64,000 nucleotides of DNA, taken from positions 40,610,001 through 40,674,000 of the forward strand of contig NC_043009.1 of assembly GCF_006345805.1 (NCBI RefSeq). Direction: 5' to 3'. Made by a program: the position numbers and the translations under genes. The stretch is from Octopus sinensis. Its lineage: Eukaryota. Under the pieces are notes generated by a model that worked only from the letters and a program-made list of their open reading frames with translations, had not been told where the DNA came from and did no database searches. Shown piece by piece: positions 1-64,000 of the stretch; the first letter of the stretch is position 1; the number at the start of each line of letters is the position of its first letter.

Positions 1-29
1 CATATATATAACGCCATGTTGAATTGTTA

Positions 30-220
30 GCTCTTGCACGCATTTTTTTTCTCTCCTTGTTTCTCTCCTTGTTTCTTTTCTGTGTATCTTTCTGTTGAAG
101 AGCGTAGGCTCAAAACGTAAAAGACTTGTTTTATTTCTATTCCTGAGCGCCATACTAATACAATTGTTTGTTTGTACTCCACCTGCCTTCGTCTTTTGTT
201 TATTTTCATAAACCTTCCCG

Positions 221-236
<16 letters not shown>
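30..236 (+). mobile_element. Penelope-like terminal repeat with minimal hammerhead motif (family P1)
   Basis: 87-124 reads TCTTT-CTGTTGA-A-GAGC GTAG GCTC-aAAA-C-GTA-AAAGA. Flanked by (TA)n. Homologous to 50640-50830. Confidence 0.6.
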
Positions 237-258
<22 letters not shown>

Positions 259-534
259 TGAGGCTACCATTGGTTTCATGCTCAAGAAATCCTCAGCAAT
301 TTTCAAGCCTATCACATGGAACATTAGCGTTGGTCTCCATTTTGGATTAAAACATGAAAAGTAACATAAAATCACAATAAAAAAACGCACAATGTTTTGG
401 ATATACAAACAAAAAAAAAAAATAGGGGAAACAACTCTTGCATGAATATCTCTCGGATTTGACTTTTGGAATGAATTAGTATCCACCAATGAGATGCTGG
501 GTACTTATTCCCGTTGTTCGATATTTACATATTA

Positions 535-780
535 TGTGTGTGTGTATATATATATATATAGTTAATCCAAACATGAACAAAGAGAAAACACAACAATGCG
601 AGGACGTGGAATAAGTATAGTGTTATTGGACGCTCAGGAAAGGAATGAAAGAAGGAGGATTTAACGTTTCCAGTGGAGCTCTTCATCAGAAATATAGAAA
701 AAATGAAAAAGTCCAAAGAAGGGAAGACAGAGAAAGAAAATCGCCAACGATACACACATGATCACATATTCCTGGATCAG
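535..780 (-). mobile_element. Penelope-like terminal repeat with minimal hammerhead motif (family P2)
   Basis: Minus strand 693-659 reads ATTT-CTGATGA-A-GAGCTCCACTG-GAAA-C-GTT-AAAT. The tail cctgagcgtccaataacactatac...ggattaac(TA)n is shared with 52385-52480 and 57860-57935. Confidence 0.6.
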
Positions 781-969
781 GCTATTTAGTGCTTGTAATA
801 AATACAATAAAAACAAAACAGAATAAAGAATTACAAAAAGCAATTACATTTCTAAAGGAAAACAAATTCTTTCATTTAAGTCTTTCCAACCAGTTTTCAA
901 CAAACATCCTATTTCTTTTACAAACATTTTATGAGCAGACCCTCACTGCATATCATATGTATATATATA

Positions 970-1362
970 TATGTGGTAAGTAGCTTGCTAACCAACCACA
1001 TGGTTCCGGGTTCAGTCCCACTGTGTGGCACCTTGGGCAAGTGTCTTCTACTATAGCCTCAGGCCGACCAATGCCTTGTGAGTGGATTTGGTAGACGGAA
1101 ACTGAAAGAAGCCTGTCGTATATATTTATATATATATGTATGTATGTGTGTGTGTGTTTGTGTGTCTGTGTTTGTCTCCCTAGCATTGCTTGACAACCGA
1201 TGCTGGTGTGTTTACGTCCCCATCACTTAGTGGTTCGGCAAAAGAGACCGATAGAATAAGTACTAGGCTTACAAAGAATAAGTCCCGGGTTCGATTTGCT
1301 CGATTAATGGCGGTGCTCCAGCATGACCGCAGTCAAATGACTGAAACAAGTAAAAGAGTAAA
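970..1362 (+). mobile_element. tRNA-derived SINE family A (internal TA/TG microsatellite), about 30 copies in the window
   Basis: Head ggctgtgtggtaag...ggttcagtcccactgcgtggcaccttgggcaagt (B-box-like plus CORE-like motif), central microsatellite, tail ggcggtgctccagcatggccgcagtcaaatgactgaaacaagtaaaagagt. Other full or partial copies: +3888, -8280, -11165, +14895, +18700, -22790, +23270, +23881, +27630, +28690, +29320, -29585, -31150, +33090, +35865, -37255, -39500, -40990, -41875, +42927, -49480, +50260, +52858, -57420, +58040, +58515, +59285, -59675, +61587, -63570, -63855. Confidence 0.92.
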
Positions 1363-1370
1363 AAAAAAAA

Positions 1371-1437
<67 letters not shown>

Positions 1438-1994
1438 AGAACATAATGCAATGCTACAGGTGAGGTGGCTGTCTTTATTTCTTATATAGAAATCCCAACA
1501 AGTTTTGATTATGTTTTAAATTTTAGTTTTTACATTTTTTTTTATAATTTTCATGCATACATGAAACATACCCAGGTTTCAAAACCTATTATTATTGTTG
1601 TTGATGTTTACATTATTGTAGCTAACAAGCAGTTTGTCATAAGTTTACATTATTTTTTTTTTTTCTGTAATATTTAAAGGAGACAAAATCATGAATGGCT
1701 GTATGATTAAGAATCTCAATGTGTAAAGACATGGTTTAAGGTTCAGTTCTAGTGTGCAGCTCCAGAGTGGCCAATGCTCCATGAATGAACTTAGCAGATA
1801 GAAACTGTGTGGAATCCCATTTTGTGTATATACAAAAAGCACCCAGTTGTAAAGTGGTTGGCATGAGGAATGGGAATCCAACTGTAGAAATCAAGCCAAG
1901 TCAAACCGGAACCTGGTGCAGCTTTCTGGCTCTGGTCAAACTGTCCTACTCATGCCAACGTGGAAAATGTACTTTAAATGAGGATATATATATA

Positions 1995-2327
1995 AGCTGA
2001 GACCCCCTTCAGTCATGAATGACCATGGGATTGCCCCTAGAAAGTTACCCTCCCAGGCACAAGTCCAGGCAAAGTTGTTTATGGAAGACCAGCAGTTGCC
2101 ATTGCATACTGGCCTTCCCTATCCACACCACCAGTGTTATCCAAGGGAAAGGCAAAGGCCAATACAGCTTGGCACCTGTGATGTCACAACTCATTTCTAA
2201 AGCTGAGTGAACTGGAGCAACGTGAAATAAAGGGTCTTGCTCAAGAACACAACACATAGCCTGGGATCCGAACTCACAACCTCACGATCGTAAGCTGGAC
2301 ACTCTAACCACTGAGCCATGTGCCTTC

Positions 2328-2362
<35 letters not shown>

Positions 2363-2700
2363 TATATAAAGTAAAGACCCCCTTCGGCCATGAATGACTA
2401 TAGGTTTCCACCTAGAAAGTTAGCCTCCAAAGCTCAAATCTGGCCATGGTTGTTTTATGGAAGACCAGCAGTTTCCTATGCATACCAAACTTCCCTCTCT
2501 ACTGATGTTATCCAAGAGAAACGCAAAGACCAATACAGCTTGGAACCAGTAACATCGCAACTCATTTCTACAGCTGAATGAACTGGAGCAATGGGAAATT
2601 AAGTGTCTTGCTCAAGAACACAGCATACAGCCCGGTCCAGGAATCAAACCTACTACCTCATGATTGTGAGCCTGACGCTCTAACCACTGAACCATGCACT
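1995..2700 (-). mobile_element. Two tandem copies of tRNA-SINE family E
   Basis: Each has head gaaggcacatggctcagtggttagagtg...gttcg(g/a)atccc, then gtgttcttgagcaagacact...gctccagttcactcagct. Copies at about 1995-2330 and 2368-2700. Further copies at +13822-14150 and +27400-27600. Confidence 0.85.
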
Positions 2701-5399
2701 ATATATATGCATGTGATTTTGCCCTCCACCAATCAAACATCCATTCCTATAACTTAGTGGATCATCAAGAGACCAATCAGATATAAAAAATTATTTCTGC
2801 GATCAGTATGCTTGTCTAAAACCATTTAAAAATGGTGCTCCAGCATGGGCACAGTCCAAAGATTGAAACAAGTAAAAGATAATAAAAGAGAGGCATCTAT
2901 CTATTCAATTCCCTCCCCCCTACTACTAGCCCTTTGTTTCTAGAACCCGTATAAAATTTTTCCTCACTCAGCGGCTAGTGCAATCCACTTTGAAAAGTAC
3001 TGGTTTAGAACTACTGCTATTTGTAATTTGGTGTAGCAAGGTAAAGGAAGTCTCAGTAGTCCACTGATCTCTCACAAACAGATAGATGATATGAGAAAAT
3101 TATATGAGAAAATTATAAAAAACATTTGCTTAGAAGAAAAGCAGAAAAGCAGAAATTTTACTGTTGGCTCATAAATTCATTACTTTCAACAGCTGTTTCA
3201 TTAGGAATAAGTATAATTAATTCTACATTCATATAATTAAGATAAATAATATGAATTTAACTTCAAATACTCCTAATGATTTAGGATAAATATTGATTTA
3301 AATACATTTATTTTAATTATGTTAATTACTGAATGAATTATGTTTATTCCTAATGAAAATAATTCAATTATGAGCTCTCTATAAAAATGATTGCTTTTCT
3401 ACCTTTTATTCTGAATATAGATCATTGTTAAGGACAGTTTTAGATAATTATGTTTATAACCGTTAACTTCTTTATTTGAAGTAACTACATTGTTCTGTGT
3501 TGGATTTGACAACTTTATTAATTGAGATCTTAATTATTGTGGATAGATATTCATTTCAATGTTTTCTACTTCAGCTCTGTATGTAAACAACATTTATACA
3601 ACTTAACAATCTGATCCAAATTTTCTACTAATGTATATATTGTAAAAGTATCATCTTGAAATAGTAGTTAAGAGGAAAAAAACTACTAAAATAGAATATT
3701 AAACGACAGTTGAAACTTAGTACAGACTTACTGTAAATTATAAATGAGATATATGTGAAAGCAATCCTTTTGTTACCATTTTCTGTAGGAAAATACACTG
3801 TCATTGTTTCAATTAATCTTGAAAATAAAGATAAATTTTAAATAATTGGTCCTTGTAATTCAGTCACCTTTACATTATACATGTTAGGCATAGGTGTAGC
3901 TGTGTGGTAAGAAGCTTGCGAGTTCAATTCCACTGTATGACACCTAGAACGAGGGCCTTCTATTATAGCCTCAAGTTGACAAAAGCTTTGAGAGTGGATT
4001 CAATAGGCGGAAACTGAAAGAAGCTTCTCATGTGTATGTGTGTACCCCCTCCCCTGCCAATGCTTGAGAACAGGTGTAGGTGTGTTTATGTCCTTGTAAT
4101 TTAGTGGTTCATCAAAAAGGGTCTAATAGAATAAGTACCAGGTTTACAAATAAAAGAAGTACAGGGGGTCAATTCATTTGACTAAAAATTTCTTCAAGGA
4201 GCTGCTCCAGCTTGATCGCACTCACATGACAAACACGTAAAGGATAGAAAAGCTTTTACATAATAGCAACTATATATATATATATATATATATATGATGA
4301 CAAGCAGGCTGAAACTGCTAAGTGACTCTCAGGCTTCTTGTAAAAGTATAAAAAACATGTAATTTACAAAAAAGTATTAAGTAATTCTTCTGTTTAATGT
4401 TAAATTGTTTTTATTATAATTCCACATTAAAAACAAACTTTGATATATATATGTATGTATGTATTAATAAATATATATATATATATATATTATATGCCAA
4501 ATGTGTTTTTTCCAATATCTATTTTCATTTGCAATAGCTGGTTCTTTTGGTCAAACTATTCTATCTCCAGCTGCTTCAGATGCAAAGATATCAAAAATTG
4601 TCAAAGTGTAGTACAATGGTTTTGCTATGGAATGGTGAAACTAATTTTTTTTTCGTTTTCTGAAAAAGCAACATTTTGGACTTACGATACTTTTACATAA
4701 TAGCAACTATATATACATATATACTCATTTTCTTTTGATTTTTTATTTGTTTTAAAAAAATTTTGTTTTCTTTCTAATTGGTGTGAAACTTATTGATACC
4801 AATAGCTGAAAATTATTGCCATTAGAAAGTTAGATTCTTGTTGGGGTGGGAGGTCATCAACATCTGTTAGTTTCTTCCTCTCATAACCTCTGATCATCTT
4901 TTACACATGAAAATATATATTAAACAACTGGTTATCGTATCTATCTATCTATCTCATCTTGCTATCGCGGCATAAGCACAATATTCGTCCTTACATATTT
5001 AACTGGCAATCAAGCCTTCGAATGTTTCTTTACCTCAGTAAAATTAAGCGGGAACTAAACAAGTAGCTATTGGAAATTATTTTAAGTAATTTATGTTCTA
5101 AAATTTTTTTTTACTTTCAGACAAATTCAGACAAATTCTGTATCTTGGTAATACAAATTAGCGAGGAAATTAAAAATAAAGAAGAAAAGAAAAGAAGAAA
5201 TTGGTAAAGAGTGTTTCGATCAGGTAAAAAAACACCAGTCTGGATACGCACACACCTGCACACATTTTGATTTATGAACAGACTCAACAGCAAATTCATT
5301 TGCTCATCTCTTTTACTCAGAATGTGGAAAACTAGAACAACTGCTACAAGTCACTTGGTTTCACATGGAGTTTGTCAATTCATCACTTATAATAATAAT

Positions 5400-6230
5400 A
5401 ACCGGGCGAAATGCGTAGCTGTATTTAGTCTGCCGTTATGTTCTGAGTTCAAATTCCGCCGAGGTCGACTTTGCCTTTCACCCTTTCGGGGTCAATAAAT
5501 CAAGTACCAATTACGCACTGGGATCGATGTAATCAACTTAATCCGTTTGTCTGTCCCCTCTGTGTTTAGCCCCTTGTGGGTAGTAAAGAAATATATAATA
5601 ATAACTTCCAAATTTTGGCACAAAAACAGCAATTCTAAGAGGTTTGCTGGTTATCTCAACCCACCAGTGCTCAACTGGTACTTAATTTTATTGAACTTGA
5701 AAGGATGAAAAGTAAGGTCAGACTCAGTGGAATTGGAACTCAGAATGCAAAGAGCTGGAGGAAATTCCACAAAGCATTTTGCCTCCTGCAGGTACTAATA
5801 ATTCTACCAAATTATTGCCTTTCTGCTTTTGGCACAAGGTGAACAATTTGCAAGGCAGTGGGGAAGTAGGCTATATCAGCCCTAGTACTTATTTTATCAA
5901 CCTCATTTAGATGACAGGTATGGTTGACCCTAGCAGGATTTGAACTCAGAATATGAAGAATGGGGAGAAATACTGCTGAGCATTTTTTTCTGACATGCTA
6001 ACAATTCTGCCAGCTTCCCACTTAATAATTCTTTCTAGTAAAGGCACAAGGCATGAAATTGAAATCTAGTCAGTTACAACTCTAGTGCTTAACAGGTACT
6101 TAATTTATTGGCCCCAGAAGGATGTAAGACAAAGTCGACTTTGGCAGGATTTGAACTCAGAATATAAAGCTGAAAGAAATGCCATCAAGAGCAGTAATGA
6201 TTCTGCCAGCTTGCCGCCTTAATAACGATC
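5400..6230. mobile_element. Cluster of SINE family B copies (one plus, three tandem minus, diverged)
   Basis: +5400-5595, then minus units at about 5605, 5820 and 6040. Other B copies: 11720, 14608, 22945, 32845, 37695, 40385, 40705, 42090, 42280, 45010, 60100, 61170, 61380. Confidence 0.75.
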
Positions 6231-6499
6231 TCTTCTTCTGTTCCTTTGGCAGAAAATAACAACCACTTTTCATTACAAAAGGATGCTTTGGCTGAACTAA
6301 CCAAAAACAGGACAGAGAAGGTGTAATAGAAATTTGTGAGTTTGTGTGAAACAACAAGGCTTTAGTGAGAATTTACAAATATTCTTCAGGATCCAAGGAA
6401 AAAATAAAATGAAAATAAGACAACCAAAGCAGTATGGCAATTTTATATAAATTTTTCAATCATATTTTCAAAAAGGTAACTGAAATTATGGCAGCTTAA

Positions 6500-6722
6500 C
6501 CCTTTTGTTACCATATTTCTGTTGAAATATGGTGCCTTTGCTTCAATTAATTTTAAAAATTATGAAGTATTTAATAAAGTAAATTTGTCATTATTGACTT
6601 TGGTTTTAGAACAAAAATTAACATGGAAATTTTAATGGAAGGTTTTAAATTAGATCACTTTAATTCAGAAAGTTTGTATCATAGAAGCAGGAATGGTCTC
6701 AGGCAGGATGATATCAAAAGGG
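6500..6722. mobile_element. piggyBac-type MITE
   Basis: TTAA|CCCTTTTG...CAAAAGGG|TTAA. Partial copy at about 3766-3850. Confidence 0.8.
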
Positions 6723-7105
6723 TTAAGTTGATCAGCCAGCATCATATTCCTTGTAAATGATGCTCGATTCCTGTATTTCATTTTATATCTATTTTGGCAC
6801 ATTGACGGTGGGAGTCTGGAGATGTCTTTTTTAAGTACAAATAAAATAAAATAAAATATTAAGAAATAAAATGACCCACAAAACTATATAATTTAATGTT
6901 CTGATGTAAAAAAAAAAAAAAAAAAAAAAAAAAGAGTAATTCTGTAAACCATCAATTGTGGAACATACGGATTTATTCTGTAGATTGGTGTGCGTTTGGC
7001 GGCGATGGACATCATTGTTCAAGACTTGCGTGTTGAGGAAATATAAAAAAAAACCTAAAAACTGTACTCAGTCTATATATATATAGATATATATATATAT
7101 ATAGA

Positions 7106-7248
7106 TATACAAAAATTCTATAATTATGAGTATAATTATAATTAGGGTTCAGCAAAAATTTGCTTCACCAAATACCACATATGTGGTGAAGCAAATTTTT
7201 GCTGAATCCTAATTATAATTATACTTATAATTATAGAATTTTTGTATA
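7106..7248. repeat. Near-perfect inverted repeat (65-bp arms, 13-nt loop)
   Basis: Arms 7106-7170 and 7184-7248 differ at two positions. Confidence 0.92.
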
Positions 7249-7334
7249 AGTTTATCAATAATGGTTCTTTTAACATACCGAACTACTTGGTAAAATTATT
7301 AATTATTAATTAATTAATTAATTAATTTTACCCT

Positions 7335-7369
<35 letters not shown>

Positions 7370-7646
7370 TAATGTGTGTATATATGTACAATAGATTGTT
7401 CCTCCCTTTCAGTTTTGGAATAAAATATTATAATTATTATTTAAGATGGAGAAATATAACTGATCCCTTTCTAACAAAGGTTAAAAAAAATATATTTGTG
7501 CATCTCTTCCTATTCTAAAAGGGGAAGAGAAAATACTCTATAACAGTTACAGAGATGAAATATTACTCTTCTCTGTAATGAGTAAATACTTTGCCCTCCT
7601 TCAAACATAGATATACAAATATATATATATGTATATATATATATAG

Positions 7647-7685
<39 letters not shown>

Positions 7686-7757
7686 ATATATATAAATGTA
7701 TGATGTTTGGTGTCTACTTATATAATAAATTCTCACATCGATATAGCTCAATTGTCT

Positions 7758-8169
7758 TTAACCAAAGTTAGGTTTACAGCCACAGAGACCATTCCTTTGC
7801 AAAACAGGCATCCACCTGGGAGGACATTTCTTTGAAGCACAAATATTAGCCGTTTTTGAAGGTTTCGTAATCTTCGGAGTTGTTTTCTTTTCAGTGGTCG
7901 TCTCTATTGTCGTTGGCATCGTCGTTGTTTTAAGACCTTCGGTGGATAGAATCTCCATCAGGAAACTTCCTTTATCAAGATCATCGGTTGACTGGCCATT
8001 GGTAATAGCAGCATCAGTTTTAGCACGTTCGGTCTGGGGTTTACCATCACTGTTTATCCTGTTAGAATCAAGCTGGTTGCTCCCTGATTTTGAAATTTCG
8101 CTTTGCTTCACAAAACTGGCATTAGCAGATGCAAAGTTAGTTCCATCATAGCCTCGGTAATGTTGGCAT
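7758..8169 (-). CDS. PVF: PVF terminal coding exon (Ser/Thr-rich linker plus small Cys module)
   Basis: ttttctctgcag|A TGC CAA..., a phase-2 entry that completes LCT|C. 412 nt open to TAA at 7758. Ends CASKKCPPRWMPVLQRNGLCGCKPNFG. Confidence 0.85.
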
Positions 8170-8949
8170 CTGCAGAGAAAATTGAAAGAAAAAAAAGGAT
8201 GCGTTATAAAGAATACATCATCAATATTATCTGCTTTATATATAAATAGTAATTTAAAAGAAAATATTGAGCTTCAATGTTACTCTTTTACTTGTTTCAG
8301 TCATTTGACTGTGGCTATGCTGGAGCACCACCTTTAGTCGAGCACATCGAATCCAGGACTTATTCTTTGTAAGCCTAGTACTTATTCTAGTGTTCTCTTT
8401 TGCAGAACTGCTGAGTTGCGGGGACGTAAACAAACCAGCATCAGTTGTCAGGCGATTTTGGGGGGACAAACACAAACACACAAACACACACACATACGAC
8501 GGGCTAGCTTCCGTCTACCAAATCCACTCACAAGGCTTTGGTTGGCCCGAGGCTATAGTAGAAGACACTTGCCCAAGGTACCACGCAGTGGGACTGAACC
8601 CGGAACCATGTAGTTCATAAGCAAGCTACTTACCACACAGCCACTCCTACGCCTATTTTGATAACATGTTGAAGAAATAAACAAATAAACATCAGAATTA
8701 TTATAAGTGTAGGTAGGTGTGGTTGTGTGGTAAAGGCATTTGCTTCCCAACCACTTGACTTCAGGTTCAGTCCCACTGTGTAGCACCTCAGGTAAGTGTT
8801 TTCTATCGTCTCAAGCTGACCAATGCCTTGCGAGTGTATTTGGTAGATGGAAACTGAAAGAAGCCTGTCATGTACATATATTATATATAATCCTTTCCAC
8901 TGTAGGCACAAGGCCCAAAATTTGGGGGAGGAGGCACGTTAATCACACC

Positions 8950-9305
8950 ATTTCAGTGTGATCGTTACCATGTCACCTTACCAGCACTTGTGCTGGTGGC
9001 ACGTGAGACATTCAAGTGAGGTCATCGCCAGTGCCGCTGGACTGGTTCCTGTGCAGGTGGCACATAAAACGCACCATTTGGGCGTGGCCGTTGCCAGTAC
9101 CACCAAACTGGCACGTAAAAGCACCCACTACACTCTCGGAGTGGTTGGCGTTAGGAAGGGCATCCAGCTGTAGAAACTCTACCAGATAAGATTGGGGTCT
9201 GGTTTGCCAAACCTCAGTCAAATCACCCAACCCATGCTAGCATGGAAAGCGGATGTTAAATAATGATGAGGATGATGATAAGGATGATGATGAGGATGAT
9301 GATGA
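8950..9305 (+). mobile_element. Family D element inserted into a minus-strand family B SINE
   Basis: The host SINE is split into 8895-8950 and 9310-9480. Confidence 0.7.
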
Positions 9306-9513
9306 GATTAGCCAATTACATCGATCCCCAGTGTTTCACTGGTACTTAATTTATCGACCACCCCAAAAGGATGAAAGGCAAAGTTGACCGCGGCGGAATT
9401 TGAACTCAGAATGTTGTGATGGGCAAAATACCGCTAAGTATTTGGTCCAGTAAGCTAGCAATTCTGTCATCTCACTGCCTTATATGTATTATATATATAT
9501 AATAGTATGTGTG

Positions 9514-9917
9514 ATAAGGCAGTGAGCTAGCAGAAATGTTAGCACGCTGGGTGAAATGCTTAGCGGTATTTCATCTGTCATTATGTTCTGAGTTCAAATT
9601 CCGCCAAGGTCGACTTTGCCTTTCATCCTTTCGAGTTCGATTAAATAAATACCAGTTACGCACTGAGGTCGATATAATCGACTTAATCCGTGTGTCTGTC
9701 CTTGTTTGTTCTCTCTGTGTTTAGCCCCTTGTGGGTAGTAAAGAAATAGGTATTTCATCTGTCTTTATGTTCTGAGTTCAAATTCTGTCAAGGTCGACTT
9801 AGCCTTTCATCCTTTAGAGGTCGATAAATTAAGTTCCAGTTGTGTACTGGGATCGATCTAATCGACTGCCCCCCCTCTCTCCCAAAATTTCAGGCCTTGT
9901 GCCTAGAGCAGAAAAGA
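9514..9917 (+). mobile_element. Dimeric SINE family B with 14-bp TSD
   Basis: Head ggcagtgagctagcagaaatgttagc...gagttcaaattccgcc. Central gcctttcatcctttcggggtcgataaattaagtaccag (Meta-domain-like) occurs twice. TSD taatagtatgtgtg at 9500-9513 and 9918-9931. Confidence 0.88.
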
Positions 9918-10978
9918 TAATAGTATGTGTGTTAATGTCTCCTTGCCTTAGCGTTAAATGACAGCTGTAAATGAGCACCACTGTCATACAAGGGATTTTT
10001 GTCTCCTATCTTCCGTGAAAATATGTTAGACCACAGGGAATGCTTACTGGGAAACAGGTAAGAGTTGGTGGCAGTGAGAGCATCATCTGACATGTAAAAC
10101 ATCTGCCTCAACAAATTTTGTCTAGCCCATGCGAACATGGAAAATGTGGATGTCCAAAATGATGATTAATGGAATGTAAAGGACAATATGTGAGTTGGTG
10201 TCTGTGAAATATTCAAATGAAAATGGAACGGAAAGGATTTCTCAAATCTCTTAGGAAGCTTTGGAGGGAACACTAACCTAATAAAATTCTTGTTTATTGA
10301 CAGGACCTGTTGAAAGCTTAGTGGACTGAGATCATAAAAAATAGTCAGGTGTATGAATACATACAATAAAGTGGAAATAGATGAATGAAGGTGGAGGCGC
10401 AATGGCCCAGTGGTTAGGGCAGCGGACTCGCGGTCGGAGGATCACGGTTTCGATTTCCAGACCGAGCGTTGTGTGTGTTTATTGAGCGAAAACACCTAAA
10501 AGTTCCACGAGGCTCCGGCAGGGGGTGGTGGCGACCCCTGTTGTACTCTTTCGCCACAACTTTCTCTCGGCCTTTCTTGAGTAACGCTGCGATGGACTGG
10601 TGTCCCGTCCAGCTGGTGAGGGTGGGGGGGACACATACGCCACAGAAAAGGGCGAGATGAATGAAGAACTTGTTGAAGGAACCGTTATGAGGTTATTCAG
10701 TTTGCTAGAAATTGCAGTAAAATCTCTCTCAAACTGCTCCCTGCCATCGCATTAAAGGCAATACACATTAGATAAGGTAGGTTAGGTACAGTTGGAAGAC
10801 GGCAACGGGGTGTAATGGTCAAGCTTGGTACACACATTTTCAACCAACTCACTGAGTACATTAATTTTGCTCGGGTAGAACATACTCGGGGTGAAATAAC
10901 AAAAACAAATTCAAACAAGCTTTCGATGTTTTGGTTAAAATATTTGAATATCAAAAACAAAACTGCTTTTCATTTACT

Positions 10979-11085
10979 TTCTCAAAAATTTGTAAAACCT
11001 GTCCTTACACAACAATCTCTATAATAGAAAATTCTCAAAAATTTGTAACACCCGTCCTTATAAAACAATTTCTATGATAGAAAAT
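10979..11085. repeat. Tandem duplication of about 52 bp
   Basis: ttctcaaaaatttgtaa..c.gtcctta.a.aacaat.tctat.atagaaaa occurs twice. Confidence 0.75.
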
Positions 11086-11970
11086 TGAGAGTTGCTTCCC
11101 TTACTCTGCAAATCATTTTCTTTTTTTTTAACTTTAAGTTATTGTTTGCGTCAATAACAAAAAATTTTACTCTTTTACTTGTTTCGGTCATTTGACTGCG
11201 GCCATTCTGGAGCACCGCCTTTAGTCGAGCAAATCGACCCGGGACTTATTCTTTGTAAGCCCAGTACTTATTCTATCGGTCTCTTTTGCCGGGGACGTAA
11301 ACACGTTACGGGGACGTAAACACACCACCATCGGTTGGGGACAAACACACACATACATATATACGACAGGCTTCTTTCAGTTTCCGTCTACCAAATCCAC
11401 TCACAAGGCTTTGGTCGGCCCGGGGCTATAGCAGAAGACACTTGCCCAAGATCCCACGCAGTGGGACTGAACCCAGAACCATGTGGCTGGTTAGCAAGCT
11501 ACTTACCACACAACCACTCCTGCGCCTATGTTAGTTAATAAATAAAATTAATTAAACTAAATATAAACTCTTGCTCGGTGAAAAAAGGAGGGGAACTATA
11601 ACTCTTCAGAGGGGGCATTTTCTTTTCCTGTCAGGAACAATATATCTATTTTTGTGGGTTTTTTATTATTATTGTTATCTGTCGCAGTTAAAGTGATAAT
11701 TTTATTTTAATTTAGGCAGGTCAAAGCCAGCAATTTTGAAGGGAAGGGACGGGACTTAGTATCATCGACTTCAGAACTTGACCGGTACTTTACTTTATCG
11801 ACTCTGGGAGTTGATAACGAAAAGTTGGTTTCGGCGTAATTTGAACTCAAAACATAAGGAGTCGGAACATTTCACTGCACTGCCCTAATCACAACTTTGC
11901 GATTACAACCAATATTTACTTCTCATTCGATCAATAAAGTACTTCGTCCACTGAATTACGTCATGTTTTA

Positions 11971-12366
11971 GGCGGTGAGCTGGCAGAAACGTTAGCTCGC
12001 TGGGCGAAATGCTTTGTGGTATTTCGTCCGCCGCTGCGTTCTGAGTTCAAATTCCGCCCAGGTCAATTTTGCCTTTCATCCTTTCGGGGTCGATAAATTA
12101 AGTACCAGTTATGCACTGGGGTCGATGTAATCGACTTACTCCGTTTGTCTGTTCTTGTTTGTCCTCTCTGTGTTTAGCCCCTTGTGGGTAATAAAGAAAT
12201 AGGTATTTTGTCTGTCTTTATGTTCTGAGTTCAAATTCCGCCCAGGTCGACTTTGCCTTTTATCCTTTCGAGGTCGATAACTTAAGTACCAGTTGCGTAT
12301 TGGAGTCGATCTAATCGACTGGTCCTCTTCCCCCAAAATTTCGGGCCTTGTGCCTAGAGCAGAAAC
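11971..12366 (+). mobile_element. Dimeric SINE family B with 18-bp TSD
   Basis: TSD gaattacgtcatgtttta at 11953-11970 and 12367-12384. Confidence 0.9.
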
Positions 12367-12526
12367 GAATTACGTCATGTTTTACGTTTATCTTCTTTAA
12401 TTTTTCACACGTTTTTTATTGCTGCTTGTGTTTTGTTTTTTGTTGTTTTTTTTTGTCATGAATACGTACCCGCATACCTCGACTTACGTTTTATTTCAGA
12501 ACATGTAGAGGGATGAAATACTGCTA

Positions 12527-13038
12527 AAATCAAAATCAAAGTGAAATTCGATGACGGGCACGAGCACCATATGAGCGTGATCGTTGACAGGGCGGCTAAC
12601 CGGCTTCCGTGCCAGTGGCACATAAAAGGCACCATTCGAGTGTGATCGTTACCAATGTCGCCTTACTGGCACTTGTGCCCCTTGCTAGTAGGATCGTTGC
12701 CAGAGCGGCTAACTGGCGTCCGTGCCGGTGGCATGTAGGAGGCACCATTCGAGCGGGATCCTTACCAGCATCGCTTTACTGGCACTTGCGTCGTTGGCAT
12801 GTGTAAAAAGATTCGAGGTTGTTGCCAGTACTGCCTGACTGGCCCCCCGTGCCGGTGGCATGTAAAAGCACCCACTACACTCTCGGAGTGGTTGGCATTA
12901 GGAAGGGCATCCAGCTGTAGAAACTCTGCTAGATCAAGACTGGAGCCTGGTGCAGCCATCTGGTTCGCCAGCCCCCAGTCAAACCGTCCAACCCATGCTA
13001 GCATGGAAAGCGGACGTTAAACAATGATGATGATGATG
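12527..13038 (+). mobile_element. RTE-associated SINE-like element (family D) with internal structured tandem units
   Basis: Repeated gtgccggtggcacgtaaaaagcacc units, then ggttggcgttaggaagggcatccagc and a 3' end catgctagcatggaaagcggacgttaaa(tga)n. Copies at 8950-9305, 55375-55590 and (diverged) 9935-10168. Confidence 0.75.
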
Positions 13039-13115
13039 TGCTAACGATTCTGCCAACACACCACTTTCAATAATAGTAGTAGTAATAATAATAATAATAA
13101 TGAAATTTTACTTAC

Positions 13116-13408
13116 GTGCAAAGAATTTTATTAAAGTACAGACCATGTCCACAAGCTTTTAATTTTGGACATGTGCAGCGACAAGTCTTCTTGTTCCAGG
13201 TCTTAGGATGTGTACATCTGGTATTTAAAGACGGTTTGCAGCGACAGGAGCAATCTGCAGAACTGTAGATATGTATTTTGTCATCGCAATCATCTTCTGT
13301 CACTTTGCAAACTTGTTCACAATCTGTATGTGTTTCAAGATCGATACCAACTACTCTGTCCAAAGTCATGCTTGGAGCTCCGTAATAGTCATAATTTAAC
13401 CGCACAAC
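13116..13408 (-). CDS. PVF: PDGF/VEGF domain C-terminal half plus CxCxC (Balbiani ring 3-like) repeats
   Basis: ctttag|GTT...TGC AC|gtaagt, 293 nt, phase 0 to 2. HTDCEQVCKVTEDDC...DCSCRC...WNKKTCRCTC...FNKILCT is typical of VEGF-C/D and invertebrate PVF tails. Confidence 0.93.
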
Positions 13409-13821
13409 CTAAAGGATGGAGATTGAAGAAGTTTTAGGAAACATGAATGGAGACGGAAAAGCAAACAAAAACCGAAAATAGCTCAGTGACGATAAAACAT
13501 TACTCTTTTACTCTCCTTTTTACTTGTTTCAGTCATTTGACCGCCCTTAGTTGAGCAAAGTGACCTAGTACTTTGCTCGATAGAATAAGTGACCTAGTAC
13601 TAAGTAATTAGTGAAAGCATGGTGCACGTTACCAAGTCATGGAAGTGAGAGTTGCTTATTCTTTTAAGATTTAAGCTGGCTATATCTAGCCCTAATATTC
13701 TTCACAATACTCTACATCATTCTAAAAATGAAAGAAATAATCACATCAAAATTTTGAAGTTACAATATAAGGCATAATTGGTTCAAAACGATGTAAATAA
13801 ATAAGCATTGCATGTGATATG

Positions 13822-14150
13822 TGAAGGCATATAGCTCTATAGTTGGAGCATCAGACTCACAATCATGAGGTTGTGAGTTCGATTCCCAGCCCAGACTGTG
13901 TGTTGTGTTCTTGAGCAAGACACTTTATTTCACATTGCTCTAATTCATTCGGCTGTAGAAATGAGTTATGACGTCACTGGTGCCAAGCTGAACCGGCCTT
14001 TGCCTTTCCCTTGGTTAACATCAGTGGAGTGGAGAAGCGAGGTGGTATGCATGGGCAATTACTGATCTTCCATAAACAACTCTTGCCAGGACTTGTGCCT
14101 CAGAGGGTAATTTTCTAAGTGCAATCCTCTGGTCATTAATACCACCCCCA
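13822..14150 (+). mobile_element. SINE family E in the PVF intron between the two domain exons
   Basis: Same head and body as 1995-2330. Confidence 0.85.
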
Positions 14151-14261
14151 ACACTTTTTTTTTTTTACAAATGACAGAGTAATGTGAATGCTAAAGGATT
14201 AATATGGTATCTTCTAGGTGAATGAAATTACAACAGAAGAGAGAGAGAGAAGAGAACTTAC

Positions 14262-14449
14262 TTGTACTTTTTTAAAAACTTTTCCTTTAGCAGTGGGAAC
14301 ACAGGCAAGTGACTCGTGTTCAGAACAACCTCCACATCTTTTTACTCGGGTACATTTTGGCCAATAATACTTGTTGTATTCTGTTGGTTGAGGAATCTCT
14401 ATTGTAGTCAACCGGGGTGAGCAAAAATCAGCATTGACAATTTCATTTG
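14262..14449 (-). CDS. PVF: PDGF/VEGF domain, N-terminal half
   Basis: ttttgtag|CA...CAA|gtaagt, 188 nt, phase 1 to 0. NADFCSPRLTTIEIPQPTEYNKYYWPKCTRVKRCGGCSEHESLACVP matches the family signature CxPR...WPxCxxVxRCGGC...CVP. The symbol is family-level only. Confidence 0.93.
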
Positions 14450-15647
14450 CTACAAAAAAAAAAAAACAGAAAAAAATATGAATTTAGAAATAAGTTTACA
14501 TTGTATTACTGTTATTGTTACTTCGTTGTTGTTCTCCCATCGCTATGCTGCCAGTAAAAATATTTATTTGTGCATGTATCTTCATAAATTATTCAAAGTG
14601 AAAGTATCTGAGCTGGCAGAAGCGTTAGCACGTCGGGCGAAATGCCGAGCGGTATTTTGTCTGTCGTTACGTTGTGAATTCAATTTCCGCCGAGGTCGAC
14701 TTTGCCTTTCATCCTTTCGGGGTCGATAAATTAAGTACCAGTTACGCACTGGGGTCGATGTAATCGACTTAATCCCTTTGTCTGTCCTTGTTTGTCCCCT
14801 CTGTGTTTAGTCCCTTGTGGGTAGTAAAGAAATAAGTATCTTTTTGAAGTTTGTGTTGCATTGTCTATATGTTGATAGACACACAGTCACACAATAAATA
14901 CTTGACAACCGATGCTGGTGTATTTATGTCCCCGTAACTTAGCGGTTCGGCAGGCAAAAGAGACCGATAGAAATAAGTACTAGGCTTACAAAGAATAAGT
15001 CCTGGGGTCGATTTGCTCGAGTAAAGGCAGTGCTCCAGCATGGCCATAGTCAAATGACTGAAACAAGTAAAAGAGTATCGCCATGACTTGGCAATTTATG
15101 CCTGTATCATTTCTGTTACTCTGCAGCGAAGCGCCCACGACCCAGGTACATACGGGTAGGTGTAGAGCTGCAAGGCACGCAAGAATCTGATATTGTTCTT
15201 GATTTTGCTGTCTCTACATAATCTCAGGTCTACTGAAGCAGGTGAAGAAAACTGGATTGGCGGAAACTGTTTGGAAGCCTGCTCGGTGGACTTTCTTTGA
15301 CGTGAGAGGCAACTCTATCTTTCACTCACTTTAATTATTCAGCAGTCTAGGACTTTAGCAGAATTCACTCTGTGATAAGAATTGGGGCTACGCAACAAGA
15401 AATGACACATAACGATATCTAGTTATCCGCTATCCTTGAACCAGATCTATAATCCAAAGATTACGGATTATTAGATATTTTTGTAGCAGTAACACGTGCG
15501 TTTTGGTGACCACCTCCACCACCATCGTCATTATCATCAATCAAAGAAACATTGAAAACGTGACCAACAACTTTCCCTTCCGTGTATCTTCTCTGCAGAT
15601 GTTTTATGATTCAGGCCTTTTAAAAAACTAAACTAAATAGTATTATA

Positions 15648-16158
15648 ACTATTTCTTTACTACCCACAAGGGGCTAAACACAGAGAGGACAAACAAGGAC
15701 AGACAAACGGATTAAGACGATTATATCGACCCCAGTACGTAACTGGTACTTAATTTATCGTCCCCGAAAGGATGAAAGGCAAAGTCGACCTCGGTGGAAT
15801 TTGAACTCAGATCGTAACGGCGGACGAAATACCTATTTCTTTACTACCTACAAGGGGCTAAACACAGAGGGGACAAACAAAGACAGACAAACAGATTAAG
15901 TCGATTATATTGACCCCAATGCGTAACTGGTACTTATTTAATCGACCCCGAAAGGATGAGAGGCAAAGTCGACCTCGGCGGAATTTGAACTCACAACGTA
16001 GCGGCAGACGAAATACGGCTACGCATTTTGCCGGGCGTGCTAACGTTTCTACCAGCTCCCCTGCCTTATAAAATGAGGAACTAACCTCAGGCTGAATCGA
16101 ACTCACAAATCGACGCTTGCAGGGCTCCTTGCGAATCAGATTGGCCAAACGCTCACCT
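15648..16158 (-). mobile_element. Dimeric SINE family B with extra tRNA-like 5' head, 20-bp TSD
   Basis: TSD ctaaactaaatagtattata at 15628-15647 and 16159-16178. Confidence 0.85.
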
Positions 16159-16958
16159 CTAAACTAAATAGTATTATACCATTAATCTTTAGTTGTTTGG
16201 TTTTTTTAAGCTATCATGGTAGAAGTCATGAGGACACACCGCTTTCAATCAATCATTGCCAATTTGCTGACAACAGTAGAAAACTCAGCTTTGAAGATGC
16301 ACCGACAATTTTTTTGGTCTGCGATGAAGGCAGCAGCTTTAGCAGTAAATTTATAAACTAAGTACATTCTTTCAGCCAATAACATTTTGTTTCCTACTTA
16401 AACCATTATGATTTACATCATTATGATCTTGGATCAAACTGAGACCACAAAAGTTTACTCAGAAACGTACAATAATTAATCTTAATCCTTTTAAATTTTT
16501 TTCCTTTTATAATAATTCTATTTATACCCAAAGTGGATTAAAAGGATATAAACTGATCCTTGTTCATAACTAATATACCTGTCCTCGTTAATTACCGATT
16601 CATTGATCTCTAATTCAGGGGAAAACAGCACGTTCAGTTGTGAATCCTGTTACACTTATCAAGGAATGATTTAGGATAACAAGGGTCAGATATCGTGCAA
16701 AAATTCTGCTTGTTGATATTTTTCAGTTGTTTGTCTTTTTTATTATGATGTGTTATAAAATATCTTCCCAAACACGAAAAAATATCATAAGGTGTGTTTA
16801 AAATATTTTTGAAAGTGTTATATAAGTTAGGAGGACAACTTTGGGGTCTCGGAGCGAAACCCTTTGTTTCCCCGGTTGTTCTAGTATTCATTTATCACTG
16901 ATCCATGTGACACTTTCTCCTTTTTAGACTAAACACGCATGATAAACGAAGCCAGACG

Positions 16959-17468
16959 TACCGTAAAGCCTCGTGTATAATCCGTATTTTTTCCCCAAAA
17001 TTTAAAGGTCAAAATCCCTAGTGCGTACTATATACGAGGTTAAAAATGAAAATTATTTTCTAAGTAATGTCCGAGTCTATTTGCTGTCCGGCAATGTTTA
17101 TTCAGACGCATTTTGTGATGTCGGGCGCGAAAATACCTTAAGCTAAGCCTGAAAGCAATGAAGTCATAAAAGAATCATCTATAACTTGCAATAAGCAATA
17201 TTTATTAAACGTTATTACTGTTATTTATTTTCTGCAAACAAAATGCACAAAAAAGTTACACGTTTGCATTATGTTATATATACAATAATAATAAAGGACA
17301 TTACCGTATACAGTTTTACAAACCAAGGACGTTATATAGACCTCCTTGACTCAAGTTAGAGAAGGGGTGCGTATTATACACAAGGTTTAGGTTTTTCAGA
17401 AGTACAGCCCCCTAAAAATCCCCTGCGTATTATACTCAAGGGCGGACTATACTCGAGGATTTACGGTA
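16959..17468. mobile_element. pogo/Tigger-type MITE
   Basis: TIRs taccgtaaagcctcgtgtataatccg and cggactatactcgaggatttacggta, with TA ends. Confidence 0.82.
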
Positions 17469-17643
17469 CTTCTATTTTATCGACCTTAGATGGGTCAATA
17501 GTAGGAATTGAACTCTGAATATTAAGGTGCGTAAACTAAATATCAATGCTCTAACGATTCTGAAAATTCACCATCGATGAAACGTTGGAACAATTTCAAG
17601 TCTTAATAGAAATTGTTCTCAAAAATTAAATAAGAATACTTAC

Positions 17644-17667
17644 TACTGGCATATTGGAAATCGCCAT
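17644..17667 (-). CDS. PDGF/VEGF-family growth factor, 24-nt microexon (DGDFQYAS)
   Basis: Long polypyrimidine tract, cttttcttttctctttttccctgtttttcag|ATGGCGATTTCCAATATGCCAGTA|gtaagt. Phase 1 to 1, open frame, joins the 27143 and 14449 exons in frame. Confidence 0.75.
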
Positions 17668-19619
17668 CTGAAAAACAGGGAAAAAGAGAAAAGAAAAGCA
17701 TGAATATTTAATCAAAATAATTGCACTTGTGAAATTAAAATCTAGTTTTGTAAAAATCTAAAATTGTTCATTAATCATTACTGTAATGTGAGAAATAATA
17801 ATGTAGTGAACTTACTTTTCAAGCTAAACTGTCTGAACAGAGAGATAAATTGATAATGAAGTCTTGCCACAGTCAAGTGTAAGACAGAGGTTAAACAAAT
17901 AAATATTTAAATATAGACATCAATACGAAGAAAGCGAAAAGGTTATATCGGATTAATAATAACGATCAAAAATACTCTCTCAAGTCTCGACTGTTAAGAA
18001 AAACAAACTAAGCAGATCGTCATCAGATTAAAAACATTTCGATCTTACTTTGATTGTTGATATGTTACAGAGCCCACTATGATACCCAGTAAGCTATCGT
18101 AGTGACATAAGGTAAACTCTCAAATACGAAAACAATACATTTATGTTTGCATTGCAAATGTGAAAGTTGTAAACATCACGACTTAAACTGTTATATTGGT
18201 AATACAAGTACTACCGATACAACACTCTCTCACTGGACCACGATGTGTTTGCAAGGCGTAACAGAAATATCCTCCACAACACAAAAACAAAAATTAATAA
18301 AAGGTTAGTTGAAAACCCATCTATGCTCTACAGAATAACTAAACAAAAGATTAAAGATCAAAGCAATATTCAGAACATATTTCTAATGAATAAACACATA
18401 ACCAGGTAGCTTGCCCGTCCCACCGTCTTTAGCGTAGTTAACTATGTACCACAGCACGACCCCACCATAAACGAACATGATAAAATAAACACAGATTGGA
18501 GGTGGGCGGTATATTATTGATTTTGTTTGTTTATTTATTCACATTTCGAAGTCTGTTGTAATTATTGATATTGTTGATGTTGTTATTGTCACTGTGGCGG
18601 TTGTAGTGATTGTAGGAAACAAGTAGTTTATCATAATATTATGTTTAAATTTGTTTTGTTTTTTTGCTTTTTTTTTTAGCTTATATTTAAAAGTTTATAT
18701 AGGCGCAGGCGTGGCTTTGTGGTAAGAATCTTGCTTCCCAACCACATGGTTCAGGGTTCAGTCCCATTGCGTGGCACTTTGAGCAAGTGTCTTCTACTGT
18801 AGCCTCGGACGATCAAAGCCTTGTGAGTCGATTAGTTAACCGGAAACTGAAAGAAGCCTGTCGTACATGTCTCTCCCACCACCACTGGTGATGTGTTTAC
18901 GTTCTCGTAACTTAGCGGTTCGGCAAAAGAGACCGAGAGAATAAGGACTTGGTTTTAAAAAAAGTCCTCCTGGGGTCGATTTGTTCCACTAAAACTCTTC
19001 AAGGTGATGCTCCAGCATAGCCGCAGTCAAATGACTGAAGCAAGTAAAAGATAGAAAAAAAAAGATATTAATAGGTTAAAATAATTTCTAATACACAAAT
19101 GCACTCACTCAAACACTACACATGCATACTTACGCATATATAAACATACGTATTTATATACACCCACATTTAAACATACGCATGCATACACACACATACA
19201 AGGACTCAAATATAAGCATACAGTTTCTGTTATAGAGAGAGAAGGAAATAAAACAGGCTGATTATTACAAATAACCTTACTGGGGACGTACTTACAACAA
19301 ATTTAGAAAATACAAGTATTTCAGATTCTCAAATTGCAATTAAATACAAACTCCTGATTACTAAAAAAATCTCCTTTTAGTAATTACACATTCTTGTATA
19401 GTTTCTACTCTCAAGCACACTTTGGCATGGAGTTTCTTTATTGGCATCAGTTTCTTGGAATACTTCTCTTTATGGATTGTATCATGTCATCGACAGTGAG
19501 TGGTATTCTTGAAAATATATTATCTTATAGCGTCCAAAACGAAATCCATTAGGATATATCATATTGTGTAACAGAATTTTCATTTTAAAGAATTTTTGTA
19601 TTTGTTGTTTAATAAATGC

Positions 19620-20050
19620 TGTTTCCTATTTGCTTCTGTTTAGAAACCAAATGAAATGACTACTATTTCCTTTAAATTTTGCTTTTGTGACCTGGTCATC
19701 AATCTTTTGAAACTGACCTATTTTCCACTACATTTCGGACAGATTCAGCGCTGAGTTGCTGAAACAGGAATATCGTTATAGCAAATATTCTGCTCAACAG
19801 CACAGATTTGCTTGTCAGTTACTTGGCCGTTACCACTTGAAGATGTCCTTTAGCGGCTGACGATATGTGCAACTCTCATCAATGGCAATGGGGTAGGGGA
19901 GCATCATAACCATGTGTTGAGAATGATTCTTTGGGGGTTTGAATAGATATAACAAGAGTAAAGTTTGAATGAAATATTTGCCATTTTTCATACTTTCTAG
20001 GAAAAAGCAAATAGAAAATAACAGTTGCTACTCAAGGACAAAAATCGAGC
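19620..20050. repeat. Unclassified interspersed repeat of about 430 bp, inverted copy at 38165-38590
   Basis: Colinear similarity between 19620-20050 and the reverse complement of 38165-38590. Confidence 0.75.
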
Positions 20051-20180
20051 TACACAGTGAGTTTATAGTTCGGTTAAGGTGATAACTATTCAACTGGTCA
20101 TTATACTTCCTCCACTATCCACCAATGGAACAATGTTTTTCTTTTTCTTTTTTGTCAAGAAACGTACGAGGCGTTATACA

Positions 20181-20568
20181 TTATTAGCAGTATCGCCCGG
20201 CGTTGCTCGGGTTTGTAAGGGAAATAACTATAAAGCATTTTTAGAGAGTTATAGCCAAAAAACAGCAAAAAAAAATGGGGAAAAAATGATGGTAAATTTT
20301 TTTGAGAGTAAAAAAGGTCGAGTTGCGTCCCCTAGACAGTCTGTGGTTTGTGTTTCTGATTCTCGACCCCATGTCGAATTTATCGATTTTTTTCAGAACT
20401 GGGGGAACTTTTCAAAATTTTCGCTGCGTTAGTTTTGAATTATGACATTGGGCTATGTGTGTGTCAAGTTTCATCAGAATCGGTTGAAAGCCGTGGTCAG
20501 AGTGAGGGTACAACCTAACAGACACACAGACACGCAGACAGACAAACTGCCGTTTATATATAGAGAGA
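20181..20568 (+). mobile_element. Helitron/Helentron-like non-autonomous element
   Basis: 5' ttagcagtatcgcccggcgttgctcggg, 3' aagtttcatcagaatcggttgaaagccg...(acag)n aaactgccgtttatatatagagagat. This is typical HINE/Lep1-like architecture. Confidence 0.65.
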
Positions 20569-20846
20569 TAATGGGGGAAGAAGTCCCGTGTTGCTGAAAA
20601 AATTATTTGTATTATACATGGTTAGGCTCGAAAATGCATGGTACTAAACAAAAATGCTACTTCACAGCATTTTGGGCAAGTATCTTCTATTTTAGCGTCG
20701 TTGTTGACCAATTCTTTCTAAGTGGAACTTGAGAGGCGATATATGTGCAGAGAGAAGCCCATCGCGCGAGCGTATATGATCCAATATGTTTATAAAATGA
20801 ATAAACGAATGAAGAGATTGCTATCTCATTTATTATCCGGTTGCGG

Positions 20847-21063
20847 TCGTTTCAATAACAGATGGGTTAGATAAATCCTTTAACATACTGGAATAAAATA
20901 TAAACAATGATTACGCAATTTCATAAAAGAAGCCTCTTTTCCAAGGCCATGGTGAGATGACAGAATCGGGATCCATTTAATAACGCATGAAATTACATAA
21001 TCATTGTTTATATTGGTTCTAGCATGTTAAATGATTTATCTCTCCCATCTGTTATTGAAACGA
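20847..21063. mobile_element. Foldback MITE-like element
   Basis: Imperfect inverted arms of about 77 bp (tcgtttcaataacagatggg... and ...cccatctgttattgaaacga) around a spacer of about 62 bp. Confidence 0.7.
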
Positions 21064-21256
21064 TAGTTGGGTTATAAATGCGATACCAATATCTTAATTC
21101 TTTCTTTCATTTTATTTTATACTCCTGCCGTTGATATAAATTTCCTATATTTTCAGTTAGTATGGAATACTTTGTTTTACTGGATTGTTTGCTAGGATTT
21201 GCATGATTGCTGACTGAGACAATAACCTGATTTTCATCCTGCTCCTTTATTTACTG

Positions 21257-21306
<50 letters not shown>

Positions 21307-21309
<3 letters not shown>

Positions 21310-22762
21310 TGGGTTGGTCAAAAAGATCGTTCTCTCTTTTTTTACAGGAACATAATACAAGATTTAAACATAAAGCGATTTATTCAATCAATGATATAAA
21401 TAAAATATAAACGCGCCCTTTTTAAAGCCTAGCCAGGCTCATGGGCCCGATTTCCCGGTTTCTATGGCGTATGTGTTCCCCAGCTGGACGGGACGCCAGT
21501 CCATCGCAGCGTTACTCATTTTTGCCAGCTGAGTGGACTGGAGCAACGTGAAATGAAGTGTTTTGCTCAAGAACACAACGCGTCGCCCGGTCCAGGAATC
21601 GAAACCACAATCTTACGATCATAATGCTGACACCCTAACCACTAAGCCATGCGCCCCCACCAATCAATGATATAATTACCATTTAATTTCGGTGTCTTCT
21701 GCATTCATGTGGGCAGACCCATTATTCTCTGATAAAAGAATTTCCTGTCTTTACTGATGAAGAACTCTTCCAGTGAATTTATACATCCTCTTCAGAGTTG
21801 AAGGTCTGCCTATTCAATGAATTTTGAAGAGACCAAAACTGGTGGAAATCTGAAGGAACAAGGTCGGGCAAATATGGAAGGTGAAGCAAAACACCCCAGC
21901 TAATCTGCAGTAACGTCTGCCGCTTATGCAAAAAAGTGTGTATTGTCGTGCCGAAAGACAATACCCATGCCAAGTTCTGGAGGCATCTGGTGAATCGCTG
22001 CATTTAATTGGTCCAGCTGCTCAAAGTAAGCATTCGAACTGATGGTCCTGTTTGCGGGAAGAAGCTCGTAAAACGATAAAAGGAAAGCATAGTCTTCTTT
22101 GGGCGACGTCCTGCTTTGGAGGTTGTTTGTGGTAGGTTGCCACATTTCACCCCATCATCATTTGCGCTTAACATCGTTATGTCTCCTCGTCTGCTACCTT
22201 TCTCTTCAATAACAGATCGTTTTCTTCACGCATCTTCAACGAATTGCAGATGGACATTCGTTGGGCCATGCCCCGCTCATTCAATTGATGCGGGAACCAA
22301 ACATTGAGCTTGCTAATGTAACCAAGCTGATGCAGACGTTTCCAACATTCGATTTGAATATTATGGGAAACCATACGACCATCCTGGTCGTTTAACGGGG
22401 GTTGGTGTCGACTAATTCCTTCACTTTGTCGCTATTAATCTCATATGACCAGGCGGAGCGTGGTGCTTCTCGAATAGAAGAATTTCCCAACTGAAATCTT
22501 AGAAATCTTTTCTGGTATGTTCATGCTCTAACCCCGACACAGCATTTGTCTTCTTGCAGGTTTCCGTTTCTTTCTGTTTTTAAAATATGAAAATGGCATG
22601 TCGTGTCGATAATATTTGTTTTGGTTCTCCATTTTCAAAGTGAAAGCAAGCATACAAAATATAACCTGTCAAGTCGCAAGTTCGCGTCGAGCTACGTTAA
22701 TGTATCTAACGAATACGCATGAGCAAAGATAAAAAGCGAACGAACTTGTTGACCAACCATAT
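21307..22762 (-). mobile_element. Mariner DNA transposon, decayed (frameshifted transposase)
   Basis: TIRs tattgggttggtcaaaaagatcgttc and gaacgaacttgttgaccaaccatat. Peptides WFPHQLNERGMAQRMSIC, FRHDN, HLPYLPDLVPSDFHQFWSLQNSL are mariner motifs (WVPHEL, HHDNA, YSPDLAPSD). Confidence 0.92.
21400..21660 (-). mobile_element. tRNA-SINE family C, full length with 15-bp TSD, nested in a mariner element
   Basis: Head gtgggggcgcatggcttagtggttagggtg...gtttcgattcc. TSD caatcaatgatataa at 21385-21399 and 21661-21675. Related copies: +10388, +33350, +36323, +47498. Confidence 0.88.
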
Positions 22763-24859
22763 CTATCTACACACACACACACGCGACAAGCTTCTTTCAC
22801 TTTCCGTTTAGCAAATTCACTCATACATTTTGATCGGCCCGAGGCTATAGTATAAAATACTTGCCCAAGGTGTTACGCAATGGTACTGAACCTGGAACCA
22901 TGTGGTTGGGAACCAAACTTTTACCATACGACCTATCCTTTTTTATTATAGGCACAACAAGGCCTGAAGTTTCGGGGGAAGAGGACTTGTTGATTACATC
23001 GACACCAATGCGGAACTGGAACTTATTTCATCGAGTCCCAAAAGGATGAAAAGGGAAGTTGATCTCGGTGGAATTTGAACTCGAAACGTTAAGACGAACG
23101 AAATGCCCAATGTATTTTGGCTGGTGTGGTGACAATCCTGGCAGCTCGCTGCTTTAATAATTAAAATAATAATCTATATGAGAAAATATTTATTTAGTAG
23201 ACACAATATTCTAATTTAACGAAATAATTGCACAGAATTTCGCTATATAAAAATTCTCTGCTTGTAGCCACTGGTGTGACTGTGGTAAGAAATTTCTTCC
23301 TACGCACATGGTTCGGGTTCAGTCCCTCTACGTGGCATCTTGGCAAATGTCTTCTAATATAGCCTCGGGCCGAACAAAGCCTTGTGAGAAGTAGATGGAA
23401 ACTGAAAGAAGCTAATCGTGTATATATATATATATGTGCGATTGTGTGTGTATGATGTGTATGTGTATGATGTGTGTGTATGATGGGTGTGTATATTTGC
23501 TATGCCTTCCCCACCGCTTGTCAGCCTTCGTTGGCGTGTTTACGTTTCCATAACTTAACGGGTTGGCAAAAGATTACGATAGAATAAGTACCTGGCTGTA
23601 AAAAAAATAATGAAATAAAAAATAAGTACTGAGGTCGATTCGTTCGACAAAAATTCAAGGCAGTGCCCCAGCATGGCCGCAGTCAACAGACTTAAGTAAA
23701 AGATTATAAATAAATAAATTAATAAAAATAGTTTATAATCTTCGTTTTACCAAAATGTACAGGAATATTCCATTGTGGGTGGATGGCGCTTCAAATCAGA
23801 GCTTAGTGATAGAGATGGCAATGCAGAATATTAATTGCTTGCCGTATTTGTTAGAGTTTATTTTGTTTTATATCTACAATGTCGCAGGAGTGGCTGTGTG
23901 GTAAGTAGCTTGCTTACCAACCACATGGTTCCGGGTTCAGACCCACTGCGTGGCACCTTGGGCAAGTGTCTTCTACTATAGCCTCGGGCCGACCAAAGCC
24001 TTGTGAGTGGATTTGGTAGACGGAAACTGAAAGAAACCCGTCGTATATATGTTTATATATATGTGCTTGTGTGTCTCTGTGTCCCCCTAGCATTGCTTGA
24101 CAACCGATGCTGGTGTGTTTATGCCCCTGTCACTTAGCGGTTCGGCAAAAGAGACCGATAGAATAAGTACTGGGCTTACAAAAGAATAAGTCCCGGGGTC
24201 GAGTTGCTCGATTAAAGGTGGTGCTCCAGCATGGCCGCAGTCAAATGACTGAAACAGGTAAAAGAGTAAAAGAGTAATGAAAAATACGATAAAGTTACGA
24301 TTGGTATGTATGTCGACACTTTTTAGTCTCCGTACAAATAAAGTAGAGCAACCTTTTGTACTGAGTTATTTAAGTAATTTTGTTTTGTTTACGTACGTAT
24401 ATTTGCATATACACGCAGATATATACAGTTATATATATATAAATATTTATAAATATAATATGTGACAATTAGTTGGTTGTCATAATAAAACTCAGAGTTT
24501 CGGATGCCGGGGCTGAAGTCTGCGCCGGCATCTCATCAGAAACACTGTGAAAAAATTAAACGTTGAATAAAGGGAAATTAGTCCAATAGGCATGGGGAAA
24601 GTAAAACATCGTTCATAGAATCCGCATATGCACACATATACACACACAAATACACACGTATGTGTATATATCTATATACATACTCACACACGCGTGTACA
24701 TATACATACAAACACACATATACATATATATGTCTGCGGATACACGCACATACACATGCATATATACCCATGCACGCATCACTATGCTCATATACACATC
24801 TCTACGTGCACACACACATACATACGTGGATATACAAAATGTAGATTATGCGCCCATGC

Positions 24860-25690
24860 ACATGCGGATAGAAATCGGTTGTCAATCAGTATTGTTTCTG
24901 CAGAATTTCTGCCATTTCCTTAGCATCGTGTTGAGGAATGCCGTTATCATCAATCAATGGCCCAATGGGTGAGACTGCGATTCTATACTTATTTGCATAA
25001 GCGTAGAACACTTTTGGGTTCTGTTTGATGTTTTTGATTACCCATTGTTCCTCCGCATCTCTTAATTTTCAATGGAGGTTTTCATGTCGGTCTGCAGATG
25101 AAGTTTTTCCAACTCTAGCCTTTTCATTGTTGTTGAATGTGGTTGTTGTATGTAGGAGTATTTTAATTGATTGTTTTGTTTTTTTTTTACTCTTTTGATG
25201 CGCCTGATGAGTGTTTTTTTTTCTTTTTGGGTAGCCGGTTTCTGTTTGTGTTAGTGGATTTCGTAGGAGCGTGTTTTGAGCATGTACAGGTAACAATGTT
25301 CTCAAAGTGTTGCCATGCGGTCTTAATATGAGTGGAACTGAGAGTGAAAGACCAGTCGATGAAGGACAGATTCTTTCTAATTCCCTCCCCAGTCCGCTTT
25401 GTGGGAATTTATGTTGTCAAATGAGTGCCGTGGAGTAGGACTGGCTGGTTTGGTTTTGATATACCGGGAATTAAAATTGCTGAGTATCATGTTGTGGTCT
25501 GAGAGGAGAGTTTTTTTTCAACTGAAATACTGTGAACGGAACTAGAGTGGGTTGTTAATATTAGATCCAAGATAATTTTATTCTGTCTTGTTAGTTCAAG
25601 CACTAGCTGAGTCAGGAAGAATTTATCCATTAGATTAAAGAGTAATTAGCTGGCAGTATGTTAATGGTACTTTTATTCTCGAGCCCTTTG
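24860..25690 (-). mobile_element. CR1/L2-type LINE ORF2 fragment (endonuclease end plus linker)
   Basis: FLTQLV...ILDLILT...SDHNMI and KNIKQNPKVFYAYANK...IGPLIDDNG...DAKEMAEILQKQY. Confidence 0.85.
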
Positions 25691-25850
25691 GGATGGAATA
25701 TTATTGTCTGCTACGTTTAAATCAAAGCCAAACTTTGCGAGAGGAATTTGGTAAAAATACTGAGCAGATTCTTTCTTTCTTTCTTTCTCTCTTTCTTTGT
25801 TTCTCTCTCTCTCTTTCTTTCTTTCCCTCTTTCTTTCTTTTTTCTTTCCT

Positions 25851-25904
<54 letters not shown>

Positions 25905-26327
25905 TCTCACTTAAGTATCAAGGGATTAATAATCATTATTATGTTAACTTCTTGAGCACGATTTCTAGTCTTGCAATTTTATCACCGGCAACTATTGGAA
26001 CTTTATATTCGCTTGTTCGCTGCATCTTTCAGCAAAAATATATAATGTTCCCATTTTTATCATTACGGATTCGCACGCAAACAAACAACGACATACAAGC
26101 ATCGCGACAAATATACTCTTCAGGTTGAACAATACTTTGTGAAAGGGACTTGGTAAACATACTGAACAGATGCTATGTCTCGTGTGTACACACACACATA
26201 TATCACACGTAGATACACTTCTATTTGCACATATTCACAAACACATGTATACATATACGCATTCACTGATAAATGCTCACACGCACACATTTATACACAC
26301 ATACAAAAATATATAGAGATATAGCTG

Positions 26328-26764
26328 GGATGTTTTCGGTTTGAACGGCAGTTTTTCTAGCGGTGTCATATGAAATTGTCACCTATAATTATGACCCTAG
26401 TATCGATCTATTGCATTTCAATCTGTTTTAGGGTTAGGATTAGAGTTAGGGTTGGTTAGGGTTAGGGGTGGGGGGAAGGGTATATTTTTTTCTTCCCAAA
26501 TGTAAATAAACCCAATCTGTTTCTTAAACGAGGGAATATTCATACGGCACAGAATGTTTTCACATCAATAGACGTCATTAATTGGTTGAAATTGCAGAAA
26601 TTGAAGAAAAAAAACAACAAATATCTTACAAACTATAGAATTTTCTCAATAAAGCCAAGAGAAAAAGATGTTTCATAAACACATTCTTCCAGTATATGAA
26701 GTTTAAAAGTGTTTAGTTACGTGGAAATTATTTTAAAAAACTGCCGTTCAAACCGAAAAGATCC
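26328..26764. mobile_element. MITE with GG-starting TIRs, 8-bp TSD and internal TTAGGG-like repeats
   Basis: TIR ggat(g/c)ttttcggtttgaacggcagttttt. TSD tatagctg at 26320-26327 and 26765-26772. Truncated inverted copy at 38646-39025. Confidence 0.85.
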
Positions 26765-27142
26765 TATAGCTGAATACACATACACGCAATACTACTATAT
26801 ATACACAGATGCATACAGACGTGTGTGCGCGTTCAGTTCCATGTCTGTGCTTTTGTCAGTCAAGAAACCATTGTTAATAGTGCCCCATTATTTTCCGTAA
26901 CATAAGCAGTTCCACACATGAATCAATAAAATAAGTTTCACACTAAAATAAATAAAAAGATCGATACGATTAATTAAAATCCCATCCAAGTTCAGTCCGG
27001 TGTCTCAACATGGTGATAACCCTAAGACTGAAACTAGCCTAAGAATCAACGAATATACGTATATACAAGCATATTACAGAGAGGTGGTTGACTTTAGTTG
27101 TCCGTTGACGTAAACATGAGGAACATAAAGAGTCGAACTTAC

Positions 27143-27218
27143 CGTTTACATGTAAAAACTCCTGCAAGTCTTTCAGTGATGTCAATTTGTTTACTTTTTG
27201 TCGTTCCCTTTCTGGAAC
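27143..27218 (-). CDS. PDGF/VEGF-family growth factor, propeptide exon
   Basis: ttctattgcag|GTT...AAC G|gtaagt, 76 nt, phase 0 to 1. VPERERQKVNKLTSLKDLQEFLHVN resembles the PDGF N-terminal propeptide helix (PDGF-A [24 protein letters not shown]). Confidence 0.8.
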
Positions 27219-28040
27219 CTGCAATAGAATACAGATAAAATAAAATAGTAACGCCACAAAATACGAATATTCTTGCATGTTTATACGAAAATTCGTTGTC
27301 TCTGCTATAGGGGAAAAAAATTCACTGATGTTGCGAATAGCCGCCTGTCTGAATAAAATCCGGTATATGCAAATGAAGCAGTAGCCTTTTGACTGTGAGG
27401 AAATATGCGTGGCTCAATGGTTAAAGCGCCGGGCTCACAATCATGATGTAGTGAGTTCGATTCTCGGACCGGGCTCTGCTTTGTGTTCTTGAGCAAGACA
27501 CTTTATTTCACATCGCTCCAGTTCACTCAGCTGTAGAAATGAGCTGTGACATCATTGGTGCCAAGCTGTATCGGCCTTTGGCTTTCTCTTGGACACCATG
27601 ACTACTAAAGAAAGAAAACTACAAAAGAAATAGGCGCAGGCATAACTGTGTGATACTACAGCATGACTTGCTTCTCAACCACATGGTTCTGGGTTCAGTC
27701 CCACTGTGTGGCACCTTGGGCAAGTGTCTTCTACTATAGCCTCGAGCCGACCAAAGCCTTGTGAGTGGATTTGGTAGACGGAATCTAAAAGAAGTCCGTC
27801 TTATATGTGTGTGTGTGTGGGGGGGGGGGTATTTTTGTGTCTGGGTTTTCCCTCCCCCACCACCTCTATCGCTTGACAACCGATGTTGGTGTGTTTACGT
27901 CCCCATAACTTAACGGTTCGGCAAAAGACACCGATAGAATAAGTACTATGCTTACGGAAAATAAGTCCTGGGGTAGAATTTTCGACTAAAGGCTGTGCTC
28001 CAGCATGGTCACAGTCAAATGACTGAAACAAGTAAAAGAG

Positions 28041-28106
<66 letters not shown>

Positions 28107-29321
28107 TGAAAGATTGACCAACATTTTTCGTACAATAAGTGTACATTTTCCAGCTTATGCAGTAAAATTTTCTTAAATACCGTTTTAAAGAATTCCTCTT
28201 AATTCCACATGACCCTCCAGTATAAAATTTCTCTCCAACCCTATGGTTTGTGTGTTTTTACTGATGCAAAGGAGGAGCTAATTTGTCAGGTTTCCACAGA
28301 ATGTGCAGGCCTACTGGAATGTGTTTATATTGTGTTTCACAAAAGATGTCAGCTGTAAATGGAGGTGCAGAATTGTAATACCAGTCAAAGAGTTTAACGG
28401 TTTAGAATTCACAATTGCATTGCTTGGGTTGAAAATCTCATTTACGTTTGTCTCAACCAATTAAAGATGACGTGTGCGAAGCAGAGAGAAGATAGAACAG
28501 CAGTTCTTGCAGTCGCATATCTGCTTATTGTTTGTTATTATGTTTTTGCTACAACTCCAGACTGTTGATTGGAGCAAGGCCGATCGATTTCCTATTTTCG
28601 TGTTCACAATGATATACCATGTGAAGAAAAAGATGTTTGCATCTGTCAGTGCTAACTGTGGACCAAAATTTATAGACAGGTGTAGGCAGGGTTATTTGGT
28701 TAAGAAGTTCTCTTGGCCACAACGTGGTTTGGGGTTTAGCTTCCTTGTGCCGTATCATGGGGAAGTATCTACAACTATAGCCCCAGACCGACTAATGCTT
28801 AGTGGATGAATTTGATGGACAGGAAACTATGTGGAAGCCCGCCGTATATATATATATATATATATAATATATATATATATATAATATTAATCAAAAGACA
28901 TAGTAAGTATGTCTACCTGCTTGAAATAACAGTCAAAACTCTTATTAAATCGCCAAAAATACACTGATGATAACTACAGAAATCAAATGAAGGCAAAATC
29001 AGGTTAAGGCAATCTACTAACATACATTTAAGTATCTGAACCCACGTGGACCGGTTTCTGCACTGGCAAAATAAGCCTTAGCTTCTTCAGCACGCGTTAC
29101 AATGATTAGAGATTCCCAACCCATCGTTTTGAAGTCTGTGCTGCAACTGATTCGTTTTGCGCCGAAATCACAGCAGCCACCAGTGTAAAATAATCTCGAT
29201 ACAATTTACGAGAAAAATAATTCAGGAAAAATTAGTTTGCGAAGGTGTCATTAATTCTATTAATTCTATTATACATTGGATAATAATAGAATTAATGACA
29301 CCTTCACAAATTAATTTTTCG

Positions 29322-29352
<31 letters not shown>

Positions 29353-30149
29353 TCCCGCGACTACTTGACAACCGATGTTTTTGTTTTCTTTTTTTACGTC
29401 CCTATAATTTAGCAGTTTGGCAAGAGAAAGCAATAGAATATGTACCAGACTTAAGTATTGGGGTCGATTTGTTCGACTAAACCCTTCAAAGCAGCGCTCC
29501 AGCATGGCCGGATTTCAGTATCAGAAACAAGTAGAAGATGATAGAAAAAAAAACGAATGTTCTTCTTTGTTCTTTTTTTAAAATTCTTTTATTTGTTTCA
29601 GTCATTTAACTGCGGTCATGCTGGAGCACCGCCTTTAGTCGAACAGATCGACCCCAGGACTTATTCCTTGTAAGCCTAGTACTTATTCTATCGGTCTCTT
29701 TTGCCGAACCGCTAAGTTACGGGGACATAAACACACCAGCATCGGTTGTGAAGCGATGTTGGGGGGGGGGACAAACACATATACGACAAGCTTCTTTCTG
29801 TTTCCGTCTATTAAACCCACTCACAAAGCTTTGGTCGGCCCGAAGCTATAGTAGAAGACACTTGCCCAAGGTGCCACGCAGTCGGACTGAACTCGGAACC
29901 AAGCTACTTATCATACAGTCACTCCTGTGCCTATACACAGAATAGCAAAGACAAATGACAGTGCGTAAGAGTATCATTCTACAAAGAGACAGACAGAGCG
30001 ACAGACAGACAGACAGACAAGCCTCCCTGTAGAGATGTTGTGTCTTGTTGGTCACGGTTTTCCTAAACCATTTAAATTAGCAACTGATATTAAGAGTCAC
30101 CACAGAACACGTGGTCGTGTGACAGTAGACAGAAACTGATCAGAACATA

Positions 30150-30735
30150 ATCCTTTCTACTATAGGCTCAAAACTGGCGTTTATGGGGAGGGGGATAGTC
30201 GATTACATCGTCCCCCGAAAGGGTGAAAAGGCAAAGTCGACCTGATCAGAATTTGAACTTAGAACGTAAAGACGGACGAAATGCCGGTAAGTATTTGGCG
30301 CTCGGTGTGATACCGATTCTTATTTCTTTACTGCACGCAAGGAGCTACACAGAGAGGGGACAAACAAGGACAAACAAACGGATTAATTCGATTATGTCGA
30401 CCCTAGTGCGTAACTGGTACTTATTTAATCGACCCCGAAAGGATGAAAGGCAAAGTTGACCTCGGCGTAATTTGAACTCAGAACGTAGCGGCAGACGAAA
30501 TACCTATTTCTTTACTACCCACAAGGGGCTAAACACAGAGAGGACAAGTAAGGACAGACAAACGGATTAAGTCGATTATATCGAGTCCAGTGTGTAACTG
30601 GTACTTATTTAATCGTCCCCGAAAGGATGAAAGGCAAAGTCGACCTCGGCGGAATTTGAACTCAGAACGTAGCGGTAGACGAAGTACAGCTACGAATTTT
30701 GCCCGGCGCGCTAACGTTTCTGCCAGCTCATCACC
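30150..30735 (-). mobile_element. Trimeric SINE family B array
   Basis: Three successive gaaaggatgaaaggcaaagtcgacc units (plus-strand reading) with one head at about 30735. Confidence 0.8.
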
Positions 30736-31342
30736 TGAACCGGAACATAGATAATGGATGGCTATCAAATGATAAGATGCATCACGTACGAATATGTGGC
30801 GGGGATAAAATCACGCACACACACACACACACACACACATGCTTAGCCATCGCTCAAAACTGAATAATTTCGGTGGTATGTACGACGATTTCGCTAATTG
30901 TTTTCAGTGTCAGTAAAGTTACGGGCAAATAAAGACACTCTTGAAGCCCTCCCTTGATCACGCAGAACATTGTAGAAGGTAAGAGGGCTGCACTAGCAGT
31001 CAGTTGTTATTTATTTTCAACAAAGGAAAGAAGAGTTGCTTTTCGTAGTGTCTTGTTATATTTGTTTTATTGTGAGAAACAACCACATTGAAAACACGTG
31101 ACCAGCAACGCTATTGTTCTCAAATTGTTATTATAAAAGATATATTATTTTATTTGTCTCAGTCATTTTGACTGCGGCCATCGAGCAAATCGACCTCAGG
31201 ACTTATTCTTTACAAGCCTAGTACTTATTCTATCGGTCACTCTTGCTGAACCGCTAAGTGACGGGGACGTAAACAAACCACCATCGGTCGTCAAGCGATG
31301 TTGGGGGGACAAACACAGACGCACAAACAAACACACACACAC

Positions 31343-31380
<38 letters not shown>

Positions 31381-31989
31381 GACGAGCTTCTTTCAGTTTC
31401 CATCTACCAAATCCACTAACAAGGCTTTGGTCGGCCCGAGGGTACAGTAGAAGACACTTGTCTAAGGTGCCACGCAGTGGGACTGAACCCAGAACCATGT
31501 GGTTGGTAAGCAAGCTACTTACCACACAGCCACTCCTGCGCCTATATAGGTAAAAAAAAATTGGAGAAGCTTCTTCGTGCTAAACACTTGTGTCTAAGAT
31601 ACCAGAACTGCCTTCTTTTCATGACATACGAACTTATTTTACGAATCTTTTATGTTGCCAAGGCAGACCACGGCCAATTGCCACGGGCTTATCATTCTTC
31701 TCATTACCCAATAAAACTTTCTCAGTACATGTTGTTTTACTAGAAAATGCAATGAAGTAAATACAAGCATCAAATGAAACGATGTTCAGTTGAGTGTTTT
31801 TTAATTAAATAATCTGTTTCGTCAGAATTTTGTCTGTGTTTATAGTGCTTGTACATGCCCTGCAAAAAGGGGCCATGACGTGAAAGGAACGGAATGAGAT
31901 AGAGAGCTGGTGAAAAAAAAAAGGGTATGTGGGATATAACAATGGCGTCGAGAGCGATTAGGAGGAAGAACAGAAAGGGATCAATAGAG

Positions 31990-32540
31990 AGGAACAGAGA
32001 GAAAGTGTGTGTATGTGTGTGAGCATGTGTGTGTATGTATGTGAGCGTGTGTGTGTGTATGTATGTGTGTGTGTGTGTATGTGAGCGTGTGAGTGTATGT
32101 ATGTGAGCGTGTGAGTGTGTGTGTATGTGGATGCGCGTGTATGTGAGCGTATGTGTGTGTGAACGTGTGTGTGTGAGCGTGTGTGTATGTATGTGAGCAT
32201 GTTTGTGTATGTATGTGAGCATGTGTGTGTATGTATGTGACCATGTGTGTGTATGTATGTGACCATGTGTGTGTATTATGTGAGCGTGTGTGTATATGTG
32301 TGTGTGTGAGAGAGAGCGTGTGAACATGTATGTGAGCGTGTGAGTGTGTGTGTGTATGTGAGCGCATGTGTGTGTGTGTACGTGTTAGAGTGAGTACGTC
32401 TGAGAGCGTGTACATGTTAGAGCGTCTATGTGTGAGTGTGTGTGTGTCTGTATATGTGTGAATATGGGTGTGTATGCATGTACGTGTGAGTGTATGTGTG
32501 TATGAGTGTGGGTAGGTGTGAGTGTGGGTAGGTGTGAGTG
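31990..32540. repeat. Compound (GT/ATGT/GAGC) microsatellite
   Basis: Low-complexity block. It explains the His/Thr-rich spurious ORFs. Confidence 0.95.
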
Positions 32541-33245
32541 TGGGAGTGTGTCTATGTATGGGGAGGGGGGTAAATGGGTGTGAGTGTGCGAAAGAGAAGT
32601 TGAAGAATTGGGGTGGAGGTGATGGGGTTTTTAAAACTAAAGCAAAATTGTTATTGATTGGTTATTTTAGAATAAATTAATTTGAAAACTAAAGACTGGC
32701 GGCAAAAACAAAAACGATAAGTAATGAAATTAGTAAGGTCATTATTATCTTAAAATTGTATCGTGTGTATATATGTGTGATACAAAGTAATGTGCACGTA
32801 ATTGAGAAATCAAGAAGTAGAGAACCTATACATGAAGTATATAAGGCGCGGTTGTGTGGAGCTGGCCGAGACGTTAGCGCGCCGGGAGAAATGCTTAACA
32901 GTATTTCATCTGCCACTGCGTTCTGAGTTCAAATTCCGTCGAGGTCGACTTTGCCTTTCATCCTTTCGGGGTCGATAAATTAAGTACCAGTTACGCACTG
33001 GGGGGGGGTCGATCTAATCGACTTAATCCCTTTGTCTGTCCTTGTTTGTCCCCTCTATGTTTAGCTCCTTGTGGGCAATAAAGAAATAAGAAGCTTGCTT
33101 CCCAAACACAGGTTTCTAGGTTCAGTCCCACTGCAGTGGCACCTTGGGCAAATGTCTTCTACTATAGCCTCGGACCGACCAAACCTTGTGAGTGGATTTG
33201 GTAGAAGAAAACTGAAAAGAAAACCGTTGTGTGTGCATGTGTGTG

Positions 33246-33314
<69 letters not shown>

Positions 33315-33950
33315 TGTGTGTGTGTGTGTGTGTGTGCGCATTTGTTATTGTGCTCACGAGCGTAAGGTCGTGAGGTCAATTCCCGGTGACACGTCACGTT
33401 GTGTCCTTAAGCAAGTTACTTTATTTCACGTTGCTCCAGTCCACTCAGCTGGCAAAAAATGAGTAGTACCTATATTTCGAAGGACCAGCCTTGTCACGCT
33501 GAATCTCCCTGAGAACTACGTTAAGGGTACACGTGTCTGTGGAGTGGTCAGCCATTTGCACTTTAATTTCACGTGCAAGCTCATCGTAAGGTAAATACCA
33601 TGTGTGATATCCAGACTATAGTGGAAAACGTGAGCCACTGGATTTGGTTAGTAATAGCTAGAAGAATATTGAGCGAAACCTGATAACTAGTTGATCTAGC
33701 AAGCGGAACCTCATTTCTGTGAGTAGGGTTGGTGCGCAATGATGCCATCGAGAGGTGGGCCCCGAAACGGCGCGCATTCTCTTCTGATGACCCCATAAAC
33801 TTATTAGCATCCGGTATGCAGAATTTTCAACTGGTAACATTTGCATCTGCAAGTTGTTTGCAAAAGAAAATCTACGTGATCTTAATAACTCTCCACAAAT
33901 TGCGACAAATGTAAACAAACTATTGTTTGTTTTAGAAGCGCTGAAATGTA

Positions 33951-34218
33951 TTGTGAGATACAAATATGATAATTTATTTTCAAACGCATAAACGCCGATA
34001 GAACAGCAGAGACAGGATAAAATATCCACACAAAGCGGGAAAATTTGTAAAACTGGTAAAGCACTTGACCGGTAATCAAAGGGATGTGAGTTCGAATCTC
34101 GTGGCTGGTTGCTTGCAATTTTTTTTTTTTTTTTCGCTTTGTATGGATATTTAACCCAGTCTCTGCTGTTCTCTCAGCGTTTATGCGTTTGAAAATAAAT
34201 CTTATTTATATCTCACAA
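33951..34218. mobile_element. Foldback element with arms of about 100 bp enclosing a tRNA-like core
   Basis: Arms ttgtgagata...caaagcg and cgctttg...tatctcacaa. Core 34051-34111 has a D-loop remnant, anticodon arm cttga-ccggtaa-tcaa and T-loop gagttcgaatctc. Confidence 0.7.
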
Positions 34219-35864
34219 CTCACCACCTATTTAATTAGGCCAATGTATGCAGCGATTACAATAAACAAAAATGTCTACGTGACAGGTCATTTATAATAGG
34301 TGTTATCGATATGATAAGATAACAAATTCTTTGTCTGATCAGGTTAAATGAATGTTCATACTATGTACATGAGTTATACATGTCGACCCGTGAAAAATTT
34401 CTTTAAACGTGTGACTTATAAATAATGTTATAAGAGTTCCTTTATATGTAATAACTGAGTTTCGTTGAATTACATCAAATTCAATTTGTGATGACCTCAG
34501 TGTAGGAGGTTTCTCGATGTTTCTCTCTGTTCGAGGAAATGCATGTTTAGTGTGAACTACATACGTTATCTTTGGACGGCATACATCAAATGTCTGTGTT
34601 TGTGCATCTCCTCAGAAGATATTTATTCAGCCTTCTGTGGGAAATGCAACCGAGGTTAAGTAAGTACTAAAATTACTTTTTGACCATAGATCGAAGGCGC
34701 TCAAATACAACCAACCCGTCGTCTCTGAAACTTTGCAGCTTGGGTCATGTTACTCAACTAGTCTTTTCTAAGATGCTAGAACATTATTTTATTATTATTT
34801 TTTTCTTTTTTAGCAGTGGATTTGTTAATTTAGCTACCACTTCTACCATGTTGAAAGACAACATAAAGGTTGTTTTGTATTATTGTAAGGCTGGCGAATG
34901 GAAATAAAATATTTACTGCATGTATCTGCGCGTGATATCAGTTAACATAGGTTTTGCTTTCTAGACAATCTTGATAAAGAAAATAAACAAGTGTATAATG
35001 ACTCACCAGATTAAAAGTTTGTTTAGAGCAGGTTTTCTATTTTACATGTTTTCCAAATAAGTTTAAGGACTATGTTGGCTCCAGTGGGTTATATTTAATA
35101 CATTATTATTTAGAAAAGTAAGTTACAGCTCCCATAACGTTTTCAATACCCCCACTGCTGATAGTAAGAAAGGATGAATATATCATGAAGCGGGAAACCT
35201 GGCCCGAAATCTTGCAATACAATAGATTGTTTTAAGGATAGCCATGAGTCGAGTGTTAGTGCTAAACCGATTAACGGATTAAGTCCTGTGTCCAAGAATA
35301 AATATAGGATTCTTCAAGAGGTGTAGGTTGTCTTTTGGACAGCTGTAATGGCATAGATTGTGATGTGAAGGAATGTAGCATAGTTTAATTTCTTAGTTCA
35401 TTTCTTATCAGGAGTCAACTTAACCCTGCCTTACTGATAAGCTAGATGAAAGAATATATATGACGCACATGTGCCAAAAATACTATTTTTCTTTTGCGTA
35501 AATCTGCGTAAAGAGTTCGATAAGCTTGAAATGAATTCATGATTGAACAATAATATAATGACATATAATGATAGCTAAAACGAAGCGACACAAGGAAATA
35601 ACGTCCTATTAAGTTTACTATTGATACATGCTAAATATATATATATTTTTCTCTAGATGCATGTTCGTGTTTCTGGAACGAGAGGCAATATAATAAATTT
35701 GTGGTGAGCCACCACCAGTAGAAAGTAAAGAAGAAGCTTAATCGGAAAATTACTGCTTATCTACAAAGCCAGTACCGTACAGAAATCGATTCTGGAAAGT
35801 AACAGAAGGCGCCGAAAATATCGTGAGTTTGCTTGTAAAAAAAAAAAAGTAATAAGGCGCAAAA

Positions 35865-36030
35865 AAAAAGTAATAAGGCTGTGTGGTAAGTAGCTTGCTA
35901 ACCAACCACATGATTCCGGGTTCAGTCCCACTGCGTGGCATCTTGGGCAAGTGTCTTCTGCTATAGCCCTGGGCCGACCAATGCCTTGTGAGTGGATTTG
36001 GTAGACGGAAACTGAAAGAAGCCTGTCGTA

Positions 36031-36084
<54 letters not shown>

Positions 36085-36282
36085 TGTGTTTGTCCCCCTA
36101 GCATGGCTTGACAACCGATGCTGGTGTGTTTACGTCCCCGTCACTTAGCGGTTCGGCAAAAGACACCGATAAAATAAGTACTGGGCTTACAAAGAATAAG
36201 TCCCGGGGTCGATTTGCTCGACTAAAGGCGGTGCTCCAGCATGGCCGCAGTCAAAATGACTGAAACAAGTAAAAGAGTAATA
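35865..36282 (+). mobile_element. SINE family A, near full length
   Basis: Matches the family A head, microsatellite and tail. Confidence 0.9.
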
Positions 36283-36322
36283 TGAAAGTAACTTATAGAA
36301 AAGAGCATTATAGTAATTTTCG

Positions 36323-36705
36323 TGAAGGCGCAATAGCCTAGTGGTTAAGGGCAGTGCACTCGCGGTCATAGGATGGCGGTTTCGATTCCCAGACCGGGTG
36401 TTGTGAGTGTTTATTGAGCGAAAACACCTAAAGCTCCACGTGGCTCCGGCAGGGTGTGGTGGCGAACCCTTCAGAATTCTTCCACCACAACTTTCTCTCA
36501 CTCTTTCTTCCTGTTTCTGTTGTACCTGTATTTCAAAGGGCCAAACTTGTCGCACTCTGTGTCACACTGAATCTTCTCAAGAACTACATTAAGGGCACAC
36601 ATGTCTGTGAAGTGCTCAGTCACTTGCACGTTAATTTCACGAGCAACCTGTTCCGTTGATCGGATCAACTGGAACCCTCGTCGTCGTAACCGACGGAGTA
36701 CCACA
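36323..36705 (+). mobile_element. tRNA-SINE family C long variant
   Basis: Head gaaggcgcaatagcctagtggtt...gtttcgattcccagacc shared with 10388. Tail shared with 33470-33580. Confidence 0.8.
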
Positions 36706-36747
36706 TACAGTAATTTCCACAGTTGCAGTAAAATTTTTTTCGCTTAC

Positions 36748-36873
36748 ACGATATTTGCTCGCAGCAGAGCAGTGGAGTAATAAAAGAAATAAATATCTCA
36801 CAAATTTAACGAACAAAGATTTTTCGTGAAAAGTAATTAAGCAAATTGCTCGATAAATATAAAATGAAACCAT
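36748..36873 (-). CDS. PDGF/VEGF-family growth factor, candidate first coding exon (signal peptide)
   Basis: ATG at 36873 opens MVSFYIYRAICLITFHEKSLFVKFVRYLFLLLLHCSAASKYR, then a CGT|gtaagc phase-0 donor that matches the phase-0 acceptor at 27218. Hydrophobic stretch FVRYLFLLLLHC plus small-residue site SAA. The signal would be long and competing first exons exist. Confidence 0.55.
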
Positions 36874-37254
36874 ATCAGAAAGGATAATAGCTGAGCCGTG
36901 TTTATTTTTCTTCAATCAATTTTGAACAAGCAAAGATCGTAATAGACTTCTCGATATGATAGGATCATTCCGTTACTGTTCGGTGTTAATGTATATACTT
37001 AAACTTTGTTTGCAAGTAGTAATTTTCTGTTAAGGTTTCCTCTTTCGCTAGTTGCAAATGATAGCCTTACACAAGTCATGTGACTAAAAAGAGTGTTAGA
37101 AAGACGATTTGTGCTCGGGGAAGATATATTTAATATATGTGCTATGGTAATAATACTTATTCATTACAAAGCCACATTTTTAGAGGAAGTGTGTAATACA
37201 CGAGGATCAAAAACTTCTACTTAAAGAATATAAATAATTAAGTCTATCCTAACG

Positions 37255-37645
37255 TATACTCTTTTACTTGTTTCAGTCATTTGACTGTGGCCATGCTGGA
37301 GCACCGCCTTTGGTCGTCGAGCAAATCGACCCCGGGACTTATTCTTTGTAAGCCTAGTACTTATTCTATCGGTCTTTTTTGCCGAACCGCTAAGTTACGG
37401 TGACGTAAACACACCAGCATCGGTTGTCAAGTGATGTTGGGGGACAAACACAGACACACAAACACACACACACATATATATATACGACGGGCTTCTTTCA
37501 GTTTCCGTCTACCAAATCCACTCACAAGGCTTTGGTCGGCCCGAGGCTATAGTAGAAGACACTTGCCCAAGGTGCCACGCAGTGGGACTGAACCCGGAAC
37601 CATGTGGTCGGTAAACAAGCTACTTACCACACAGCCACTCCTATG
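37255..37645 (-). mobile_element. SINE family A, full length
   Basis: Reverse complement of the family A consensus. Confidence 0.9.
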
Positions 37646-38645
37646 GTTAAAAAAAAAATATATAATAATGGTTTCATAATAATAATAATAATGGTTTCAA
37701 ATTTTGGCACAAGGCCAGCAATCTCGGGGGAAGAGATAAGTCAATTACATCGATCCGCGTACTCAACTGGTACATATTTTGCCGTCCCACGAAAGAATGA
37801 AAGGCAAAACTCAACCTCGGCGGAATTTGAACTCAGGACGTAAAAAAACCGGAGAAATGCCGTTAAGCATTTTATTGAACTAAGTTACTTTGTGGAAGTT
37901 CTAGTCAAACTAATTTTATATTTTACTCCACTTTCAGTATTGAGTTCTCTTCACAGTGGATGTTCCTTTGTTATTCGGAAAATATCTTTAAAATCACCCA
38001 CAAAATTAACGTGTACGTGCGAAGGAGTTCCATCTCCCCAATTCCTCTCACGAGACATTTCTCACTCCAAGACTGTAATAAAAGACATTTGTTCGCAGTA
38101 AAATCGAATACAAAACCCCGCTTATAGATTACATTTCTTTAATACTTGAAATAACACTGTGTAACGCGTTTTTTGTCCTTGGGTAGCAACTGTTATTTTC
38201 TGTTTGCTTACCCCTAGAAAGTATGAAAAATGGCAAATACTTCCTTCAGACTTTGCTCTTGTTACACTTATTCAAACCCCCAAAGAATCCCTCTCAATGC
38301 TTGGTTATGAGGCTACTACTACACATGATCAGAGATGCACATATTGATAGCCACTAAGGGACATACTGCAGAAAAAAAGGTCAAGCAACTAACAAGTAAA
38401 TCTGTGATAATGAGCAGAATATTTGCTATAACAATATTTCTGCTTCAGCAAATCAGCGCTGAATCTGTCCAAAATGTAATGGAAAATAGGTCAGTTTCAA
38501 AACATTGATGTCCCGGGTACAAAAGCAAAGTTTGAAGGGAATTGTAGACATTTCCTTTGATTTCTATATAGAAGCAAATAGGAAATAGAACTTACTGACC
38601 AAAGACAAATGATTATAAATAAAAGCTTAGAGTAATATATCTTTT

Positions 38646-39025
38646 GGATCTTTTCGGTTTGAACGGCAGTTTTTTAAAAATAATTTCCACGTAACTAAAC
38701 ACTTTTAAACCTCGTATACTGGTAGAATGTGTTTATAAAACATCTTTTTCTCTTGGCTTTATTGAGTAAATTCTATAGTTTGTAAGATATTTGTTGTTTT
38801 TTTTCTTCAATTTCTGCAATTTCAACCAATCAATGACGTCTATTGAGGTGAAAACATTCTGTGCCGTATGAATATTCCCTCGTTTAAGAAACAGATTGGG
38901 TTTATTTACATTTGTGAAGAAAAAAAGATACCCTTCCCCCACCTCTAACCCTAACCCTAACTCTAATCCTAACCCTAAAACAGATTGAAATGCAATAGAT
39001 CGATACTAGGGTCATAATTATGGTT
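38646..39025. mobile_element. Second, truncated copy of the 26328 MITE in opposite orientation
   Basis: One TIR plus the same internal sequence, including (ctaacc)n. Confidence 0.8.
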
Positions 39026-39323
39026 TTCGTAATAGACAGAAACCAAACCTTGTTAATGATAACAAATTTGTATAAGTTAAAAGCTCGTTTCGAATTCTAG
39101 TATTTATCGAATTTAGCTCCCGATTAATTTGGTCAGTTTTAATTTGATAAGTGTCATTGGTAACAGCACTTTACAAATATAACAGAATGGTGGTTCGATG
39201 AGGTTTTATGTTCACTGAGCGTGACCTTTGAATTGGGAGGAGAGATACCGATTTTAAAATCTATTTTAGTACATAAGAAAAACTAGGTTTGTATATGTAT
39301 GTATGTATGTATATAATATAAAT

Positions 39324-39357
<34 letters not shown>

Positions 39358-39432
39358 GGCACAGCACATCACAAAACGTAAACAACAAAAAAGTACGAGG
39401 TACGAGTACATAGAATATGAACTATTTTTTCG

Positions 39433-39491
<59 letters not shown>

Positions 39492-42477
39492 TACACATAA
39501 ACTATTTTTTCTTGTTTCACTCATTGGACTGCGGTCATGCTGGTGCACCACCCTTGAGGCAGAGTTGGTGGGTTCGTGGAACAGATGCGCAACCACCCAC
39601 CCACCAACCACTGCGTGATATTTGTAAACAGTCTGGAATGTATTCTATTGTTCTATATTGTTGAACCACTAAGTTACAAGCCAACACCTGTTGTCAAGTG
39701 GTGGTCGTAGTGTGGACGAGAGGCTTGTACATTGTTACCGCCTACCAACTTCATTCGCAAAGCATTGGTCAGCCCGGGGCTGTAAGGTACCGCGCAGTGG
39801 GATTGAAAAAGCAAAGCGTGTGTTTGCAAAGCGAGCTTCTTAGTCACACAACGATGTCTGTGCCTATATACGACAGTCAGTCAGTCAGTCTCTCTCCGCT
39901 TCATTTTTTGTAAATCACTCATTCTCATTTAATTGTATATATTTTAATTGTTTGTTTATTCATACGTTTCGTCTCATTCGATACCTTGACCCCCAATGTT
40001 TGTTTTGTCTGTCCTTGTATCGTCCCCTCTTTTTCTCAACCTTATGGTGAATAAAGAAATTCTCTCTCTCTCTCCCTCTCTCTCGTAACCTTGTTTCAGT
40101 CTTCTTACATAGCTTTGTTCTTGATCTCAAAATTATTTTTCTTTAGGAATTTATAAACAGGTGATGTATTTATAAAATCATCTCAGCTGTAACGTTTCAT
40201 TTTTTACCTTCATCATAACTTTGGCGTAGATATTTCTAATTTGTTTTTCTCGCTTCATGCACTTAGGTAAATCTTTTTTTAAAATTCGTTAAATTTACAC
40301 AGTCATCTTTAGTATCTATAGGAGATATCGCTAAAGCAATTCTCTTAATTTTGTGATCGATTTTGAGATAAATCTTGGGATTAGTAGCATTGCTGTAGGA
40401 ACAAGGCATGAAATTTTGTAGGGAGGGGAGAGGATAGTCGATGACATCACTTCTAGTGCTTGATTGGTACTTATTTCATCGACTCCCCTCTACCAAAGGA
40501 TAAAAAGCAAAGTCCACCTCAGCGGAATTTTAACTCAAAACGCAAAAACAGACGAAATGGTAAGCATTTTGCCTGGCATGATAATGATTCTGCCAGCTCG
40601 CAGCCTTTAATTTTAGGATTAATATCGATTTTAAATTGAGTAGGATCGACTTCTTTATTAAACACACTTCTTAATAGGAATCGTTGCTTGTAAATAACGG
40701 TTTCAAATTTTGGCACAAGGCCAGTAGTTTCGGGCAAGTGACTAATTCAATTACATCAACCCCAGTGTTCAAACGGTACATATTTTATCGACCCTAAAAG
40801 GATGAAAGGCAAAATCGACCTCAGCAGACCTTGGACTCAGAACACGAAGACGGGCAAAATGTCGCTCACCATTTTGTCCGGCGTGCTTGCTCGGAAAATA
40901 ATACGAAAAAGATGGCACATGCAGGAATAATTAACTCCTAATGAAATATATGTCGGTGATGGTTTGGTTATTTTCACTAAAATGGAGTGTACTTTTATTT
41001 TACTATATTTTTTGTGAGTCATTGAACTGCAGCAATGCTGGAGCACCGCGTTGCTGGAGTTAGTAGGACGTAAACAAACCAATACTAATTGGACGCATAC
41101 ACACAGAGCTTCCACAGCGTATCCAAATTTATTTACAAGTCATTGGTCGGCTCGGGGTTATTAACAGAAGACAACTGTCCAAGATGCCAAGCAGTTGCAA
41201 CCACGTGGTTTCGGGTTCAGTTCCACTGCACTTTATGGAAGAGTGTCAATGCATTGTGAGCGAATTTGATTGAGGAAACTATGTAGAATCTATTCACGAG
41301 TGCGTGCGTGAAACGAACTTCCTAATCACACAGGAATGTCAGCGTCTTTTTTATTTTTATTTACTATATTTACGGAAAATTTCTTTAAGCTTTCTATGTT
41401 TCATACAAATTTTTGACCTCATCATTGTTCAGTGACATTATACGCACGCACGTTCACGCCCCGATGCCTTGAACTTTGACACAATGGATAAGGACACAAA
41501 TATACATTCATCTATTTGTGTATTTGAAATACCTTGCTTTGTATTGAGTGGTAATGGGAGGAATTGTTCTTTTGAAAGGGGATCAGCTGGCGGTTTTTTT
41601 TTTGTCTTTTTATCTTTTTATTTATCTTTTAGTACACCTTTATCAATATTTTCAAATGTTTGTTTATATCATCAATCTACAAAAGAAACAAGCGAACAAA
41701 AAATAAATGATAAATAACAGGAAACGATGATCGGATTTTCGATCTAAATACGCTAAGTGGACTCTTAATATGAGCCGGAAATTCTTTGGCCAGTGAAGAG
41801 CTACGTTATTGATTGTCGTTTGAACTTATTTCATACCGTCTGGTTTGCTACGTTCTTTTAATCTGGCTCAGTGGTATGCATATCGTTTTACTTGCTCCAT
41901 TCATTTGATTGCGACCGTACTGGGAACACAACCTTGAAGGGTTTAGTCGAACAAAACTTCCATAGTACTTACATCTTTTTAAAAAGTTTGGTACGTATTT
42001 TATCGTTCTGTTTTGCTACGGAGATGTAAACAAACCAGCATCGGCTGTCAAGGGTTGGGCGGACAAATATACACAGTTATTATTATAAAGGGGGCAAAAA
42101 TAGTTACCATACTGAACAAACTGCTTAGCGGCATTTCTTCCGGTTCTGAGTTCAAATTCTGCCGAGGTTGGCTTTGCCTTTCATCAGGATCGATAAAATA
42201 CGTATTGGAATTGATATAATCAACTAAATCCTTGTCCCAAAAAATTCAAGAAGAAAGGGTTATTTTTATTATTATAGACGGTAAGCTGGCAGAACCGTTA
42301 GCACACCAGGTAAAATACTTCGTCTGTTTTTATGTTCTGAGTTAAAAGTCCGCTGAGATCGACTTTGCCTTTCATCCTTTCAGGGTCGATAAATCAAGTA
42401 TCAGTTGAATACTGGGGTCGAGGTAATCAATTATTCCCTTCCTCGAAATTGCTGGCCTTCTATCAAAATTTGGAATC

Positions 42478-42645
42478 ATTATTACCTTCGCCTTTGCGAA
42501 GGCGGAGGTATTATATTCACTTGTGTTTGTCTGTCCGTGGACAGGATATCTCAAAAACTGCTGGGTGGATTCGGATGAAACTTTTAGGGATGTTTGGCCT
42601 CGTGACAGCCACGAACTGATTGGATTTTGGGGTCAATATGAGCAG
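42478..42645 (+). mobile_element. Helentron-like (HINE) element
   Basis: ttattaccttcgcctttgcgaaggcggaggt hairpin start, gtttgtctgtcc...atctcaaaaactgctgggtggattcggatgaaactt. Confidence 0.6.
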
Positions 42646-43389
42646 GGTTTCTGGATTATTTGTTATATTTACTTTACATGATTACGATCCTACGTTGACT
42701 TTCAAGTCTTTCTTAATTATCTCCCTTTAGGATGTTTCCAAAGTTTTATCGTCGTTTCTCTATTATTAATTTTACTCGCGTCTCTATTTTAGTGAAAACT
42801 GAAGGATAAAAAACTCAAACTACGTAAACAAACGGCAGTAAAACCGTTCAGAAATTAAATAAATAACCGTTCAGAAATTAAATAAATCTAACAGATTTTT
42901 ATAATATAAATATTATATATTATACATAGGCGCAAGAGTGGCTGTGTGGTAAGTAGCTTGTTTACCAACCACATTGTTCCGGGTTCAGTCCCACTGCGTG
43001 GTACCTTGGGTAAGTGTCTTCTACTATAGCCTAGGGCCGACCAAAGCCTTGTGAGTGGATTTGGTAGACAGAAACTGAAAGAAGCCCGTCGTATATATGT
43101 ATATATATATATATGTGTGTGTGTCTGTCTGTGTTTGTCCCCCTAGCATTGCTTGACAACCGATGCTGGTGTGTTTATGTCTCCGTTACTTAGCGGTTCG
43201 GCAAAAGAGACCGATAGAATAAGTACCGGGCTTACAAAAGAATAAGTCCCGGGGTCGAGTTGCTCGATTAAAGGCGGTGCTCCAGCATGGCCGCAGTCAA
43301 ATGACTGAAACGAGTAAAAGAGTAAAAGAGTATATTAACACTTCACAGTATACTTACATATATACATACATCTATACATCGATATAAAA

Positions 43390-44600
43390 CAACAGGATTA
43401 CTAAAAGAAGGCCGGAGTTTAAGAGAAGAGAAAACCAAAAGGTTTTATGTTATTCATTTAAAAATTCCTGAATAGAACTTATTATTACTACCGTCTTTAA
43501 AACTATTTTGAATGGTGAATTTTGTTAACTTTGGCTTGTAGATAAGGATAAACTATCTATTACTGTTACTAAATTTTCTACAGCCAGCTTCACATTCCAT
43601 GACTACTATTGGGATCGATCTGGTACTGGACAAAGATTCTGGATTATTTTTCTGGTTTATTTTTTAATTAATTTTTGAGAGCGGTCAGGTTCATTTTTAA
43701 CATTTTCGTTTGTAAGAGCAGTCAAGTTTATTTCAGATATTCTCATTTTAAAAATCATCTCTGGCTAATCGTTGGGAGGACGCCGCTGTCGCCTCAGGTT
43801 GTTGGTAGGTCGTTCTGCTGGAGTTTTTCATAGTGTTGGGACGTGTGGAGTTTTTGTGCTGAAGTTTCGTGTTGGTGTTCGTTTGAACACTTTTGTGAAC
43901 TGTTTTCGCTGCTTTGTGGAAGCTTGTTTGTGCTTTCCCTCCTCTTGTGAGGAGGATTGGCCCAATGGAAAGGAAAATTTATGGGAGTCTTTTATTCGGA
44001 CCTCAGCGGTTCTGAGTTGTCTTCTTCCGAGGGCGAGTTGTTGCGGACCGTGGGAGGTGTGGACAGGAGGGTGAAGGAGGGCGGAAGGTTCGCAGGTGTG
44101 GCGGGGCGCCGGGAGGACGAGGTGGACATGGGAGGGATTGCTAGCTGTACGAAGGTAATGGGTGGGGACGGTTCTGGTATGGAGTTGTCCCCCTCCGCGT
44201 AGGGAGATTTGAGGAACTTGGGAGAGAGAGAGCAATATCGCGCAGGACATTTTCGGTGGAAGCGGGCAGGGTTGGTGTTGTGACTGGGGGGGGGGGCTTG
44301 TTGAAGGGGAACTGGGGCAAATTTGGCGGGACATTGTGTGCATTGCGGGAGGAGCAGAATTCGGAATGGTGGAGGCAAGGTTTGAAAGCGTCATGATTTC
44401 GAAAAACTGTCTGCAAGCAATAATAAATCTCTGAACGAGATGTAAAGAAAGAATATATTAGAATATAAAAGTGAACATAGAATGTGGAAAGTGGAACTAG
44501 ATAGGAATATACTGCCAGGCTTTGTGACTTATGATGAGTTGCTGAAAGAACATGGGATAGATATTTTGGAGGGAACAGGATACAAAAGGAGTTAAAGGTA
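43390..44600 (-). mobile_element. Decayed retroelement 5' region (possibly Penelope-like), Pro/Ser/Thr-rich ORF remnants
   Basis: GC-rich block with 128-188 aa low-complexity ORFs, followed by stop-riddled ISEINLT and RSIPIV remnants. No host-gene splice architecture. Confidence 0.45.
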
Positions 44601-45246
44601 GAAATGACGCTACTCGGAGGTGGAGGCGTGTAGCCTCATTACACTTTTTCATTTGTCATTTCATGTTTCTCATACGTTGTCCTATTTTTTTCTCTGTTTT
44701 GTTTCCCCACATGTAATGTATTGTCCCTTCTGTCTTCGTCCCTTGGTGGGTAATAAAAAGATTAGAACCTTGGTGTTATCTTGGCGTTACCTAGGCGGAG
44801 GTTTGCGCACTCTTAGTGCTCTTATTATTATTATCATCATCATCATCATTATTATTATTCAACATTTGATAGTTTCAGGCAAATTTCTACTGCACCACCC
44901 GCATCACCTCCGTGTTCCTGCGGCGTGTACACCATTGTGTGTTCTTGGGAGCGTGCAAGCTCTTCCCGGTATTGTATTGCACCTCAGTTTCTTATCCATA
45001 AGCAACAACATCCGGTAGATTAGTCGAGTAGCTAGAGCGCTAATCCTTCCGATTCTTTACGCTCTAAGTTAATATTCCGCCGTGGAGACAACTTTGTCTT
45101 TACTCTCTCCAGACTCAATGAAATTGACTACAATCTCGCCGAAACTTCCAGCATTTGTTCTTATGCTAGATACAATTATGATTTACAAGGTAAACGAGTT
45201 TGTGCATGGCTTCTGCTTATCAGATTCTATTGATAGCGTGTTTGTC

Positions 45247-45741
45247 AACTCGACGTTATGGCAGAAGACAGTTGCTCAAAAGGTCAGGCATTCAGATCGA
45301 ACCAAGGACCAAATAGGTGTAAAGCGATCTTCTAAACCACACAGCCATGTTAACGTACCTAATGTAGCAAGCATTAACTGTAGCTAATTAATGTAGCTAA
45401 TTAGAAATATCAGAATGGTAATAATGTTTACGATACTCTTGAATTAGGAAACTCGACGTTATGGCAGAAGACAGTTGCTCAAAAGGCCAGGCATTCAGAT
45501 CGAACCAAAGACCAAATAGGAAATTAGGACCAAATTAGGAAACTCGACGTTATGGCAGAAGACAGTTGCTCAAAAGGCCAGGCATTCAGATCGAACCAAG
45601 GACCAAATAAGCGTAAAGCGATCTTCTAAACCACAGCCATGTTAACCTAATGTAGCAAGCATTAACTGTAACTAATTAATGTAGCTAATTAGAAATATCA
45701 GAATGGTAATAATGTTTACGATACTCTTGAATTAGGAAACT
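45247..45741. repeat. Local tandem triplication (long-short-long units)
   Basis: aactcgacgttatggcagaagacagttgctcaaaagg starts at about 45247, 45450 and 45541. Confidence 0.9.
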
Positions 45742-46510
45742 CACACTGAACTTGTCTGGCCCTACTTTAGAGGCGGACGTTCATTAATTAATTACGTCCC
45801 ATGACAGGCTTTTTTGTGTTTACATGGACAGGAAATCTTGAAAAACCTCAAGACGTAGTAAAATACTTAAAAAGCTATTTGTTGGCGTCTAGTAGCAATA
45901 AGAACAGGGTCAGGTTACAATGAATAAATAAAAGTCTTGATGGGAGTGGAACCAGTCAATGTTATTAACAGACTTGTTTGTTTCTGACGCGTAGTAGATA
46001 AATGCAAGCTTGTATTTATTTAACAGTCACGGGTGATTAATAACAGGCTAATCTGTATATGTCGCTCAAAATATAAAGCTTCAAATAAGGGCCAGGCAAA
46101 TAGAAAGAGTCTCTAGATAAAACGTCTTTGATCATAGATCTACTCAACCATGGTTGATGCGGGATTAAACAATAACAACTTTGTACGGTTGCTCGATCTG
46201 CTGAAAATGACAGCTAAATCCTCCTCAAATTCTATTACTATCCTGTAAATACTTGTGAGCGAGTATGGCTTGGTCACATGATCAACGGTTTCGCTAATTG
46301 TTATAGACACGCTCTCGATTCTCATAATCTTGGCTCAACGGTACAGCTAAGATATAACATTCAGCTGACACTCGTTTTTAACTGGGTAGACAAACAGCGT
46401 GAAGCGAAGTGAACTGCCGTGTTCTCAGAGTCTTTGCGTCACCCGCTCTAGAAATAAAACTTAGGACCAGTGTCCCCTCTGATTATTACTATCATCATTA
46501 TTATTATTAA

Positions 46511-46870
46511 TAACCTACACTCGCCTCCTTATGAGAGCTCAAAATCTCTCGTGGAAGCGCCATCCAACCAAAATGCAAATATATGGGAAACTACCACCTG
46601 CGTCATCTCTTGTGAAAGGTAGGAGAGTCCAGTTTGCTGGACATTGTTGTAGAGCTGAAAAAGAAGTAATTTCTACTCTTCTCCTCTGGAAGCCATCTAC
46701 TCGCAATACCAGAGGGCGCACACTCTCCTACCCTGATGTAATATCCAGGGATACAGGCATCCAGCAACAGGACCTCCGTAATGCCATGATGGACCGTGAA
46801 GTCTGGCGTAGCATGGTACATTCCATTGTCTCGACCACGGTCGAACAATGATGATGATGATGATTATTAT
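46511..46870 (+). mobile_element. RTE-clade LINE, short 5'-truncated 3' end
   Basis: RRVQFAGHCCR...LLWKP...RGRTLSYPDVISRD...AMMDREVWR followed by a (tga)n/(tta)n tail. Confidence 0.85.
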
Positions 46871-46987
46871 TATTGCTTTGAGTGTGCGCAGAAATTTGCG
46901 TTGCATGCAAATTTTGTCTTACTTGCCAAAATATTACTTTCATTTCTTTGTTGCAAAACATGTGTGTGTACACACAAAGGCACAGTT

Positions 46988-48114
46988 TAGAGTGGTTCTC
47001 AACCATTTCTTGCTTATGACCCCGCTTAATTCCCATTTTACTCTAGCGGACCCCCAATAGCCATTTAACGTTTTAAATCTCCTATTATAGTTGTATTATT
47101 AGATATTATTAGGAATTGTATAAGAAAACTGTTAGAATATTTTGTGTACTGTAAAAGTATAACTGATTTCTCGCATATAAACTTTAACAAAATCTTACGT
47201 GGACTCCTAAAAATTATGTGAACCCCAGTTGAAATCCATTGGTTTAGAGGGAACACTGCAAACGACATTATTATTGCGAGCCCAACATCCTAACCACTGG
47301 GCTACGCACCATGAAATTTGACAAAGTAGTCTTAGATAACACGTTGTTTCACAAAGGATGAAATAATATCATGGGTTACACAATAATTTACATCATACTC
47401 AGCACGTTATTTTTTGAATAGCCGCATAGGTCATTGCTTAGAATTATTTATTCACTATGGGTTAAGGGACGTAGCCTGTTTATGCACATAATACTTTGTG
47501 GAGGCGCGTGGCTTAGTGGTTAGGGTATTAAACTCATGATCATAAAGTTGTGGTTTCGATTCCTGGACCGGGCGATGCGTTGTGTTCTTGAGCAAAACAC
47601 TTCATTATCACGTTGCTCCAATCCGCTCAGCTCGCAAAAATGAGTAATCCTGCGACGGACCTGCGTCCCGTCCAGGTGGGGAATTTCTACCGGGAAACCT
47701 GTACTTATGAGCCTGGCATGGCTCGAGAAGGAACATATTGAACAATTTTCTTAGTTATTTCTAGAAAAAAAGTCATTCTTAATACGTTTTGGCAGATCCG
47801 AACGTAGAGTATCTGATCGCTGTTGTTTATTGTAATCGGAGAATATCTCCTTTTAGACCACACATTCTCAACCGGGTCCACATGACCTTTGGGGATCCAT
47901 AAGATTTTGTCAATATTTATGTGTAATAAACCGGTTATACACAAAATACGATACACAAAATATTTTAACAATTTTTGTTTATGCAATTCCTAATAATATT
48001 TGGTTATGGAAATCTAATAGGATTTTTTAAAACACCGAATGGCTATGAGGGTCCACTGTAATAAAATAGGAATGAAAAGGGTCCGTCGGCAAAAAAATGG
48101 TTGAAAACCACTGT
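46988..48114. mobile_element. Two hAT/Charlie-like MITEs (about 46988-47242 and 47870-48114) separated by a family C SINE
   Basis: agtggttctcaacc and ggttgaaaaccactg type termini. Confidence 0.55.
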
Positions 48115-48419
48115 TTTGCATGATGCATGATCATAACACACAACTCGCGGGAGTAAAGGGGACTTTGATAAACTGCAGTGTTTCGACATCGCTGTATGTC
48201 TCCTCAAAGCTTCTCCGCCGGAACGATGCATCTAACAAGATGTTCGCGCTCGTCGGCCTGGTAGGGTAGCTATGACTGAAGAGATAAAACTCGGTGTAAA
48301 AAGTCTCATTACAACGTTGAGTCGAGTACTATGAACACACGTCTAAAGAAAAATGTTCTTCGATAACGAAAAACAACAACGATATTTACGTTCAAATCTC
48401 GTAAAACGTTGTGAGTGAC

Positions 48420-48646
48420 TACAGCAATTCCTCGCCTTATTGCGGTTCACTTATCGCGGTTTATTCGTTAAGCTTACGTCAATTCCTCCATGGTTTTGTT
48501 TTGCATTTATAATAAAAATATATACAAATTATAAAAATATAATAAAAAATATATAAAGTACAGTATTGTTTCTACTTCGCGGATTTTCGCGTATCGCGTT
48601 TTTTTTTTTGTAACCGAACACCCGCGATAGACGAGGGATTACTGTA
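48420..48646. mobile_element. Tigger-type MITE
   Basis: tacagcaattcctcg...cgagggattactgta termini. Confidence 0.75.
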
Positions 48647-48779
48647 GCTGCATTGTTTAGATTCTCGCTGTTCTTCGTGCACCCCATGAATTATTGCTGT
48701 GTTTCCGCAGATTTAAGTTACGTCTTTTTGTATGGTTTTCCGTAAAATGACAACCATGTACAGTTGTCTTCTTGTAGGG

Positions 48780-48862
48780 TTTTATAGAATCATTACTTTA
48801 TGGAATCGTTACTTTAGGGAATCGTTACTTTATAGAATCGTTACTTTATAGAATCGTTACTT
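48780..48862. repeat. 16-bp minisatellite, five copies
   Basis: Units of tttatagaatcgttac with minor variants. Confidence 0.85.
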
Positions 48863-49065
48863 TTCTTCTTCCTTACGGATGCAAAGGGGCCTTCTGTGTA
48901 ATCACCCATCTTCCTATAAACAGCAACTGAATCTCGCAAATCACAACATACGATCAGTGTCTATGAGAGATAAGATTCAGCTGGCACGTTGGTCCCAGAG
49001 CTCAGAGAGCCGAAGAGAGGCTTGTGACTACCCACCAAGTCTCTCTCTTCCTCTCTCTCTCTCTC

Positions 49066-49117
<52 letters not shown>

Positions 49118-50639
49118 GCACGCACGCATGCACGCACGCGCATACTTTGGATCTTGAGGAACCCTACTTCCCCCTCGGGACTGCGAAAACAGACTTGATC
49201 TACTTTGTTAAATTTCTCCTTACAGTGAAGGGCAAATTCGATGATGGTGCCTGACGTAACCTATGTCAGAAAAGGCGAGAATGGCTTTGTTCATGGATCT
49301 GCTCGATTAGGAGTGAACCAGAGCTAAATAACAACAAAAACTACAGGCTAGGGAAAAAGGTAGTAATTAAATCTAATAGTGTTTTTTTTTTGTTTTTTTT
49401 TACGAATGATGGTTTAACAGAATTGCTACACCGTATGATTCGACGGTGATATCTATACATTCTTTTACGAGATTCAGTGATTGGACTGTGGCCACGCTAT
49501 GGCAGCGACTAGAAATGTTTAGCTGATCAAATTGATTCCAGTACATTTTAAGTTTGGTAGTTATTTTATCGGTAACTTTTGTCGAACCGCTAGGTGCAGA
49601 GACGTAAACACTCCATCATCGGTTCAAAAGCATAAGTCTGTATTTACTTAACAAAAGCTAGTCTATTAACAACATTAACTGCTTCTACTCCTATCAAGAC
49701 TGCAGAACACTCAAACGACACACAGACACACACACGGGCGCGCGCGTGCTAAATGGCAATTTCATTATATATGGCAACTTCATTATATATATTAATCTTA
49801 CTCATTAATATAATCACAAAAACTTAATGTAAAACATTTGTTATATCAATGCTTGAAATTTGGTGGCATTGGGTGTCATACAACACCCAATACAAAAACC
49901 CACCACACGCCACTGGCACTTACACAAATATATACATGCATGCACACACTTTCATACGGTGTTTTGCACAAGGTATTAGTCAGTTCGGACACTTGGACAC
50001 GTTGGTGTACTGAGGGATTAAACCCGAAGTGAATTTCCTAATCACAGTGCCATGTCTACGCATGCATAACTGACATAAAGATTTTCAGATAATAGAAATG
50101 TAACAATCGATCAATCAATAATGGAAAATACAATTAATAAATAAATGATAATGGTTGATATTTCTATAATAAAATACTGCTATTTGTGTTGTTCCGGTGA
50201 AAATTGTAAACATTAAAAAGGAGACTAAAATATATTGAAAATTTCAGTATGCAAGTGTGGCTGAGGGATAGAAGTGTGCTACCTAAACAGTTGGTTCTAG
50301 GTTCAAACCCAATGACTGGAAAATTGATCGAGTGCCTACTACTACAGCTGTGAACTAACCAAAATGGATATACTACGCGGAAATTGAAAGAAGCCCACCC
50401 AAACACAGAGAAATATATATATATACACATATACATACATACATGCACATACATATACAGACAAACATATTCATATACATATACATATAAACACACACAC
50501 ACTTATATACACACATAAACATACTTATGTGTGTGTGTGTACATACAAATAACAAACTCACATACACACTAAGTTGCATGGGCACTTTCATTTTGGAATC
50601 AGCAGTACGTCATTATCTCCCCTGTCCAACACATTTTGT

Positions 50640-50830
50640 CCAACTAGTCGCTATGATTGACCGTCAAATGCACGGGATTGTTTTTCTCTCCCTGTATATC
50701 TACGAATCCCTTTCTGTTGAAGAGCGTAGGCGCGAAACATAAACGACTTTCCGACCGTCAAACAAATGCACTCGCTTGTTGTTTATACACTTGTCTTGGT
50801 CTTTTGTGTTCTTTTACATCTTAAATATAT
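50640..50830 (+). mobile_element. Second P1 Penelope-like terminal repeat with degenerate hammerhead
   Basis: 50711-50748 reads TTT-CTGTTGA-A-GAGCGTAGGCGC-GAAA-C-ATA-AAC. Ends in (TA)n. Confidence 0.55.
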
Positions 50831-50835
50831 ATATA

Positions 50836-52135
50836 TATTTTTTAGTTTCAGCTCAGAGCTGCGACCATGCTGATGCACCGCCGTTTTGTGCTACACTGTT
50901 ATTACGAAGAGCCTCCTCTAATATGTGGCACTTGGTCAAGAATTGAGTTTGATATAGCTACCCTCATTTGCACCTCTTGCCGTGAGGTAGATTCATCTGG
51001 GACTCTCAACAGGAAGAGGTCCAGCTTTGATTTAAAAACCGCTACATCTATTTTGTGCAAGTTCCTGAGACTCTTTGGGAGAATATTAAAGAGCTGTGAG
51101 CCCTTGAAACCCAGGCTGTTGCAGTAGCTGGTCCTGAAGCGTGATGGCATTGCTGGGATCTTTGGCACTATGCAGTGTCGTCCCGTTCTAGCATTGGTGT
51201 AGCTCACAATGCCAAAATTTGGCACAATTCCTCCAGGATCTTCCAGATATATATTACTGCATACCTCTCCCATCTTCTCTCCAGGGAGTAGAGTCTTAGC
51301 TGTTTCAACCTTTCCCAGTAGCTGAGCTGTTGCAAAGAGACGATCTTCTTTGTGAATCTTCTCTGGATTGCTTCAAGGTCCGCTGTTAATTTCACACTGG
51401 TGGGTGACCATAGCTGTGAGCAGTAATCCAGGCGGCTGAGGACGAATGTCCGCCAGAAGACCATCATGGTTTCCTTATCTCTGGTTCTGAATGTTCTTAG
51501 GATCCATCCAGCCAGTCGTCTGCACTTTGTCGCCATCCTGGTAATGTGCACTTGGAAGGAGGTATCATCACTCATGTCGATACCCAGGTCCCTCACAGAC
51601 TTAGGCTCTGGGATTTAAATTCCCTGTGGACCGGTGTACCCTGTAAGTTTAGTATTCAGTTTTGGATGCTGGTAGTGCAGGGCCTGGAATTTTTTAGCAT
51701 TAAACTGCATATTATTATCCACAGCCCATCTGTAGATTGAGTCCAACTCCTGCGGCAGGTGTGCAACATCACTGGGGTTCTGTATTTTCTGTGAGACTTT
51801 CGTAAAATCTGCATAGCTTGCCAGAGTGGCTATCCGGACATTTGAGGGAATATCTGAGAGGGCCACTATAAAAAGCAGTGGTCCCAAGACAGTGCCCTGT
51901 GGAACACCGCTCACTATTTGTGTGTTCATAGAAGTGGCTCCATTAACCACTACTGCCTGACTCCTATCTTTCAGGAAGTCATGTAACCACTCCCCAAGTT
52001 TTCCAGCTATATCAAAGTCACGCAGTTTGGAGCATATCATACCACGATCCACCTTTACCACGATCCACCTTGTCATAAGCTTTTGCAAAATCAATATATA
52101 TATATATATGCATACATATGTACGTATTGCGAAAA
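50836..52135 (-). mobile_element. CR1/L2-type LINE, 5'-truncated ORF2 reverse transcriptase with intact 3' tail
   Basis: YIDFAKAYDKVD, SGVPQGTVLGPLLF, YADFTK, LDYCSQLWSP, LYSLERR motifs in broken frames. 3' UTR runs to about 50836. Confidence 0.93.
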
Positions 52136-52284
52136 AAGGAACGCCGTCGTAAAACCGATTATAACAGCGACTCCATCTAAGAATATCTAAAGAAGGAATT
52201 TTATTACTAAATATCATCGGACTATGAATGACTGAATTACAACAGTTATATAGTCCATTGTTTGTATTATTGTGCAATCAGAGA

Positions 52285-52295
52285 AAAAAAAATAT

Positions 52296-52383
<88 letters not shown>

Positions 52384-52474
52384 CTTCTTCCCTTCTTTCC
52401 TGAGCGTCCAATACTACTTTATTTGTTCCACGTCCTTGCGTTGTTGTTTTTTGTTTTCTTGTTTGGATTGACTT

Positions 52475-52516
<42 letters not shown>

Positions 52517-52797
52517 TATAAACAGATAGATAGATAGATAGGTAGATATACATATATACACACATATATATATATATATACACATAAATATGTACATATA
52601 TATATATGCACACATATATATACATATATATACACACATATATACACATATATATACACACACACATATATATATATATACATATATATATACACACATA
52701 TATATACATATATATATACACACACACATATAAATATATATATACACACACATATAAATATATATATATACACACATATGTATATATATATATATAT

Positions 52798-52831
<34 letters not shown>

Positions 52832-53245
52832 ATTATAACAATATATATATATATATCTATAGGCGCAGGAGTGGCTGTGTGGTAAGTAGCTTGCTAACCA
52901 ACCACATGGTTCTGGGTTCAGTCCCACTGCGTGGCATCTTAGGCAAGTGTCTTCTGCTATAACCCCGGGCCGACCAATGCCTTGTGAATGGATTTGGTAG
53001 ACGGAAACTGAAAGAAGCCTGTCGTATATATGTATATATATATATGTATGTGTGTGTGTGTTTGTGTGTCTGTGTTTGACACACAATGCTGGTGTGTTTA
53101 CGTCCCCGTCACTTAGCGGTTCGGCAAAAGAGACGGATAGAATAAGTATTGGGCTTACAAAGAATAAGTCCTGGGGTCGATTTGCTCGACTAAAGGCGAT
53201 GCTCCAGCATGGCTGCAGTTAAATGACTGAAACAAGTAAAAGAGT

Positions 53246-53315
<70 letters not shown>

Positions 53316-54026
53316 TACAACATATATATATTTACACATACATATATATACATATAAATATAAACAAATATATACAAACATATGTACATATATATATACA
53401 TACACACATACATATACATATACACACATACATACATATACATACATATATGCATACAAACATATGTATGCATATATATACATACATTTACATATACATA
53501 CATACACATATGTACATGCATGTATATATATACAAGCACACAGACATATATATATATACATACATATACATATATATACATGCATGTATATATATACAAA
53601 CACACACATATGTATATACATGCATATACATACACATATATATATACATGCATATACATATATATATATACATACATATATATATATACATACATATATA
53701 CATACATATATACATACATATATACATACATATACATACATATATATATATACATACATATATACATACATATATACATACATATACATACATATACATA
53801 TATATATATACATACATATATACATACATATACATATATTCATACATATACACACATACATACATATACATACATATATGCATACAAACATATGTATACA
53901 TATATATACATACATTTACATATACATACATACACATATATACATGCATGTATATATATACAAGCACACAGACATATATATATACATACATATATACATA
54001 TATATACATGCATGTATGTATATACT

Positions 54027-54057
<31 letters not shown>

Positions 54058-54360
54058 CATACATATACATATATATATACATGCATATACATACACATAT
54101 ATATACATGCATATACATACACATATATATATACATGCTTATACATATATATATACATACAGACATACACATATATATATATACATGCATATACATATAC
54201 ATACATATACATATACATACATATACATATATATATACATATATTCATACATACATATACATATATATATACATATACATATATTCATACCTATATACAC
54301 ATATATACAAATACATATAATATATAGACATACACAAATACATATATACACACAATACAT
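52285..54360. repeat. Large compound (TA/CA/TACA) microsatellite field interrupted by a family A SINE
   Basis: Low-complexity sequence. Source of the 100-300 aa Y/I/H/T ORFs. Confidence 0.95.
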
Positions 54361-55260
54361 ACGTACATTAGGTTCTCCGAAGCACATGTCAAGTTGTTTT
54401 TCACTGTAAAACGTTGACCCTGTTTGAAAGAGAACTTCGATCCTTCAATTAGGTTAACGCATATACCACTGATAGGTCTTCCGCATTTTTTTACTGACGG
54501 CTTCAGTGTTGTTGTCGAGTGTACTTGGGCTTGTGTTAGGAAACTTTTCACAGATTTGGGTTGTCTTTTACTCCTTATAGTGTGCGTTTGGAGGATAAAA
54601 TTCACACTGTGGTCCCATTTTAGTAAAGGATTGCTCTGGAGGATGGTGCCGAAGGCTTCATTGTTAAGAGGATTGTGTGGAGAGATGTATGGTAGAGCTT
54701 TTGGTTGTAAATCCTTCTTTAATTTGGGAAGCCTGAGTTCGTGGATGTTGAGTTGTAGGGCACATTGAAAGCCTATATCAATTAGTGATGGTGGGTAGTT
54801 CCTGGCAATGAGTGTATCCTTAATTCAAGTAGTCGTGTGTTTCTGGTGCTAGTATTAGAAACTATAGTACAAATCCTCTTTGCTAGGTTGAAATGGATAT
54901 TCATTCTAGTGTGTCTGGGGTGGCATGTCTCAATGGACGGTATACTATATAACTCTAGTACTATCCATATTAGAAGACACAACATATGAAAAGTCCAACA
55001 CCACAGTCAGCAGAATATAATGAGAAACCTAAAATCTATGCTGAACCTATACAGAGAAGGGCTCACTGACAAGGAATACGATTATATGACTAACTTCAAA
55101 AGTAAATCCAGGAAAATCCAAGAAATAAACCAAATTCATCAAAAAGACATTTGAACAGAATGCGATGGATGTGTATAATGATGAACTGAACGCTATTACG
55201 TAATTTTTGTTTTTGTTTTTTTTGAAAACCGTTTGAGGATATAACGTTAAAAGTAACATA
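54360..55260 (-). mobile_element. Penelope-like element fragment (RT thumb to start of GIY-YIG endonuclease)
   Basis: CHPRHTRMNIHFNLAKRICTIVS...RLLEL and KKCGRP...[27 protein letters not shown], with frameshifts. Confidence 0.82.
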
Positions 55261-55779
55261 TACAAAATGGAGGGTAAAGGAAAGAAATAAGCAGAAACGT
55301 AATAAATGAGAAATGTAGAGCGACTAGCTTAAGGTGACCCGCTCTACGCGCGGGTAAGGGTGTGGTTGTTATTTTCTGTTGCATCCTTTCGGCACGTAAA
55401 AAGCACCATCCGAACGTGGCCGATAGCAGCGCCGCCTTGACTGGCTTCTGTGCCGGTGGCACGTAAAAAGCACCAACCGATCGTGGCCGCTGCCAGCGCC
55501 CCTCCCCCCGTGGCACCTGTGCCGGTGGCAAGAAAAAAGCACCCACTACAATCACGGAGTGGTTGGCGTTAGGAAGGGCATCCAGCTTAGAAAAGGCTAT
55601 AACACGTGTCGGAAGTAAAAGAATTTGAATAACACTAGCGTTTAAATCCATTTATTTACTTTTATATATTATACAAAATATTTCACATCAAACCGGAGAT
55701 TCTACCTTAAAAAACAGGGCATTACGTCTTTATTACTTGTGTGATTGTTTGCTGCCCTGATAACTGTTTGTCTATGTAT

Positions 55780-56234
55780 TTAGATAGATAGATATATGTA
55801 TATAGATAGATAGATATATATACATACATACATATATACATATATACATACATACATACATACACATATATAAATAAATTAAGTACCAGTTACGCACTGG
55901 GGTCGATTACATCGACCTAATCACTTTGTCTTTGTTTGTCCCCTCTATGTTTAATCCCTTGTGGGCAATAAAGAAATATATATATACATACATACATATA
56001 TACATACATACACATATACATACATATATAAACATACATAAATGCATGCATACATAAACACACATACATAGATGTACAGACATAACATGCACGCATGTGC
56101 ATGTATGTGTATGTATATGTATGTGTATCTAGGTGTATGTATATGTATGTATGTATTTATGTATATATGTATGTAGTATATATATATATATATATGTATA
56201 AATATATGTGCATATGTATATATATGTGTGTATA

Positions 56235-56267
<33 letters not shown>

Positions 56268-56367
56268 ACATGTATACATACATGTACACATACATATGTG
56301 CATGTGTACATATACACATACATAGATATACATACACATATATACACACATACATATACTTACATGC

Positions 56368-56399
<32 letters not shown>

Positions 56400-56765
56400 A
56401 TATACATACTTAATAGTAAACTTGATTATTAGTATGTGTAGTTGAATATGGTTTCGTAAAGTGTACATGTTCAACTCCTAGAACGCTATGACCAGGTGTT
56501 TTAACAGGTACTCAAACACTCAAAAGTGGTTGTGATATATCTCGACTTTGCAAAGTCTGTAGATAAATTCTATTAGGAAATGATATGTCAAACTGATATA
56601 TATATATATATATATATACGTACATACATATGTGTATACATATACATATATACGCACATATGTGTATACGTATATAAATACATATGTATATACATACACA
56701 CATATATATGTATATACATATATACATACATATGTATGTACATATACATATATAAATACATATAA
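55780..56765. repeat. Compound microsatellites with SINE and LINE fragments
   Basis: TA/TACA/TAGA runs. Confidence 0.9.
56430..56600 (+). mobile_element. LINE reverse-transcriptase fragment
   Basis: YGFRK...VVIYLDFAKS motif with stops and frameshifts. Confidence 0.7.
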
Positions 56766-56789
56766 GGAGAAAAGTTCGTTTCATGTCAA

Positions 56790-57402
56790 AAACAGTGAAT
56801 GAAAATCCTGAACAAACTTTAAAACCCAGCAGAGAAAGATGTTATTTGATTCTTCTCAGATGAGAAAGAAATTTAATCAAGATCAGAAAGTAAACAGAAG
56901 AAATGACAGATGGCTATGTACAGGCCCTTCGGTAAGTTCTAAGAGTAATTAATACAAATTTTCCTGCAACTGTCATGGTTTTGGGGGTTGTCTGCAATGA
57001 AGGACATGTGATGCCTCCTCACTTCTTTCCACAAAGTCTTCGAGGAAACTGCTGCCTACATAGATGTTCTGAATTCAGTGGTTAAGACATGAATCGATAA
57101 TGTACGCAACGGAAGACCTTATATGTTTCAACAAGATTTGGCTCTAGGTTATAGCAATGCAAGAATGGATGGCAAAAAATTTCCATGACCACATAACCCC
57201 TAATATTTGAGCTCCTAGCTCCCCAGATCTCAATCCATTAGACTACTATGTATGGAGCGTAGTTGAGAAAGAGGTTAATGAGAACTCTCACAACATCAAA
57301 GAATCCCTAAAGGCCTCCATAGTGATAGAAATGTCCAATATGAACACAGACCACTTGAGCCTAGCCGCTATTGAAGCTGAAGGAGACTTTATTGAATAAA
57401 AT
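56790..57402 (+). mobile_element. Tc1/mariner DD37D (maT-like) transposase fragment
   Basis: Across frameshifts: FSDEK-FNQDQKVNRRNDRW, PATVMVLGVVCNEG, MFQQD, SSPDLNPLDYYVWSVVE. Confidence 0.8.
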
Positions 57403-57943
57403 GACGAAACAATATGTTTACTCGTTTACTTGCTTCAGTCATTTGACTGCGGCCATGCTGGAGCACCGCCTTTAGTCGAGCAAATCGACCCCGGGACTTA
57501 TTCTTTGTAAGCCCAGTACTTATTCTATCGGTCTCTTTTGCCGAACTGCTAAGTGACGGGGACGTAAACACATCAGCATCGGTTGTCAAGCAATGCTTGG
57601 GAGACAAACACAGACACACAAACACATACATATATATACGACAGGCTTCTTTCAGTTTCCGTCTACCAAATCCACTCACAAGGCATTGGTCGGCCCAGGT
57701 CTATAGCAGAAGACACTTGCCCAAGATTCCACGCAGTGGGACTGAACCCGGAACAATATGGCTGGTTAGCAAGCGACTTACCACACAGCCCAAAACCTCT
57801 TTTAGTAAAAGGGCATTATTTTTTGTTTCTAAGAGTCATTTTAAGTATATAACTATCCTCGAGCATCCAATAACACTATACTTGTCCTCGTGTTGTTGTG
57901 TTTTCTCTTTGTGTTTCACGTTTGGATTAACTATATATATATA

Positions 57944-57992
<49 letters not shown>

Positions 57993-58946
57993 AGGCTTCT
58001 TTCAATATATATATATATATATATATATAACGGGCTTCTTTCAGTATGTCTGTGTGTGGCTACCGATTGACATTCCAGGTAGGTTCTTTACGTTCCCGTA
58101 ATATAGCAGTTCAGCAAAAGGGAACCGATAGGCTAAGTACCAAGCCTTAGAAAGTAAATAATGGGGGCGATCTCCCTTCATAGCATTCTCCCAGCTTAGC
58201 TGCAGTCCAATGACTACAACAAATAAAAGAACACAGAGAAGTTGCACCAACTTCACACGGGGCGTAACAAGAAACGCCTTCCGCATTTGTGGGCCGACAA
58301 ACATTTCAACAGGAACCGTACGGTGTGAACCAGTTTAACCCATAAATGTGATTAAGAATAAAAAATTGTTTCAAGACGCTGTTACCGCCTGTTTAACTTC
58401 ACTAGTAGTAGTAGTAGTAATGTAATAATATGGGAAACATTTTCTGCTATACTAGTACAAAATAAATTAATGCTTCCCAACCACATGGTTCCGGGTTTAG
58501 CCTTGTGCGTGGATTCAAGGCGTAGGAGTGGCTGTGTGGTAAGTAGCTTGTTTACCAACCACATGGTTCCGGGTTCAGTCCCACTGCGTGGCACCTTGGG
58601 CAAGTGTCTTCTACTATAGCCTCGGGCCGACCAAAGCCTTGTGAGTTGATTTGGTAGACGGAAACTGAAAGAAGCCCGTCGTATATATATATATATATAT
58701 ATATGCGTGGGTGTGTTTGTGTGTCTGTGTTTGTCCCCCTAGCATTGCTTGACAACCGATGCTGGTGTGTTTATGTCCCCGTTACATAGCGGTTCGGCAA
58801 AAGAGACCGATAGAATAAATCCTGGGCTTACAAAAGAATAAGTCCCGGGGTCGAGTTGCTCGATTAAAAAAAAAAGGCGGTGCTCCAGCATGGCCGCAAT
58901 CAAATGACTGAAACAAGTAAAAGAGTAAAGAGTATATATATATATA

Positions 58947-59229
58947 TGGCATTCTTTCGATATAGCTCGACAAAATCAAAATACTTCACTTCGGGTATTT
59001 CCGTGGAAGCAAATGACAGCAGATTCTGTTTTCTGCGTAGAAATTTGCGGATTTTACATGCACACAGGTAAGAACAAATACACAGGTAATAACAAATATG
59101 CGAGGCTTTTTTTCTTCAAGCTTAAAATGAGACATTGCTGGCATAATTTCGTTATATCTATGCTCCATAACCCACGGAAATACCCGGTGAAATGTTTTGA
59201 TTTTGTCGAGTTATATCGAAAGAAAGCCA
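58947..59229. mobile_element. MITE inserted in (TA)n
   Basis: TIRs of about 60 bp, tggc(a/t)ttctttcgatata.ctcgacaaaatcaaaa...gggtatttccgtgg, with TA flanks. Confidence 0.8.
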
Positions 59230-60535
59230 TATATATATATATATATATATAAAAAATATAAAGAGAGAGAGAGAGAGAGATGTATATGTGTCCGTGTTTG
59301 TCCTCCACCATCCCTCGACAACCGATGATGGTGTATTTACGTTCCCGTAAATTAGCGGTTCGGCAACAAGAGACCGATAGAATAAGTACTAGGCTTAAAT
59401 AGAAAGTAAAGGGGCCGATTCATTCGACTAAAAGTTTTCCAAGGCGGTGCTGCAGCATGGCCGCAGTCTAATGACTGAAACAAGTAAGGGAAGGGAGAGT
59501 CGAATTTCACCCGATAATGAGTGGATGTATTTTGCTTCTCATCCTTCTGAGATCGATAAAATAAAATATCGATTAAGTATTGGATCAGAATCGATTATAT
59601 CCACCCCCACTCCACTACCAACCACAAAAAGTATGTAAACGTATTATCCATCTTCAGAAATTAATATAATCGTTTGTTTCGGTTGATGGACTGCGGTCAA
59701 GCTGGAGCACCAACTCGGAAGGTCTTCATCGAACGAATCTACTCCAGTACTTATTTTTTTTAAGCCCTAGAACTCATTCTGTCGTTTTGGAACTGAACTG
59801 CTGTGTTATGTGGGCGTAAACAAACCAAGACCGGTCGTCAAGCAGTGGGGGCTGGGGCGGAACAAAAAAGACGCGCATACACACGACGGGTTTCTTTGTT
59901 TCTGTCTGCTAAATCCACAGGGGTTAAATCGACCCGAGGAAAGAGAAGAAAACACTTGTCCAAGGTGCCATGCAGTGGGACTGAACCCGGAATTGATTTA
60001 GGAATCAAACATCTGATCACAAAGTCATGCCTTTAATCTTGTCTCATTCTCAAAGCGGAATAGAAGCCTATATGAATGATTTTATTTCAGATATGTATAT
60101 TCTGTGTTCAAATCCCGCTGTAGTCAAGTTCCGTCGAGGTCGACTTTACCTTTCATCTTTTTGGGGGTCGTTAAAATAAGTACCAGTGAAACACTGGGGT
60201 AGATATAATCGACTCATTCCCTCTCTCCAAATTGCTGCCTTTGTGGCAAAATGTGAAGCCATTATTATTATAATCATCATCATCATCATTATTATTGATA
60301 ATAAAAATAATAATAAGTAGTAGTAGTGAAGGTGGAGGAAACTAGGTTATCCAATGTGTTCCTTTGTTTTCTATGAGGATAAATATGATTTTGAGGGAAA
60401 TTCGGTTGCTATTTCTCGCACGTCGAACGATCTGAGAAAGACATCCTCATTGAGTTTTCGTTTATTCTAAGTGAAACCCAAACCAGTCTGTTACACACAC
60501 ATTAATACACACACAGACTAGCACACGCACACACA

Positions 60536-60575
<40 letters not shown>

Positions 60576-61746
60576 GTACATATATATATATATATATATA
60601 TACATACATACACGTTTGCAAATAGGAATAAACGGTTCGTTAAGACAGATCTTACAAACCCATTAATTAACAATTTGTTGGCCAACTTCTTTGGAGAACA
60701 ACTGAGAACATTCTTTAATGAACGTTTGATCAGGATTGAGAGTGACTCGTAGAAGAAGTAGGGTCATCAGTGAAGGCTACAAGACTACCATTGAGTCTGT
60801 CTTAGCTTTCAGAATTAAAACTACTTAAAGCAAATCATTAGAGAAAAAAAAGTACAGAAAAAATAAGCTACTGGCTGACAGAGGAAAAGGAGAAAAATTA
60901 ACGGCTGGTGTTTAAATTGCGGGTTTGTTGTGACAATTAATCGCTAATATAGAGAGTTAATAAGGTTAGTTAAATGGCAGTGAGAACTTTACAAACAATT
61001 GATCAGGAAATCTGTTGTCTGTCAATAAGAAATGAAACGTTTTCTTATCGCGATTTCTATGTAACTACACTCTCTAGAAAGATTACCTTTATAATAATTT
61101 AAAACGAATAAAATTTGGCTGAAAGAAAAGAAAAGAAAAGAAAAGAAATGATAAATATGAAGATTTCTAGTTTTTTGGCACAGCGCCTGTACTTTTAAGG
61201 TACGTCGATTAATTACATCGATCCTAGAGTTCAACCTGTACTTATTTTATCGACCTTGAAAGGATGAAAGGCAAAGTCGATCTCGGTGGAATTTGAACGT
61301 AGAACGCCGAAGTGGACGAAATGCCCGGCGTGCTAACGATTCTGCCAGCTCGCCGCCTTCTAATAATAAATTTGTGTTTCTAATTTTAGCAGAAGGCCAG
61401 AAATTTTTGAGGAAGTCGACTACACCTGCCCTCAGTGGTTAACTGGTACTTTGCCTTTCATCCTGAAAAGATGAAAGGCAAAGTCGACAGCGGCGGAATT
61501 CGAACGAAGAATTTAATAATAATAATAATAATAATAATAATAGTAAAAATAAAATCCCTATAAATAGTGTTTATTTTTTTTTTTTCAAGGCGCAGGAGTG
61601 GCTGTGTGGTAAGTAGCTTGTTTACCGACCACATGGTTCCGGGTTCAGTCCCACTGCCACCTTGCGCAAGTGTCTTCTACTATAGTCTCGGGCCGACCAA
61701 AGCCTTGTGAGTGGATTTGTTAGACGGAAACTGAAAGAAGCCTGTC

Positions 61747-61838
<92 letters not shown>

Positions 61839-62382
61839 GTATGTGTTTATGTGTCTGTGTTTGTCCCCCTAGCATTGCTTGACAACCGATGCTGGTGTGT
61901 TTATGTCCCCGTTACTTAGCGGTTCGGCAAAAGAGACCGATAGAATAAGTACTGGGCTTACACAAGAATAAGTCCCGGGGTCCAGTTGCTCGATTAAAGG
62001 CGGTGCTCCAGCATGGCCACAGTCAAATGACTGAAACAAGTAGAAGAGTAAAAGAGAGAGAGAGTAAAACTAACGTCAACATTAGTCCTCTGGTAGCAGT
62101 TAATTAAGGATGAATGAAAATGCATAAGAATTTTCCTAAGGCATACTTTGATCCAATATAAATACAGTTTGTTAATATACATTTTAATAAACACCGCATG
62201 AAAATAATACAAGAACAATCTATTGCTAGTTTAATAACATTCTTTGTGTGTGTGGTACTAATAACCTGGTGTAGAAGTCAATATACGTATGCTTCTGAAC
62301 GAAGCGTTGATCGAGTAGAGAGCGATGATAAGAACCAAGAGGACAAAGGAATAAATCGATTTATTCCTTTATCACTTACAAA

Positions 62383-62445
<63 letters not shown>

Positions 62446-62875
62446 TGTGTGTGTGTGTGTGTATAGTATGTAGATGTCAGTGAAGGACTAATTAATGCTA
62501 AAATAAAAAGAAGGAAACATGAAGCAAACGAGAAATGGTAATTAACAAGTAATTAAAAAAAAAAGGAAATAAATGTTGAAATACCTGCGTCTTTGACAAT
62601 GTGATCGTTCCAGTAAGCGATAGAAGCAGAAAAAATAACTTTAGGCCCATCGCGTGTGCGTTTGTGTGTGTATTGCAGTTAACTTATTGATAAGAGTCGC
62701 AAGGTGGGTATACACACTTCTCACGTAGTAACAGTTAAATGGTATAGAAAAAGTTGTCAAATGGAAATTGAATATTTACACTAATCTCTTGTCACGTGAT
62801 AGCAATTTACGCTTTCATTGGTTTAAGTTAGTCGCGATTTAGTGAAAAAGTTTAGTCGGCAGAGATTTTTCTTAC

Positions 62876-63114
62876 TGCTTTCTCTTTTTTTCTTTCTGTT
62901 GTTTCTTTGATATTTCTCTCTCTCTCTCGAAGAGCGGCGTGAAATGAAGTGTTTGTAGACTGAACTAGGAAGTATTCTTCGAGTTAACTTTTTCAAAGTG
63001 AGAGTATACGGTTGATTGTTATCTATGTTTTATATAAGATCTCTCGCCCTCTGACCAAGCGATGCTGCCTCAATCCGCCCACATAAGGATGTCACGTTGG
63101 AATATTTTGAGTCA
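62876..63114 (-). promoter_or_regulatory. Candidate TATA promoter and non-coding first exon
   Basis: Minus-strand TATATAAAA at 63036-63028, pyrimidine-A start about 30 nt downstream (63005), GTAAGA donor at 62875, AP-1 site TGAGTCA at 63108-63114. Motif inference only. Confidence 0.3.
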
Positions 63115-63796
63115 TGATACCCTTAAGCTAATACAAAGATTATAATCAAACGTTATATGAGTACGAGAGATGAGGCTGGGTGGCAGAGCCGACGATGATT
63201 TACAGCTGACGACAGTTCGAAAAATTTCAAGGGTGGCAGACGATAATAAGTAAATATAGCCACCCAAAGTTAATTTGGCTCGCTGCTGCTATGTTTTCCA
63301 CAACTTAGGCAAACTTTCATCTCCCCTTCCTTTTTATTTATTTATTATTTACTTATATACTTTTTTTTCGTGCTTTCTTCCGTCGCTTTATTGCAATAAC
63401 TTTTACCAAACCCATTGGTCTGAATGTCATCCCACTATAAGATTATTTCTAGGGAGTTTTTCATCTTTCATCAAGCGAAATTTAAAGTAAAATAATCTAA
63501 AAAATCTCAATGAGAAATATCTAAAATGAGAAAAAAATGAAATTTTATCTTTTTAAAATCTATTTCAGTTGTTGGACTGTGGTCAGGCTCCCGCACCACC
63601 TCGATGGGTCCTAGTACTAATACTTTTATTCAATTTTTTTTTTTAAGTCTTGGACTTATTGAATCGGTCTCTCCTGCCGAATGGAAATGAAAACAAACCA
63701 ACACCAGCCGTCAAGCAATGGTGCGCGGGTGTGTTTGCATGTGTGACAAAAACCATGAATTTGGTTGACCGAAACTACGTGGAAGCTCGTCGTAAA

Positions 63797-63857
<61 letters not shown>

Positions 63858-64000
63858 TCTTTTACTAGTTTCAGTCATTTGACTGCGGTCATGCTGGAGC
63901 ACCGCCTTTAGTCGACCAAATCGACGCCAGGACTAATTCTTTGTAAGCCTAGTACTTATTCTATCTCTTTTGCCGAACCGCTAGGTTACGGGGACGTAAA

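What the first reader, a model, noticed from the sequence alone, without database searches (positions are those of the whole stretch)
13307..14330. PDGF/VEGF ligand that has lost both cysteines of one cystine-knot disulfide
Seen: the domain reads ...PKC-TRVKRC-GGC-S-EHESLAC... and ...HTDC-E-Q-VC..., against VEGF-A [20 protein letters not shown] and HNKC-E-C. Spacing is exact, so the C61 equivalent is Ser (TCT, 14322-14324) and the C104 equivalent is Gln (CAA, 13313-13315). Established: C61-C104 is one of the two ring disulfides of the VEGF knot, and invertebrate PVFs normally keep RCxGCC and HxxCxCxC. Inference: the two changes lie in different exons and hit exactly a bonded pair, and CAA is three substitutions from a Cys codon. 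This argues for a fixed paired loss rather than sequencing error or decay. The other six core cysteines, including both interchain ones, and all splice sites are intact. The result would be a naturally un-knotted growth factor, possibly with altered receptor specificity or a decoy role.
Basis: partly seen in the sequence, partly recalled or inferred. Interest (0 to 1): 0.82.

Follow-up and report, generated by a model that had tools for sequence, protein, structure and literature searches.

The report
Octopus VEGF-like ligand lacking one knot disulfide
The octopus's main VEGF/PDGF-type growth-factor gene really has lost both cysteines of one cystine-knot disulfide and is still a working, conserved gene. 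The loss is old and widespread in molluscs and some other invertebrates, so it is not an octopus oddity.

Summary
The window holds the whole 6-exon gene for Octopus sinensis "vascular endothelial growth factor D" (XP_029644415.1, 352 aa, minus strand). Its PDGF/VEGF domain reads RCGGC-S (TCT 14324-14322) and HTDC-E-Q-V-C (CAA 13315-13313).

The change is fixed and the gene is functional:
- O. vulgaris and O. bimaculoides have Ala/Gln at the two positions; cuttlefish mRNAs have Ser/Glu.
- dN/dS is 0.06-0.17.
- AlphaFold2 predicts an intact VEGF fold (pLDDT 95).

It is not special to cephalopods. In 148 relatives, 18 other cysteine columns are almost invariant and only these two vary:
- 114 are canonical, 19 lost both cysteines, 15 lost only C104, and none lost only C61.
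- Every named mollusc lacks C104 (gastropods, bivalves, a chiton, cephalopods).
- A bryozoan, a horseshoe crab and a planthopper lost the pair independently.

Cysteine parity and the strict order (C104 first, then the orphaned C61) support a true bonded-pair loss. They do not fit loss of an interchain cysteine.

A canonical probe found no other gene of this type in the genome, so a decoy role is unlikely. Precedents are the engineered VEGF-A C61A/C104A (PDB 1MKK) and chordate IL-17. I found no paper describing this pattern. Interest is moderate.

The parts
62585..62650 (-). Coding exon 1: ATG (62650-62648) and signal peptide MGLKLFFLLLSLTGTITLSKTQ
   Evidence: tblastn and exact splice reconstruction of P0151; GT donor
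27143..27218 (-). Coding exon 2: N-terminal propeptide (VPERERQKVNKLTSLKDLQEFLHVN)
   Evidence: AG acceptor and GT donor
17644..17667 (-). Coding exon 3: 24-nt micro-exon (DGDFQYAS)
   Evidence: AG acceptor and GT donor
14262..14449 (-). Coding exon 4: first half of the PDGF/VEGF homology domain. Cys equivalents: C26 (14423-14421), C51 (14354-14352), C57 (14336-14334), C60 (14327-14325), C68 (14303-14301)
   Evidence: donor gtaagt at 14261
14322..14324 (-). Ser98 codon TCT at the C61-equivalent position (GCT = Ala in O. vulgaris and O. bimaculoides; TCA/TCG = Ser in the cuttlefish-type orthologues)
13116..13408 (-). Coding exon 5: second half of the homology domain (C102 equivalent 13321-13319), followed directly by BR3P/CXCXC repeats 1-3
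   Evidence: (PF03128, 18.8 bits against a cut-off of 15)
13313..13315 (-). Gln150 codon CAA at the C104-equivalent position (CAA in all three octopuses; GAG/GAA = Glu in cuttlefish-type orthologues)
13307..13309 (-). Cys152 codon TGC, the retained third Cys of the ancestral CxCxC ('C106' position). It is kept in all 147 relatives aligned; only the L002 paralogue of this genome lacks it
7758..8169 (-). Coding exon 6: last Cys of BR3P repeat 3, a Ser/Asn/Thr-rich linker (Thr-rich part 7949-7851), the terminal 4-Cys motif CASKKCPPRW...GLCGC (7841-7776) and the stop TAA (7760-7758)
   Evidence: the same tail motif occurs in P0002, P0169, P0005, P0007 and P0008

Best explanation
This is the Octopus sinensis orthologue of the main protostome PDGF/VEGF-like factor (PVF). 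Its architecture is VEGF-C/D-like: signal peptide, short propeptide, VEGF homology domain, three BR3P (CXCXC) repeats, a Thr-rich linker and a terminal 4-Cys motif.

The ring disulfide that corresponds to VEGF-A C61-C104 has simply been deleted by substitution (Ser/Ala and Gln/Glu). All other cysteines keep their ancestral partners:
- C26-C68 and C57-C102 within the chain.
- C51-C60' between chains.
- The third CxCxC cysteine paired into the BR3P region.

Without the second ring bond there is no closed ring for C26-C68 to thread, so the domain is a VEGF fold without a topological knot. It is still most likely a disulfide-linked dimer and the normal ligand of the cephalopod PVR/VEGFR, not a decoy.

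Historically, C104 was lost first. This may have happened once in an early mollusc. It left C61 as an orphan thiol, which limpets, abalone, clams and sea slugs still carry. The orphan was then removed repeatedly, including before octopuses and cuttlefish split.

What is shown: the sequence state, its conservation, purifying selection, transcription in cuttlefish, the family-wide pattern and a confident fold prediction. What is inferred: the disulfide map, the dimer, receptor binding and tolerance to loss of the knot. The tolerance is argued by analogy to engineered VEGF-A C61A/C104A.
For: - Gene and codons. Family membership: Pfam PDGF E=5.4e-15 and CXCXC repeat.
- Identity of the product: XP_029644415.1 on the 72,296,471-bp contig that holds the window.
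- Octopus orthologues: O. vulgaris and O. bimaculoides carry GCT/CAA. NG86 omega for O. sinensis against O. bimaculoides is 0.16 overall and 0.09 in the homology domain plus BR3P (26 synonymous and 16 non-synonymous changes).
- Cuttlefish orthologue P0169 reads KCGGCS...HTDCVEEC. It sits on intron-less contigs from 125 run assemblies, including Sepia esculenta larval RNA-seq runs. P0002 against P0169 gives dS 0.92 and omega 0.17, or 0.064 in the core.
- Family pattern: 114 canonical, 19 both lost, 15 only C104 lost, 0 only C61 lost. C51, C57, C60, C68 and C102 are invariant in 148 of 148, C106 is present in 147 (all but this genome's L002 paralogue), and C26 is present wherever that column is covered.
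- Parity of total Cys: 18 of 19 both-lost proteins are even, and 11 of 15 only-C104-lost proteins are odd.
- Tree: a 25-row gastropod and bivalve clade is entirely C104-less. Starred branches force at least 5 origins of the pair loss.
- Holding all C104-less mollusc rows as one clade is not rejected, and that tree has the higher likelihood (p-AU 0.94).
- A genome search with a canonical PVF finds only this gene.
- The AF2 model has mean pLDDT 95.4. It superposes on PDGF-B and VEGF-A/B/C at TM about 0.65-0.73, normalised to the target.
- Engineered VEGF-A C61A/C104A crystallises (1MKK). Removing single disulfides does not lower thermodynamic stability (review PMC3328748).
Against: - No disulfide was mapped, and I could not read model coordinates. 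The pairing of the seven remaining homology-domain cysteines is therefore inferred.
- AF2 was given an alignment made mostly of canonical sequences, so it would return the family fold regardless.
- I found no octopus transcript in the collections. Expression evidence comes from cuttlefish only.
- The list of 150 relatives was seeded with a pair-loss query, so the frequencies are biased.
- The taxa of most canonical rows are unknown, so a canonical BR3P-type PVF elsewhere in molluscs is not excluded.
- The tree is a quick search on 178 columns with many open forks, and the mollusc clade was named after the tree had been seen.
- The own-genome search scores only the best candidates.
Confidence: 0.75

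Rival explanations
1. Rewired knot. The remaining cysteines re-pair, for example C60 (or C61 in the intermediate forms) with the retained third Cys of CxCxC. This would give a new 9- or 10-residue ring with C57-C102. A knot-like topology would survive, while the interchain bond, and perhaps covalent dimerisation, would be lost.
For: The third Cys lies only two residues beyond the lost one and is kept in all 147 relatives. Fifteen sequences keep GGCC but have CxXxC, which could mean that C61 can use the +2 cysteine. The literature reads missing cysteines in protostome PVFs as interchain ones and admits alignment ambiguity (PMC10328876).
Against: The third Cys is just as invariant in the 114 canonical sequences, so it already has a partner outside the knot. 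Most only-C104-lost proteins have an odd Cys count, as expected for an orphan C61 rather than a re-pairing. C51 is invariant in 148 of 148, although it would be orphaned if C60 moved into the ring. C61 is never lost unless C104 is gone, which marks those two as partners.
Confidence: 0.12
2. One reading: the un-knotted protein is a decoy or antagonist, or has a changed receptor specificity, rather than being the normal agonist.
For: The lost Cys61 position opens the loop (61-68 in VEGF-A) that contributes receptor contacts in VEGF-A; that role is from my own knowledge. A second PVF gene with an intact knot exists on the same chromosome (L002).
Against: A genome search with a canonical family member found no other BR3P-type PVF. 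The state is shared by all named molluscs and is hundreds of millions of years old. Purifying selection is strong on the homology domain. An oyster VEGF PDGF domain binds its VEGFR in vitro (PMC12468279), although I did not check which oyster paralogue that was.
Confidence: 0.08
3. Artefact or decay: sequencing or assembly error, or a pseudogene.
For: None found. O. sinensis differs from its congeners at codon 98 (TCT against GCT), which alone could be an error or a polymorphism.
Against: Three independent octopus assemblies and many cuttlefish RNA-seq assemblies agree on non-Cys residues at both sites. The reading frame and all splice sites are intact. Omega is 0.06-0.17.
Confidence: 0.01

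Closest known systems
Invertebrate PVFs and vertebrate VEGF-C/VEGF-D (PDGF/VEGF family with C-terminal BR3P repeats)
   Same: PDGF/VEGF homology domain (Pfam PF00341). BR3P/CXCXC repeats follow directly after it. There is a signal peptide and a propeptide. Both interchain cysteines and four of the six knot cysteines are present. The predicted fold superposes on VEGF-C, VEGF-A/B and PDGF-B. NCBI already names it VEGF-D.
   Different: It lacks the C61-C104 ring disulfide that belongs to the family's 8-cysteine signature. It has no spacer or obvious convertase site between the homology domain and the BR3P repeats, and it carries a mucin-like Thr-rich tail.
Engineered human VEGF-A C61A/C104A (PDB 1MKK; Muller et al. 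2002, J Biol Chem 277:43410)
   Same: Exactly the same disulfide is removed. 1MKK was the second-best sequence hit in the PDB and is among the fold matches. The mutant folds and crystallises, and single disulfide removal does not lower thermodynamic stability (PMC3328748).
   Different: It is a laboratory mutant of a vertebrate protein, with Ala at both sites. From my own knowledge of the paper, its melting temperature drops by about 40 degrees C and its structure deviates by about 2.2 A. The natural protein has had a very long time to compensate, and it carries BR3P repeats.
Chordate IL-17 cytokines
   Same: A natural cystine-knot-fold family in which one knot disulfide was lost as a pair, both cysteines being replaced by serines, while invertebrate members keep it (PMC4517768). 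It shows that the fold and the signalling survive without the full knot.
   Different: It is an unrelated branch of the cystine-knot superfamily. A different disulfide of the knot is missing, and the direction across phyla is the opposite: there the chordates lost it.
Protostome PVFs reported to lack intermolecular cysteines (Drosophila PVF2, C. elegans PVF-1; Rauniyar et al. 2023)
   Same: These are protostome PVFs that break the 8-cysteine pattern. The authors argue that disulfides are less needed at low ambient temperature (PMC10328876).
   Different: There the missing cysteines are read as the interchain pair. Here both interchain cysteines are invariant, and it is a knot pair that is missing.

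Membership tests
PDGF/VEGF growth factor family | Sequence match to the PDGF/VEGF homology domain profile above the curated threshold | tested here: met
   PF00341 at 55.9 bits against a cut-off of 27, E=5.4e-15, profile positions 1-81 of 82. A genome scan with the same family finds this exon at 48.7 bits.
PDGF/VEGF growth factor family | Eight-cysteine signature, including ...R-C-x-G-C-C and C-x-C. The PROSITE-type pattern P-[PSR]-C-V-x(3)-R-C-[GSTA]-G-C-C is recalled from memory. | tested here: not met
   Six of the eight are present. The motif reads PKCTRVKRCGGCS and HTDCEQVC, and the pattern search fails.
PDGF/VEGF growth factor family | Cystine knot: two disulfides (C57-C102 and C61-C104) close a ring through which C26-C68 passes | tested here: not met
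   By sequence, both partners of the second ring bond are absent. The actual disulfide map cannot be determined with these tools.
PDGF/VEGF growth factor family | Interchain cysteines (C51 and C60 equivalents) for an antiparallel covalent dimer | tested here: met
   Cys88 and Cys97 are present, and both columns are invariant in 148 of 148 relatives. Dimer formation itself was not tested.
PDGF/VEGF growth factor family | VEGF/PDGF monomer fold (elongated four-stranded beta sheet) | tested here: met
   The AF2 model has mean pLDDT 95.4. Foldseek probability is 1.00 to PDGF-B, VEGF-A, -B and -C, with TM 0.65-0.73 normalised to the target. This is a prediction, biased by a mostly canonical alignment.
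PDGF/VEGF growth factor family | Binds and activates a PVR/VEGFR/PDGFR-class receptor tyrosine kinase | not testable with these tools
   The literature only says that octopuses possess VEGF receptors (PMC10328876).
VEGF-C/D-like (BR3P-bearing) subgroup and protostome PVFs | C-terminal BR3P repeats C-x10-C-x-C-x(1,3)-C after the homology domain | tested here: met
   PF03128 CXCXC at 18.8 bits against a cut-off of 15. Three repeats can be read directly: CDDKIHIYSSADCSCRC, CTHPKTWNKKTCRCTC and CGHGLYFNKILCTC. Their Cys columns are 90-100% conserved in relatives.

The most novel reading that the evidence does not exclude
The seven remaining homology-domain cysteines may not keep their ancestral partners. 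They could instead form a new disulfide isomer of the VEGF fold, for example Cys97 or, in the transitional forms, the C61 equivalent bonded to the retained third CxCxC cysteine. That would change dimerisation or receptor engagement. In this reading the 'GGCC + CxXxC' proteins of limpets, abalone, clams and sea slugs are living transitional forms. A whole phylum would then signal through a topologically different VEGF.
Probability: 0.12. Interest if true: 0.7.

Novelty: new variant of a known kind. Interest (0 to 1): 0.45.

Why it matters
The cystine knot is treated as the defining and indispensable core of PDGF/VEGF ligands. These data indicate that one of its ring disulfides is evolutionarily dispensable.
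- It is absent from every named molluscan sequence of this PVF type.
- It was lost independently in a bryozoan, a chelicerate and an insect.
- The order is always the same: C104 first, then the orphaned C61.

This is a natural replicate of the 2002 VEGF-A C61A/C104A experiment. It offers ready-made material (orphan-Cys intermediates and fully un-knotted forms) for asking what the knot is for: folding, heat stability or receptor geometry. It also corrects a likely misreading of protostome PVF alignments, in which missing cysteines are attributed to the interchain pair.

For cephalopod biology it identifies the only VEGF-C-like ligand found in the octopus genome, which is relevant to their closed vasculature.

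It is not a cephalopod-specific curiosity. The gene is already annotated, and precedents exist (1MKK, IL-17), so the surprise is moderate.

Tried and rejected
- The word-indexed protein search with the 161-aa two-exon fragment found nothing. Its length filter excludes the 350-aa full-length proteins.
- The same tool gave only 2 hits with full-length P0151 and 3 hits with a 52-sequence profile, so it could not supply a named-taxon survey.
- Looking up the exact O. sinensis product for transcript contigs returned nothing, possibly because own-genome records are withheld. O. vulgaris and O. bimaculoides products were found only on genome records.
Runs carrying P0169 were traced to Sepia esculenta.
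- Model coordinates are not exposed, so Cys-Cys distances could not be measured.
- The oyster VEGF paper says nothing about cysteines. Searches for a PDGF-D 'fifth cysteine' precedent gave nothing usable, so I left that comparison out.
- Rfam found nothing in the window.
- I rejected the pseudogene and sequencing-error readings, and loss of an interchain cysteine. The interchain reading fails because C51 and C60 are invariant, whereas the lost position co-varies only with C104.
- L003 (QLQCGGCCISEMLRC inside a microsatellite-like ORF, E=0.8) is treated as a chance match or a dead fragment.
Full report
**1. What is in the window**

The window is G000:C13:40610001-40674000 of a 2.72-Gb assembly with 13,516 contigs.

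On the minus strand, two open frames hold a PDGF/VEGF homology domain split by one intron. Their joined translation matches:
- Pfam PDGF (PF00341) at E=5.4e-15, 55.9 bits against a cut-off of 27.
- The CXCXC repeat family PF03128.
- In the PDB, VEGF-D, VEGF-A, VEGF-B, PDGF-A/B and VEGF-C. Its second-best hit is 1MKK, the engineered VEGF-A C61A/C104A mutant.

A whole-library HMMER search returned a 352-aa Octopus protein. Cluster look-up showed that the product on the 72,296,471-bp contig holding the window is Octopus sinensis XP_029644415.1, 'vascular endothelial growth factor D' (P0151).

I rebuilt the whole CDS inside the window as six exons, all introns GT-AG:

| Exon | Coordinates (minus strand) |
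|---|---|
| 1 | 62650-62585 |
| 2 | 27218-27143 |
| 3 | 17667-17644 |
| 4 | 14449-14262 |
| 5 | 13408-13116 |
| 6 | 8169-7758 |

The spliced CDS translates exactly to P0151.

The protein consists of:
- a signal peptide and a short propeptide,
- the homology domain,
- three BR3P repeats directly after it,
- a Ser/Asn/Thr-rich linker,
- a terminal C-x4-C...C-x-C motif that relatives share.

**2. The observation**

- Ser98 is TCT at 14324-14322, directly after the Cys of GGC.
- Gln150 is CAA at 13315-13313, between Cys148 (TGT 13321-13319) and Cys152 (TGC 13309-13307).

The equivalents of C26, C51, C57, C60, C68 and C102 are present. The ancestral C-terminal motif in this subfamily is CxCxC, so the octopus reading CEQVC keeps the first and third cysteine and has lost the middle one.

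**3. It is fixed, selected and transcribed**

Octopus genomes. I fetched the orthologous loci of O. bimaculoides (L005) and O. vulgaris (L006), and rebuilt their CDSs with the same six exons and splice sites.
- Position 104 is CAA in all three species.
- Position 61 is GCT (Ala) in both congeners and TCT (Ser) only in O. sinensis.
- That A98S change is the only non-synonymous difference between O. sinensis and O. vulgaris in the homology domain plus BR3P region.
- Nei-Gojobori omega for O. sinensis against O. bimaculoides is 0.16 overall (26 synonymous and 16 non-synonymous changes) and 0.09 in the core.

More distant orthologues. P0002/P0154 and P0169 have the same architecture and read [QK]CGGCS...HTDCVEEC.
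- P0169 is encoded on intron-less 2.4-3.4-kb contigs in 125 run assemblies.
- Two of those runs are Sepia esculenta larval RNA-seq (PMC10466719).
- P0154 lies on intron-less contigs from 14 runs.
- A related genomic contig shows the same intron position inside the domain (L017).
- Between the two decapodiform sequences dS is 0.92. Omega is 0.17 overall and 0.064 in the core. The codons are TCA/TCG (Ser) and GAG/GAA (Glu).

The pair was therefore already missing before octopuses and cuttlefish diverged. The gene is under purifying selection in both lineages and is transcribed in cuttlefish. Sequencing error and pseudogene decay are excluded.

**4. It is not peculiar to cephalopods**

I aligned the 150 best representatives, less four fragments, together with P0151 and this genome's second PVF gene (148 rows).
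- Eighteen other cysteine columns across the homology domain and BR3P repeats are invariant or nearly so.
- C51, C57, C60, C68 and C102 are present in 148 of 148.
- C106 is present in 147, the exception being the L002 paralogue.
- Only positions 61 and 104 vary.

| State at positions 61 / 104 | Sequences |
|---|---|
| Canonical (GGCC + CxCxC) | 114 |
| Both lost | 19 |
| Only C104 lost | 15 |
| Only C61 lost | 0 |

Fisher p is 4e-15 on the raw counts.

Named members with both cysteines lost:
- Bivalves: Saccostrea and Pinctada.
- Gastropods: Nucella, Babylonia (two genes) and Physella.
- Chiton: Liolophura.
- Bryozoan: Watersipora.
- Horseshoe crab: Tachypleus.
- Planthopper: Nilaparvata.

Named members with only C104 lost: Patella, Haliotis, Gigantopelta, Elysia, Plakobranchus, Ruditapes and Sinanodonta.

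Every molluscan sequence that carried a name lacks C104.

The residues that replace the cysteines differ: S/A/T/P/G/V at position 61 and Q/E/V/A/P/L/I/F at position 104. 'Ser/Gln' as such therefore means nothing.

**5. Order and number of events**

I built a maximum-likelihood tree with the two trait columns removed (147 rows, without the paralogue).
- The octopus and P0002 rows join with strong support.
- A 25-row gastropod and bivalve clade consists only of C104-less sequences, with C61 lost several times inside it.
- The bryozoan, Tachypleus, Nilaparvata and P0003 sit among canonical rows.
- Well-supported branches force at least five origins of the double loss.
- Constraining all C104-less mollusc rows (that clade plus cephalopods and the chiton) into one clade gives a tree 39.75 log-likelihood units better than the quick free search, with p-AU 0.94. 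A single early loss of C104 in molluscs is therefore compatible with the data.

Caveats: the tree rests on a quick search over 178 columns with many unresolved forks. I named the group after seeing the tree. The taxa of most canonical rows are unknown.

**6. Which bond was lost**

The literature reads missing cysteines in protostome PVFs as the intermolecular pair and notes possible alignment artefacts (PMC10328876). Three observations argue against that reading here:
- Both interchain positions are invariant, while the lost position co-varies only with C104.
- 18 of 19 double-loss proteins have an even total cysteine count, whereas 11 of 15 proteins with only C104 lost have an odd one. That is what an orphan C61 would give.
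- C61 is never lost while C104 is present.

The retained third cysteine is equally invariant in canonical proteins, so it must already have a partner outside the knot, most plausibly in the BR3P region. A rewired ring (C60 or C61 bonded to that cysteine) is not excluded. It needs disulfide mapping, and I rate it at about 0.12.

**7. Fold and function**

- AlphaFold2 on residues 56-222 with a 117-sequence alignment gave mean pLDDT 95.4.
- Foldseek matched PDGF-B, VEGF-A/B/C and 1MKK over about 90-100 residues, with TM 0.65-0.73 normalised to the target.
- The alignment is mostly canonical, so this shows compatibility with the fold. It does not prove the fold, and I could not read coordinates.

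The engineered VEGF-A disulfide mutants keep the fold, and none of the bridges adds thermodynamic stability (PMC3328748 summarising Muller et al. 2002). From my own knowledge of that paper, the melting temperature falls by about 40 degrees C and the knot is proposed to aid folding. Such a cost should matter little to a marine ectotherm. Rauniyar et al. make the same argument for interchain bonds.

Searching the O. sinensis genome with a canonical family member (P0013) returns only the two exons of this gene. The Pfam scan finds one other PVF locus, L002, 23 Mb away. L002 has an intact knot (HRCRNVTGCC and HTECEC) but no third cysteine. The un-knotted protein is therefore the only BR3P-type PVF found, which argues for an ordinary ligand role rather than a decoy.

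**8. Comparison and novelty**

- It works like, and by profile and predicted fold belongs with, protostome PVFs and VEGF-C/D. It fails the family's 8-cysteine and knot criterion.
- The closest functional precedent is the laboratory mutant 1MKK.
- The closest natural precedent is chordate IL-17, where a knot cysteine pair became two serines (PMC4517768).
- I found no paper describing loss of the C61-C104 pair in PVFs. The searchable library is incomplete, however, and the sequences themselves are public and annotated.

I classify it as a new variant of a known kind, of moderate interest.

Noticed in passing
L002 = G000:C13:63524088-63527243 (about 23 Mb from the window on the same contig); exons near L002:1480-1680 and 2481-2600, + strand: A second PDGF/VEGF-domain gene with an intact 8-cysteine pattern (…HRCKHPRPE…PSCTVIHRCRNVTGCCSNASAVC… and …HTECECKEIIKLPG). 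It has three extra residues between the C57 and C60 equivalents and no third CxCxC cysteine. The rest of the gene was not modelled.
   Followed up: partly
window 5403-61504, e.g. 14600-14810, 11976-12177, 15674-16058, 30345-30730: A SINE-like interspersed repeat of about 200 bp is present in 25 copies or fragments at 73-91% identity, on both strands and often as adjacent pairs, inside the introns of the gene. It explains the many repeated pseudo-ORFs (…FRGRLCLSSFRGR…). Rfam has no match for it.
   Followed up: partly
relatives P0020, P0033, P0038, P0046, P0049, P0053, P0059, P0061, P0074, P0076, P0089, P0097, P0115, P0136, P0149: Fifteen PVFs keep GGCC but have lost only the C104 equivalent. 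Named ones are from Patella, Haliotis, Gigantopelta, Elysia, Plakobranchus, Ruditapes and Sinanodonta. Most have an odd cysteine count, which implies a free or differently paired C61 in a secreted growth factor.
   Followed up: partly
window 14322-14324: A98S (GCT to TCT) is the only non-synonymous difference between O. sinensis and O. vulgaris in the homology domain plus BR3P region. The former cysteine site now seems free to drift among small residues.
   Followed up: yes
model m2ba3ae47ffd6, residues about 100-167 (window exon 5, 13288-13116, and 8169-8140): AlphaFold2 models the three BR3P/CXCXC repeats with pLDDT 88-98. The PDB fold matches cover only the 90-100 residues of the homology domain, so the listed matches did not extend into the repeat region.
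   Followed up: no
L003 = G000:C10260:23515-26622, minus strand near 1567-1620: An isolated …QLQCGGCCISEMLRC… stretch at the end of a microsatellite-like open frame scores E=0.8 to the PDGF profile. It is either chance or a dead exon fragment.
   Followed up: no
window 52352-54444, 55910-56841, 32000-33460 and others: Long TG/TA-rich microsatellite tracts translate into Cys/Tyr/Ile/Val-rich pseudo-ORFs in several frames. These are not coding sequence, but they can mislead a by-eye search for cysteine-rich exons.
   Followed up: no
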